In this document: positions 1 through 64,000 of the stretch, in pieces
How positions within the stretch are numbered: the stretch's first letter is position 1
Layout: every line of letters begins with the position of its first letter
From: Macrostomum lignano
Lineage: Eukaryota
Assembly: GCA_002269645.1 (NCBI GenBank)
Contig: NIVC01000365.1
Coordinates: forward strand, 186,001 to 250,000
DNA length: 64,000 bases
Reading direction: 5' to 3'
Notes under the pieces: model-generated
What the model was told of the DNA's origin: nothing
Databases searched by the model: none
The model's input: the letters and a program-made list of their open reading frames with translations, nothing else
Translations under genes and position numbers: made by a program

Positions 1-419
1 AATATTTTTTCAATTTTTTAACATTAATAACTATGGCTATAGGAATCTATGGAATGTGACAACAACTACCATATTTCTGTAGTCGTAGCCATAAGAACAG
101 CTAGCTACCATAGGCATATCCATAGCTGCCATAGGCACCTATTTTATCATATTTGCCATAGGATCCCATAGCCATAGCTACGGCTATGGTGGAACACAAA
201 CTTCTGCCATTGGTTGCATAGCACCTAGATGCTACTGGTGTAGAACTTTGCCAGCTGGTCCTCTAGCTATTGGTTGGCAAGGCTGATGACTTATTTATTA
301 GACTTGAAATGATATGAACAAAATAGCTATTTGAGCTAACAAAATAAATAGATAGAAATCAGAAGGTGCTAGGTCAGGTTAGGGGTTAATGAAAAGGGCA
401 GCAATGCCTACTTACTATA

Positions 420-1130
420 TCTAGATGCACAGAGCCCCTTGCAATTAAGTCAAAGTAAGAAAATGCCAGATCTAGTGATTAGGCAAGATAGGGAAGGATT
501 TTGAACCCTACAATATTAGTAGAATTCACTACAACCTAGGCAGTATAAGCTAGGGCATTGTTATGAAACAACAAGAGGCTAGTACTCAGCTTCCCTTACC
601 TCTTCTAGACAACTGCCTGATGAAGCTAGCTTAGCTATTTAGCAAAGTAGATACCAAAGATAGGTATTTAGCTAGTAGGATCCTTTGATAGTAATTGAAA
701 AAAAACAGCCCAGGATCTTGATAGCTAAATTTGCTTGCTTAAACTTATGGAGGCCCTTTCCCTAGGGCACTACCACTCTATGGAATCTTGCTTAGACTTA
801 AGGTCATAGTGGTAGGTAGATCTAGTACTTATCCTTAGTTATATTTCCTTTTTTAAATCCATCTGAATTCTCATTGTAGAGGTCAAGCATAAGCCAACAT
901 GAGCTAAGTTGGTTTTGCTTGTGGTCCTATGAAAGCATTCAGGGTACCCATCAGGCATTGATCTTGTTATACCTTAGGATTTGGTATTGGAGCTCTTTTT
1001 TTGACCTAGCTTAGCTAGGTGACCTAACTAGCTAAGCTAGAAATTTTGGCAACTCAAATTGAACAAACTTTATCAAACAACTTGGCTACTGCCTCAACTT
1101 TCAAGGTTCACCCTACCATACAAATGTGTT
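420..1130 (-). mobile_element. Degenerate mariner (Tc1/mariner, DD34D-type) transposase relic, copy 1
   Basis: Minus-strand translation gives A*WVP*MLS*DHKQNQ (WVP at 950-942), ITKDKY*IY (~TGDETW, ~840-820), QRILLAKYL (~GILLxEYL), LFHNNALAYTA (~HDNAxxHTA, ~570-540) and LPYLA*SLDLA (~LPHPxYSPDLA, ~495-465). The motifs are in mariner order, with many stops and frameshifts. Confidence 0.85.
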
Positions 1131-1490
1131 GTAATGTTGCTTGATAGTATGCAGAGAAATACAAGTTATAGGGTATAACCATAGGCATATCCATAGCTGC
1201 CATAGGCACCTATTTTATCATATTTGCCATAGGATCCCATAGCCATAGCTACGGCTATGGTGGAACACAAACTTCTGCCATTGGTTGCATAGCACCTAGA
1301 TGCTACTGGTGTAGAACTTTGCCAGCTGGTCCTCTAGCTATTGGTTGGCAAGGCTGATGACTTATTTATTAGACTTGAAATGATATGAACAAAATAGCTA
1401 TTTGAGCTAACAAAATAAATAGATAGAAATCAGAAGGTGCTAGGTCAGGTTAGGGGTTAATGAAAAGGGCAGCAATGCCTACTTACTATA

Positions 1491-2201
1491 TCTAGATGCA
1501 CAGAGCCCCTTGCAATTAAGTCAAAGTAAGAAAATGCCAGATCTAGTGATTAGGCAAGATAGGGAAGGATTTTGAACCCTACAATATTAGTAGAATTCAC
1601 TACAACCTAGGCAGTATAAGCTAGGGCATTGTTATGAAACAACAAGAGGCTAGTACTCAGCTTCCCTTACCTCTTCTAGACAACTGCCTGATGAAGCTAG
1701 CTTAGCTATTTAGCAAAGTAGATACCAAAGATAGGTATTTAGCTAGTAGGATCCTTTGATAGTAATTGAAAAAAAACAGCCCAGGATCTTGATAGCTAAA
1801 TTTGCTTGCTTAAACTTATGGAGGCCCTTTCCCTAGGGCACTACCACTCTATGGAATCTTGCTTAGACTTAAGGTCATAGTGGTAGGTAGATCTAGTACT
1901 TATCCTTAGTTATATTTCCTTTTTTAAATCCATCTGAATTCTCATTGTAGAGGTCAAGCATAAGCCAACATGAGCTAAGTTGGTTTTGCTTGTGGTCCTA
2001 TGAAAGCATTCAGGGTACCCATCAGGCATTGATCTTGTTATACCTTAGGATTTGGTATTGGAGCTCTTTTTTTGACCTAGCTTAGCTAGGTGACCTAACT
2101 AGCTAAGCTAGAAATTTTGGCAACTCAAATTGAACAAACTTTATCAAACAACTTGGCTACTGCCTCAACTTTCAAGGTTCACCCTACCATACAAATGTGT
2201 T
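1491..2201 (-). mobile_element. Degenerate mariner transposase relic, copy 2
   Basis: Same sequence as copy 1, shifted by 1071 bp. Confidence 0.85.
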
Positions 2202-3404
2202 GTAATGTTGCTTGATAGTATGCAGAGAAATACAAGTTATAGGGTATATAGACTATCTCCTCTTCAATTGCTGCTGACTTTAGCCCTTTCAGGGTGAAAA
2301 ATTTAATGAGGGCTTGGTATTCTTACTTGTCCATTTGTTGAAAATCCAGAGGTTGCTTAGAATTTGTGCAGAAAAAAATATATTGAAAAAACATAAAAAG
2401 AAAACACTATGTACTATATATTTCATATAAAAGTACTTTTCAATACCAAAAAATATTCACAAAAAAGCTTTTGAAATGGCTAAATGGCAAAACTTTTGAA
2501 ACAACTTTGTAAGTTTCTTTTCGACTAAGTCATTTGTCTTTCCATAAGTTAAACAAATACAATTAAAAACAAATTAAAGATATTGTTATACCTTTTACCA
2601 TTATAGAATTTTTGCACAATAAAGTTTTCAATGCATTTTGACTTGTATTTGTAAAAATTTGTTGGAAGTTACAATCAATAGAAATATGCACTATTATATG
2701 TATACCAAAAGGATTGTATATCCTTTGTTTTTTTTAAAAGTGTCAAAGTAGTTCAGAAACGAATCATTCAAATGTTGTTTGAAATTTCTTATTAGCAACT
2801 AGCAACAAAGATTCTATGCTAAGACTTTTAAATATTATGTATTAATATAACCTTTTTTTAACAATTACACAATGATCATACAGATGATTCTATTTATTCT
2901 AATCTTTCATTTATGTAAAACCTCTAATATTTTACCTGCTAATTTTACCTGTTTTAAGATAACTTAAAACATATTAACAAAATAAAAACTTCTTATTTGT
3001 CAAACTTTGTCAAAAATATATTATTATAAAAAATTAATCAATTTTGCAACTGGTTATATCTTTGCCATAGCTTATGCTGACCAGAATAGCAATGACAAGG
3101 TTAGCTAGTAATTGTAGTTATGTATGTATATAAAAGTTTGATTAAAATAAAATACCTTGCTTTGTCTAGGCCAATCAAATTTTTTCCTCAACACTAGATT
3201 TTTTTGCTGAAAAATGGTGACAATTTTCCAGCTAGGTCCAAGATTAAGAAAGTTTTAATTAGAAAATTTAATCAAATTTTATTTTTGCTAAGTTGTTAAT
3301 GCTGCTGACAAGCATCCAATACTAGTATGAAGTAAAAATGCTACTTGTGGTGTTGCAATCACTATTCAAAATATCAACCCTTAGCAACCCAGATGCCTTA
3401 ACAA

Positions 3405-3685
3405 CAAGTACTCAAGCCTTAGCAACCAATGAAATCAGCCACCTTGGCAACCAGTACTCAAGCCTTAGCTACCAATGAAATTAGCCACCTTGGCATCCAG
3501 TACTCAAGCCTTAGCAACCGATAAAATCGGCCACCTTGGCAACCCGTAATCAAGCCTTAGCAACCAATGAAATCAGCCTCTTTGGCAGTCAGTACTCAAG
3601 CATTAGCAACCAATGAAATCAGCCACCTTGGCAACCAGTACTCAAGCCTTAGCAACCAATGAAATCAGCCACCTTGGCAACCAAT
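3405..3685. repeat. 46-nt minisatellite (CAGTACTCAAGCCTTAGCAACCAATGAAATCAGCCACCTTGGCAAC), ~6 copies
   Basis: Period 46 (AGTACTC at 3407 and 3453); ends just before the acceptor at 3696-3697. Confidence 0.9.
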
Positions 3686-3697
3686 CACCCCACCCAG

Positions 3698-13124
<9,427 letters not shown>

Positions 13125-13135
13125 AAACCGATTTG

Positions 13136-13530
13136 AAAACTCGCTGGTTGCCTACCGTTAGTAGAGTAAAGAGGACACAGAATTATTTAATTTGAGAACT
13201 CGCTTGCTGCCTACTGTTAGTAGAGTGATGAAGAGGACATGGAATTATTTAACTTGAAAACTCGCTGGTTGCCTACTGTTAGTAGAGTGATGAAGAGGAC
13301 ATGGAATTATTTAATTTAAAAACTCGCTGGTTGCCTACTGTTAGTAGAGTGATAAAGAGGACATGGAATTATTTAATTTAAAAACTCGCTGGTTGCCTAT
13401 TGATAGTAGAGTGAGGAGGATGCGGAATTATTTTATTTAAAAACTCACTGGTTGCCTACTGATAGTAGGGTGAAGAGGATGCGGAATTATTTAATTTAAA
13501 GACTCACGGGTTGCCTACTGATAGTAGGGT
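13136..13530. repeat. ~60-nt tandem repeat in the NHE 3' UTR, ~7 copies
   Basis: AACTCGCTGGTTGCCTACTGTTAGTAGAGTGA..GAGGACATGGAATTATTTAATTT is repeated directly after the stop codon. Confidence 0.9.
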
Positions 13531-13995
13531 AAAAAAGAGTTTTCACATCTTTTAAAAATTACGTTTTTTGATTTAATTTTTTTGCTTTCAGCTTTCGAGT
13601 GTATTCAGTATATATACATATATTAAATATTAATATGATTATGACATTCTTCACTTGCCAATCATTTGCTCGAATGCTTAATTACGATTCAATGAGCAAT
13701 GAGCCGGCTCTACTAAATTTGTCTGGTAATTTTTTTCCTTTGCTCTTTTTGCAAGCAAATTGCTTCCCTATTGCAGTTTTTTACGTTTAATTTCTTTGCC
13801 TTTCGACTTTGGAATCTGTTTACTCTGATAGGCTAAATCAGCGCTGTACATGTTGGACTGCCCGCTCTCACTAATCTAGTCTGTGCTGATTCATACCAAC
13901 CTTTTTCATCAAATCTCCAACGGCATCTCATGCTGTCCACTGGCGCGATTTTGTTTCTGATAGCTGTGGGCGTAATCTATTATTATGCTTGTATT

Positions 13996-14710
<715 letters not shown>

Positions 14711-15371
14711 GCTAGCTAGCAAGTCTCTGCTAGCAAGTCTTCAGTCGGCATTATGGAAGCAGTTTGCCGGCTTACTCAAGCTTGGACTCGCAGTTACACA
14801 GATCTTATCGCTTCCTTGTATTTTGAGTTTTTGGCCAGTCCATCACTGCGTAAGCCTTCATTGCTCAGCTCAGTATAATTAATTCTCTTCTATCTATTTA
14901 TATTCGAAGTATATTTTTATCCCGAGTTTTCATTTATTCGAACTGGTTTATCGCAGCTTATATCTGTCCGAATAGTTGATTGATAGAAATTGAAAAATTT
15001 CAATAATAATAATAATAATAATAATAATGACACCGAACTTCGGTTTGTCCTGTTAACCGATATTATACGGGACGGGAAATTGTTAGTTATCGATTATTAG
15101 AGCTGGATCGCTGACTTTATTGCTTAATTTTCTGTTTTTAATAAGAACCAGACTAATGTTTTTAGTTAGCTCATGTTGAGTAGGTTTTGGTTGTCAAGAT
15201 AGCAAACTGCTGTAATTGAATAAGTAGAGACTTGTAACTTAGTCTTCGGAACTTCCGATAGTGCATTTGTACTTTACAAAGTTAACCTGCACGAAAATTA
15301 CTAATAGATGTTTGAACTTTTTATAAGATAATTTTTGCATTAAAAATGTTTTCTATCGTAAGATTTTTCCA

Positions 15372-15517
15372 CTACGAGAGTACTTCTTAAGGGCGCGAGT
15401 ACTTTCGAAGTACGCGAGTACTTTTTAAGTGCGCGCCTACTTTCAAGTGCGCGAGTACTTTTTAAGTGCGCGCATACTTTCAAGTGTGCGAGTAATTTTT
15501 AAGTACGCGAGTACTTT
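15372..15517. repeat. ~19-nt CG-rich repeat GCGCGAGTACTTTTTAAGT upstream of the periphilin-like gene
   Basis: ~7 degenerate copies. Confidence 0.8.
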
Positions 15518-15633
15518 TGTTTAATGCACACAAACTTAAGAGAAGCAGCTTATAATAACGGTATCAGTGTACTTTTATTGATTGCTGCAAACCACCCCAT
15601 GCCCGTGCCAGAGGCAGCCAGCAGCCATTGGCC

Positions 15634-17199
15634 ATGAACGACGCCGTAGACCCGGCGCTGGTCGCGCCGTCCCGTCACTGCCTGTACATCCGGGGCCTGC
15701 CGTCGCGCATCAAAGCCGACGAAGTTCGTCGCTACTTTATCGACAAAGAGGCCGACTGTTCCATCGATTTTTTCTCCTACACGGGCAGCCAGGCTGCGCT
15801 GAACATCGCCCTGCGATTCGATTCTCACGAAGTTGCCAAGCAGATCATGCGCCGGTACAATGAGTCCGGCCTGCTCGGCTGCAAAGTCAGCATAGTCTGG
15901 TTCAAGGACATGATCCGCGCCCGGCAGCGCGTCCGGGCCGACCCGCAGCTGAGGGCTCGAGTTCAGCGGGCGCAGGAGGGCCGCGGACTATCCGGTTCCC
16001 GGTCGCCGCCGCCCGCGCCTGGCTGGCGATTCGGACAGCAGGTGCGCGCCGACTCCAGCTTGGGGCCTCAGCCACCCTTGCCTCTTGTATTGTCTCACCT
16101 GTCTCTGCCTGTCCCTCACCTGTCTTTTGCCTGTCCCTCACCTGTCTCTTGCCTGTCCCTCACCTGTCTCTTGCCTGTCCCTCACCTGTCTCTTGCCTGT
16201 CCCTCACCTGTCTCTTGCCTGTCCCTCACCTGTCTCTTGCCTGTCCCTCACCTGTCTTTTGCCTGTCCCTTGCCTGTCCCTTGCCTATTCCTTGCCTGTC
16301 TTTTGCCTGTCCCTCACCTGTCTCTTGCCTATCTCTCCCCTGTCCTTCACTCGTCTCTCACCTGTTCCTCATTTTCCTTATAATACAATTGAGCAGTGAC
16401 CTCAGTCCCTCCCTGTTGTCATTCTCCTATCTACAGCTGCACTACACGCGCCCACTGCAAAGTAATCCAGTGCCTCGTGTACCTCTATCCAACAAGACTC
16501 TCACATGCCTTCCGATCCCCCTCACCCGCTAAGCAGAACCGCAGTCGGTCTGGCAGCCAGCGCCGCCGCAGTCGCAGCCGCAGCCCGACCAGCCGCAGCC
16601 GCAGCCCCAGCAGGAGCAGCAGCACTCGAAGCGCCGCCTGTCGGGGCCCGCGCAGCCCGCCAGAGGAGGACGAGGAAGCCGCGGCGACGTCAGCATCAGC
16701 GGCAAACAACGGCATCGACAATTCGAATGGCGGCGTCGAGACCCGGCGGCTGGGACCGAGGTCCCCGCCATCGCCGCCGCCCGTGTCTTCTCCGCCGCCT
16801 CCGCCTCCACCGCCGCCGCCGCCGCCAACAACATCGGCTCGGCCTTCGACATCGTCCTTGGCAACGCCGCTTCAGCCGCCGTCGTTGCCGCAGATGTCGC
16901 AGCCGCCGTTTTGCGACGCCGACAATCACGGCGTTAGCGCCGATGCCGGCGACGGCATCCTGCGTCTGGTGCGCGCCAAGAAGGCCGAATTGGAGCGAGC
17001 CTACAGGCAGGACTGCGACACCTTCGCTGTGGTGGCCAAAGTGCTGGTTAGCAAGAATTCCAGCTTGGAAGGCCCGGTGCGCGACGCTCTGCGCGAAGCT
17101 CTGCGCGACATTGGGCAGCACTGCGTGGAGGAGTTGCGCGAGTTCGCCCGCACTCTGGCCATCGCTCAGCAGCAGCGCCAGCCGGCTGGCCAGCGATGA
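15634..17199 (+). CDS. PPHLN1: RRM + RS-rich + periphilin C-terminal-domain protein (~356 aa)
   Basis: Exon 1 15634-16041 contains RRM-like LYIRGLP...LRFDSHEVAKQIMRRYN..LLGCKVSIVW. Exon 2 is 16534/16537-17199 (NAGNAG acceptor) with SRSRS repeats, polyPro and KKAELERAYRQDCDTFAVVAKVLVSKNSSLEGPVRDALREALRDIGQHCVEELREF. This matches the periphilin C-terminus as I recall it (EIEQVYRQDCETFGMVVKMLIEKDPSLE...LHEIGERCVEELKHF). Confidence 0.85.
16097..16370. repeat. 22-nt minisatellite CCTGTCCCTCACCTGTCTCTTG in the periphilin intron
   Basis: Direct tandem copies. Confidence 0.9.
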
Positions 17200-18127
17200 C
17201 CTTGGCCGGAGTCCTTCCGTTATCTAAAATGCGATTATGTCATTTGTGACTAAATTTATCAAGTTTTATCAGCAATACCCTGATATTTCTACTGACTCAG
17301 TAGTCAACTGAGGATTTTTTGTCGGTTTTTTCGTAGTTTTTTTCTGTACAGCTCGGCTAATTACAATCAAGATTCATTCGTTTTTACATAATTTTGTAAC
17401 CCGCCTAAAGCTAGCGGCCACAGAAGCACTTGCTGGCCTTTTTAACATCGGCAGTTTTTACTACTCAACTTGTCAACCTGTCGTTATTTGTGTTTCTATA
17501 GCTCTGTTTCATTCATATTCATTGCCCGAGTCCGAAAAACTGTGACAGCTGTGACCTGAATTCAAATCGGTGCGAGTTCATTCCAGCTACTGTTAGTAGC
17601 ATGGGCTTGAAATTCTACATTCCCATCGTTATTAGGTGACATCACGCACTAATGACCCACCCAATCACCCCCCCCCCTAATATCCGACCCAATCATCCAC
17701 TCCAAACCCACCCATTGACCCACTAATAATCCACCCAATGACCCACTGATAACCCACCCAATGACCCACTAATAACCCACCCAATGACCCACTAATTACC
17801 CAGCCAATCATTCCACTCAAAACCCACCCAATGACCCACCTAATGACCCAACCGCAACCCTGATTTGTAAAAAATTTCCAATTTTTTGCATATAAACAAT
17901 AATGAATCATTATCGTTGTTAATCTTTCGCGATAAAAATAATGAATTCTGTTGTATCTCCATACTGTTTTTGTTTTGCTGTGTGATGTTTTTCTGATTTT
18001 GCTTTTTTTAGTACAATGCTTCTTATTCCTGCGTGTTGTTTTCTCTGCCAAGGTGCGCGCATATTGCTTGATTCTCGGGCCTCAGCGGCTCCTCAGCACA
18101 AGGCAACGCTTAATAAATTAAGCGTTG

Positions 18128-18520
18128 ACACCCATCTCTGACTCCCATCTCTGACACCCATCTCTGACACCCATCTCTGACACCCATCTCTGACACCCAT
18201 CTCTGACACCCATCTCTGACTCCCATCTCTGACTCCCATCTCTGACACCCGTACCCAACCCTCAGCTCAAGCAGCAGTGACAAACACCCGTGCCTAAAAT
18301 TCCTGTTTCCAATCTGTTTCACTCATTCACTCATTCACTCATTCACTCATTCATTCACTCATTCACTCATTCACTCATTCACCCACTCATTCACCCATTT
18401 ACTCATTCGCTCATTCACTCATTCACTCATTCACCCATTCACCCATTCACTCATTCACCCATTCACTCATTCACTCATTCACTCATTCACCCATTTACTC
18501 ATTCACTCATTCGCTCATTC
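18128..18520. repeat. 13-nt ACCCATCTCTGAC array (18128-18250) and (ATTCACTC)n array (18318-18520)
   Basis: Direct observation. Confidence 0.9.
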
Positions 18521-19164
18521 ACGGTGCTGGCTGCGGCCCGAAGCCAGCTCAGTGGCCGGCAGAGAATTTTCATATCTAACAATAATTCCTGATCCTAAGC
18601 GTTGTTGAATTAATAATGCCAAAAATTTTATCGTCTACAATTTTTTTATTATACTACTGACAAGCCACTGTTGTGCCAATAGTCAGTGAATTGAAACTGT
18701 TGTTTTATAATCAAACTTAACTTTTATAGTGTTCTGTACTTTCGTTGTTACATTCTTAGAGTGTCGCTATTAGTGTAGATATTAGCTGCCTGAGCTGAGC
18801 CCGTCTTGCACTGTTTCAAAAATCGTTTTTTGCTGGTTTTTCTGTTTTTGCTCTTCTTTTGTCTGGTTTTTTCCGGACACGCCTGTACGAGTTTTTCGTG
18901 TTACTGCTGTTTTTGGTACTTCAAATCATATTTAACCGCATTGGCAATTGAATTAGTTTTTGTGTGACAGCAGTATCTTGACTATTAAACTGTTTCATTT
19001 TAAACTTGCCTCCAAGTTCTTCAGTTTGAGGCTTTTTTTGGTGTAAAATGTTTGTTTGGCTTCTTTGTTGCTGGGTTGGTTGCTAGGCTAGCAACTATGT
19101 TGCTCGGATGGTTGTTAGTCTCACTTGTATATCTTGTATTTTAGCTTATCTTTTGTATCTAAAG

Positions 19165-19830
19165 CTGATGCTATGCGGTATCTAGGCTGTTGCTAGGCGG
19201 TATCTAGGCTGTTGCCAGGGCATATCTAAGGTGTTACTAGGCTGTTGCTAGGCAAGATCTTGGCTGTTGCTAGAAGGTATCTAGTCTGATGCCAGGCGGT
19301 ATCTCAGGCTGTTGCTAGGCGGTATCTAGTCTGATGCCAGGCATCTCAGGCTGTTGCTAGGCGGTATCTAGTCTGATGCCAGGCATCTCAGGCTGTTGCT
19401 AGGCGGTATCTAGTCTGATGCCAGGCATCTCAGGCTGTTGCTAGGCGGTATCTAGTCTGATGCCAGGCATCTCAGGCGCTACTAGGCTGTTGCTAGGCGG
19501 TATCTAGTCTGATGCCAGGCGATATCTCAGGCGGTATCTAGTCTGATGCCAGGCGGTATCTCAGGCGGTATCTAGTCTGATGCCAGGCGGTATCTCAGGC
19601 GGTATCTAGTCTGATGCCAGGCGATATCTCAGGCGGTATCTAGTCTGATGCCAGGCGGTATCTCAGGCGGTATCTAGTCTGATGCCAGGCGGTATCTCAG
19701 GCGGTATCTAGTCTGATGCCAGGCGGTATCTCAGGCGCTACTAGGCTGTTGCTAGGTGGTATCTAGGCTGTTGCTAGGCGATGTCTTAGGCGGTTGCTAG
19801 GCTGCATCTAGGGCGTTACTAGGCTGATTC
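19165..19830. repeat. Modular satellite built from ~11-nt blocks (GGCTGTTGCTA, GGCGGTATCTA, GTCTGATGCCA)
   Basis: Blocks recur in shuffled order up to just before the ZnT6 acceptor. Confidence 0.88.
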
Positions 19831-19899
19831 TAAACTATAATTTTGTTTCTACTCCATTTTACTCCAATCGTTCCGTTGTTATGCCGTTGTTATGCGCAG

Positions 19900-22317
19900 G
19901 CAATTCTAGCGCTGCTGCACGAGCTCAGGGACGCCTACAGCAATGTAGTGGCATTTGTCAGGGAGCTGGCGGTGCAGCTGGCCATGCTGCAGGCCGAGGA
20001 GAAGCGGGCCAAGCGAATCCTGGCCGTTGGAGGCCTCCTGCTGATCAGCGTGTGCCTGCTGACTGTGTGGGGCCACCTGAACCCGAGCATGACCCTGGGC
20101 GCCTTCACCTGCCTGCTGCTGTTTGACCTGTGCTACATCGGCGTCGCCCTGGTCAGCCTCTGGGTTGAGCGGCGCCAGCGCTGTCTGGCCTACACGTTCG
20201 GCTACGAGCGATTCGAAGTGCTGGCGGTGTTCGCCTCCCTGATGCTGGCCATCCTCGGCGTGTTCTTCGTGCTGAAGGAGTGCGTGGAGCGGGCCTTCGA
20301 ACCGCCCGATGTCACGCCTAGCGGCCTGGCGCTTGGCGGCCTCGTTGGACTCGTGGTGCATCTAGTGGCTGTGTACAGGTGTGTGGGTTTCTGTTTGTGG
20401 CTGTGTACAGGTGTGTGGGTTTCTGTTTGTGGCTGTGTACAGGTGTGTGGGTTTCTGTTTGTGGCTGTGTACAAGTGTGTGGGTTTCTGTTTGTGGCTGT
20501 GTACAGGTGTGTGGGTTTCTGTTTGTGGCTGTGTACAGGTGTGTGGGTTTCTGTTTGTGGCTGTGTACAGGTGTGTGGGTTTCTGTTTGTGGCTGTGTAC
20601 AGGTGTGTGGGTTTCTGTTTGTGGCTGTGTACAGGTGTGTGGGTTTCTGTTTGTGGCTGTGTACAGGTGTGTGGGTTTCTGTTTGTGGCTGTGTACAGGT
20701 GTGTGGGTTTCTGTTTGTGGCTGTGTACAGGTGTGTGGGTTTCTGTTTGTGGCTGTGTACAGGTGTGTGGGTTTCTGTTTGTGGCTGTGTACAGGTGTGT
20801 GGGTTTCTGTTTGTGGCTGTGTACAGGTGTGTGGGTTTCTGTTCGTGGCTGTGTACAGGTGTGTGGATTTCTGTTTGTGGCTGTGTACAGGTGTGTGGGT
20901 TTCTGTTTGTGGCTGTGTACAAGGCTGTAACAGTTGCGTATACCTTCACAGCCGCAGATTCCATTTATTGCCCAACCGTTCCCCCCCCCCACTCCAGCGT
21001 GGAGAACCCGGCCTACAATCACGTGATCGACGCCAGCACGTCCAGCTGGCTGCAGGAGCACGTGACTGACATCAGCGAGAGCCTGTGCCATCACGTGCCG
21101 GGCCTGAGCAAGCTGCTGCTGCCCAGGCTGAACCCCCTGGCCCTGCTGGGGGTGTCCTCGGCCATGTGCCTGTTCCTGGCCAGCTGCCTACTCGACGCCT
21201 ACCAGTCCTCGCTGGCCGACATCACAATGGCCGTACTGGCCGCCTTCGTTGTCGTGGTGACCATGGCGCCAATGGCCGCCTACTGCGGCAAGATTCTGCT
21301 GCAGAGCACCCCGGCTCACCTGGTCGGCCAGCTGGACAAGGCGCTCGGCGAGGCCGCCACGCTTGACGGGGTGCTGGAGCTTCGCAAGGAGCGCACCTGG
21401 CTGACCGGCTTCGGACAGCTCAACGGCTGCCTGCAGGTGAGGCCTATTTGATGTATTCTGTGTAGTTTATTCATGACTGTGTACAGGTCTGTGTACTCTA
21501 TTCGTGTCTGTGTACAGGTCTGTGTACTCTATTCGCGTCTGTGTACAGATCTGTGTACTCTATTCGCGTCTGTGTACAGATCTGTGTACTCTATTCGCGT
21601 CTGTGTACAGATCTGTGTACTCTATTCGTGTCTGTGTACAGGTCTGTGTACTCTATTCGCGTCTGTGTACAGATCTGTGTACTCTATTCGTGTCTGTGTA
21701 CAGGTCTGTGTACTCTATTCATGTCTGTGTACAGATAGGTACAGTGTATCCGATTAGTGACTGTCATTTTTTCAGAAAACTTTGGCCATTTTGAAGCCCC
21801 AAATTGCCATTTTTCGCCTGTTTTCTGTTCGTAAAAATCTGCAAAAGCAGAGTAAATTCTAATCCCAACGTCCCAGGTTCGAGTCCGCCGCGACGCCTCC
21901 GAACAGCTTGTGCTGGCCCACGTGACCAACCGGCTGGCCCACCTGGTGCCCGGCCTCACAGTGCAGGTCTACAAAGATGACTGGAGCCGCGGCCTGCAGC
22001 CCTCCGCCAGCTGGGTGGCGCCCCGCTTCAACCCGTTCGCCCCGCCCGCCGCCCCATCCGCAGCCGCCGCCTCCCACGCCGTCGCCCCAGCCTCCTCGGC
22101 TTCTTCATTTCTCGCCGGTTCTTCATCACCACATCCGTCAGCAGCGTCGACCGCGGTGTCCGAGGCCAACCTGCCGGACCTGCTGCTGCCCGCCAGCTTC
22201 GCTCCGCCGAACCCCTTCACCAGCCACGCCGGGGTCAGCTTCATGCTGCCGCCGCCCCCGCCGCCTCCGCCGATGCCTCCGTCGACATCCAGTTCGACGT
22301 TTCATCAGCGCTACTGA
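19900..22317 (+). CDS. SLC30A6: Zinc transporter ZnT6 (cation diffusion facilitator); start codon not located
   Basis: Exons 19900-20378, 20998-21436, 21877-22317 (1359 nt, in frame). Motifs: YTFGYERFEVLAVFAS, ASTSSWLQEHV, KILLQSTPAHLVGQLDK, TLDGVLE, VRRDASEQLVLAHVTNRL, TVQVYKDDW; all typical of ZnT6. Confidence 0.93.
20367..20925. repeat. 32-nt minisatellite GTGGCTGTGTACAGGTGTGTGGGTTTCTGTTT spanning the ZnT6 exon 1 donor
   Basis: ~17 copies; the first copy straddles the exon/intron junction at 20378/20379. Confidence 0.95.
21476..21735. repeat. 31-nt minisatellite CTGTGTACAGATCTGTGTACTCTATTCGCGT in ZnT6 intron 2
   Basis: Period 31 (21477, 21508). Confidence 0.92.
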
Positions 22318-22467
22318 GCTGCATGACAATTGCCTCGCAATGCGCATATCCGGGGATGTACATATACACAGTGGGGCTTGCTTTTGTTCAGCTACTATGT
22401 AACTATGCTGAGCCTTTTGGTGAATGGTTCTTGGACTGATGTACAATATTATTACTCTTGCTGTCTC

Positions 22468-22488
22468 AATAAATCATTGATGAATAAA
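22468..22488 (+). other. Two AATAAA polyadenylation signals after ZnT6
   Basis: AATAAA at 22468 and 22483, ~150-170 nt after the stop, followed by a T-rich tract. Confidence 0.55.
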
Positions 22489-22701
22489 TAATCTTGAATT
22501 TTGTTGGTTGCGAAATTGTTTTACTGCTTTTATCTTTTTTACTAGGCTAGTTATTTTCACCCTTAGTGATCAAGTTTAGTCATGTCTCAGTGATGTTTCA
22601 GTCATGCCTCAGTCATTAATCGCCTCAGTCATGCCTCAGTCATACCTGAATAGCCAGTTCAGTCATTAATTCCCTCGCCTATCGGCCACCTTCCAGTTGT
22701 C

Positions 22702-25700
22702 ATGGCAACGCCAGTCGCCCTACCAACGGACCTGGCCAATTGGCCCAAGCTGAAGCGCCACCTGGAGGCCCTGAAGCGAATCGAGCCGAACCCTGAAGCG
22801 CTGGTGAAAGTGCTGGACGACCTGCACGAGGAGTACATGCTGAACTACGTCAGCCCGGCCACGGGCGCCGGTTCCGCGCGCTCGTTTTTCACTGGACTGC
22901 GCCGGTTCATTGAGCAGCGCATGAGCGATGAGCAGCGCAAGCAGTTCTTCCAGGGCCTGCTGCCCTTCCTGGTGGACCGCGTGCTGGCCTTGGAGGCTGG
23001 CAGGGAGCCCCTGAACTACGCCTGCCAGCAGGAGGGTGAGATGCTCTCTGCTCTGTGTGTGGTACAGCCTGTGCTTACAGCCTGTTTACAGACTGCACAG
23101 TGTGTTACAGCCTGTGCTTACAGACTGGACAGTGTGTTACAGCCTGTGCTTACAGCCTGTTTACAGACTGGACAGTGTGTTACAGCCTGTGCTTACAGAC
23201 TGGACAGTGTGTTACAGCCTTTGCTTACAGACTGGACAGTGTGTTACAGCCTGTGCTTACAGACTGGACAGTGTGTTACAGCCTTTGCTTACAGACTGGA
23301 CAGTGTGTTACAGCCTGTGCTTACAGACTGGACAGTGTGTTACAGCCTGAATACTGTACAGAGTATACCAGTCTAACAGTTAAATAATCCCAATCAAAAT
23401 CCCTAGCCTCGGTCACTGTGCTAAGTCGCGAGTTCGTATCCTCGCTATTGTCGGCCGCGTTCCTCTGCGTGATGCCGCAGCACCCCAAGGACCTGGCCAT
23501 CAGCATGTCGGCCAACGGCTTTCCCGCCTTCTTCGCCGCCATTCAGGAAGCGTGAGCGATTTTTCACAGTATTTTCTAGTGTATTACTATAAGTAGAGCA
23601 GTGAAGGATTTGCTGCTAATAATTTCTGCTGCAGGACTCCGCACCAAGCAGAGAAGCTGCAATGCGTTCTCAGCTACTTCGAACGGCTGCAGCGGGAGGG
23701 CCTGCCCGCCGGCAAGCTGGTTGTCGCCCGCTCCGTCTTGCCGTCCAAGGAGCTGCTGACCTCCGCCAAGCTGGCCGCCAGCTCCCGCCCGCTCTGCCGC
23801 TTGCTGGTGGAGCCCGAGGCCTCCATGAAGGACGCCGACACCAACCTGCTGCACGTCTGCTTTGGCAACAGCTTCCTGGGCGGCGGGGTGCTCTTGACTG
23901 GCGTGTTGCAGGTGCGTCTTCTGCTTCTCATCCCTCCCATCTCATCCCCTCCCATCTCATTCCCTCCCATCTCATTCCCTCCCATCTCATTCCCTCCCAT
24001 CTCATCCCCTCCCATCTCATCCCCTCCCATCTCATTCCCTCCCATCCCATCCCCTCCCATCTCATTCCCTCCCATCTCATCCCCTCCCATCTCATTCCCT
24101 CCCATCTCATTCCCTCCCATCTCATCCCCTCCCATCTCATCCCCTCCCATCTCATCGCCTCCCATCTCATCCTCTCCCATCTCATCCCCTCCCATCTCAT
24201 CCCCTCCCATCTCATCCCCTCCCATCTCATCGCCTCCCATCTCATCCCCTCCCATCTCATCGCCTCCCATCTCATCCCCTCCCATCTCATCCCTTCCCAT
24301 CTCATCCCCTCCCATCTCATCCCCTCCCATCTCATCCCCTCCCATCTCATCCCCTCCCATCTCATCCCCTCCCATCTCATCCCCTCCCATCTCATCCCCT
24401 CCCATCTCATTCCCTCCCATCTCATTCCCTTCCATCTCATCCCCTTCCATCTCATCCCCTCCCATCTCATCCCCTCCCATCTCATTCCCTCCCATCTCAT
24501 TCCCTCCCATCTCATCCCCTCCCATCTCATCCCCTTCCATCTCATCCCCTTCCATCTCATCCCCTCCCATCTCATCCCCTCCCATCTCATCCCCTCCCAT
24601 CTCATCCCCTCCCATCTCATCCCCTCCCATCTCATCCCCTCCCATCTCATCCCCTCCCATCTCATCCCCTCCCATCTCATCCCTCCCATCTCTTTCTCAA
24701 TTCACCCCTTCTCCCCATCTCTCCCGTACTCTGACTCTCCCATCTTACTAAAAGTAGTCAGTTCATGGTTAAACCCAGCCCTGCCGCCAACCCCACCCCA
24801 GGAGGAGACCCTGTTCGTGCACAACCCGGAGCTCATCACCTCCATGCTGTTTGTGGAGGCCATGGACAACAACGAGGCCGTGTACATCATGGGCTACGAG
24901 CCGTTCAGCCAGTCCGACGGCTACGGGCTGAAAATGAAATTCACCGGGCAGGTGCGCGAATCGCTCCAGCCGGACGAAGCCGGCATTCTGCCGCGCCGCC
25001 TCGTCTCCATGGACGCCGTGCCGTACCGCGGCTTCCCCGCTGAGCAGTACGTTAAGCAGAACCTGCTGCGCGACACCAACAAGGCTTATGTGGCATTTCG
25101 GCAGTCTTATAAACAGGTGAGAGTTTTGGCCTTTATAATGAACCCGCTTGCTCATTATATACGATATCCCACACCCCATGTACATATGCCTCTCCCCCAC
25201 CCCATGTACATATGCCTCTCCCCCACCCCATGTACATATGCCTCTCCCCCACCCCATGTACATATGCCTCTCCCCCACCCCATGTACGTATGCCTCTCCC
25301 CCACCCCATGTACGTATGCCTCTCCCCCACCCCATGTACATATGCCTCTCCCACCCCATGTACATATGCCTCTCCCCCACCCCATGTACGTATGCCTCTC
25401 CCACCCCATGTACGTATGCCTCTCCCACCCCATGTACGTATGCCTCTCCCACCCCATGTACATATGCCTCTCCCACCCCATGTACATATGCCTCTCCCAC
25501 CCCATGTACATATGCCTCTCCCACCCCATGTACGTATGCCTCTCCCACCCCATGTACATATGACTCTCCCACCCCATGTACGTATGTATGCCTATTCTCA
25601 CCCAGTGCACATTTGCCCTACATATCGATTAAATTGCGGCATGCCTCAATGAGACTGAGCCTGTCCTCATGGCGTTGAATGACTGGCTTTACAAACAATT

Positions 25701-27076
25701 GCTCTGTTTCACAACAAATAAAGCGATTTTTTGCAGTCATTAATTGAAAAGCAGTGAGCGACGTTCAATCATTATCTAAACTACTCAGTAAGTAGTTTGC
25801 TATGCAAAAGAGCAGCGTATGTTTTTATGTGGATTTTCTCGTTTTTCGACGTTATTTTTTGCTCTTGTACTCGCTTTTAGTTCCAGCATGTCTGTCTGTC
25901 TATTATTTCAATTTCATTTTTTAGTCTTTATTTCTAACAGTGCTTCCTTGAGTGAAAGCCCAGAGTGTTACTTGGAGTGACAGTTCAGACTGCTACTTGG
26001 AGTGATAGTTCAGAGTGCTACGGATAGTAAAAGTCCAGAGTGCTACTTGGAGTGACAGTTCAGACTGCTACTTGGAGTGATAGTTTAGAGTGCTACGGAG
26101 AGTGAAAGTCCAGAGTGCTGCTTGGAGTGACAGTTCAGAGTGCTACGGAGAGTGAAAGTCCAGAGTGCTACTTGGAGTGACAGTCCAGAGTGCTACTTGG
26201 AGTGACAGTCCAGAGTGCTACGGGGAGTGACAGTCCAGAGTGCTACTTGGAGTGACAGTCCAGAGTGCTACGGGGAGTGACAGTCCAGAGTGCTACTTGG
26301 AGTGACAGTCCAGAGTGCTACGGGGAGTGACAGTCCAGAGTGCTACGGGGAGTGACAGTTCAGACTGCTATGGAGAGTGACAGTCCAGAGTGCCACGTGG
26401 AGTGACAGTCCAGAGTGCCACGTGGAGTGACAGTCCAGAGTGCTACGGGGAGTGACAGTCCAGAGTGCTACGGAGAGTGAAAGTCCAGAGTGCTACTTGG
26501 AGTGCCCCAGGAGTGACCGTGGTGTGCAGATCAGCTTCCGAGCAGTTGCCCCCCACCTCGCTCTTCATCCCGCTTCAGTGTCCCGAGCTGGCTGCCAGCG
26601 CGCCCCGCGGCGTTGTCACGGGCAACTGGGGCTGCGGCGCCTTCGGCGGCGACCCTCAGCTGAAGTCTTTGCTGCAGTGGCTGGTGGCCTCCCAGCTGGA
26701 GCTGCCGGTGCTGCAGTATCACAAATTTTCCGATTCTCGGGTTGACCGGGTAAGTGCAAATTTATGACTGGTTAAATAGATTTCGAAACATATCGGCATT
26801 TAGTAGCAGCAGTAGAAGTTCTCATTTCTAGTTAGTAGCATAAATAGAGTTTTTTCGTTCTAATTATCTAATCTTACGAAATGAAAGCATCGGATTTCCA
26901 TCCCCGTTCAACCGCGGCAGCTGGAGGAGGTGTCCGAGAAGCTGCAGTCGGCCAAGTGCACAGTCGGACAGCTGTGGAAGCGCATCCTGGATTATTGCAA
27001 GATCGCCTCAAAGGAGTTTGAGAAGACAGACTCGCTGCAGACCGAGCTGTTCGCCCACCTGCTCAAGACTGCTTAG
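22702..27076 (+). CDS. PARG: Poly(ADP-ribose) glycohydrolase, catalytic-domain-only form (~465 aa)
   Basis: Exons 22702-23035, 23407-23551, 23635-23911, 24802-25116, 26579-26749, 26921-27076 (1398 nt). Signature [11 protein letters not shown]|[17 protein letters not shown], plus [10 protein letters not shown] and [26 protein letters not shown]. Confidence 0.92.
23060..23360. repeat. 32-nt minisatellite CAGTGTGTTACAGCCTGTGCTTACAGACTGGA (PARG intron 1)
   Basis: Direct tandem copies. Confidence 0.9.
23931..24690. repeat. 15-nt minisatellite CATCTCATCCCCTCC (PARG intron 3, between the Q and EE of the catalytic motif)
   Basis: ~50 copies. Confidence 0.95.
25168..26515. repeat. Two arrays in PARG intron 4: ~24-26-nt CCCCATGTACATATGCCTCTCCCA (25168-25585) and 25-nt GAGTGACAGTCCAGAGTGCTACTTG (25950-26515)
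   Basis: Direct observation. Confidence 0.9.
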
Positions 27077-27914
27077 GCGCTTGATGAGGCCTCCAGTTGC
27101 CGTGACCCCCTCTCAGTTTTAGCTCCGAGGGTCCTCACCGACCTACTGATAGTAGAGCAGACAGAAAGTCTTTGAAACTTTATAAATCAGTTCGAGCACA
27201 TTTCTGTAGACGTTTCTAGCGATCATCCCTGGCCAGGAATCGAACCCGGGACGCCAAATTACACTCTTTGCATACCCCAGCTGTTTTGTGCCTCCCTGTA
27301 GGCTGTGTCTTTTTTAAAACTTTTTTACTCATTGAAATTTTATTCTTTTCGAGTTTTTCCCACCTTAAGGTGCCCAGTTTTGCTCAAACACAATTTGGCA
27401 TGTTCTGCCTTTGCTGCTTGTTGCTAACCGCCTTGTCGTGTGTAAAAATTGGCCTTTTTAATTATCGGAAAGAAACCGATCTCGCCGCCCCATTGCTTCT
27501 CCCATTGTTTTGATGTTTTTTGCGGAATTCGAACCAAAGACCGCGTCTTAATACTGTGCGGTTCGTATTGAAATTTTGCACAGTTTAACCGAGTTTTACT
27601 CTTAGCAACCGGCTTTTTCTAGCTAACCCTTTTTTCCTGTGTTCTATTCAGAGCCTCTGACTTAACCTTCAACATTCGCGACTGTTTTTAAAGACGCCGT
27701 CCGTCCCAGTCACTTCTGTTTTGTGCGGCTGTTTGGTGTCCGCTTATTTCAGATTGGCTTTTCCATAAATATAAACTGAGCTGCCCGCTTCTGGTCATCA
27801 TCAGCTGATCATAAGGAGCTGCTGGTCTGGCAGATTCACTTGAAACATTTTGCCTGCCTTAATTGTTACTTTTTTTCTATGATATATGGAGTTCCTGTGT
27901 TTCTGTAAGGGCAT

Positions 27915-29500
27915 CAGTTCTGTGAATGCATCGATTCTGTGAAAACAGTGATTGTGTGAATGTATCGGTTGTGTGAATGCATCGGTTGTGTGAATGCATC
28001 GATTCTGTGAATACTGTGATTGTGTGAATCTATCGATTCTGTGAATGCATCGATTCTGTGAATGCATCGATTCTGTGAATGCATCGATTCTGTGAATGCA
28101 TCGATTCTGTGAATGCATCGATTCTGTGAATGCATCGATTTTGTAAATGCATCAATTCTGTGAATGCATCGATTCTGTGAATACAGTGCTTGTGTGAATG
28201 CATAGATTCTGTGAATTAATCGATTGTTTGAATGCGGTAATTTTCTGATTACATTGATTCTGTGACTACCAGTGATTCTGTGAATTCATCGATTCTGTGG
28301 TTTTTTTAATGCATCGTCTCTGTGAATATAGTGGTTTGTGAATGCATAATTCTGTGAATTCATCGACTTTGTGAATATAGTGGTTTGTGAATGCATAATT
28401 CTGTGAATTCATCGACTTTGTGAATATAGTGGTTTGTGAATGCATAATTCTGTGAATTCATCGACTTTGTGAATATAGTGGTTTGTGAATGCATAATTCT
28501 GTGAATTCATCGACTTTGTGAATATAGTGGTTTGTGAATGCATAAACTCTGTGAATTCATCGACTTTGTGAATATAGTGGTTTGTGAATGCATAATTCTG
28601 TGAATTCATCGACTTTGTGAATATAGTGGTTTGTGAATGCATAATTCTGTGAATTCATCGACTTTGTGAATATAGTGGTTTGTGAATGCATAAACTCTGT
28701 GAATTCATCGACTTTGTGAATATAGTGGTTCTGCGATTGAATTAATTCTGTGAATATAGAAGTTCTGCGATTGAATTAATTCTGTGAATATAGAAGTTCT
28801 GCGATTAAATTAATTCTGTGAATATAGAAGTTCTGCGATTGAATTAATTCTGTGAGTATAGAAGTTCTGCGATTGAATTAATTCTGTGAGTATAGAAGTT
28901 CTGCGATTGAATTAATTCTGTGAATATAGTGGTTCTGCGATTGAATTAATTCTGTGAATATAGAAGTTCTGCGATTGAATTAATTCTGTGAATATAGTTC
29001 TGCGATTGAATTAATTCTGTGAATATAGTGGTTCTGCGATTGAATTAATTCTGTGAATATAGTAGTTCTGCGATTGAATTAATTCTGTGAATATAGTAGT
29101 TCTGCGATTGAATTAATTCTGTGAATATAGTAGTTCTGCGATTGAATTAATTCTGTGAATATAGTGGTTCTGCGATTGAATTAATTCTGTGAATATAGTA
29201 GTTCTGCGATTGAATTAATTCTGTGAATATAGTAGTTCTGCGATTGAATTAATTCTGTGAATATAGTAGTTCTGCGATTGAATTAATTCTGTGAATATAG
29301 TGGTTCTGTGATTGAATTAATTCTGTGAATATAGTGGTTCTGTGATTGAATTAATTCTGTGAATATAGTGGTTCTGTGATTGAATTAATTCTGTGAATAT
29401 AGTGGTTCTGTGATTGAATTTATTCTGTGAATATAGTAGTTCTGCGATTGAATTAATTCTGTGAATATAGTGGTTCTGTGAATTCACTGATTCTGTGAAT
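27915..29500. repeat. Satellite with 17-nt monomer, 49-nt and 34-nt higher-order units
   Basis: GATTCTGTGAATGCATC monomers; period 49 at 28322/28371; period 34 at 28731/28765. Confidence 0.92.
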
Positions 29501-29855
29501 GCATCAACTTTCACAGTATCAAAATTTTCAAATGGACTAGTTTTGCAAACACAATTGTTCTGTGAATGCAGTAGCTTGGTGAATGGGTTAAATAAAAAGA
29601 TAAGTGAAAAGCAATTAATATATGGGATACAAAGCTTTTTTGCAATACCTCTATTTCAAGAATTAATTTGTCAATTATCAAAGACCGCCAGGTCTGTCTC
29701 TGCCGTCTATGGCATGCAGACCCTGAGCAGATGAATTAGGCTAAACTGTGATGTTGGTCAGTTGTTTATAGCACTCAACTCAAATCGATGTGAGATCTTG
29801 ACCGGATCGGCACCAAGATCAAACAGATAGCAGCTCAAGTCGTTTTTGCAAAGCA

Positions 29856-32199
29856 ATGCAAGCACCTGGCTTCAGTCGCACTGCGGCCGTGTCTGCAGCC
29901 GCCAGCACCGACCTGGTGAGCACGGCGGAACAGCCCACTGGCACCTCGGCTGAGGCCGCCTTCCAGCAGCAGCCAAAGTCTGCGTCAGCAGCACCGCAAC
30001 AACCGCCGCAGTTGGCGTTGAGTGCCTCGTCTTCATCGGCGTGCCGTCAGGCCAACTGGCTAGTGGGCGTCGAGCCGCAGGATATCCGGTTTCCGGTGAG
30101 GAATGAGGGGTGCTGGCTGAGGGGTTGTCAGAGAGAGGAATGAGGGGTGCTGGCTGAGGGGTTGTCAGAGAGAGGAATGAGGGGTGCTGGCTGAGGGGTT
30201 GTCAGAGAGAGGAATGAGGGGTGCTGGCTGAGGGGTTGTCGGAGAGAGGAATGAGGGGTTGCCGGAGAGAGGAATGAGGGGTTGGCGGAGAGAGAAATTA
30301 AGTTTAGATTACGGAAATCAGACTAGAAATTTATAACCCTTAGGGCTCTTAAAAATTAATTAGATATTTTACCTTGGCATATTTGAACTCTACGATCCAC
30401 ACATGTCTCATGTAGCTACATGTAAGCTAAAAATACTTGCTTAGTACTCATCACCCTACTTTCCAGGTGAACATCGCCCAGGTAGCCTTCACCGCCACCT
30501 ACTTTGCCGCGCTTACCTCCGACCGCCGCAAAGTCTACGTCAACCGCCGGCAGCCTGGCGCCGCCGGCAACTGCAAGCGACGCGCCATCGACTTCCCGGC
30601 GGCCGATCGGCGGCCAGTCAGCCTGGTTTCCTTCGACCACCGCGATGTGCTCTGCGTGGTCCTGCGCAGCCGAGTCGAATTCCACTGCCTGGCCAGCGGC
30701 ACCCGGGTCGGCGCGTACGAGACCCCGACAGCCGAGGTCGTCGCCGCCGCGTCCAGGCACGGCCGGTCGCCGCTCGGTGCTCTCTGGTGCTCCTTCGGGG
30801 GCAGCGGCAGCTCCTCGCGCAAGTCAGCCTCCTCCGAGGCCGCCTTCACCGTGTGGACGGACCGGACAGACGCACCGAAGCGGGCGCTGCTGCTCGGACA
30901 GTCAGTGGCCGGCAGGGCGGAGAGGTTCCTCCGCTTCCACTGGACCTCTGAGGACGCCGTGCTGCTCGTGTCTCGGCTGGCCGGCTCGGGCTCCAGCCAG
31001 GTGCGGCTTCTGTAGATCTCTTTTGAGTTCTGTAGATCTTTTTTGGGTTCTGTATATCTTTTTTGGGTTCTGTAGATCTCTATTGGGTTCTGTAGATCTC
31101 TTTTGGGTTCTGCAGATCTCTTTTGGGTTCTGTAGATCTCTATTGGGTTCTGTAGATCTCTATTGGGTTCTGTAGATCTCTATTCGATTCTATAGATCTA
31201 TATTCGGTTCTGTAGATCTCTATTGGGCTCTGTAGATCTTTAATGGGCTCTGTAGATCTCTATTTGGTTCTGTAGATCCCTATTGTGTTCTGTAGATCTC
31301 TATTGGGTTACGTAGATCTCTACTGGGTTTTATAGATCTCTATTGGGTTACGTAAATATCTACTGGGTTTTGTAGATCTCTATTAGATTCTATAGATCTA
31401 TATTCGGGTCTGTAGATCTCTATTGGGCTCTGTAGATCTCTATTGGGTTCTGTAGATCTCGGTGGGCTCTTGAAAATTGATATCAGGATTCCGAGAGGTT
31501 TCCTTGCTCGCCATTAGATCTTGCTGTTTAGGGTTCACTAGACCATTTGTATAGAGCCTGTAGATCTTGTTCTCTAGACCAACCAGTAGCAAGCAGCGAA
31601 CCGCTCCCAGAACCCCCCTCTCCCACCGGTCGCAGCGCCAGCAGCAGCAGGCGGAGCCGCAGCCGCTCATCTTCAGCGCCTTCGACACGGCCGGGCGGCG
31701 CCCAATGCAGCGGCTCTGCCGGCGCAGCGTCCACTCGGCCCGCCAGTTCTGCCTGTCCCCAGACGGCTCCCTCCTGCTGCTCAGCGGCGGCTCCCGCCAC
31801 CAGCTGCTTGAAGCCGCCACGCTGCGGCCGCTGCTGACCCTGCCCCGCCGGCAGTCCTCGCCGCTGCCCATTGCCGTCACCAACGCCGGCGACCTGCTGC
31901 TGCTGCGACCGCAGCCGCCGGCCTGCCTGGAGATTCACCGTCGCGGCGTCGGCCTCGGGCCGCCGAAGAGCTTCGAGCTGGCCGGCCTCCTGCTTGGCGG
32001 CGGCGGCGGCGTCGGCGGAACCGCCAGCGGCGAGTTTCGCCTCTACGCCATCGGCGACTTCGCCGCGCTGCTGGTCTTCGAGCGGGGCGCCCGGGCGACT
32101 GGCGCTGACGACGCCACAGCGGGCACCGGCGGAGGCGGCGGTGGCGACTGCGTAGACGGCCGAAGGACCAGCAACTCGGAGCTGCCGCACTCGCAGTCG

Positions 32200-32251
<52 letters not shown>

Positions 32252-33169
32252 GCCTCTGCCTGGTGGCCCTGGTGGATCTCAATGGTGAGCTGAAGCTTCT
32301 AGAAGAGAGTGAAGATGACTGCGTCTGTGACTGATTGGTCCGTACGGGGTCATTTCCTATTAGCCGGTATAGGTCTCTTTCTACCTGATTGGTCAGCACG
32401 TGTCGCTTTCTGATTGGTCAGCACATGTCGCTTTCTGATTGGTCAGCACATGTCGCTTTCTGATTGGTCAGCACATGTCGCTTTCTGATTGGTCAGCACA
32501 TGTCACCGTTTGATTGGTCAGCACGTGTCGCCTTCTGATTGGTCAGCACATGTCGCCTTCTGATTGGTCACCATATGTCGCTTTCTGATTGGTCAGCACA
32601 TGTCGCTTTCTGATTGGTCAGCACATGTCGCCTTCTGATTGGTCAGCACATGTCGCCTTCTGATTGGTCACCATATGTCGCTTTCTGATTGGTCAGCACA
32701 TGTCGCTTTCTGATTGGTCAGCACATATTGCTTTCTGATTGGTCTGTCTAGGCCGGTTTTATTGGTCCGTACAGGTCTCTATCTGATCAGTGAGCAAAGT
32801 TTGAGCTCTCTAATTGGTCTGTGCACAAATTGCGCTCACCCTCCGCCAGGCAATTTGCTCATGCGAGCCGAGTGGCCCAGGGCCCGCGTGCAGCTCGTCT
32901 CCGACGACCTTCTGGTGTACCTGCGCCGCATGTCCCTCCGGCCGTTCTCGGCTGCCCACGCCTGCATCTTCGACTTCAACGCGCCGCTGGTCAGGCGCTC
33001 CTGCTGGGCTGCTGGCGGCGACTCGCTGAACCCGCCGGCCGCCGTCGCCGCCTCCTCCTCCGGCGGCGGCAAGCACGAGGCGAAGTCGGGAGCGGCTCGA
33101 AATGCGACAGCGCTGGACGCCAACGGAACCGCCATCGTCTTGGCGCCGAATTTGCCAACCAGCGAGTGA
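29856..33169 (+). CDS. Uncharacterised ~580-aa protein, probably WD40-like beta-propeller, with a (CAG)16 polyQ tract
   Basis: Exons 29856-30095, 30467-31000, ~31636-32284 (acceptor ambiguous among in-phase AGs), 32850-33169; phases are consistent and GC3 is high. Beta-strand-like blocks such as RQFCLSPDGSLLLLSG and RFLRFHWTSEDAVLLVS. Family not recognised. Confidence 0.7.
30098..31460. repeat. Intronic arrays: 37-nt GAGGAATGAGGGGTGCTGGCTGAGGGGTTGTCAGAGA (30098-30290) and 20-nt TGTAGATCTCTATTGGGTTC (31008-31460)
   Basis: Each begins a few nt after a 5' splice site. The span also contains exon 2 of the host gene. Confidence 0.88.
32385..32745. repeat. 25-nt minisatellite TTCTGATTGGTCAGCACATGTCGCT
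   Basis: Period 25 (32411, 32436); ~14 copies. Confidence 0.92.
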
Positions 33170-33564
33170 CAGGCGAGTGACTAGCGAGTGACAGGCGAGT
33201 GACAAAGTGATCAAATGTACTTTAGTGCCGAAGCAGTCGAGTAAATAATTTACACTTCCTTATTTTTTACCGCTTCGTGATTTATAGCAAGAGACTGTCA
33301 CACAGGCTTCTCTGAAGCGCGTCAATTTCGTTATTTTTCTGTCCTAAACCTTATCGTATGGGCCTGGAATTGCGCCAATTTTTTATTACCTATTGTGAAA
33401 CACCTACGCGAACTCTTAATTGACGTTTCCGGCACTGCAGTAAACCCGAATTTATATTGCACCATCGTTTAATCAATTTTTGGCTTTCTGTTTTATTGCG
33501 TTTTTTCGTTAATTAACTGAAGAAAATGAGCAATTTGATAATTAGACAGGTGCAATTGTAAATT

Positions 33565-34190
33565 TGTCGCCGAAGTCACGTGACAAGCAAGTCTAGTAAA
33601 TGTAGACCAAAGCAAATGTACATTAGTCTCCGAAGTCACGTGACAAGCAAGTCTAGTAAATGTAGACCAAAGCAAATGTACATTAGTCTCTGAAGTCACG
33701 TGACAAGCAAGTCTAGTAAATGTAGACCAAAGCAAATGTACATTAGTCGCCGAAGTCACGTGACAAGCAAGTCTAGTAAATGTAGACCAAAGCAAATGTA
33801 CATTAGTCTCTGAAGTCACGTGATAAGCAAGTCTAGTAAATGTAGACCAAAGCAAATGTACATTAGTCTCTGAAGTCACGTGATAAGCAAGTCTAGTAAA
33901 TGTAGACCAAAGCAAATGTACATTAGTCTCCGAAGTCACGTGATAAGCAAGTCTAGTAAATGTAGACCAAAGCAAATGTACATTAGTCTCCGAAGTCACG
34001 TGATAAGCAAGTCTAGTAAATGTAGACCAAAGCAAATGTACATTAGTCTCCGAAGTCACGTGATAAGCAAGTCTAGTAAATGTAGACCAAAGCAAATGTA
34101 CATTAGTCTCCGAAGTCACGTGATAAGCAAGTCTAGTAAATGTAGACCAAAGCAAATGTACATTAGTCTCCGAAGTCACGTGATAAGCTA
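33565..34190. repeat. 60-nt satellite, ~10.5 copies, containing GTCACGTGA(C/T)
   Basis: Copies align column-for-column in the 60-nt display rows. Confidence 0.97.
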
Positions 34191-35027
34191 GCCTGCCCGA
34201 CTGAAGTTGAGTGGGGCACAAAATAAAAAACCAGGTATCCTTGAAAATTCATGGAAAGTTTGTTTGGATGAGCCGTCGAAAAATAGTGGTTTTCATATTT
34301 TTCAATATATTTGACCAGAAAACAACAACAATAACATAGAAGGGTATATTGTAGTCGTAGGTTCTGAGATGACCAGAGAAAAAACAAGACAAAGATGAGT
34401 GGTGATAAATAAATTTTACCAGCCGTTCGCATTCAGCGCTACTCATTAAAATGAATAGTAGTCAGAAAAGATTATAAAATCCGATTTCAAAATGTACTTA
34501 TTTGTTATGAAACCTGGTTAATGTCAGTTCAAACACCGCAAAACATCCCAAAAATTATCAAACTTAAAAAAACAATTATTGCACATTATTATTAACAAAA
34601 CTGTTAAGATAAAAAAAGGAAAAATGACTTAGTAATTAGAATTTCAGATATTCGCTGCTTTAGTTCATTCAGCTGAAAAAAATATAAACTGACAAAACAC
34701 AACATGCTACTGTTTTATGGCCGATGTAAGTAGAATCCAAAGCAAATTATGCTCAGAATTTTGTCGAGGGCACAAAAATGAATATATAATATTTCTGGAG
34801 AAAGATTTTTCAGAGAGAACTGTCAAATATCAACTGACGGACGAGTTTGGATAGAAAGGGGGTGAGTGCGGCGTCACGGATACAGGAAACCAAGGATAAA
34901 CCAATTGCCACCAGTAATAAAAGGAGCTGCTACACTTCACAACCTCCAATATATTGATAAATGTGGCGCACCCGCTTTAATTAAAGGCAGTGCAGTTTGA
35001 GGGCTACAGATTGCGAACAAAACTGCT

Positions 35028-35285
35028 ACCCTATCTACCCTATGGCTACCTTATCTACCCTATGGCTACCCTATCTACCCTATGGCTACCCTATGGCTAC
35101 CCTATGGCTACCCTATCTACCCTATGGCTACCCTATCTACCCTATGGCTACCCTATCTACCCTAGGACTATCCTATCTACCCTAGGACTATCCTATCTAC
35201 CCTAGGACTATCCTATCTACCCTAGGGCTACCCTATCTACCCTAGGGCTACCCTATCTACCCTAGGGCTACCCTATCTACCTATG
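35028..35285. repeat. CTACCCTATGG/CTACCCTATCT/CTACCCTAGG modular repeat
   Basis: Direct observation. Confidence 0.88.
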
Positions 35286-35613
35286 ACTAACTATCTACTC
35301 TAGGGCTACCCTAACCGAGACTGCTCCTAGGGTTACCTTACCCAAAGCCGCTACCCTATCGCAGAATCGTACTAACCGCAGCCGACTGTGCTTAACTTGC
35401 GAGCCAGCCGAGCCATAAGTGTATACACAGCAAATCCTTTTACCACTGCGCGGCTCCTTGAACACGACAACAAATTGTATTGCAAAGTAGAAATATAGTT
35501 TATCAATAACACAATTCGTGCTCAAACATAAACAAAGCGAATTACGAGTTGCTCAGGTCTCCCTTATCAGCTTCCGAAATTCTCTTTCCAACAGGATCAG
35601 CCTTGCCCTCTCC

Positions 35614-38600
35614 TCACAGGTACATGCCGTTGATCAGGTAGTCCGCCTCGTCGCTGGTCAGCGCTTTGCCGCCGCGCCGGAACCGGGCCCTCAGCTGGCG
35701 GATGCGGCAGGTCAGGAACAGCACAGCGACCAGGCTGAGGCCCAGGCCCAGGGCCAGCGCGACCACGGCTGTGCGGGACTGCCGGTAGTTCTCCATCAGC
35801 TCGGCCAGCTCCGCCTGCGACTGGCCGGTCAGGCCGACTAGCGGCCGCGGCTTCTGCGGCTTCGACGGCTTCGGAGGCTGCGGCTTCGACGGCGTCGACT
35901 TGCGGCTGGAGTCTGCAGCGATTGACGTGTTGAAATGGATTTCGATACATATCTGATTATGCCAATAATAGTAATAGCAGTAGTAATTTCCGGAAAATAC
36001 AAGCAACCTGGTGGTTTTCGAAAATACAAAGACTACGCTTTCTAGGAAAGACACTAAGCTTTTTAGGAAAGACACTAAGCTTTCTAGGAAAGACACTAAG
36101 CTTTCTAGGAAAGACACTAAGCTTTATAGGAAAGACACTAAGCTTTATAGGAAAGACACTAAGCTTGCTAGGAAAGACACTAAGCTTTCTAGGAAAGACA
36201 CTAAGCTTTCTAGGAAAGACACTAAGCTTTCTAGGAAAGACACTAAGCTTTCTAGGAAAGATTTCTAAGAATCATAAGAACAACCCAATTCCAGGAAAAA
36301 TTGAAGCTTTTAAAAGAAAAATTCTGCATTTCCAACCTCTCAGAGGAGCCTCGGTGGCGGCAGGGCGGGCTCGCTGCTTGGCCCGCCGACCAGACGGCAG
36401 GTCCAGCTCGCCGATTTCAGCGGCTCTGCCCGAAGACCGCGGCCTCCACGGCGGGTCAGCGGCGGCGGTGGCGGCGGCGGCCGAGGCTGCCAGCTGTTTG
36501 AGACGCTGGCGCCGTCGCTGCGACTCGGCGGAGCTCCAGTCGGCGTAGCCGGGCGCGGCGTCGTAGGCACTGACTGGCGGAGCGCTGTCGGGGTCCCGGT
36601 CGGCGTAGGCGGCGGCGCCAAGTCGGTAGTAATCGGCGTCGGCTGCGTCGGATTTTTCCAGCGCGGCGGCGGCCTTGTCGGCTTTGTCTGGAAAGCGAAT
36701 AAATTATCTATGACCACACAGATCTATGACCACACAGATCTATGACCACACAGATCTATGACCGCACAGATCTATGACCGCACAGATCTATGACCACACA
36801 GATCTATGACCACACAGATCTATGACCACACAGATCTATGACCACATAGATCTATGACCGCACAGATCTATGACCACACAGATCTATGACCACACAGATC
36901 TATGACCACACAGATCTATGACCACACAGATCTATGACCGCACAGATCTATGACCACACAGATCTATGACCACACAGATCTATGACCGCACAGATCTATG
37001 ACCACATATTTATGACCACACAGATCTATGACCGCACAGATCTATGACCGCACAGATCTATGACCACACAGATCTATGACCACACAGATCTATGACCACA
37101 TATTTATGACCACACAGATCTATGACCACACAGATCTATGACCGCACAGATCTATGACCACACAGATCTATGACCACACAGATCTATGACCGCACAGATC
37201 TATGACCGCACAGATCTATGACCACACAGATCTATGACCACACAGATCTATGACCGCACAGATCTATGACCACACAGATCTATGACCGCACAGATCTATG
37301 ACCACACAGATCTATGACCACATATTTATGACCACACAGATCTATGACCACACAGATCTATGACCACACAGATCTATGACCACACAGATCTATGACCACA
37401 CAGATCTATGACCACACAGATCTATGACCACACAGATCTATGACCACACAGATCTATGACCACATATTTATGACCACATAGATCTATGACCACACAGATC
37501 TATGACCACACAGATCTATGACCACACAGATTTATGACCACACAGATCTATGAACACACAGATCTATGACCACACAGATCTATGACCAGACAGGCGCAGC
37601 ATGACTCACCCAGGTTGTAGATGGTCTCGGGCTCCAGCCTGTTGGCCAGCTGGTCATAATCCAGCGACCTGTCGCTGGCTGGCAGCCACCGCTGCCTCGT
37701 TTTGTCCGACGATCCCCAATCGTCTGCCGACTTCCTCAGCAGCAGTTCGGCCGCGGTGGCGTCATCCAAGCCGTAGCGGGAGGCCGCCGGGTTTTTCAGA
37801 AAGCTGTCCGGCCCATTCGGCAGCTGGTCCTCGGCCAGCACCGGCGCCCGGCTGAGCTGCAGGCTGCCTTGGGCGCGCGGCAGGTCGGACATTCGGCCGC
37901 CGGGGGGCAGCGGCGTCGGGACGCTCTGGGCCAGCATGTGGTGCTCAGCCACCTTACCCGTGTGGTGCTGCTGCTGCTGCTGTTGTTGTTGTTGTTGTTG
38001 TTGCAGGATCTGCTGCTGCTGTTTGGTTCGAGCGGATGCCTCGGCAGCGGCGGCGGCGGCAGCTTGCAAAATCGATTTGGCGTCGGCTGTAAGCAGTCAG
38101 GAATAAATTGAATCAATCGAGGGTAAACAGTGCGAGTAAACTATGCTCTAAATACCTCGTCGCCTAATTAGTACCCTAATATTGAATACTGCAGTACTTA
38201 CCATAGCTCTTGGACTGCTCAGCGCTTCCGGGGGCGGTCGCAACGGCGGCGGGAGAGGAGGAGGCGGCAGAAGCGGCCGTGCAATCGACCTCGTCGCTGC
38301 CATCGCCGCAGTGGACAATGCCGTCGCAGCGGTCGTAGATGGCGATGCAGTGCGGCGCCTTGGTGATGTCCCGGCATTGGAACTGTAGGTCCGGGTAGCG
38401 ACAAACTGAAGCCGGCTTCTTCTGCTGCAACTGCGGTTGCGGTTGCGTAGCAACTGGAGCTTGAGTCGGAGCCGGCTGCTGCTGTGGCGGCTGTGGCGGC
38501 GGCGGCAGCGGCAACTGAGTGGTTGCAGGATCTGCTCAGAGAACAAAGTCAAACAGTTTTACAATGCGCTGAAAAAAACTTCACACTGCTATTGTTTTAA

Positions 38601-39955
38601 CAATAACGATGGATTCCATGCATTAAATACTGGGAAATTAAATTCCAAGGCCTCTTTGTCACTGAAAAATATTGATAATTGGATATTTCGCAGTTCACAC
38701 AACTCCGCTCCGCTACTACCAGTAGCAGCATGCTGAATGATGCAAAATGAACAAGCAATGTACTTTTATATAACATTCTAAACTCCTTTTAGGTTCCAAC
38801 AACCAAATGTATACAGCATTATCTGCACCAAAACCAGTTAGAAATGAGCAAAGCATCCAGCACCAAAAATTCCAATTTGGTAACAGTCAAACAATTTGAA
38901 CAAGCCAATTTTGCAACAAATCAGAAACCAGAAGTTAAAAAAGTTTTTTCTCATAATTTTCTTACATATTCAGTGCAGATGGGTAAGCTGAAAAAAGTTA
39001 ATTAAAATAATACAAAATGACACAATTGCAAAATTAATTATTTTTTCATCATAATCAATAAAGCAAATATATTGCTGTTGTTTCAATCAATAACAAAGTT
39101 TTTTTTAAATCTCAACAAATATGCTAAGCAAGCTATGGTAAGCAATTTTTAGCATAGAAATTAATTGTGATATTTATACACTTTTATATAAAGAAACATA
39201 CTTACTATTAGCCAGTGTGGGTTTAGCAGTTATAGCCATAGATGCCTTGGAGTCTTTAGTCTGGCTATGAGTAGCAGGGATTATTGCCATCCGCACAGCT
39301 GCCACATAGCGATTATGGCTTTCAAAGTTGCATAAGGTAGCAGCAATTCCACAGTTGAATAGGTAGCACAGGTTTTTGTTCTGTTTTAATGAAGTGAAAT
39401 AAGAGAAAAAATGAATGTTTACTCTGTCTATAAGTATTATATACAGTATAAAATACTATTAGATTTGTAAATAGCTTTTTAATACTTTATATATGTGATA
39501 CTTAAAATAACAATAGTATATTACATGAATAGTTGGTATATCAAAAAATATTTTTAAAGCTCAGATTTAACTATAACTAAATACAAAAAATCTATTCAAA
39601 TTCAAGATTTTTTATGTTTTAATTGAACTCATTACACATGCTCATTAGAAGAAGCTTAGCAGATAGATAATAAATTAAAAGGTAGGAGCCAAAACTGAAA
39701 TATTATTGCAAATCAACATACCGCAACTTCAAAAATTGCAGCTGTGCAATCCGCAGATTCACAGCATTTCCTTTCACAATCTTCTTTTGTCTTAGTGCGT
39801 ATCGATCGGATTACAGACGCACCATTGGCAATAGAATCCTGGGTGCGAATAATGGAATGCTTTTTTATCACAAACGATTCTGGTCCACATTTTTCGCACA
39901 GAGAAACGTGAAAGCCGGTTAAAAGCAAGGCCAGAAAAGCCTTAAATAATATCAT
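35614..39955 (-). CDS. LRP11: LRP11-like type I membrane protein: signal peptide, MANSC domain, LDLa module, TM, C-terminal DYLINGMYL (~621 aa)
   Basis: Exons 39955-39722, 39380-39206, 38531-38202, 38086-37610, 36687-36337, 35912-35614 (1866 nt). MANSC: IIRTQDSIANGA..C..CC..C..CYLFNC. LDLa: FQC......CIAIYDRCDGIVHCGDGSDEVDC. TM: AVVALALGLGLSLVAVLFL. The end DEADYLINGMYL matches LRP11. Confidence 0.92.
36040..36265. repeat. 21-nt minisatellite AGGAAAGACACTAAGCTTTCT
   Basis: LRP11 last intron. Confidence 0.93.
36708..37588. repeat. 16-nt minisatellite GATCTATGACCACACA, ~55 copies
   Basis: Fills nearly the whole LRP11 intron 4. Confidence 0.96.
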
Positions 39956-41839
39956 AGTATGTCTTCAAGACTGAATACAAATGGCAGATTCTATCGTCGA
40001 TCCAAAAACAGTGATCTACGACAACCTGATAACATGCAAAAAAATGTGATTTTTTACTTCAAATCAATTCGGTGCTGTTTATACAATAAAACAAGTATTT
40101 TTTGCAGAATAAATGCAGTATTTTTTGTCTGTTTAGCTTATACTGAAAGATAAATATTTGATTTTAAGAAGCTCTTTGCCTTATGCCTAACTTATGAGCT
40201 AGAGTGTAGAACTGATTACGAAAAGATACACAGCACTGCCTCATAACAGTATTTTTGCATAAATAAGTTTAAATCTGTCTTAGATACTACCTGGTGAAAA
40301 AAATTGTAGTAGAGTATACAGAAACGATTTTTTATGAACTTCAAATACCCCATATTTAAGAATCTTATCGATTTGTTGTATGCTCAGATAGAGGACATAC
40401 ATGTACTTTTACATGAATTTAAATTAAACAGCACATGTCATTAATTTATCGGCGCTTAAGGCTTAATTAGCTAGAAGTTTAATCGAGTCAGAGTTTCAGC
40501 AGCATTATCAGTGGTTCAACGATAAAAATGACTGCAGGTCGACAGTCGCCTACTAGCCAGGCCGTACGTGGTATCATGTATTTATATGTTAGTGACTGAA
40601 ATATTTATTAATTTAGTTGAACAGTACATGTAATTGGAAATGTATTTATAGATTCTTTTCTTAGCGTATTTTTCTTCTATTTCCACTGCCAGTAGAATAA
40701 TAAATAAAATTCTATAATTTCGACTCGGTGTTTTTTACTATGTTGTATTTTAATTTGTCCATTATGTTAGTTTTTGTATACATTTTGTATACCATAGTAC
40801 AACACATGTATATGGTATTTCGTGGTGGTCCAACGAAGTATACGTAAATAAATTGGAGTTGTCCATAGCTACAGTATACACATCCTTAGGCTAGGGGAAT
40901 CGAGGCAAGTCATTCGGGTGACAACATGAAACTTTCGGACCACCGATACTTGCAGACTGCAAGACTATGCCCTCAACAATCCGGGAGACTGTGCTCATAA
41001 ATTTCCCTCAGTATGCCATATGGGCAAGCAAAATACGCAGGGACAGGCCGATTGGACTTCAGATTGGTTCAAATGTACAACTGATTGCAATTGTACTATT
41101 TAATAATCAGTCCTACACCTTCATGATTTGCTCTAATTCGGTGAACTGGTTCAACTGAATAGAAGCACCGAAAAGTCCCCAATCATAAAGCAGATTAAAG
41201 CACGTGGGGAGCGCCCTCAAAAAGCGAACCGAGGGCCTGACACCTGAAATTGATTTTTTATCTTCGTTGGCCATATGCTGCAGGCTATACTGTGCGATTC
41301 AACTGCATTAAAATTTCGGGACAATAATCCACCGGGAAACTTTCATTCCCTTTCTACTGCATGTGGCATGCCAGTATATACCAGCTGTAATTGACAGTTT
41401 TCATATGAATAATTCACCTGACCTGAGGGCTACTACGGTGCGCGGCCAGCCTCCCAGCTGCGCCATCAGCCTTGCACATCTTATCCTATCTCTGTCTCCC
41501 TGTCCTCTCCGATTCTATGGGATGCATTGGTGGCATTTTTACGCTGGTTGCATGCCAGAAGCCAGAGAGACGAAGCTAGGGGGGGGGGGGGTTCGATCGG
41601 TCACCGAGGATACGCGCACGAATTGAGGGGAGAGGGTGCAGAGGGGGCGGGATGCTGCAAGCGCAAATGGGTGCGCAAAACAGGTTAACTAGGTTCTGGG
41701 GTGCTGGGGGCCACTCGGAGATAATATAATGCTTAAGGAAGAATGCGAATTGAAGAGAGAGGATTGAAAACAGTTGCAGAAAATGGGAGACGGAGAGAGA
41801 CAGAGAAGAAAGAATGAGAAAGTGGGTGGAAGATGGAGA

Positions 41840-42320
41840 GAGGGAGAGGGAGAGGGGAGAGAAAGAGAGGTAGAGGGAGAGAGGGAGGAGAGCAAGAGGG
41901 GAAGAGAGGGAGAGGGGGTGAGGGGGAGAGAGGGAGAGAGGAGAAGAGTGAGGGGGAGAGAGGGAGAGAGGTATCGAGAGTGAGAGGGAGAGAGTGAGAG
42001 AGGGTGAGGGGGAGAGGGAGAGAGGGAGAGAGAGGGAGAAGAGTGAGGGGGAGAGAGGGAGAGAGGTATCGAGAGTGAGAGGGAGAGAGTGAGAGAGGGT
42101 GAGGGGGAGAGGGAGAGAGGGAGAGAGAGGGTGAGGGGGAGAGGGAGAGAGGGAGAGAGGTATCGAGAGTGAGAGAGGTATCGAGAGTGAGAGGGAGAGA
42201 GTGAGAGAGGGTGAGGGGGAGAGGGAGAGAGGGAGAGAGAGGGTGAGGGGGAGAGGGAGAGAGGGAGACTGGGAGAGAGAGAGGGAGAGAGGGAGAGAGA
42301 GGGTGAGAGGGAGAGATCCA
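41840..42320. repeat. GA-rich polypurine tract
   Basis: Direct observation. Confidence 0.9.
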
Positions 42321-43044
42321 GATTTGAGAGCAGATGTGAGCAGAGCAGAGTGAGGGAATGCGCAGATGCGATAATGAGAAGCCTGCAATTCCATAGCAGT
42401 GCGCCGTGTATTTCAATCAACAGATCTCAGCTCAACCGCGGTGCCATTGTTAGGCACGGCAGCTCAGTTCTGCAGAGAATTTTAAAAAGCAGAAAATGTT
42501 GCGTTGAGTCGCCAGATTTTGCTCGAAGAGAATTTTAGCTCGGCTGGCAGCTGCCGCCGCCCCTCACCTGCAGCCTTGGCAGTGGGATTCAAACAGCAGC
42601 CCGTAAATGCAGCATTTCTCCCATCTGGCCTCCCCTGCAGAATCCCATTGTTGCGATGCCAGGTGTCTATTTTTGTTCCCAAGCCCGCCTCCCCTGCAAT
42701 CCAAGGAGTCCCGCAAGTTTCAAAAAGCGACTTATATTATTCCGATTGCAAGGTGTCGAATACGAAATTAGTAAGAATCGAACAATCTTTCAAGATGCAT
42801 CAGAGTATAACAAAAGCATAATCTGCTCCAGTGTTGGTCTCATGCTTGATTAAAACGAATTTAAAACGAGATAATTAAATCTTAGTGTAGGGGAAACCCT
42901 CACCCAGACTTCTAGCTTCTAGTCCTCCACGGCCCCCCTCCCTTCTCCCCTCTCGGAGCGGCGCGGCCATTGGATCCGGCCCGCCTGCAGGCTTCAGTTA
43001 AACAGGCCGGCACAGGCTGGGCCGAGCTATGCTGCACGGCTGCA

Positions 43045-45462
43045 ATGCCTTCGCTGAATGCCAGCTGGCGGACCCTCCCGGCGCCTGCGGCTTACCCGGA
43101 GGGCCGGTTGATCTCCTACGATGAGCTGGGCAGATTCTATCGCAGCAACTCGGTGAAGTCGAGAGTCGAGCAGCTGCACTATGATCCGTGGGACGGCGCC
43201 AGGACGGCGCTGTGCCTGCTGGCGATGCTCGGCCTGCTGGGGCTCGGCGCGCTCGTCTGCCGGCTCCGCGACTGGCTGCTCAGGCGGCGGCACCTGCGGC
43301 TGCTCGGCCAGCTGGCGGCTCGGCGGGAGGGGACCGCGGCACAGCTGACTCTGCCGCTGAGGCTGGGCGCCGAGGCCAGCTGCGAGACCGGCTGCGAAGC
43401 CGCCGCCGCTGCCGAGGGAGGAGTTGGCGAACTAAGCGACTGCGGAGTCGCTGGGAATACGAAGAGGTGAGACTTTTTGGGCGGGTGAGGAAGCGGGTGA
43501 GGAAGCGGGTGAGAGAGCGGGAGAGGAAGCGGGTGAGGAAGCGGGTGAGGAAGCGGGTGAGGAAGCGGGTGAGGGAGCGGGTGAGGAAGCGGGTGAGGAA
43601 GCGGGTGAGGGAGCGGGTGAGGGAGCGGGTGAGGAAGCGGGTGAAGGAGCGGGTGAGGAAGCGGGTGAGGAAGCGGGTAGGGGAGCGGGTGAGAGAGCGG
43701 GTGAGGGAGCGGGTGAGGGAGCGGGTGAGGGAGCGAGTGAGGGAGCGGGTGAGGGAGCGGGTGAGAGAGCGAGTGAGGGAGCGGGTGAGGGAGCGGGTGA
43801 GGGAGCGGGTGAGGGAGCGGGTGAGGAAGCGGGTGAAGGAGCGGGTGAGGAAGCGGGTGAGGGAGCAGGGGATAGGCAATTCTATAAAGCAGTAAAGCCG
43901 ATAGCTGGAGTGAAGTGGAATACACACAATATAGCCATAAAAAGTTCGGGAAATTAGATGCAGTGTGGGCCAGGGGATGCAGGAGGCTCAGCCGAATGGC
44001 GGGTTAAAGCAGAGTCAGCCCAGCTGATGCAATCGCATGACTGCAAATATTCAAAGTTACAGCAGATCAAATTAGATCAAAGCCTTCATGCTATATGATT
44101 AACGGCCGAGGCAACCCAACCCCGATCGCACACCGCATCGAAGTGTATTTAGCAAAGCTTTGCCATGCAACCGATGGCGGCCTGCAGCATTTTTATGTCA
44201 TACATCATCATTTGAAGGCTGCGATCACGGCCTTGAAAAATTTCTTTGGTCTGAATATTCTTGGACTGGCTCCGCTCGTCCCGAGCATTTATTTCGAAAG
44301 CAAAATACAGACACCCCACTTCGCTACGGGTGGCATTTTTATGAATTATGAGGGCTGAATTAGGCTTAGAATTAACAAGCAATTTCTGCCTTCCCTGCAG
44401 CAACAATCTTCACCGGCCACCCCAGCTTTCTATATGCTCTCTATCCCCATCTCTCAGCTTTCTATCCCGCATCTCCCAGTTTTCTATCCCCCATGTCCCA
44501 GTTCTCTATCCCCCATCTCCCAGCTCTCTGTCCCATCTCCAAGGTTGATACCTATCCCCCATCTCTCAGTTCTCTACGAGCGTATCCCCCATCTCCCAGC
44601 TCTCTGTCCCATCTCCAAGGTTGATATCTATCCCCCCATCTCCCAGTTCTCTACGAGCGTATCCCCCATCTCCCAGCTCTCTGTCCTATCTCCAAGGTTG
44701 ATATCTATCCCCCCATCTCCCAGTTCTCTATCCCCCCATCTCCCAGTTCTCTATCCCCCATCTCTCAGTTCTCTATCCCCCATCTCCCAGTTCTCTATCC
44801 CCATCTCTCAGTTCTCTATCCCCCATCTCTCAGTTCTCTATCCCCCCATCTCCCAGTTCTCTATCCCCCATCTCTCAGTTCTCTATCCCCCCATCTCCCA
44901 GTTCTCTATCCCCATCTCTCAGTTCTCTATCCCCCATCTCTCAGTTCTCTATCCCCCCATCTCCCAGTTCTCTATCCCCCATCTCTCAGTTCTCTATCCC
45001 CCCATCTCCCAGTTCTCTATCCCCATCTCTCAGTTCTCTATCCCCATCTCTCAGTTCTCTATCCCCCCATCTCCCAGTTCTCTATCCCCCATCTCTCAGT
45101 TCTCTATCCCCCATCTCCCAGTTCTCTATCCTTATCTCCCAGTCTTCAATGCCCCAATCATAATTTGGTATCGCAGCATGCATCAGTTAATCCCACTGCC
45201 ACGCCCCAGTAACGCTGTATTGTACCACTAAACCCCGTGTCCTCAAACTCGCAGCTACAGCAGCTCTGAGCTTCAGATCCCATCGGCCCGGCAAATCCCG
45301 GGCTCAGCCTCGGCCGAGTCGGCGGCAGCAAGCGACCAGAGGCGGCCCAAATCCCTGGCCGTGGCGGCAGACTCTGTGCTGGGGGACAGTACAGACTCTC
45401 ATCCCTCATCGCTCAGCACTCATCGACAGCTCAAGGACTGCTCAAAACTCGAAGCTTCCTAA
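43045..45462 (+). CDS. Small single-pass membrane protein of unknown function (~209 aa)
   Basis: Exon 1 43045-43466 (MPSLNASW...HYDPWDGARTALCLLAMLGLLGLGALVC-RLR) ends at AG|GTGAGA. Exon 2 45255-45462 continues in phase 2 to TAA. N-glycosylation sequon NAS; basic residues follow the TM segment. Confidence 0.6.
43482..45140. repeat. 12-nt GAGG(G/A)AGCGGGT array (43482-43865) and ~22-nt CCCCATCTCCCAGTTCTCTAT array (44440-45140)
   Basis: Both lie in the intron of the small TM gene. Confidence 0.9.
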
Positions 45463-46484
45463 CAGCTGAGGCCATTTTGAGCACAGTCGCGAGGCCGAGG
45501 ACCGTCAAACCCCTGAACCAAAAAATCGCAACTTTTTATTCCCAGAAATAGACTTTGTTGCCAAGGACAAATATTTAAAAAGTATTGACTGTACAGACAG
45601 TGCCGACTGAGATAAAGTAGCCCCTATGCTATTGTGTACTTTAATTCCTGTTGCCATAGTGACCGATTCGGCTTCATCAATTACATTGAGAAAGTCGAAT
45701 TTTCGCAACTCAGTCGCGTGTTAGTTAAACAGAATGCCAAAGACAATTGGCATTATTAAAATTAATCCTGATAACAGACAACCAGACACGCACATCACAA
45801 AATACTCATTATATTGTAGTCAACAGGCTATAATGGGCACTTTCAACGAAATGAAAAAAAAAACAATTGTATAATAATATAGACTCGGTGCGAAATCGTA
45901 CAGTACTACTATTAGTAGGAGTCCGGACATCACAGACGAAACTGAATCAGCAATAAAATAATAATAATAATAATAATATTTCATAGTTTCTGTGCCAATC
46001 ACGCAGCGGAGGGTAGAAACAGCGAGACAACAACAGAAAGAAACTACAGTTTAAACAGACCGTGAAACAGACCGTGAAACAGACAGTAAACAGACATGTC
46101 ACTAATGAGGACAGGCTAAGCATGAAACTGAAAGTTTTACGAGCTATCACCTCGCAACCAAAATAGCAATTATAACACAAACTAATAGTAATAATAATAA
46201 TATTAGTAACAGTAATAGTAAAATGAACAAAGTGCAAATCGATGAAACCACTGACAAACAGACAGCACTATATGCATGGAATTACAAATTTGGAGTTATC
46301 ATAGCGGCTATATAATGCAGAAAACTATAATTATAGCATACGTCATCAGCAATGGATGCAAAAAAGTGCTTAAAATCTGCGTGAGACACAGCAAATCCAA
46401 ACAACTTTATTTGCCTTTGTTATTTAATTAATACATCGTTTTTCTTCATCTTGAATTTCATTGGGTTTCGAACTTGAACACAGC

Positions 46485-46850
46485 TGTGAGAAGTGGGCAT
46501 CGGGCACTGAGACACACAGGTGAGAAGTGGGCATCGGGCACTGAGACACACAGGTGAGAAGTGGGCATCGGGCACTGAGACACACAGGTGAGAAGTGGGC
46601 ATCGGGCACTGAGACACACAGGTGAGAAGTGGGCATCGGGCACTGAGACACACAGGTGAGAAGTGGGCATCGGGCACTGAGACACAGGTGAGAAGTGGGC
46701 ATCTGGCACTGAGACACAGGTGAGAAGTGGGCCAGAGACACTGAGACACACAGGTGAGAAGTGGGCCAGAGACACTGAGACACACAGGTGAGAAGTGGGC
46801 CAGAGACACTGAGACACACAAGTGAGAAGTGGGCCAGAGACACTGAGATA
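46485..46850. repeat. 34-nt minisatellite GTGAGAAGTGGGCATCGGGCACTGAGACACACAG
   Basis: Period 34 (46486, 46520). Confidence 0.92.
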
Positions 46851-47094
46851 CTATGCCAAGAGTGCACAAGAGAGTAAACTGGTGTATTGAATATTGTAAG
46901 CGCAATGAACCAAAAAATAACGCATATGATTCAGCATAAAATACAAAAAAAACAAAAAAGTGAATGAACACAATTTGGAATCTATGCATGAACAGAACCA
47001 CACTTAGTGCTTTGACAACAAGACAGACAGGGGCTAAAGTTAATTCTGTTTGCTTTTCAATTTCCATCTATGCTGTCTTCAACCGTCTAGGTGG

Positions 47095-47453
47095 GTTGCC
47101 ATGACAACCGAATGGATGTAACTTCAAGATATCGGGGCACCCGTGGCGGCGGCGGTGTCGCCCTCGCCCTCCTCTTCGAGGCGACGCATCCGCTGCTGCT
47201 CCTCGGACAGCGCCTCGTCGAAGTTCTGCGCCGACTTGCTGCCCGCGATTCGGTCCTGCGGTGGGGCGCGGTTGGGGCGGAACGAATGCTGGTTGCTATG
47301 GCAACAAGCTTGGAATTATTGGCTTGGGATGGTAGCTATAGGAATTGCAGCGGTTGCTAGCGATGGTTGCCATGGCAACAAGCTTGGAATTGTTGGATTG
47401 GGATGGTAGCTTTAGGGATTATAGCGGTTGCCAAGACTGGTTGCCATGGCAAC
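47095..47453. promoter_or_regulatory. Cluster of four RFX X-box-like palindromes
   Basis: GTTGCCATGACAAC 47095, GTTGCTATGGCAAC 47292, GTTGCCATGGCAAC 47366 and 47440. Function untested. Confidence 0.4.
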
Positions 47454-48122
47454 TGGGCTCAAAGTGGTTAAACTGGGTGCTGTGGGTAGCGCTGGCTAGA
47501 GTGGTTGCTAAAGTAGTTGCCAGGACTGGCTGATTCAATGGTTGCTATGGCATGCGAAATTGCATGAAGGGGGAACAGCTAGGAGAGGCATGTGCGCTGG
47601 TGCTTTGTCTTTGACAGGCACATTGCATTTTACTCCTGCAACTGCTATGCAATAAAAATAATAAGCAATAAATTTGAAATTATGAAACTACAGAGGAAAA
47701 GGCATTCAGAAAGCTGGAAACCCCGGCGCGCTCTCGGCCGCCCATGCAAGCAGCTGGCATGCAAAAATTATAATTAAAACTGATTATTATTAACTAAGAA
47801 AGCTAAAACAGCAAGTACTGCAGAGGCAAAGAATAAGCGACTATGATTTTCAAAGACAAGCTATTGATTGCTAAATATGGATAAAACTGTTATTTAAAAA
47901 ACCGATGGGCAGACAGACAGACAGACAGACACAGAGACAGAGAGACAGACAGACAGACAGACACACAGACAGACACACAGACAGACACACAGACAGACAG
48001 ACAGACACAGAGACAGAGAGACACACAGACATCAGACAGACACACAGACATCAGACAGACAGACAGACAGACAGACACAGAGACAGAGAGACACACAGAA
48101 ATCAGACAGACACACAGACATC

Positions 48123-48189
<67 letters not shown>

Positions 48190-48214
48190 GTCAGACAGAC
48201 AGACAGACAGACAC

Positions 48215-48253
<39 letters not shown>

Positions 48254-48368
48254 CACAGACAGACACACAGACAGACACACAGACAGACACACAGACAGGC
48301 AGACAGACAGACAGACAGACAGACAGGCGGGCAGACAGACAGACAGACAGACAGACAGACAGGCGGGC

Positions 48369-48401
<33 letters not shown>

Positions 48402-48578
48402 CACAGACAGACACACAGACAGACAGACAGAGAGACACACAGACATCAGACAGACACACAGACATCAGACAGACAGACAGACAGACACTAAGACAGACAG
48501 ACACTAAGACAGACAGACAGACAGACAGACGAACAGACAGACAGACAGACAGACAGACACAGAGACAGACAGACAGAC

Positions 48579-48625
<47 letters not shown>

Positions 48626-51600
48626 CAGACAGACAGACACAGTAAAAACCCCAGCCGTCTGTCAGAGGCCCAGTAGCCAGGCGGTGCGGTGCAGGCAGCC
48701 GAGGCCCCACTCGGCCAGCCAGGCGGTGTCACCAGCGGCCAGCGCCACAAGCAGGTCGGCAACGCAGCGCCGCGCCAGAGCGACAGCTGCCCCGCCTCCG
48801 CCATCGTCCAGTTCATCGAGCTCAGTCAGCACCGGGTCAAGGCAGCGTCGCCGAAGTCGCCTGCGGGCAACGTCGGCCAGCCGGTCGGCCAGATCGGCGT
48901 CCTCGGACAGTGGCCGTCCAGCTAGCAGCTGGCCGAGCAGCCGGCGTGCGGAGCCAAGCCGCTCGGCCAGCCAGACGGCCGAGGGTCGGCAGGCCAGGCG
49001 GGCCAGCAGGTGGAGCATCGGAGCAGCGGTGCCTGCAGCGGGCAGGAGCTCGGCCAGTTGGCAGCGAAGGCGCCGTCTGTCCCGGACAGTCAAGCGGTCA
49101 GCCGCGCTGGCCAACAGAGCGGGCTGGACGACGGTCAGCTCGGCCAGCAGGCGCAGGCGGCAGTGGACGGTGGCGTCAAGTCGATCGGAGCGGGCCAGGA
49201 GCCGCAGGCAGCCGGCCACGCAGGCAGCTGGAGCCGACGGCCCCCCGGCCTGCAGGAGGCAGCGGGCGGCCAGGCGGGGCTGGCAGGCGGCTGCCGGCGA
49301 CTCGCCCGGCTTCGGCAGCAGCGAGGCGGCCAGCAGGCGCCGCAGGAGGCAGTCGCGCCAGACAGCCTCGGCCGCAGCGCCGGCGCCGGTGTCGGGCAAG
49401 CGGCAGTGGGGCAGCAGGAGGCGCCGCTGTGCGGGTTGACTGGCGCGGCGCAGTAGGAATCGGCAACGCGCCAGACTAAGCGCCAGACGGCGCGAATCGG
49501 CGCCAGTCAGCAGCTGGCGCAGCAGACGGGCCCTGACGACCGGCAGGCGGGTGTCGACGAGGCGGACGGCGATGGCGGCGGCGTCGGAGCTGAGCGGCGC
49601 CACGGACTCGAGCTGGCGGCACAGGCGGGCCAGCTGGCGGAAGCGGAGCGCCCTGGACAGGCGGCCGAGCAGGCGGACGAAGGCGGGCGACTCGGCGAAC
49701 CAGGAGAGCACGGAGAGCAGCGCCGGGTCGGCGGGCGGCGGCAGCTGGCGCAAGCTGGCGCAATGGTCCAGCAGGGCCAGGTGGAAGCCGCGCACTGAGG
49801 CCGAGCCGTCAACTGCCGCATCCGGAGTTGTCAATAATGAAGAAGAAGAAGGCTGGAACTGGCGCAGACTCTCCACGGACAGGTAGGCGAATAGATCTTC
49901 TTCATCATTGTCATGCTCAGCCATGAGTCAGCGCGGCAGAAATGTATTATATTGAAATCTATATTATAGTCAGACCAGACTAGATATAAGGCTGCACAGG
50001 TTGCTTATATATACAGTATATAGAACTCTCTTTATTCAATATCGATCGCTGATTGGCTAGGAGGGGGGACGAGAGGCAGAATTCTATTTAGGAAGTGTAC
50101 ACTAGAATGAATGTACATTGCCTGCCCCCAACCAGCACAGCCAACGAGTAGGCTCATGAGCTGTCCAAGAAAAGACGAACAGTTAAGCAATTAAAAATTC
50201 AATTAAAGTATAAAAAGGTTGCTAAAGCAAGCTCAGTGCAGTTAATCGTGCCAGACAGGAAGGAATCAGAGTAAATAATGAGTAACAATAGGTAAGACAA
50301 CACTGAAGGCTCTATGAAACTAATAAGTATAAAACTCTTGAAAATTTAAAAGTTTCCATCTCTAAAACAGTGCTCACTGCTCAAATTTTCTCAGATCGCA
50401 GCCTCAATTTATGCAATTCACTTTAATGATGTTTAAAGCAAAAAGCATCCAACCTGGAAGCCTAAGATATCTGATCCCTATGAGCTTTGGAACAAAGCAT
50501 CTGTGCAACCCAGCGATTTCCCACATGAGCCGTGACATCTTAGTAATTCCCCCACGAGCCGTGACATCTTAGTAATTCCCCCACGAGCCGTGACATCTTA
50601 GTAATTCCCTCCCCACGAGCCATGACATCTTAGTAATTCCCCCATGAGCCGTGACATCTTAGTAATTCCCCCATGAGCCGTGACATCTTAGTAATTCCCT
50701 CCCCACGAGCCGTGACATCTTAGTAATTCCCCCATGAGCCGTGACATCTTAGTAATTCCCCCATGAGCCGTGACATCTTAGTAATTCCCTCCCCACGAGC
50801 CGTGACATCTTAGTAATTCCCCCATGAGCCGTGACATCTTAGTAATTCTCACCCCCCAGAGCCGTGACATCTTAGCAATTACCCCCCCCCCACGAGCCGT
50901 GACATCTTAGCAATTCCCCCACGAGCCATGACATCTTAGCAATTCCCCCCCCCCCACGAGCCGTGACATCTTAGCAATTCCCCCACGAGCCATGACATCT
51001 TAGCAATTCCCCCCACGAGCCGTGACATCTTAGTAATTCCCCCCCGAGCCGTGACATCTTAGCAATCCCCCCCCGAGCCGTGACATCTTAGCAACCCCCC
51101 ACGAGCCGTGACATCTTAGCAACCCCCCCCCCCGACGAGCCATGACATCTTCGCAACCCCTCCCCACGAGCCGTGACATCTTAGCAATCCCCCACGAGCC
51201 GTGACATCTTAGCAATCCCCACGAGCCGTGACATCTTAACAATCCCCCCTCCCGACGAGTTATGACATCTTAGCAATTCCCCCCACGAGCCGTGACATCT
51301 TAGCAATCCCCCCACGAGCCGTGACATCTTAGCAATCCCCCACGAGCCGTGACATCTTAGCAATCCCCCACGAGCCGTGACATCTTAGCAATCCCCCCAC
51401 GAGCCGTGACATCTTAGCAATTCCCCCCACGAGCCGTGACATCTTAGCAATCCCCCCACGAGCCATGACATCTTAGCAATCCCCCACGAGCCATGACATC
51501 TTAGATAAACCTGCTCTAACATTGAAAGCTTATAGTGACGCAGCACAACACTGGATAGGCATGGCACAACAGTTCAAACCTGCACCTTTGTTCGCGTCTG

Positions 51601-54600
51601 CAATTAAGGTGTTGTCGCAAATAGGAAGCGGAGGTGAGGCGGGGATTTCAAATGCTGCAGTCAGCTGATGATGCAAAACAAAGCCAATTCAGAGAGCTGC
51701 TTTGGTCTCTATAGTAACTCACCTTCACATTGGTGTAGGCATTTCCAACTTTCTCCTCGAACGATTTAAACGCGTTAGAATTGCGCATTGATGACCATTT
51801 CTGCGAGAAGCTGCTAGCCATGCTGTGCGTGAGCTCTGAGGTCCGCTCCTTGGCGCCCTTGGCCGCGCTGGCCGTGCGCTGGTACCTGCCGGGTTCAGGT
51901 AAACACATCTAGTTATTGCAGCTGGCTTCTCCCGTCTGAAACATTGCTGACAGTAGAACCTAAATCAAACGTCGGGGGCTCGATTCCGGGGTTAACTGTG
52001 AGATATTCAGAGCCTTCTGTCTTCCTTCCTTTCCTTCCATCCTTCCCTTCCTTCCTTTAATTCCTTTCCTTCCTTTCCTTTCTTCCTTCCTTCCTTCTTT
52101 TCTTTCCTTCCTTTCTTTCCTTCCTTCCTTCCTTTCCTTCCTTTCTTCCTTCCTTCCTTTCCTTCCTTCCTTTCTTTCCTTCCTTGCTTCCTTTCCTTCC
52201 TTTCTTTCTTCTTTCCTTCCTTCCTTCTTTCCTTCCTTTCCTTCCTTTCTTTCCTTCCTTCCTTCCTTTCTTTCCTTCCTTCCTTCCTTCCTTCCTTCTT
52301 TTCTTTCTTTCCTTCCTTTCTTTCCTTCCTTCCTTCCTTCTTTCCTTCCTTCCTTCCTTCCTTCCTTTCTTTCCTTTCCTTCCTTTCCTTCCTTCCTTCC
52401 TTCCTTCCTTTCTTTCCTTTCCTTCCTTTCTTTCCTTCCTTCCTTCCTTTCCTTCCTTTCCTCCTTCCTTCTTTTCTTTCCTTCCTTTCTTCCTTCCTTC
52501 CTTCCTTCCTTCCTTCTTTTCTTTCCTTCCTTTCTTTCCTTCCTTCCTTCCTTCCTTCCTTCCTTCCTTTCTTCCCTTCCTTCCTTCCTTCCTTCCTTCC
52601 TTCCTTCCTTTCTTCCTTCCTTCTTTTCTTTCCTTCCTTTCTTTCCTTCCTTTCTTTCCTTCCTTCCTTCCTTCCTTCCTTCCTTTCTTCCCTTCCTTCC
52701 TTCCTTCCTTCCTTCCTTCCTTCCTTCCTTTCTTCCTTCCTTCTTTTCTTTCCTTCCTTTCTTTCCTTCCTTTCTTTCCTTCCTTCCTTCCTTCCTTCCT
52801 TCTTTCCTTCCTTCTTTCCTTCCTTCCTTCCTTCCTTCTTTCCTTCCTTTCTTCCCTTCCTTTCTTCCCTTCCTTCCTTCCTTCCTTCCTTCCTTCCTTC
52901 CTTCCTTCCTTCCTTCTTTCCTTCCTTCCTTCCTTCCTTCCTTCCTTCCTTCCTTCCTTCCTTCCTTCCTTCCTTCCTTCCTTCCTTCCTTCCTTCCTTC
53001 CTTCCTTCCTTCCTTCTTTTCTTTCCTTCCTTTCTTTCCTTCCTTTCTTCCCTTCCTTCCTTCCTTCCTTCCTTCTTTTCTTTCCTTCCTTTCTTTCCTT
53101 CCTTTCCTTCCTTCCTTCCCTTCCTTCCTGCTACTTCTGATAATTCGCCTGTTAAAAAGGCAACCAAACGCAGATATTCAATAGCCTACTGCTAGTAGGC
53201 AACACGAGATACTATGCGCTTTTTAAAACAATATAAAAAGCAAAAAAATTGAAGTCGAATGCTGCTGTGAGCTCAGTGGTGGAACCGGGTCAGATGGGAA
53301 TCGAGGAGGAGGAGGGGCAATAAAAATGGGGGAGGGGCGGGGGACTCTCATGGGAAGCAGTGGGGCAGAAGTTCAAACAAGTGTTAGGGGAAAAAGAGGT
53401 CCAGTGAAAGGGGAGCGAACGGAGCAGAAATGGGAGCTCAAGGGCTGGCAGCGGGACAAAAACTAGGGCTGCAAAAAATGGGTTCGCTGTGAATCCGATT
53501 TTGTGAAACAAAATTATTGGCTAATTGTGATTGCGGCAAGACCTGGCAAAGTGCAATTTTCCCTTCTCTCAGCGCGTGTCAGATTTCTAAGGGGTTCATG
53601 TTTGGGATCCTACTACTCGTAGATATTAAGGGCGATTCCTCAGCACAGGCTCAGGGGCGATTCTTCGAGATAGGCTCAGGGGCGATTCTTCAGGACAGGC
53701 TCAGGGGTGATTCTACGAGACAGGCTCAGGGGCGATTCTTCGAGACAGGCTCAGGGGCGATTCTTCAGGACAGTTTCAGGGGTGATTCTTCGAGAAAGGT
53801 TCAGGGGCGATTCTTCAGGACAGGCTCAGGGGCGATTTTTCAGGACAGGTTCAGGGGCGATTCTTCGAGACAGGCTCAGGGGCGATTCTTCGAGACAGGC
53901 TCAGGGGCGATTCTTCAGGACAGTTTCAGGGGTGATTCTTCGAGAAAGGTTCAGGGGCGATTCTTCAGGACAGGCTCAGGGGCGATTTTTCAGGACAGGT
54001 TCAGGGGCGATTTTTAAGGACAGGTTCAGAGGTGATTCCTCAGGACAGACGCAGGGGCGATTCTTCGAGACAGACTCAGGGGCGATTCTTCGAGACAGGC
54101 TCAGGGGCGATTCTTCAGGACAGGTTCAGGGGTGATTCTTCGAGAAAGGTTCAGGGGCGATTCTTCAGGACAGGCTCAGGGGCGATTTTTCAGGACAGGT
54201 TCAGAGGCGATTCCTCAGGACAGGTTCAGGGGCGATTCTTCAGGACAGGTTCAGGGGCGATTCCTCAGCACAGGCTCAGGGGCGATTCTTCAGGACAGGT
54301 TCAGAGGCGATTCCTCAGGACAGGTTCAGGGGCGATTCTTCAGGACAGGTTCAGGGGCGATTCCTCAGCACAGGCTCAGGGGCGATTCCTCAGGACAGGT
54401 TCAGGGGCGATTCTTCAGCACAGGCTCAGGGGCGATTCTTCAGGACAGGTTCAGGGCGATTCCTCAGGACAGACGCAGGGGCGATTCTTCAGGACAGGTG
54501 CAGGGGCGATTTTTCAGGACAGGTTCAGAGGTGATTCCTCAGGACAGGTTCAGAGGCGATTTCTCAGGACAGGTTCAGGAGCGATTCCTCAGGGCAGGTT

Positions 54601-57600
54601 CAGGGATTTCTCAGGGCAGATTCAGGATGACTCCCCAGGATTCAAGCTTGAAACTCAATCTGTCAGTTGCCAACGACTGACAGCCGCAGGCGAGTTCAGC
54701 TCACGTGTCAGACTCCTTCCAGTGCTGCAGGGAGCTGCGCAGCTCGCCAAACACGGTGATGCCCAGCTTCCGTTTCAAATCGTTGGCGTGCCGGATCTTG
54801 GACGACAGCACCTGGCGGAGCGTCTGGATCTCCTCCTCTGTCTGCAGGCAAGCGAGAGGGTGGGAATAGCAGTGAGGATACCGGGCATTAACTATGCAGA
54901 TTTGGCTCTTTGTGACTACCTGGATACATTCCAGTTATCCTCTATGACCAAATATGGAGAATTCATACCTTTCCATAACACACTGAGGAAAATTCATACC
55001 CTCCATAACACACTGGGGAGAATTCATACCCTCCATAACACACTGAGGAGAATTCATACCCTCCATAACACACTGGGGAGAATTAATACCCTCCATAACA
55101 CACTGAGGAGAATTCACACCCTCCATAACTGTAGTGTACGCCCCCTCTATGCCTTCACGCTTTTCTCTGACTAGCTTTCGCCCTCTTGTCCAACGTGCAC
55201 TAGCACTGGCCCCGTCAACCGTTGCGTAACACTGTAGCCGCACGTCGGCAGTGAGTTGATATAATAGCTCAAATATACGGTCCACGAGACCAGGTTTTTC
55301 GCCACACACAAGCGCACTACAATGGCGTCGCAAGCTAGCCTACCCACACCGCCCCCATTGAACTTGCGCGAGGAGCCCCATGCGGCACATACAAAGTGGA
55401 GCAAGTGGTTGGCTCAGTTCCAGCTGTTCGCCGCGGCCGCTGACATCTCTGATAAGAAGCGACTTCGCCAACTCCTTCTATATACAGCGGGCGAGGACCT
55501 ACAGGCCATTGCAGCCGGTCTCGCCGAAACCGGTGATGACGTCGACAAGCTCATTAAGGCTCTCAATGAGCACTTCATCAGCCAGCTCAACTTGCCCTTC
55601 ACACGCTACCAGTTCCGTCGGTGCATCCAGCAGACCGGAGAGTCCCTGGAAGACTGGCTGCGGCGGCTCAACGACACCGCGGACTGCTGTAAGTTCGAAG
55701 GCCTCAGGGACTCTCTGATCCGCGACCAGCTGATTGCCGGCTGCAACTCCGAGCAGCTCCGCAGGAAGCTGCTGGCCATGGACAACGTGGACCTGGGCCA
55801 GGCGGTCCGGGTGGCCAGGGCCATGGAGGCAGCGGAGTCGCAGGCCAGCCTCATGGAGACCAGCGCAGCGACCGTGCAACGGCTGCGGAAGCGCGAGTTC
55901 AGCCCGCCAGAGCAGCCGCAGAGATCAGCCACGCAGGCAGCCGATCGCACGCAGCCAAAGTGCATCCGCTGCGGCAACTTCGGCCACCGCAGCTGTAGCG
56001 CAGCGGTAGGCAAGACCTGCAACCGATGCGGCAAGCCGAATCACCTCGCCAAGGCCTGCCTGTCCCGGCCAGAGGACGTGCGAGCCCTGCGGGTCGGCAG
56101 CGACAGTTCAGGCGCAGAGGACGAGGTCTTCTGCCTGACCGTGATGGCCTCCGACACGAACGCGGCAGCAGCCCTTGCCACGGTGCTGGTAGAAGCGACT
56201 CCAGTGCAGGTGCTGGTGGACAGCGGAGCCGACTGTAACATCCTCACCGAGGAAGCCTGGCGAAAGCTCCCGGGACCCCCAGGCCTGCAGCCGACGACAA
56301 AGAGGATCTTTTCATTTCGATCAGAGAGACCTCTGCGCACTCTGGGAGTCTGCAGCCTGCAGGTCTCGGTCGGCCGGAGGGTCCAACGCGTCAGCTTCAT
56401 CATCGTCCCCGGGAGCGGCACCAGTGTGCTCGGCCGTGCAACCTCGACATCCCTGCAGCTGCTGAGTCTAGAGACGCAGGCCCAGGCACCGGCCAGAGAG
56501 GCGACAAGGCCGATCGATGCTCTAAACGACGAGCCACCAGCCCAGGACGGAGTACTGCTGCAGCAGCTCAACACCGTCAAGTCTGCACCGGAGGACCCGA
56601 CCATCGAGAGCGTCCGCGAGGCCACCGCGCGGGACCCGGCTCTGAACTTCGTCATGCAGGCGCTGGCGATTGGCAACTGGCGCTCCGGCGCTACAGCCCA
56701 GGCCGACAGCTTCCACTCGCTCAAGGGAGAGCTCCGGGTGCGTGACGGTGTGCTGCTCAGGGACAGCAGGATCGTTGTACCCGCAGCGCTTCAGCAGCAG
56801 ACCATCAGTTGGGCCCACCAGAACCGATTCGGCTGGAGGAAGTCCATCGACCCGCTGCGGAGGAAATTCTGGTGGCCCGGCATGGCGCGGCAGGCACAGA
56901 CGGCTCTGTCAAAGAGACGCCAGAACGAGGACATCCGAAGCGGTGGCCCGTGCAAGGCGCTTCCGGACGGCCGACAGAGGACGGCAGACACAGCAGGGAA
57001 GTCGGACGTTCAACAGCTGTCGGAGCTCGACTGGAAGCTGGTGACAAGACGGCGCAAGCCGCTGCTTTCAAGCTGCTGCCAGGTGACCGAAGCTGTACGA
57101 CGGCCTCTGGGAGGTCTACCGGCTGCACGACAGCACGTCAGCAAACCACGAGGTCGTAGCAACACAGCCGCAACCTACTAACTCGATGAATTATACATGT
57201 ACATGCATGCGTAAATTTAGCCTAATTGCAGACTGACACAACTTTTCCGAAATTTCGTTCCGCTAATCTAATTATAGGCTTTGTACTTTTTTGGTTGGAG
57301 GAGAGATGTAGTGTACGCCCCCTCTATGCCTTCACGCTTTTCTCTGACTAGCTTTCGCCCTCTTGTCCAACGTGCACTAGCACTGGCCCCGTCAACCGTT
57401 GCGTAACACTGTAGCCGCACGTCGGCAGTGAGTTGATATAATAGCTCAAACATACGGTCCACGAGACCAGGTTTTTCGCCACACACAAGCGCACTACAAT
57501 AACACACTGAGGAGAATTCATACCCTCCATAACACACTGGGGAGAATTAATACCCTCCATAACACACTGAGGAGAATTCATACCCTCCATAACACACTGG

Positions 57601-60600
57601 GGAGAATTCATACCCTCCATAACACACTGGGGAGAATTAATACCCTCCATAACACACTGGGGAGAATTCATACCTTCCATGATTACCTGAGGAGAAGTGA
57701 GGTTATCCACTGTATCCACTGCCTTAGTAGATAAGGTCATAACCACCTAGAGAATCCAGACTTTTGTGAGGAAGTTCTTACACGCGGGCAAGCATCAGGT
57801 ACAAGACAATGACGAAATGAATAACCAAGAGGACCAAGCGGCACGAATATATTAAGGCAAACACGTCACAAAAGAAGTCAGGGCAGAAGCATGAAAAAAT
57901 AAAATATTGGCATAGAGCACCAGCAGGAGCAGCTGAAGGAGAAAGACGGACGGTTGTAAAGCGGACCAAACTAATCTCCCTCCTCTGCTCTCCCTACGGT
58001 CCACTTCCCGGGTCCAGCAATTTTCCCTCAATTCGCTCCAAGCCGCACACAGATCGAGAGAAAAATAGGAAAACGGGGGAGTGAAAGCCAAGGAGAGAAA
58101 ACGAGCCACCCCTCGTGCGGTAGGGAGGATTTGTCCGCTGTAAAATGGGATTTTAAAATCTGTTCACTGTGCCATTTTTGTCCCAACTTCAGTTTCTTAT
58201 TTTCCTATTGTTGCTTAGCTTTAAAATTTGTATATACGAAAGTGAATTACGCAACATATTGGAAAAAAATAACATTGCAGTTTTCAGTCTACTAAAGCTA
58301 AGTCATTGAAATTTTAAGTCATTTAGAAGCTAGAATAGATCAGGCTTAGCTAATCTAGAGGCTAGAATAGATCAGTCTTAGCTAATCTAGAGACTAGAAT
58401 AGATCAGCCTTAGCTAATCTAGAGACTAGAATAGATCAGTCTTAGCTAATATAGAGACTAGAATAGATAAATCAGGCTTAGCTAATCTAGAGGCTAGAAT
58501 AGATAAATCAGGCTTAGCTAATCTAGAGGCTAGAATAGATAAATCAGGCTTAGCTAATCTAGACGCTAGAATAGATAAATCAGGCTTAGCTTATCTAGAG
58601 GCTAGAATAAATCAGTCTTAGCTTATCTAGACGCTAGAATAGATAAATCAGGCTTAGCTTATCTAGAGGCTAGAATAGATAAATCAGGCTTAGCTAATCT
58701 AGAGGCTAGAATAGATAAATCAGGCTTAGCTAATCTAGAGGCTAAAATAGATAAATCAGGCTTAGCTAATCTAGAGGCTAGAATAGATCAGGCTTAGCTA
58801 ATCTAGAGGCTAGAATAGATCAGGCTTAGCTAATCTAGAGGCTAGAGTAGAGCAGGCTTCACTAATTTAGAGGCTAGAATACGAGTAGATCAGGCTACGC
58901 TAATCCAGAGGCTAGAATAGATCAGGTCTATTGAATGTCGCTTTTAGTTAATAGAGCCTCTTTAATTCTTTGATTAAACTTCATCTTCATTGCATGTCCT
59001 TACCTTTTCGTACAAATCTTCAAATTTTAACTATTTTCGATATTTTAATAAGAGTGGCACTATTAAAATAGAATACAGACACAAACAATTATTCACTTTA
59101 ATCTTGCCGCCACAGACTAGATACACCAGACAGAATTCGCAGACTTGTGTCTCCGATCCCCTTCCTCAGACTGAAGCGACAGAGCGCGAAGGAACCGGGT
59201 GAAGAATGGAAACCCGGCCGGAAAGCAGTTAAGAGGCAAATGAAAGCCAACCTTAAGTCCAAGTGGATTAGCCTGCCCATTAATCCGTTCTGTCGGGTCT
59301 TCAGTGAATATATTCTGCATCAATAATTCACCGCTCAGACCGACCTCTCCGACCTCCCCTCCGAGGCGGAGGTACACTTCGAGAAACAGCTAGCCTTCTT
59401 ATCGTTTATACCGTATTGTAGAGCCGGAAGCCAATTATTAGCCAGAGCAATATGGCACAATAATAAAGCATTTCAATGATAAAATTGACAAGATCAGTCC
59501 ATATTGAACTGGGACACAGACTCGAACTCCGACCCGTGAGCCATAATGGTCAAGAGATGTGACCCGTGAGTCATAATGGTCATAATCATGTGACCCGTGA
59601 GCCATAATGGTCATAATCATGTGACCCGTGAGTCATAATGGTCGTAAACATATGACCCGTGAGTCATAATGGTCAGAGATGTGACCCGTGAGTTATAATG
59701 GTCATAATCATGTGACCCGTGAGCCATAATGGTCATAATCATGTGACCCGTGAGTCATAATGGTCATAATCATGTGACCCGTGAGTCATAATGGTCAGAG
59801 ATGTGACCCGCGAGTCATAATGGTTATAATCATGTAACTCGTGAGTCATAATGGTTATAATCATGTAACTCGTGAGTCATAATGGTTATAATCATGTAAC
59901 TCGTGAGTCATAATGGTCATAATCATGTGACCCGCGATTCATAATAGTCAGGCCTGTGAGTTATAATGGTCATAATCATGTGACCCGCGAGTCATAATGG
60001 TGAGGCCTGTGAGTCATAATGGTCATAAATGCGACCCATGGGTCATAATGGTCATAGGCACTCACTAAGGGCATTGATGCGACCCAAACTGGTCAAGGAA
60101 ATGGACAAATAACCACAAATTTAAAAAAGGTCAGAATTATCACCTTTTCCAGCTCCTGAGCCCACTCCCTGCGCTGGTGCTCTCGCTCCTCAGGTGACAT
60201 GGCCTGCAGTCTGTCAGCTTCCTCCTGTTGGCTATCTCCAAGCCCATTGTCACCATGATCGCCCTGGTCACCATAGAGACCTGGATCTATAAAGCAAGAA
60301 AGTGGAAACCTCTTAGGATTTTTTAGAAAAAAAGGGCAGTAAACAAACTTTAATAATTGACTTGGATTTTTCTTCTGTTCTATAGCTACATAATAAAATA
60401 ATCATCGAATGGTCTACAAGCTACCAAGTTGTAGCACTTAGAACTCTGAATGCCAAGTTTGAGTCTTGGTGGGACCCTGTGCCAATGATTTTTATTTATC
60501 TTTAAACTTAGACATTCTAAGTCTAGGTTTGGAGCTTAGATTTAAAACTTGTCTGCATACTTATTCATGGCTGCCTTAGGTAGAAAATATTTTGCCATCT

Positions 60601-61500
60601 TTACAACTTGCTTGATTTCTAATGCAATTATTTTACACTAGTCAGTATCAGCGTTGGGCTCATAAGCTTGAGGTTAATTATATTTTTCTAATGCAATGCA
60701 AAGGCACTAATTAAATTATTTAAGGTCAATCTATCAAATTAACTATTTTTTGTACTAGAATCCTTTTTTTTAAATTGTTAGCTAGCACTTTTAAGGCTAC
60801 TAGAATAATATATCACTGATTCTAAATGAGTCAGCAGTATAAAAGTATACTCATATTATATTATAAAATAATAAAAGTATAATTTCTATAAAACTATAGC
60901 AAAGTAAAGCAATGAAAATGACTTAAACAATTGGAAAATTGGCTGAAGTTTTTTATATATTGTGATACAATTATTTTCATTGGCCAAAAATTATTTCTAT
61001 ATATACTTCTTAACAGTCAAATAAATCAAATGGTAATCAACAACAATAAAAAAGAAAATTATTCTATTTTATATCTAATAAATGAATTCAATAAATGATA
61101 TAAAAAAATTAAATCAAAACAAATAATAATTAAATGGCTTTATTTTTAGAAAAGATTTCAATTACCTTACTCAATAACTTATTCACAAAGCTATCAAACC
61201 TCAAATGTACGAGTTTAAATTATTTAATTTCACTAAAATAAAGCAGACACTGAGACACATAGAAACAGGCCATCAAACCTCAAAGTTACAACTTTAAATT
61301 TTTAATTTTACTAAAATAAAGCAAAGTCTTGCAATCCTTGCATAGAAACAAAAATAAAAACATGTTTGGAATCAAAGTATAAACATAATATAAATAAAAA
61401 TAAAAATAGCTGTCTATCATTGAAATCAATGTGAATATAATGCACTGTTATATTATAATTCACGCATCAAAATATTACCCTGGTAGTTAGTGTTGTCCAT
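47124..61500 (-). CDS. TPD52: Tumor protein D52-family coiled-coil protein (~198 aa)
   Basis: Exons 61500-61479, 60286-60144, 54841-54705, 51885-51723, 47255-47124 (597 nt, phases 1/0/2/0). Sequence: [18 protein letters not shown]|[28 protein letters not shown] and [15 protein letters not shown]. Paralog (D52/D53/D54) is not resolvable. Confidence 0.9.
47905..48640. repeat. (GACA)n microsatellite
   Basis: Direct observation. Confidence 0.96.
48662..49924 (-). CDS. Intronless 420-aa Leu/Ala/Arg-rich (probably alpha-helical) orphan nested in the last TPD52 intron
   Basis: ATG-to-TGA ORF of 1263 nt, non-repetitive, with the same GC3-rich codon use as neighbouring genes and AT-rich or satellite flanks. 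No family recognised. Confidence 0.7.
50515..51505. repeat. ~29-33-nt minisatellite CACGAGCCGTGACATCTTAGCAATTCCCC (variable C-run)
   Basis: ~32 copies in the TPD52 last intron. Confidence 0.93.
52015..53130. repeat. (CCTT)n/(TTTC)n microsatellite
   Basis: Direct observation. Confidence 0.96.
53630..54625. repeat. 25-nt minisatellite GGGGCGATTCTTCAGGACAGGTTCA
   Basis: Period 25 (53654, 53679). Confidence 0.94.
55130..57498 (+). mobile_element. Young non-autonomous Ty3/Gypsy-type LTR retrotransposon (2369 bp)
   Basis: 192-bp LTRs 55130-55321 and 57307-57498 with one mismatch seen; termini TGTAGTG...CACTACA; 5-bp TSD ATAAC; PBS-like TGGCG at 55323; purine tract before the 3' LTR. Confidence 0.95.
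55322..57181 (+). CDS. Gag-protease-truncated integrase N-terminal fusion ORF (619 aa)
   Basis: Gag-like [11 protein letters not shown]...LIRDQLIAG; Zn knuckles [12 protein letters not shown] and [14 protein letters not shown]; aspartic protease [11 protein letters not shown]; integrase-N-like [10 protein letters not shown]...WAH...FWWPGM. No RT (YxDD), RNase H or DDE core. Confidence 0.88.
   Translation: MASQASLPTPPPLNLREEPHAAHTKWSKWLAQFQLFAAAADISDKKRLRQLLLYTAGEDLQAIAAGLAETGDDVDKLIKALNEHFISQLNLPFTRYQFRRCIQQTGESLEDWLRRLNDTADCCKFEGLRDSLIRDQLIAGCNSEQLRRKLLAMDNVDLGQAVRVARAMEAAESQASLMETSAATVQRLRKREFSPPEQPQRSATQAADRTQPKCIRCGNFGHRSCSAAVGKTCNRCGKPNHLAKACLSRPEDVRALRVGSDSSGAEDEVFCLTVMASDTNAAAALATVLVEATPVQVLVDSGADCNILTEEAWRKLPGPPGLQPTTKRIFSFRSERPLRTLGVCSLQVSVGRRVQRVSFIIVPGSGTSVLGRATSTSLQLLSLETQAQAPAREATRPIDALNDEPPAQDGVLLQQLNTVKSAPEDPTIESVREATARDPALNFVMQALAIGNWRSGATAQADSFHSLKGELRVRDGVLLRDSRIVVPAALQQQTISWAHQNRFGWRKSIDPLRRKFWWPGMARQAQTALSKRRQNEDIRSGGPCKALPDGRQRTADTAGKSDVQQLSELDWKLVTRRRKPLLSSCCQVTEAVRRPLGGLPAARQHVSKPRGRSNTAATY
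58335..58925. repeat. ~32-38-nt TAG-rich minisatellite GATCAGGCTTAGCTAATCTAGAGGCTAGAATA
   Basis: Direct tandem copies in TPD52 intron 2. Confidence 0.92.
59525..60055. repeat. 31-nt minisatellite GTGACCCGTGAGTCATAATGGTCATAATCAT
   Basis: Direct tandem copies. Confidence 0.92.
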
Positions 61501-61800
61501 AGTAGCAGGCCAAAAGTGGAGCTAAAAGTTTAAAACGAACGGACGACCTGTAGAATAAATAATAAATTGACCAATTGACCAATTTTGAAGCTTCAAGCGC
61601 GCTTTTACCAAGGACGAGTTTATATAGTTTCTTCGAAAACCGTTTATCGTGGGTTTGGGTAGAAAAACAAATGAATCATATCACTGTATGTAAAAAGCTC
61701 TAAAGTAGGCAAATACGCCCAGAATTTTCAAAAAAGTTACAAGCGGAGTTAAAAAACTATTTTTCAGACAATCAGAGTTGATTTCAGTTTGTGAGACGGA
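61501..61800 (-). promoter_or_regulatory. Probable TPD52 5' UTR/promoter region (local CpG-retaining patch)
   Basis: CpGs cluster here (GCGCGC, AACCGTTTATCGTGG, ATACGCCC) while the flanks are nearly CpG-free. An acceptor-like TTCTACAG lies ~50 nt upstream of the ATG. Confidence 0.35.
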
Positions 61801-62579
61801 TATTTTAACTCTAGATAGATTAGCAAGCTGAATGTCTACACTCTGGCTAAGAATAGCAACACTATCTTCACATTGATTATTAAAAGGATTAGCTTGGAGA
61901 TTTACCATTCTCATCTTACCATCTCTCAAGAGCAGATTTATTTAGGGGGTGGCCACTTCCCCTTTGTGGCTGGCAATGATGGCGCCCCTTTTCCTTTTGG
62001 CTGGCAGTCCTAAATTTTTTTCTGAACTATTTATAAGTGATTAACTCCAAAACAGTGAAGATGTAGAATAAAAGTGCTAGAAAACATAAGCATAAAAGTT
62101 GCTTGACTAAAATAACTTTATATTGTCTATCAGCTCAGTTCTTTATCAAAAAGGTATTTTATCTTTAGTTTCAATATATTATAGCACCTCCACTCTTATG
62201 CAGTATGCTATGTTAAAATTTGCCCCTCTTCATTTTATATTTCTAAATCTGTCTCTTTATATAGCATTCATAGAGCTAAAATTGTTTATTGCATTATATG
62301 ACAATAAATTATTGATTGTGTAATAACAATAATAAATAATAATAATAATAATAATAAACAAAATAGGCCTATACATGATGAGTTGTATGGATTTCATTAG
62401 GCCTATAACAAACTTTATGGTCAATATTTTTTTGTTTTATTATTAACTTGTTAAATAAATAATTTTATATAAATTATCAATCTATTATTTTAAACTGATA
62501 CTAGCAATCCAGCCTATTTGGGAAGCACAAAAATGAAAATAAAAATTATGGCTGAAAATATTAAAGAATGGACCTATGC

Positions 62580-62785
62580 TTCCAGTAAGCCTTGACATCT
62601 CAGCAATTCCCCTATAAGCCTTGATATCCTAGTAATTCCCCCATAGGGCTTGACATCCCAGCTATTCCTTCCATAAGCCTTGACATTCCAGCAATTCCCT
62701 ATAAGCCTTAACATCTCTGCAAATCCCCCCATAAGTCTCAATGTCTTAGCAGTTCTCTTAGCAAGTCTTGACATTTTAGCAATTT
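62580..62785. repeat. Degenerate relic of the 50515-51505 minisatellite family, ~7 copies
   Basis: Units such as CATAAGCCTTGACATTCCAGCAATTCCC versus CACGAGCCGTGACATCTTAGCAATTCCCC. Confidence 0.75.
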
Positions 62786-64000
62786 ATCAATAAATATTTT
62801 TTTTTGTTTTACAAGATGCTCCGTTTATGCTTGAGTTGAACTTGTGCTTCTTTTATGTTTAGCATAATATTTTTTTCACATAGTGATCCTTTTTATAAGC
62901 TTTAATCACAAAGCTTAAAAAATAATAACAATTTTTTCTACTGAAATTTGAATGTAGTTGCTGCTTCAGCAGCTCTGTCTGTTTGCATCTAGGCTAGCTT
63001 TCATTGATCAATATGCTCATACATGAATTGTAGCACTTATAATTCAACTCATATCATATTAGTTAGAGTAAAAGTCATGATGTAATTTATTTCTCATTCA
63101 TTCCGTGTCAGTCACAATTAAAGTAAGCAATTCAACTATACAATATGAATCAAGTCTTGTGCTAAATGCTTCCACACTGTGTACTTCAAAGTGGTGGTGC
63201 AGTTGAATTCAGTGTTAAAATTCATCTAGTACATAGACAATAAATAGAATTTTGGTGTGATGCAATCTATTTTAGAATCAGAATTCAACCAGTCAGTTTT
63301 TTTCTAGCATTTTTACAATGCATTTCAAGTCAAAAGAGCTACTTGACCTTTGCAAAAAAGCATTTTTTTTCAAATATTTAATCCCTTTAGCATTCAGCAA
63401 TTTCTTAGCCAAGACCCATGTACCATCACAAAAAAATTTCTGATTGAACAGTGCAAGTTTGAACAAAATTGGTTAAGCCATTTTTTCTATTTCTATTATC
63501 AATTGCACAGACAAACAGACAAAGACAGCTTAGATTTAGATTTAGAATATATAGAAGAAGAAGATATAGCAAAATCTTAGAGATTCAATATTATCAAAAT
63601 CTATAGTAGTGCTATTCAAGCATGTAGTCAAGATTTATATTAGGCCTAAGAGGAGGGGGACAGAATATTAATCTATCTCCAATGTTGAAAATGGAAGCAA
63701 AATAAAAAGGCAATCAAACAACTCCTCTCCTATCTAGGGGGGGAGGGGAGATATCTCTAGTGTCCCCCTTTGGCTATACCCCTAGTGCTAATAACTTATA
63801 CTTATAGACTTTTTCGATAGGGTACTGCCTATATGAAGGTATTAGAATTTATGAAAGATATTGATTTTTTTCTTATTAATAAATCTTAATTTAGAATTCT
63901 ATGCCTATGGCCTATGAATATTTAGTACATGATAGATAGCAAAACTTTAATGTTGATAGTTTTAATAAACCCTATTATTCAAATAAAGTTGTTTTCATAA

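What the first reader, a model, noticed from the sequence alone, without database searches (positions are those of the whole stretch)
420..2201. Mariner relic destroyed by RIP-like C>T hypermutation at CpG and CpA in an animal genome
Seen: the minus strand retains the mariner motifs in order, and the readable lesions are mostly C>T or G>A. Examples against consensus: ARWVPRMLSQD becomes A*WVP*MLS*D (CGA>TGA twice, CAG>TAG); DETW becomes DKY* (GAG>AAG after T, TGG>TAG); HDNA becomes HNNA (catGAC>catAAC); the HTA His becomes Tyr (CAT>TAT); SPDL becomes SLDL; xEYL becomes AKYL (gctGAA>gctAAA). The region is nearly CpG-free and rich in TA/CTAG. Established: ordinary 5mCpG decay stops at TpG/CpA, whereas conversion of CpA/TpG to TpA is the hallmark of fungal repeat-induced point mutation. 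Inference: this animal may have a CpA-directed mutagenic process, either non-CG methylation plus deamination or a deaminase, that inactivates transposons. Ancestral codons were inferred from motif consensus, not from an intact copy.
Basis: partly seen in the sequence, partly recalled or inferred. Interest (0 to 1): 0.88.

Follow-up and report, generated by a model that had tools for sequence, protein, structure and literature searches.

The report
Cytosine-decayed mariner relic in flatworm
A dead mariner transposon in the flatworm Macrostomum lignano has lost every CpG and about a third of its cytosines to C-to-T changes, a decay pattern seen in transposon copies but not in neighbouring DNA, which fits germline DNA methylation reaching beyond CpG better than a fungal-style repeat-induced mutator.

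Summary
Window 420-2201 is not one relic. It covers 1.66 copies of a perfect 1071-bp tandem duplication (107-1177 = 1178-2248) inside a DD34D mariner. The mariner starts at about 2511 and is split near its 3' end by a 603-bp TIR element. The genome matches Macrostomum lignano Mlig_3_7 in size and contig number.

I compared the relic with extant GC-rich family copies. It shows 82 C>T/G>A changes against 3 T>C and 19 transversions. Per-site rates are CpG 0.68, CpA 0.41, CpT 0.22 and CpC 0.17. No CpG is left in 1241 bp, and 16 of 19 in-frame stops need only C>T/G>A. Other decayed copies, a second mariner family and, more weakly, an unrelated repeat show the same ordering, with CAG the hottest non-CpG site.

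Neighbouring GC-rich non-mariner DNA, polarised across three subgenome copies, shows a flat spectrum, so generic AT drift is rejected. RIP proper is not supported. CpG is the top target, there are no strand-coordinated runs, perfect duplicates are unmutated, and only DNMT1, DNMT2 and DNMT3 are found.

The best explanation is transposon-targeted 5mC deamination that extends to non-CG sites. This is inferred from mutational footprints, not measured.

The parts
1272..2511 (-). Mariner relic, first pass: element positions ~1 to ~1243 of a ~1300-bp DD34D mariner. Includes the 5' TA + ITR remnant at ~2479-2511 and transposase homology for aa 1-340 of 349.
   Evidence: blastn to family copies, alignment, tblastn map. 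The intact family ORF hits Pfam Transposase_1 at 2e-18.
2254..2334 (-). Transposase N-terminus (MDK*EYQALIKFFTLKGLKSAAIEEEI), upstream of the duplicated block.
   Evidence: tblastn aa 1-27, 78% identity.
1178..2248 (.). Tandem unit B (1071 bp): mariner aa ~30-340 plus the first 94 bp of repeat X.
   Evidence: Every base equals the base 1071 bp away; family D2. The same two-unit structure is present at C1762 and C592.
107..1177 (.). Tandem unit A, 100% identical to unit B.
201..1177 (-). Second copy of the mariner interior (aa 30-340), created by the tandem duplication.
   Evidence: tblastn HSPs at 1178-699, 814-446 and 350-195.
1..200 (-). Repeat X: a 603-bp AT-rich TIR element with GTGTTC-type ends and a 6-8 bp target duplication (CTTCTG), inserted into the mariner 3' region. 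It continues to about 402 bp left of the window. Its first 94 bp are also copied at 1178-1271.
   Evidence: 81-95% matches to many genomic copies; extent and junctions.
1178..1271 (-). The 94-bp piece of repeat X carried inside tandem unit B.
1450..1545 (-). An internal insertion or duplication of about 100 bp. It gives two SPDLAPSDF-like motifs: SLDLAFSYFDL at 1549-1517 and PDLAPSDFYLF at 1449-1417. The same feature is at 379-474 in unit A.
   Evidence: alignment gap; tblastn; sequence.
2077..2111 (.). A 35-nt CTAG-rich near-palindrome (CTAGCTTAGCTAGGTGACCTAACTAGCTAAGCTAG) with a ~10-bp insertion relative to the family. It is repeated at 1006-1040.
   Evidence: the repeat finder I1; alignment.

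Best explanation
The locus is an old DD34D mariner insertion in Macrostomum lignano.

The order of events at the locus is shown by the sequence:
1. The mariner inserted.
2. A 603-bp TIR element inserted into its 3' region.
3. A 1071-bp internal tandem duplication followed.
4. The whole locus was carried into the three subgenome copies of the assembly.

The mechanism of decay is inferred. While the copy was still GC- and CpG-rich it sat in germline-methylated chromatin maintained by the worm's DNMT1 and DNMT3. 5-methylcytosine deaminated to thymine on both strands over many generations. All CpGs were lost, mostly to TpG or CpA. A lower level of DNMT3-type non-CG methylation, in the order CAG > CAC/CAA/CAT ~ CTG > CCN, drove further C>T changes. 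These turned CpA/TpG into TpA, created TAG/TAA/TGA stops and CTAG motifs, and pulled GC from ~0.50 down to 0.37.

The process is confined to transposon copies, because neighbouring CpG-replete DNA shows neither the CpG nor the CpA effect. It works like methylation-driven transposon decay in vertebrates and plants, not like duplication-triggered RIP.
For: Spectrum in the relic:
- 82 C>T against 3 T>C and 19 transversions.
- Per-site rates: CpG 0.68, CpA 0.41, CpT 0.22, CpC 0.17.
- CpA against CpT+CpC: p = 6e-4. Non-CpG C>T against T>C: p = 1e-18.

The same ordering appears elsewhere:
- Eight other decayed copies of this family.
- An independent mariner family, where for example L084 has 47 C>T and 0 T>C.
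- More weakly, repeat X.
- Young 94-98% identical copies show mainly CpG>TpG with a smaller CpA component. Pooled rates are CpG 0.14, CpA 0.027, CpT and CpC 0.007, T>C 0.

Context tests with sites as units, in both families:
- CAG against CAH: 0.53 vs 0.29 (p = 0.002) and 0.12 vs 0.064 (p = 0.013).
- CWG against CHH: p = 8e-5 and p = 4e-4.
- CCG is cold.

Strands and accumulation:
- C>T on the top strand is 67/224 and G>A is 73/227, and a runs test gives z = 0.7.
- By my own calculation from the tallies, C>T roughly tracks the other changes from copy to copy, which fits gradual accumulation.

Enzymes and organism:
- G000 encodes DNMT1, DNMT3 and DNMT2, each in three subgenome copies (ORFs). 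Against PDB the E-values are 1e-63, 8e-21 and 4e-26.
- G000 has 764,410,778 bp in 5269 contigs, which matches Mlig_3_7 with 5270 scaffolds and 764.42 Mb (PMC5730564).

Control: in GC 0.50 non-mariner DNA of the same window, polarised across three subgenome copies, there are 40 C>T (CpG 11/2834, CpA 11/3468, CpT 7/3696, CpC 11/3040), 26 T>C (of 13236 sites) and 50 transversions. That spectrum is flat.

From established knowledge, not tested here: mammalian DNMT3 enzymes methylate non-CG sites in the order CA > CT > CC with CAG/CAC preferred, and methylated cytosines mutate faster in all contexts in plants.
Against: - No methylation was measured. The whole argument rests on mutational footprints.
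- Global 5mC in M. lignano is reported as low.
- In the older copies CAG is as mutable as CpG (0.53 against ~0.50). That would require substantial germline non-CG methylation, which is not documented at that level in any invertebrate.
- Even CpC mutates several times faster than T>C. Part of the non-CpG excess could therefore come from something other than 5mC.
- The CpG:CpA ratio differs between young and old copies and between the two mariner families.
- The control sample is small (116 polarised changes) and may include assembly errors.
- The copies are not fully independent lineages.
Confidence: 0.55

Rival explanations
1. CpG methylation only. The non-CpG C>T excess would come from a compartment effect in silenced, late-replicating transposon chromatin. 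Candidates are slower repair of uracil, higher mutability of bases next to 5mC, or DNMT-catalysed deamination of unmethylated target cytosines. No appreciable non-CG methylation would be involved.
For: - All C contexts are elevated, including CpC at 0.17 against T>C at 0.012.
- In decayed AT-rich paralogue groups the recent spectrum keeps the order CpG>CpA>CpT>CpC at a much lower amplitude.
- A preprint reports that methylation raises the mutability of neighbouring bases (bioRxiv 10.1101/764753, listed; abstract only read).
Against: - The specific CAG > CAH and CWG > CHH preference, with CCG cold, recurs in two families. It looks like an enzyme's flanking-sequence preference rather than a regional effect.
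- The neighbour effects reported elsewhere are, to my knowledge, much smaller than the 10-30-fold effect seen here.
Confidence: 0.2
2. A cytosine deaminase (AID/APOBEC-like or another type) is directed at transposon DNA and edits it. This would be a dedicated mutagenic defence.
For: - There is an extreme C>T excess with few other changes. L049 has 49 C>T against 1 T>C and L048 has 42 against 2.
- The effect is specific to transposon copies.
Against: - There are no strand-coordinated runs, and both strands are hit equally.
- The specificity lies on the 3' side (CG, CA), not the 5' side typical of APOBECs. The 5' neighbour effect is weak and inconsistent between the families.
- No APOBEC_N or NAD1 match was found in G000. 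This is a weak negative, because the search is exon by exon and NAD1 rang in none of the 14 control genomes.
- A cut-and-paste DNA transposon exposes little single-stranded DNA.
Confidence: 0.1
3. True RIP-like process: a premeiotic, homology-triggered mutator that recognises duplicated DNA and converts C to T, as in Neurospora.
For: - Only repeated elements (two mariner families and repeat X) show the signature.
- TpA/ApT rises from 0.57-0.69 in intact copies to 1.24 in the relic.
- CpA is the preferred non-CpG context.
Against: - CpG is the top target. The substrate index is 1.36 and the composite index is -0.12.
- The perfect 1071-bp tandem duplicate has no differences.
- Large segments triplicated at 96-99% identity show no C>T bias.
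- The young multi-copy family lacks a non-CpG burst.
- No RID-like DNMT class was found.
- A multi-copy transgene line has been transmitted stably for more than 50 generations (PMC5730564).
Confidence: 0.07
4. Generic AT-biased neutral drift that affects all old non-coding DNA of this genome.
For: - AT-rich decayed DNA seems close to compositional equilibrium. Recent changes are 30 C>T and 21 T>C, a per-site ratio of about 2.4.
- AT-rich, CpG-poor stretches also occur at the other end of the window.
Against: - The control GC-rich DNA shows a C>T:T>C per-site ratio of only ~1.5 and no CpG or CpA effect, which differs from the relic at p = 2e-8 and 2e-10.
- A per-site ratio of about 26:1 in the relic would drive GC far below the 0.28-0.40 observed if it applied generally (my own estimate).
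- A diverged but GC-rich copy, L080, shows 4 C>T, 6 T>C and 13 transversions.
Confidence: 0.05

Closest known systems
Decay of methylated transposons by 5mC deamination (vertebrate genomes; plant transposons methylated at CG, CHG and CHH)
   Same: C>T/G>A dominates and falls on both strands. CpG is the hottest site and is eventually eliminated. The effect is restricted to silenced repeats while neighbouring unmethylated DNA keeps its CpGs. DNMT1 and DNMT3 are present.
   Different: The non-CpG component is large here (CpA 0.41 and CAG 0.53 per site), more like plant CHG/CHH-methylated transposons than any animal case I know of. No chromomethylase is present. No methylome is available to confirm it.
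Fungal repeat-induced point mutation (RIP; Neurospora RID/DIM-2 dependent)
   Same: The outcome is similar: transposon copies are riddled with C>T/G>A, with many new stops, a raised TpA/ApT ratio, CpA>TpA conversions and AT-rich relics.
   Different: CpG, not CpA, is the prime target. CpA/TpG are not depleted. There are no strand-biased runs. Perfect and near-perfect duplicates are untouched. No RID-type enzyme is found. Accumulation appears gradual rather than burst-like.
DNMT3-dependent non-CG methylation in mammals (mCAG in embryonic stem cells and oocytes, mCAC in neurons)
   Same: The context hierarchy CA > CT > CC, with CAG/CAC on top, matches the mutational footprint.
   Different: In mammals it leaves no strong evolutionary footprint on transposons. 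Here the inferred footprint rivals that of CpG.
AID/APOBEC hypermutation of retroelements
   Same: Element-specific excess of C>T/G>A.
   Different: APOBEC editing is strand-asymmetric, clustered and defined by the 5' neighbour. None of these is seen here, and the target is a DNA transposon.

Membership tests
mariner (Tc1/mariner superfamily, DD34D) | Transposase with the mariner DDE/D catalytic domain (Pfam Transposase_1) and the HDNA...SPDLAPSDF spacing. | tested here: met
   The relic aligns to aa 1-340 of an intact 349-aa family ORF. That ORF hits Transposase_1 at 2e-18. I counted 34 residues between the HDN Asp and the PSD Asp in the family ORF. The relic's own fragments are too decayed for Pfam.
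mariner (Tc1/mariner superfamily, DD34D) | An element of about 1.3 kb bounded by short terminal inverted repeats and a TA target site. | tested here: met
   Family copies are ~1300 bp with 32-34-bp ITRs. The relic keeps a mutated 5' end (TACAAAG... at ~2511). Its 3' ITR lies left of the window, beyond repeat X.
Fungal RIP | Mutations are almost exclusively C>T/G>A transitions. | tested here: met
   82 C>T against 3 T>C and 19 transversions.
Fungal RIP | Dinucleotide signature: CpA is the prime target, TpA/ApT is 0.89 or more, and (CpA+TpG)/(ApC+GpT) is 1.03 or less. | tested here: not met
   The product index is 1.24, which meets the threshold. The substrate index is 1.36 and the composite index is -0.12. 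CpG (0.68) exceeds CpA (0.41).
Fungal RIP | Triggered by sequence duplication, so all sufficiently long and similar copies are hit. | tested here: not met
   The two 1071-bp tandem units are 100% identical. Paralogous segments at 96-99% identity show a flat spectrum. The young 94-98% identical family shows mostly CpG changes. Multi-copy transgenes have been transmitted stably for more than 50 generations (PMC5730564).
Fungal RIP | Depends on a RID-type (or DIM-2-type) cytosine methyltransferase homologue. | tested here: not met
   The PF00145 search of G000 finds only three gene classes. They were identified as DNMT1, DNMT3 and DNMT2. The search is exon-wise, so a very divergent gene could be missed.
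5mC-deamination decay of methylated repeats | CpG hypermutability (CpG>TpG/CpA) that is specific to the repeat and absent from unmethylated neighbouring DNA. | tested here: met
   All 20 ancestral CpG dinucleotides in the relic are gone: 7 to CA, 6 to TG, 5 to TA and 2 to other states. The control DNA shows a CpG>T rate of 11/2834, no higher than other contexts.
5mC-deamination decay of methylated repeats | Maintenance and de novo methyltransferases are present. | tested here: met
   DNMT1 and DNMT3 exons are found in G000. The literature agrees.
5mC-deamination decay of methylated repeats | 5mC is actually present on these elements in the germline. | not testable with these tools
   No methylome data are reachable. 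The paper that reports M. lignano methylation (Wasik 2015) is not held.
DNMT3-type non-CG methylation footprint | Context order CA > CT > CC, with CAG/CAC preferred. | tested here: met
   In the relic's family, CA is 0.36 against CT+CC 0.15 (p = 1e-7) and CAG is 0.53 against CAH 0.29. In the second family, CAG is 0.12 against 0.064. This is a mutational footprint only.
AID/APOBEC hypermutation | Strand-coordinated clusters and specificity set by the 5' neighbour. | tested here: not met
   Runs-test z values lie between -0.6 and 1.7 in 12 copies, and C>T equals G>A. The 5' neighbour effect is weak and inconsistent.
AID/APOBEC hypermutation | An AID/APOBEC-family deaminase gene is present. | tested here: inconclusive
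   No APOBEC_N or NAD1 hit at E of 0.01 or less. The tool itself warns that the NAD1 answer does not show absence.
Plant-type CHG methylation (chromomethylase CMT3) | A chromomethylase gene and symmetric CWG targeting. | tested here: not met
   CWG is enriched over CHH in the footprint. No fourth DNMT class was found.

The most novel reading that the evidence does not exclude
Macrostomum lignano may have a transposon-directed cytosine-to-thymine mutagenic defence that acts at CAG/CAC/CTG as strongly as at CpG. That would be a functional animal counterpart of RIP. It would be implemented either by enzyme-catalysed deamination (by DNMT3/DNMT1 themselves or by an unrecognised deaminase) or by unusually dense germline non-CG methylation, and it would turn young GC-rich transposons into AT-rich, CpG-free relics.
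Probability: 0.15. Interest if true: 0.9.

Novelty: new variant of a known kind. Interest (0 to 1): 0.55.

Why it matters
[quoted passage not shown] M. lignano is the flatworm model that retains both DNMT1 and DNMT3.

The footprints found here predict three things:
- The worm's low global 5mC is concentrated on transposons.
- Methylation extends to non-CG sites, with CAG > CAC/CTG.
- It has shaped a mosaic genome of GC-rich, CpG-replete DNA and AT-rich, CpG-free transposon relics.

If confirmed, this would be an invertebrate example of transposon-targeted methylation with a plant-like non-CG component. It would also be a heritable mutational route to transposon inactivation in an animal. The prediction can be tested directly with existing bisulfite or long-read data and with RNAi in a laboratory line.

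If the non-CG part turns out not to be methylation, a new transposon-specific mutagenic process would be implied.

Tried and rejected
I did not attempt it another way.
The three-way control is therefore limited to about 13 kb of counted sites.
3. The paper that reports M. lignano methylation (Wasik 2015) is not held. Literature searches for RIP-like or non-CpG transposon hypermutation in animals or in Macrostomum found nothing relevant.
4. Pfam on read-through fragments of the relic gave no hit. Family membership rests on tblastn to family copies.
5. APOBEC_N and NAD1 searches were negative but weak.
6. A first tally from near-identical paralogue groups yielded few changes, mostly from already decayed DNA. 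It serves only as a secondary control.
7. The AT-rich, CpG-poor right end of the window (58-64 kb) has no mariner homology and was not pursued.
8. I considered that the relic belongs to an AT-rich subfamily with a different codon usage. I rejected this because 19 in-frame stops, 16 of them pure C>T/G>A products, show decay after inactivation.
9. I considered that the tandem duplication is an assembly artefact. I rejected this because all three paralogous loci carry the same two units.
Full report
**What is at the coordinates.**

Read on the minus strand, window 2334-2254 encodes MDK*EYQALIKFFTLKGLKSAAIEEEI, the N-terminus of a mariner transposase. The homology continues downstream. With an intact 349-aa ORF from a family copy as query (L061), tblastn maps the protein onto the window as follows:
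- aa 1-27 to 2334-2254
- aa 29-201 to 2252-1770
- aa 163-290 to 1885-1517
- aa 289-340 to 1421-1266

The E-values are 3e-24 to 8e-27. That family ORF hits Pfam Transposase_1 at 2e-18. Family elements are about 1300 bp long with 32-34-bp inverted ends. The relic keeps a mutated 5' end at about 2511 (TACAAAGTTGTTTCAAAAG against the family's TACGAGGGGGGTTCAAAAAG).

Window 107-1177 and 1178-2248 are identical at every base, so they form a perfect 1071-bp tandem duplication.

Each unit holds mariner aa ~30-340 plus the first 94 bp of an unrelated, abundant, AT-rich repeat, which I call X. X is a 603-bp element with GTGTTC-type inverted ends. It is flanked by a CTTCTG target duplication of 6-8 bp. 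It split the mariner near its 3' end, and the remaining ~100 bp of the mariner, with the 3' ITR, lie about 400-500 bp left of the window start.

The order of events is:
1. mariner insertion
2. insertion of X
3. the 1071-bp tandem duplication
4. copying of the whole locus

Step 4 follows because the same two-unit structure is present at 99.8-100% identity on contigs C1762 and C592. Those contigs are colinear with the window over tens of kilobases.

**Organism.**

G000 has 764,410,778 bp in 5269 contigs. The Mlig_3_7 assembly of Macrostomum lignano has 5270 scaffolds and 764.42 Mb (PMC5730564). The difference of one scaffold and about 14 kb fits a missing mitochondrial scaffold, but that is my inference.

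That assembly is known to hold three paralogous subgenomes, S, L1 and L2 (PMC10733133). This explains the three copies of the locus.

**Checking the substitution spectrum.**

The nearest relatives of the relic are only 65-75% identical to it. In a tree the relic sits in a star-like group of long-branched decayed copies, next to GC-rich copies of the same family.

Instead I counted only sites where two separate groups of extant GC-rich copies agree (982 sites) and compared each decayed copy with that shared state.

The relic shows 82 C>T/G>A, 3 T>C/A>G and 19 transversions. Per-site C>T rates by 3' neighbour are:

| Context | Mutated / sites | Rate |
|---|---|---|
| CpG | 19/28 | 0.68 |
| CpA | 33/81 | 0.41 |
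| CpT | 17/78 | 0.22 |
| CpC | 13/77 | 0.17 |
| T>C (for comparison) | 3/249 | 0.012 |

CpA against CpT+CpC gives Fisher p = 6e-4. Non-CpG C>T against T>C gives p = 1e-18.

Dinucleotide fates in the relic:
- The 20 ancestral CpG became 7 CA, 6 TG, 5 TA and 2 other states. None remains CG.
- 20 of 52 CpA are now TpA.
- 19 of 46 TpG are now TpA.

One pass of the relic has no CpG in 1241 bp and 17 CTAG against 4.2 expected. Intact copies have 0-3 CTAG.

Of 19 in-frame stops in 307 comparable codons (11 TAG, 5 TAA, 3 TGA), 16 need only C>T/G>A. Several are CGG>TAG two-step conversions.

**Is it peculiar to this copy?**

No. Eight other decayed copies of the family give the same picture. C>T against T>C is 71:3 in L037, 80:2 in L041, 52:4 in L040, 53:5 in L073, 49:1 in L049 and 42:2 in L048.

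A diverged but GC-rich copy, L080, has 4 C>T, 6 T>C and 13 transversions. Young copies that are 94-98% identical show mainly CpG changes with a smaller CpA component.

A second, unrelated mariner family behaves the same way. L084 has 47 C>T and 0 T>C. Pooled younger decayed copies give CpG 0.27, CpA 0.058, CpT 0.026, CpC 0.033 and T>C 0.007.

Repeat X shows the same order at lower amplitude: 0.23, 0.095, 0.063 and 0.049, with T>C 0.023.

**Finer context.**

I took sites as units and pooled lineages. CAG is the hottest non-CpG context in both mariner families:

| Comparison | Relic's family | Second family |
|---|---|---|
| CAG vs CAH | 0.53 vs 0.29, p = 0.002 | 0.12 vs 0.064, p = 0.013 |
| CWG vs CHH | p = 8e-5 | p = 4e-4 |

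CCG is cold in both. The 5' neighbour has no consistent effect.

C>T and G>A on the top strand are equal (67/224 and 73/227 in the relic). They are also randomly interleaved, with runs-test z between -0.6 and 1.7 in 12 copies.

**Is it generic AT drift?**

I aligned GC 0.50, CpG-replete, non-mariner DNA of the same window (4.2-9.6 kb and 29.1-43.2 kb) with its two paralogues and counted singletons on the two polarised lineages:

| Change | Count / sites |
|---|---|
| C>T, all contexts | 40 |
| C>T at CpG | 11/2834 |
| C>T at CpA | 11/3468 |
| C>T at CpT | 7/3696 |
| C>T at CpC | 11/3040 |
| T>C | 26/13236 |
| Transversions | 50 |

This spectrum is flat, with neither a CpG nor a CpA effect. It differs from the relic at p = 2e-8 (C>T:T>C) and p = 2e-10 (non-CpG C>T against all other changes).

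Recent changes within already decayed AT-rich paralogue groups show a per-site C>T:T>C ratio of only about 2.4, with the same context order. So the strong C>T pressure is specific to transposon copies while they are still C-rich, and it fades later.

**Mechanism.**

G000 encodes three cytosine-5 methyltransferase genes, each in three subgenome copies. Their exons match DNMT1 (E = 1e-63), DNMT3A/B (8e-21) and DNMT2 (4e-26) among solved structures. No fourth, RID-like or chromomethylase-like class appears.

Reviews state that M. lignano retains DNMT1 and DNMT3 and has low 5mC, and that methylation patterns are unknown in free-living flatworms. No APOBEC_N or NAD1 domain was detected, which is a weak negative.

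The simplest reading is germline methylation aimed at transposons. CpG methylation would account for the total loss of CpG. DNMT3-type non-CG methylation would account for the graded non-CpG decay, since its known order CA > CT > CC with CAG/CAC preferred matches the footprint (that order is established knowledge, not tested here). Methylation itself was not measured, so this step is inference.

**Why not RIP.**

- CpG outranks CpA.
- TpA/ApT is raised (1.24 against 0.57-0.69 in intact copies). However, (CpA+TpG)/(ApC+GpT) is 1.36, not 1.03 or less, and the composite index is -0.12.
- There are no strand-biased runs.
- The perfect tandem duplicate, the triplicated subgenomes and the young multi-copy family have escaped.
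- No RID-type enzyme was found.
- A multi-copy transgene line has been transmitted stably for more than 50 generations (PMC5730564).
- By my own calculation from the tallies, C>T roughly tracks the other changes from copy to copy. That suggests gradual accumulation rather than bursts, although the counts are small.

**Verdict.**

There is a transposon-specific C>T process that reaches CpA (especially CAG) as well as CpG in an animal, and it is not generic drift. It behaves like methylation-driven decay, not like repeat-induced point mutation.

I found no prior report of this footprint in flatworms in the held literature. The strong non-CG component, if confirmed by methylomes, would be unusual for an invertebrate.

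**Limits.**

- The counts are small.
- The decayed copies are not fully independent lineages.
- The control is about 13 kb from one locus and may include assembly errors.
- No methylation data were available.

Noticed in passing
window 107-2248; also G000:C1762:116272-118413 and C592:209787-211928: There is a perfect 1071-bp tandem duplication spanning the mariner interior and 94 bp of another repeat. It is present in all three subgenome copies. The units are 100% identical in this window and differ by 0-2 mismatches elsewhere.
   Followed up: yes
window 1-5000 compared with 4200-43200, and their paralogues on C592 and C1762: The three subgenome copies are ~99.9% identical across the AT-rich relic region. 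They are only 94.5-98.7% identical in the GC-rich, minisatellite-rich remainder of the same window. Possible causes are gene conversion, read mis-polishing in the assembly, or a real difference in mutation rate. This is unexplained.
   Followed up: partly
window 1-200, 1178-1271 and about 400 bp left of the window (C365:185599-186200): Repeat X is a 603-bp AT-rich non-autonomous element with GTGTTC-type inverted ends and a 6-8-bp target duplication. It has many copies at 81-95% identity and is inserted in the mariner's 3' region.
   Followed up: partly
window 16393-17199 (+): An open frame carries a Periphilin C-terminal domain (Pfam E = 1e-22). From my own knowledge, periphilin is a subunit of the vertebrate HUSH transposon-silencing complex. 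Finding it near a silenced-transposon locus is probably coincidental.
   Followed up: no
window 55268-57181 (+): A 637-aa open frame carries PNMA-like gag, aspartyl protease and integrase zinc-finger domains, so it is part of an LTR retroelement. I only observed it and made no reconstruction.
   Followed up: no
window 3350-60050: The window is packed with about 50 distinct micro- and minisatellite arrays with periods of 4-176 bp. Examples are (CTGT)n at 4965-6779, a 23-bp array at 7784-8831 and (CTTC)n at 52021-53129. They produce extreme local GC and AT skews.
   Followed up: no
window 1006-1040 and 2077-2111: A 35-nt CTAG-rich near-palindrome lies inside the relic, where the family copies have ordinary coding sequence. 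It includes a ~10-bp insertion.
   Followed up: no
window 60001-64000: There is a second AT-rich (GC 0.30-0.33), CpG-depleted (o/e 0.07-0.42) stretch at the right end of the window. It has no mariner homology. One 285-bp piece matches the flank of locus L054. It may be another decayed repeat.
   Followed up: partly
G000:C112, C866, C3325 (DNMT1); C305, C2545, C3236 (DNMT3); C33, C2943, C2045 (DNMT2): Each of the three methyltransferase genes is present in three copies with open exons. This is consistent with retention of all three genes on all three subgenomes.
   Followed up: partly

What the first reader, a model, noticed from the sequence alone, without database searches (positions are those of the whole stretch)
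15634..17199. HUSH-type periphilin domain fused to an RRM and RS region in an invertebrate
Seen: an N-terminal RRM with a good RNP2 (LYIRGL) but non-aromatic RNP1, an SR-like stretch, and a C-terminal helix pair matching the periphilin YRQDC.TF...L..IG..CVEEL signature. Established: vertebrate periphilin binds TASOR through this C-terminal domain and binds RNA via a disordered N-terminus within the HUSH retroelement-silencing complex; as far as I know it has no RRM. Inference: this is a variant or ancestral HUSH-like subunit with a folded RNA-recognition module, of interest in a genome full of TEs and hypermutated relics.
Basis: partly seen in the sequence, partly recalled or inferred. Interest (0 to 1): 0.7.

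Follow-up and report, generated by a model that had tools for sequence, protein, structure and literature searches.

The report
Flatworm periphilin with ancestral RRM domain
This is the Macrostomum lignano copy of periphilin, and its extra N-terminal RNA-recognition domain is real but is the usual invertebrate form of the protein rather than a peculiarity of this genome; apparently no paper has described this form.

Summary
A two-exon gene (15634-16041 and 16537-17199, + strand, phase-0 GT..AG intron) encodes 356 aa. The order is a divergent RRM, a 32-aa RS stretch, a Pro/Ser-rich disordered linker, and a Periphilin_C helical hairpin (Pfam 80 bits; 48% identical to human periphilin in PDB 6SWG). 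The window is Macrostomum lignano, and the NCBI model BOX15_Mlig022724g1 has the same splice.

The RRM misses the Pfam cut-off here. It is confirmed by AlphaFold (pLDDT 90), by Foldseek (all top-50 hits are RRMs) and by a family profile that hits solved RRMs (nucleolin 1e-11).

The fusion is not a local variant. Forty-four protein clusters carry the same N-RRM and C-Periphilin_C order. They come from flatworms, annelids, nematodes (C. elegans Y57G11C.9), a nematomorph, echinoderms, hemichordates and amphioxus. This points to an ancestral bilaterian architecture that vertebrates lost.

The human dimer-interface and TASOR-contact residues are conserved, so a TASOR-like partner is plausible. HUSH membership could not be tested because no TASOR or MPP8 search of this genome was possible. 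I found no paper describing RRM-periphilin, although databases auto-annotate both domains.

Interest is moderate.

The parts
15599..15637 (+). Short upstream ORF (MPVPEAASSHWP*). Its stop overlaps the main ATG (ATGA). It matters only if the transcript starts upstream of 15599.
   Evidence: Read from the sequence. No conservation or expression test was done.
15634..16041 (+). Exon 1, codons 1-136. It holds the N-terminal extension, the RRM and the start of the linker.
   Evidence: The ATG is at 15634 and the in-frame stop upstream is at 15556. The donor GT is at 16042. The exon end is the same as in NCBI model P0001 on L003/L004.
15652..15981 (+). Extended RRM, residues 7-116. It comprises the conserved 'VPxS+H' lead-in, beta1 16-23 (RNP2 LYIRGL), alpha1 28-37, beta2 42-49, beta3 55-62 (RNP1 position, ALNIALRF), alpha2 65-75, beta4 86-89, then the conserved 'WF(K/R)D' motif and a C-terminal helix 93-116.
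   Evidence: AlphaFold2 gave pLDDT 90.3 and pTM 0.76 for the domain and >90 for this region in the full-length model. All top-50 Foldseek PDB hits are RRMs, with TM 0.6-0.73. The family profile hits solved RRMs: nucleolin 1.1e-11, PABP 2.7e-11, La 3.5e-7. Orthologues pass the Pfam RRM_1 cut-off. The window protein itself scores only 12-15 bits.
16042..16536 (+). Intron of 495 nt, GT..AG, phase 0. A second in-frame AG at 16532-16533 would add one Gln. The intron contains a 22-bp tandem array of 12.4 copies at 16094-16365.
   Evidence: The intron is 452 nt in the Mlig_3_7 copies L003/L004.
16537..17199 (+). Exon 2, codons 137-356 plus the TGA stop.
   Evidence: It has the same 663-nt length as the second exon of P0001.
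16537..16632 (+). RS stretch, residues 137-168 (NRSRSGSQRRRSRSRSPTSRSRSPSRSSSTRS).
   Evidence: 78% R+S and 15 RS/SR dipeptides. AlphaFold pLDDT is below 50, meaning disordered.
16633..16938 (+). Pro/Ser/Ala-rich disordered linker, residues 169-270, with a 12-residue proline run at 222-233 (nt 16792-16827). The whole linker, 117-270, has no tyrosine.
   Evidence: Composition. pLDDT is mostly below 50. The three amino-acid differences from the Mlig_3_7 copies (171, 205, 229) all fall here.
16939..17178 (+). Periphilin C-terminal domain, residues 271-350. It is a hairpin of two long helices (271-309 and 311-350). L306, L313 and V317 align with the human dimer-interface residues L326, L333 and I337. 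L336 aligns with the human TASOR-contact residue L356.
   Evidence: Pfam PF25234 gives E=1.4e-22. PDB 6SWG_A gives E=3e-14 with 29 of 61 residues identical. Foldseek to 6SWG_B gives TM 0.92 and rmsd 0.5 A over 69 columns. pLDDT is 96-98. The residue mapping is, with the roles of the human residues taken from PMC7544229.

Best explanation
This gene is a Macrostomum lignano orthologue of periphilin, one of two paralogues, in what appears to be the ancestral bilaterian form.

Shown here:
- A folded but RNP1-degenerate RRM with conserved N- and C-terminal extensions.
- An RS-rich and proline-rich disordered linker.
- A C-terminal helical hairpin that superposes on human periphilin.

Inferred mechanism:
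- The hairpin homodimerises and each hairpin accepts a helix from a TASOR-like scaffold, as in PDB 6SWG.
- The RRM and the basic RS region hold the complex on nascent RNA.
- The protein would therefore act as the RNA-binding adaptor of a co-transcriptional chromatin or RNA-surveillance complex.
- In vertebrates the RRM was lost, and RNA binding and self-association passed to the Arg/Tyr-rich disordered N-terminal domain.

My confidence that it is a periphilin-family protein with a true RRM is about 0.95. My confidence in the TASOR-docking, HUSH-like silencing role is about 0.45. The figure given is a blend of the two.
For: Identity:
- Pfam Periphilin_C scores 80 bits, and 6SWG gives E=3e-14.
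- The Foldseek match to 6SWG_B has TM 0.92 and rmsd 0.5 A.
- L306, L313, V317 and L336 align with human L326, L333, I337 and L356. Mutating those human residues abolishes TASOR binding and impairs silencing (PMC7544229).

RRM:
- The AlphaFold models are confident.
- All top Foldseek hits are RRMs.
- The family profile hits solved RRMs.
- Orthologues pass the Pfam RRM_1 cut-off: C. elegans 35 bits, Clonorchis 26, Branchiostoma 25.5.

One gene rather than two:
- NCBI model P0001 has the same splice.
- Forty-four cluster representatives show the same N-RRM and C-Periphilin_C order, across seven phyla.

Constraint:
- Window against the Mlig_3_7 copies shows 6 synonymous and 3 non-synonymous changes, and all three non-synonymous changes are in the linker.
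- Against the paralogue, RRM omega is about 0.3 and linker omega about 0.66.

Partner plausibility: TASOR-like proteins are reported in invertebrates (PMC10578480).
Against: - No TASOR, MPP8, MORC2 or SETDB1 search of M. lignano could be run, so the partner is unverified.
- The literature describes HUSH as conserved 'from fish to mammals' (PMC11295320).
- Nematodes keep this protein, and I found no report of HUSH in nematodes.
- The RRM has lost two of the three canonical RNA-stacking aromatic residues in both Macrostomum paralogues. RNP1 position 3 is Asn. Position 5 is Ala and is invariant across the family.
- The linker has no tyrosine, so the Arg/Tyr self-association shown for the human N-terminal domain cannot apply as such.
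- RNA binding was not measured.
Confidence: 0.55

Rival explanations
1. The protein is a HUSH-independent nuclear RNA-processing factor. In this reading it is an SR-like RNA-binding protein involved in splicing, export or surveillance. The Periphilin_C hairpin would serve only as a dimerisation or coiled-coil docking module for some partner other than TASOR. The HUSH role would then be a vertebrate innovation built on an older RNA-processing protein.
For: - The RRM plus RS arrangement resembles splicing regulators. NCBI auto-names several orthologues 'serine/arginine repetitive matrix protein 1-like'.
- The family is retained in nematodes, including C. elegans Y57G11C.9. That gene appears only in omics lists, and none of the papers retrieved links it to silencing.
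- Papers describe HUSH as a vertebrate system.
Against: - The residues that contact TASOR and form the dimer in the human complex are conserved, and the C-domain is 48% identical to the human one across more than 550 million years.
- TASOR-like proteins exist in invertebrates.
- The RS stretch is only 32 aa, shorter than in classical SR proteins.
Confidence: 0.35
2. The N-terminal domain is a pseudo-RRM used for protein-protein contact rather than RNA binding. The beta-sheet face would be covered by the conserved C-terminal helix (93-116) or by a partner. Any RNA contact would come from the basic RS region. This reading is compatible with either role above.
For: - RNP1 positions 3 and 5 are Asn and Ala in both Macrostomum paralogues. 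Ala59 is invariant in 31 of 31 family members.
- The window protein fails the Pfam RRM_1 cut-off.
- A conserved 'WF(K/R)D.RR' helix follows beta4.
- Six of the 94 N-terminal profile hits scanned also match Pfam 'RRM_occluded'.
Against: - The RNP2 aromatic residue (Y18) and the surface basic residues R20 and R61 are nearly invariant.
- Most family members outside the flatworms keep Phe at RNP1 position 3 ('LFVAVRF').
- The closest structural matches are RNA-binding RRMs such as Pes4, U1A, TIAR and HuR.
- I could not inspect model coordinates to see where the C-terminal helix packs.
Confidence: 0.25
3. The two exons belong to separate genes or to a mis-joined model, and no RRM-periphilin fusion protein is made from this locus.
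For: No RNA-seq was available to me. The exon-1 reading frame continues for 114 more codons into the intron repeat (ORF 15628-16383).
Against: - The intron is a clean phase-0 GT..AG intron.
- The NCBI model for the same gene in another assembly has the identical junction.
- The same domain order is found in the paralogue and in 44 clusters from seven phyla.
- The read-through into the intron is low-complexity tandem repeat.
Confidence: 0.03

Closest known systems
Human periphilin-1 (PPHLN1), HUSH subunit; PDB 6SWG; Pfam PF25234 Periphilin_C
   Same: - The C-terminal helical hairpin matches: 29 of 61 residues identical, TM 0.92, rmsd 0.5 A.
- The dimer-interface and TASOR-contact leucines are conserved.
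- A long disordered Ser/Arg-rich region precedes the hairpin.

   Different: - The flatworm protein starts with a folded RRM. The human N-terminal region is described as largely disordered, and HUSH is said to lack classical RRMs (PMC7544229).
- The flatworm linker has no tyrosine, so it lacks the Arg/Tyr pattern needed for human N-terminal domain function.
- Binding to TASOR is untested.
Uncharacterised invertebrate RRM-periphilins: C. elegans Y57G11C.9 (Q9U203), Branchiostoma floridae XP_035675850, Patiria miniata 'Periphilin', Ptychodera flava 'periphilin-1-like', Owenia, Dimorphilus, Clonorchis, Opisthorchis and Gordionus proteins
   Same: They have the same architecture: an N-terminal RRM with 'VPxS+H' and 'WF(K/R)D' extensions, a Ser/Arg-rich linker, and Periphilin_C at the C-terminus. 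Matches to the N-terminal profile give E-values from 8e-34 to 1e-13.
   Different: - The Macrostomum copies are short (356 and 332 aa, against about 500-650 aa).
- They have Asn rather than Phe at RNP1 position 3.
- They keep a C-domain closer to the human one (49% identical) than the nematode or trematode copies do (30-40%).
- None of these proteins has a published function that I could find.
Classical SR / SR-like splicing proteins (RRM plus RS domain)
   Same: An N-terminal RRM followed by an Arg/Ser dipeptide-rich disordered region.
   Different: - The RS stretch is only 32 aa.
- The RRM is RNP1-degenerate.
- The protein ends in a Periphilin_C hairpin, which SR proteins lack.
- The N-terminal profile search returned members of its own family first and only generic RRM proteins at weak E-values.

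Membership tests
Periphilin family (Pfam PF25234 Periphilin_C) | The C-terminal domain scores above the Pfam gathering threshold. | tested here: met
   80.2 bits against a cut-off of 27, E=1.4e-22, residues 279-341. The precomputed PF25234 hit is also recorded on the database copy P0001.
Periphilin family (Pfam PF25234 Periphilin_C) | A helical-hairpin fold that superposes on solved periphilin (6SWG). | tested here: met
   AlphaFold predicts helices 271-309 and 311-350 with pLDDT 96-98. Foldseek to 6SWG_B gives TM 0.92, rmsd 0.5 A and 42% identity. The structure is predicted, not solved.
Periphilin family (Pfam PF25234 Periphilin_C) | The hydrophobic dimer-interface residues (human L326, L333, I337) and the TASOR-contact residue (human L356) are conserved. 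| tested here: met
   The aligned residues are L306, L313, V317 and L336. The roles of the human residues are from PMC7544229.
Periphilin family (Pfam PF25234 Periphilin_C) | A disordered Arg/Tyr-rich N-terminal domain that self-associates, as in the human protein. | tested here: not met
   The linker, residues 117-270, is disordered. Its composition is 22% Pro, 21% Ser and 13% Arg, with no tyrosine. A folded RRM occupies the N-terminus instead.
HUSH complex subunit | Physical binding of the C-terminal domain to TASOR with 2:1 stoichiometry. | not testable with these tools
   This needs a TASOR-like sequence from M. lignano plus a multimer prediction or a pull-down. Neither was available.
HUSH complex subunit | TASOR and MPP8 orthologues are present in the same genome. 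| not tested
The other collections do not hold M. lignano. The literature says only that TASOR-like proteins exist in invertebrates (PMC10578480), and flatworms are not mentioned in the text.
HUSH complex subunit | The protein is required for H3K9me3 deposition and silencing of intronless or retroelement transcripts. | not testable with these tools
   This can only be tested experimentally.
RNA recognition motif (Pfam PF00076 RRM_1) | The score exceeds the Pfam gathering threshold. | tested here: not met
   The window protein scores 12.1 bits as the whole protein and 14.7 bits as exon 1, against a cut-off of 20.7. Orthologues with the homologous domain do pass: C. elegans 35.0, Clonorchis 26.1, Branchiostoma 25.5, Amphiura 21.2, Owenia 21.0.
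RNA recognition motif (Pfam PF00076 RRM_1) | A beta-alpha-beta-beta-alpha-beta fold. | tested here: met
   DSSP on the models gives E16-23, H28-37, E42-49, E55-62, H65-75, E86-89. All top-50 Foldseek hits are RRMs. The family profile hits solved RRMs by sequence, best E=1.1e-11.
RNA recognition motif (Pfam PF00076 RRM_1) | Canonical RNP2 and RNP1 aromatic residues are present on beta1 and beta3. | tested here: inconclusive
   The RNP2 aromatic residue is present (Y18). RNP1 position 3 is Asn57, where most of the family has Phe. RNP1 position 5 is Ala59, which is invariant in the family. RNA binding could therefore be non-canonical or lost.
Classical SR proteins | One or two N-terminal RRMs followed by a C-terminal RS domain of at least about 50 residues with a high RS content. 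This definition is from my own knowledge of the Manley and Krainer nomenclature. | tested here: not met
   The RS stretch is 32 residues and internal, and the C-terminus is Periphilin_C.

The most novel reading that the evidence does not exclude
Periphilin began as a true RRM protein. On this reading, an RNA-guided, TASOR/periphilin-type silencing module that reads nascent transcripts through a folded RRM predates vertebrates and still operates in flatworms, nematodes, annelids, echinoderms and amphioxus. Vertebrate HUSH would be a derived version in which the RRM was replaced by an Arg/Tyr-rich disordered domain. That would give HUSH research a structured RNA-recognition module to dissect and genetically tractable invertebrate models, such as C. 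elegans Y57G11C.9 and M. lignano RNAi.
Probability: 0.3. Interest if true: 0.7.

Novelty: new variant of a known kind. Interest (0 to 1): 0.45.

Why it matters
How HUSH picks its RNA targets is an open question. The published view is that the complex has no classical RNA-recognition motif and that periphilin binds RNA through a disordered domain. Periphilin outside vertebrates regularly carries a conserved folded RRM. This suggests that RNA recognition was originally domain-based. It also dates the periphilin module to at least the bilaterian ancestor. It points to tractable organisms, C. elegans and Macrostomum, in which the ancestral function can be tested.

For this particular locus the result is more modest. 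It is an intact, constrained and already catalogued gene of a known family, and it is not special to this genome.

Tried and rejected
1. A word-indexed homology search with exon 1 alone found nothing. The exhaustive profile search was needed to find the family.
2. A word-indexed search with a concatenated RRM plus C-domain alignment returned only 5 proteins. It gave no denominator of Periphilin_C proteins that lack an RRM, so I cannot say how many invertebrate periphilins lack the RRM, nor prove that no vertebrate has it. None of the 42 RRM-bearing C-domains that matched the human segment is more than 65% identical to it. This argues against vertebrate members but does not prove their absence.
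3. I recalled a Pfam Lge1 relationship from older Pfam releases. No Lge1 hit appeared at E<=10, and no paper links the two, so I dropped it.
4. I considered an xRRM (La/LARP7-type) reading because of the C-terminal helix and the invariant Arg on beta3. RNP2 is intact, and no xRRM appears among the top-50 Foldseek hits. La RRM1 does appear in the sequence-profile hits. I did not pursue this.
5. The idea of two separate genes or intron retention was rejected.
6. Ten literature searches for any description of RRM-periphilin, invertebrate HUSH or Y57G11C.9 function found nothing relevant. The library lacks most subscription journals, so this absence is not proof.
7. The paralogue's introns lie at different positions: after codon 73 inside the RRM, and at codon 197 in phase 2. 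Intron position therefore gives no extra support for the splice.
Full report
**What is in the window.**
The + strand at 15634-17199 carries a two-exon gene. Exon 1 runs from the ATG at 15634 to 16041, and the nearest in-frame upstream stop is at 15556. A 495-nt phase-0 GT..AG intron (16042-16536) follows, and exon 2 is 16537-17199, ending in TGA. The exons are 64% and 69% G+C in a 48% G+C window. The spliced product is 356 aa. The intron holds a 22-bp tandem array of 12.4 copies at 16094-16365. That array is why the exon-1 frame stays open for 114 further low-complexity codons.

**Source organism and gene model.**
The protein is 99% identical over its full length to NCBI 'hypothetical protein BOX15_Mlig022724g1, partial [Macrostomum lignano]' (P0001). 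That model sits on two contigs of assembly GCA_002269645.1. Exact chaining of P0001 onto those contigs shows the same donor (GTGCGC), the same acceptor (AAGCAG) and the same 663-nt second exon that I derived from the window.

The window is about 97% identical in DNA to those contigs. Within the CDS there are 6 synonymous and 3 non-synonymous differences. All three amino-acid changes (171, 205, 229) fall in the disordered linker.

A paralogue, P0002 (332 aa), lies at a different locus and has the same domain order but different intron positions. Against it, the RRM has omega of about 0.3 and the linker about 0.66, with dS saturated.

**The C-terminal domain is periphilin.**
- Pfam Periphilin_C (PF25234) matches residues 279-341 with E=1.4e-22, 80.2 bits against a cut-off of 27.
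- The only significant solved-structure match by sequence is human periphilin-1 in the TASOR-periphilin core complex, 6SWG, with E=3e-14. Identity is 29 of 61 residues.
- AlphaFold2 with a 36-sequence alignment predicts two long helices (271-309 and 311-350) at pLDDT 96-98. This hairpin superposes on 6SWG chain B with TM 0.92 and rmsd 0.5 A.
- Prigozhin et al. (PMC7544229) showed that human L326, L333 and I337 form the dimer interface and L356 contacts TASOR. Mutating them abolishes TASOR pull-down and impairs silencing. A unique register places these four residues on the human segment of the alignment. The aligned flatworm residues are L306, L313, V317 and L336.

**The N-terminal domain is a real but divergent RRM.**
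- Pfam RRM_1 scores only 12-15 bits for the window protein against a cut-off of 20.7. A word-indexed search with exon 1 found nothing.
- A three-sequence profile of the N-terminus (two Macrostomum paralogues plus a sea-star protein) was searched exhaustively against 1.84 billion representatives. It found 94 proteins at E<=1e-3 and 59 at E<=1e-10.
- Of those 94, 54 match Pfam RRM_1 and 40 match Periphilin_C.
- Orthologues pass the RRM_1 cut-off outright: C. elegans 35.0 bits, Clonorchis 26.1, Branchiostoma 25.5, Amphiura 21.2, Owenia 21.0.
- A 31-sequence family profile hits solved RRMs by sequence: nucleolin 1.1e-11, PABP 2.7e-11, La 3.5e-7, FUS, Prp24, HuR and hnRNP A1.
- The domain model has pLDDT 90.3 and pTM 0.76, with the order beta-alpha-beta-beta-alpha-beta followed by a C-terminal helix at 93-116. 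All top-50 Foldseek PDB hits are RRMs, with target TM of 0.6-0.73.

**Details of the RRM surface.**
RNP2 is intact (L17-Y18-I19-R20-G21-L22). At the RNP1 position (A55...F62), the two aromatic sites are Asn57 and Ala59.

Across the family, Ala59, Phe62 and Ala68 are invariant. Ser13, His15, Arg20, Gly21, Phe35, Phe46 and Arg61 are more than 90% conserved. Most non-flatworm members have Phe at RNP1 position 3 ('LFVAVRF'). A 'VPxS+H' lead-in and a 'WF(K/R)D.RR' motif after beta4 are family signatures.

RNA binding is therefore plausible, but it may be non-canonical, and it is weakest on sequence grounds in Macrostomum itself.

**The linker.**
Residues 137-168 are an RS stretch with 78% R+S and 15 RS/SR dipeptides. 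Residues 222-233 are a proline run. The whole 117-270 linker is 22% Pro, 21% Ser and 13% Arg, and it has no tyrosine. It is predicted to be disordered. It is too short to meet the classical SR-protein definition. It also lacks the Arg/Tyr pattern that the human periphilin N-terminal domain needs.

**The fusion is the invertebrate norm.**
Using my own HMMs for both domains on the retrieved proteins, 44 cluster representatives (50% identity clusters) carry the RRM first and Periphilin_C last. Named members are:
- Platyhelminthes: Macrostomum (two paralogues), Clonorchis, Opisthorchis, Calicophoron, Dibothriocephalus.
- Annelida: Dimorphilus, Owenia.
- Nematoda: C. elegans Y57G11C.9/Q9U203, C. 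bovis, Pristionchus, Angiostrongylus, Bursaphelenchus, Thelazia, Steinernema, Panagrolaimus.
- Nematomorpha: Gordionus.
- Echinodermata: Acanthaster, Patiria, Asterias, Amphiura.
- Hemichordata: Saccoglossus, Ptychodera.
- Cephalochordata: Branchiostoma.

UniProt already labels several of these 'RRM domain-containing protein' or 'Periphilin-1 C-terminal domain-containing protein'.

None of the RRM-bearing C-domains is more than 65% identical to the human one. I saw no arthropod, mollusc, cnidarian or vertebrate among the 30 clusters I could name. This distribution spans protostomes and deuterostomes. The simplest reading is that the bilaterian ancestor had RRM-periphilin and the vertebrate lineage lost the RRM. 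I could not obtain a full census of Periphilin_C proteins, so the timing of that loss remains open.

**Literature.**
[quoted passage not shown] HUSH is described as conserved from fish to mammals (PMC11295320). TASOR-like proteins (DUF3715-SPOC-DomI) are reported in invertebrates (PMC10578480). Ten searches found no paper that describes an RRM in invertebrate periphilins or a function for Y57G11C.9. The library is incomplete, so this is absence of evidence only.

**Mechanism.**
Shown here: an RRM fold, a disordered RS/Pro linker, and a periphilin hairpin with conserved interface residues, all under purifying selection.

Inferred: the hairpin dimerises and binds two helices of a TASOR-like scaffold, and the RRM and RS region tether the complex to nascent RNA. 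The main rival is a HUSH-independent RNA-processing role, with the hairpin docking to another partner. A compatible variant is that the RRM is a protein-binding pseudo-RRM.

**Verdict.**
The 'ancestral' option is the supported one. The locus itself is an ordinary, intact, already catalogued member of the periphilin family. The wider point has moderate interest for HUSH biology: periphilin outside vertebrates carries a conserved RRM, and this seems not to have been discussed in print.

Noticed in passing
window 23662-25563 (+), and L001/L002 about 12.5-15.1 kb: An ORF with a PARG catalytic-domain hit (PF05028, E=3e-26) lies about 6.5 kb downstream of the periphilin gene. The paralogous periphilin locus (P0002) also has a PARG gene about 3.5 kb downstream. 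The periphilin-PARG neighbourhood was therefore duplicated as a block, by segmental or whole-genome duplication. The flanking genes differ otherwise: Na/H exchanger and Cation_efflux here, Vma12 at the paralogue.
   Followed up: partly
window 13131-18522: There is an unusual density of tandem arrays around the gene:
- 62 bp x6.5 at 13131-13527
- (TCTG)n x179 at 13996-14710
- a 19/37-bp array at 15378-15518, just upstream of the ATG
- 22 bp x12.4 inside the intron at 16094-16365
- a 23-bp array at 17651-17850
- 13 bp x9.6 at 18126-18250
- 8 bp x26.6 at 18318-18522
   Followed up: no
window 15599-15637: A 12-codon upstream ORF has a stop codon that overlaps the main start codon (ATGA). It could affect translation if the 5' UTR extends that far. 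The NCBI partial model begins at the position equivalent to 15604.
   Followed up: no
window 55322-57181 (+): A 619-aa ORF has weak PNMA/gag-like, aspartyl-protease and integrase zinc-binding hits. It is part of an LTR-retroelement-derived sequence. I did not analyse it further or assemble it.
   Followed up: no
window 19843-21069 (+): An ORF has a Cation_efflux (PF01545) hit, E=1.9e-15. It matches the 449-450-aa cation-efflux gene annotated downstream of periphilin in L003/L004.
   Followed up: partly
protein P0079 (566 aa), residues 419-509: A database protein carries a degenerate copy of the Macrostomum-type N-terminus ('DPALVTPSRHCIYIRGL...CSIDFFTYT') embedded far from its own N-terminus. 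The RRM core looks disrupted. It may be a decayed third copy or a chimeric gene model.
   Followed up: no
Clonorchis sinensis proteins P0005 and P0110: Trematodes also seem to have two RRM-periphilin paralogues. One keeps Phe at RNP1 position 3 ('LFVAIRF') and the other has Ser ('FSVAIRF'). Duplication followed by relaxation of the RNP1 site may therefore be a recurring theme in flatworms.
   Followed up: no
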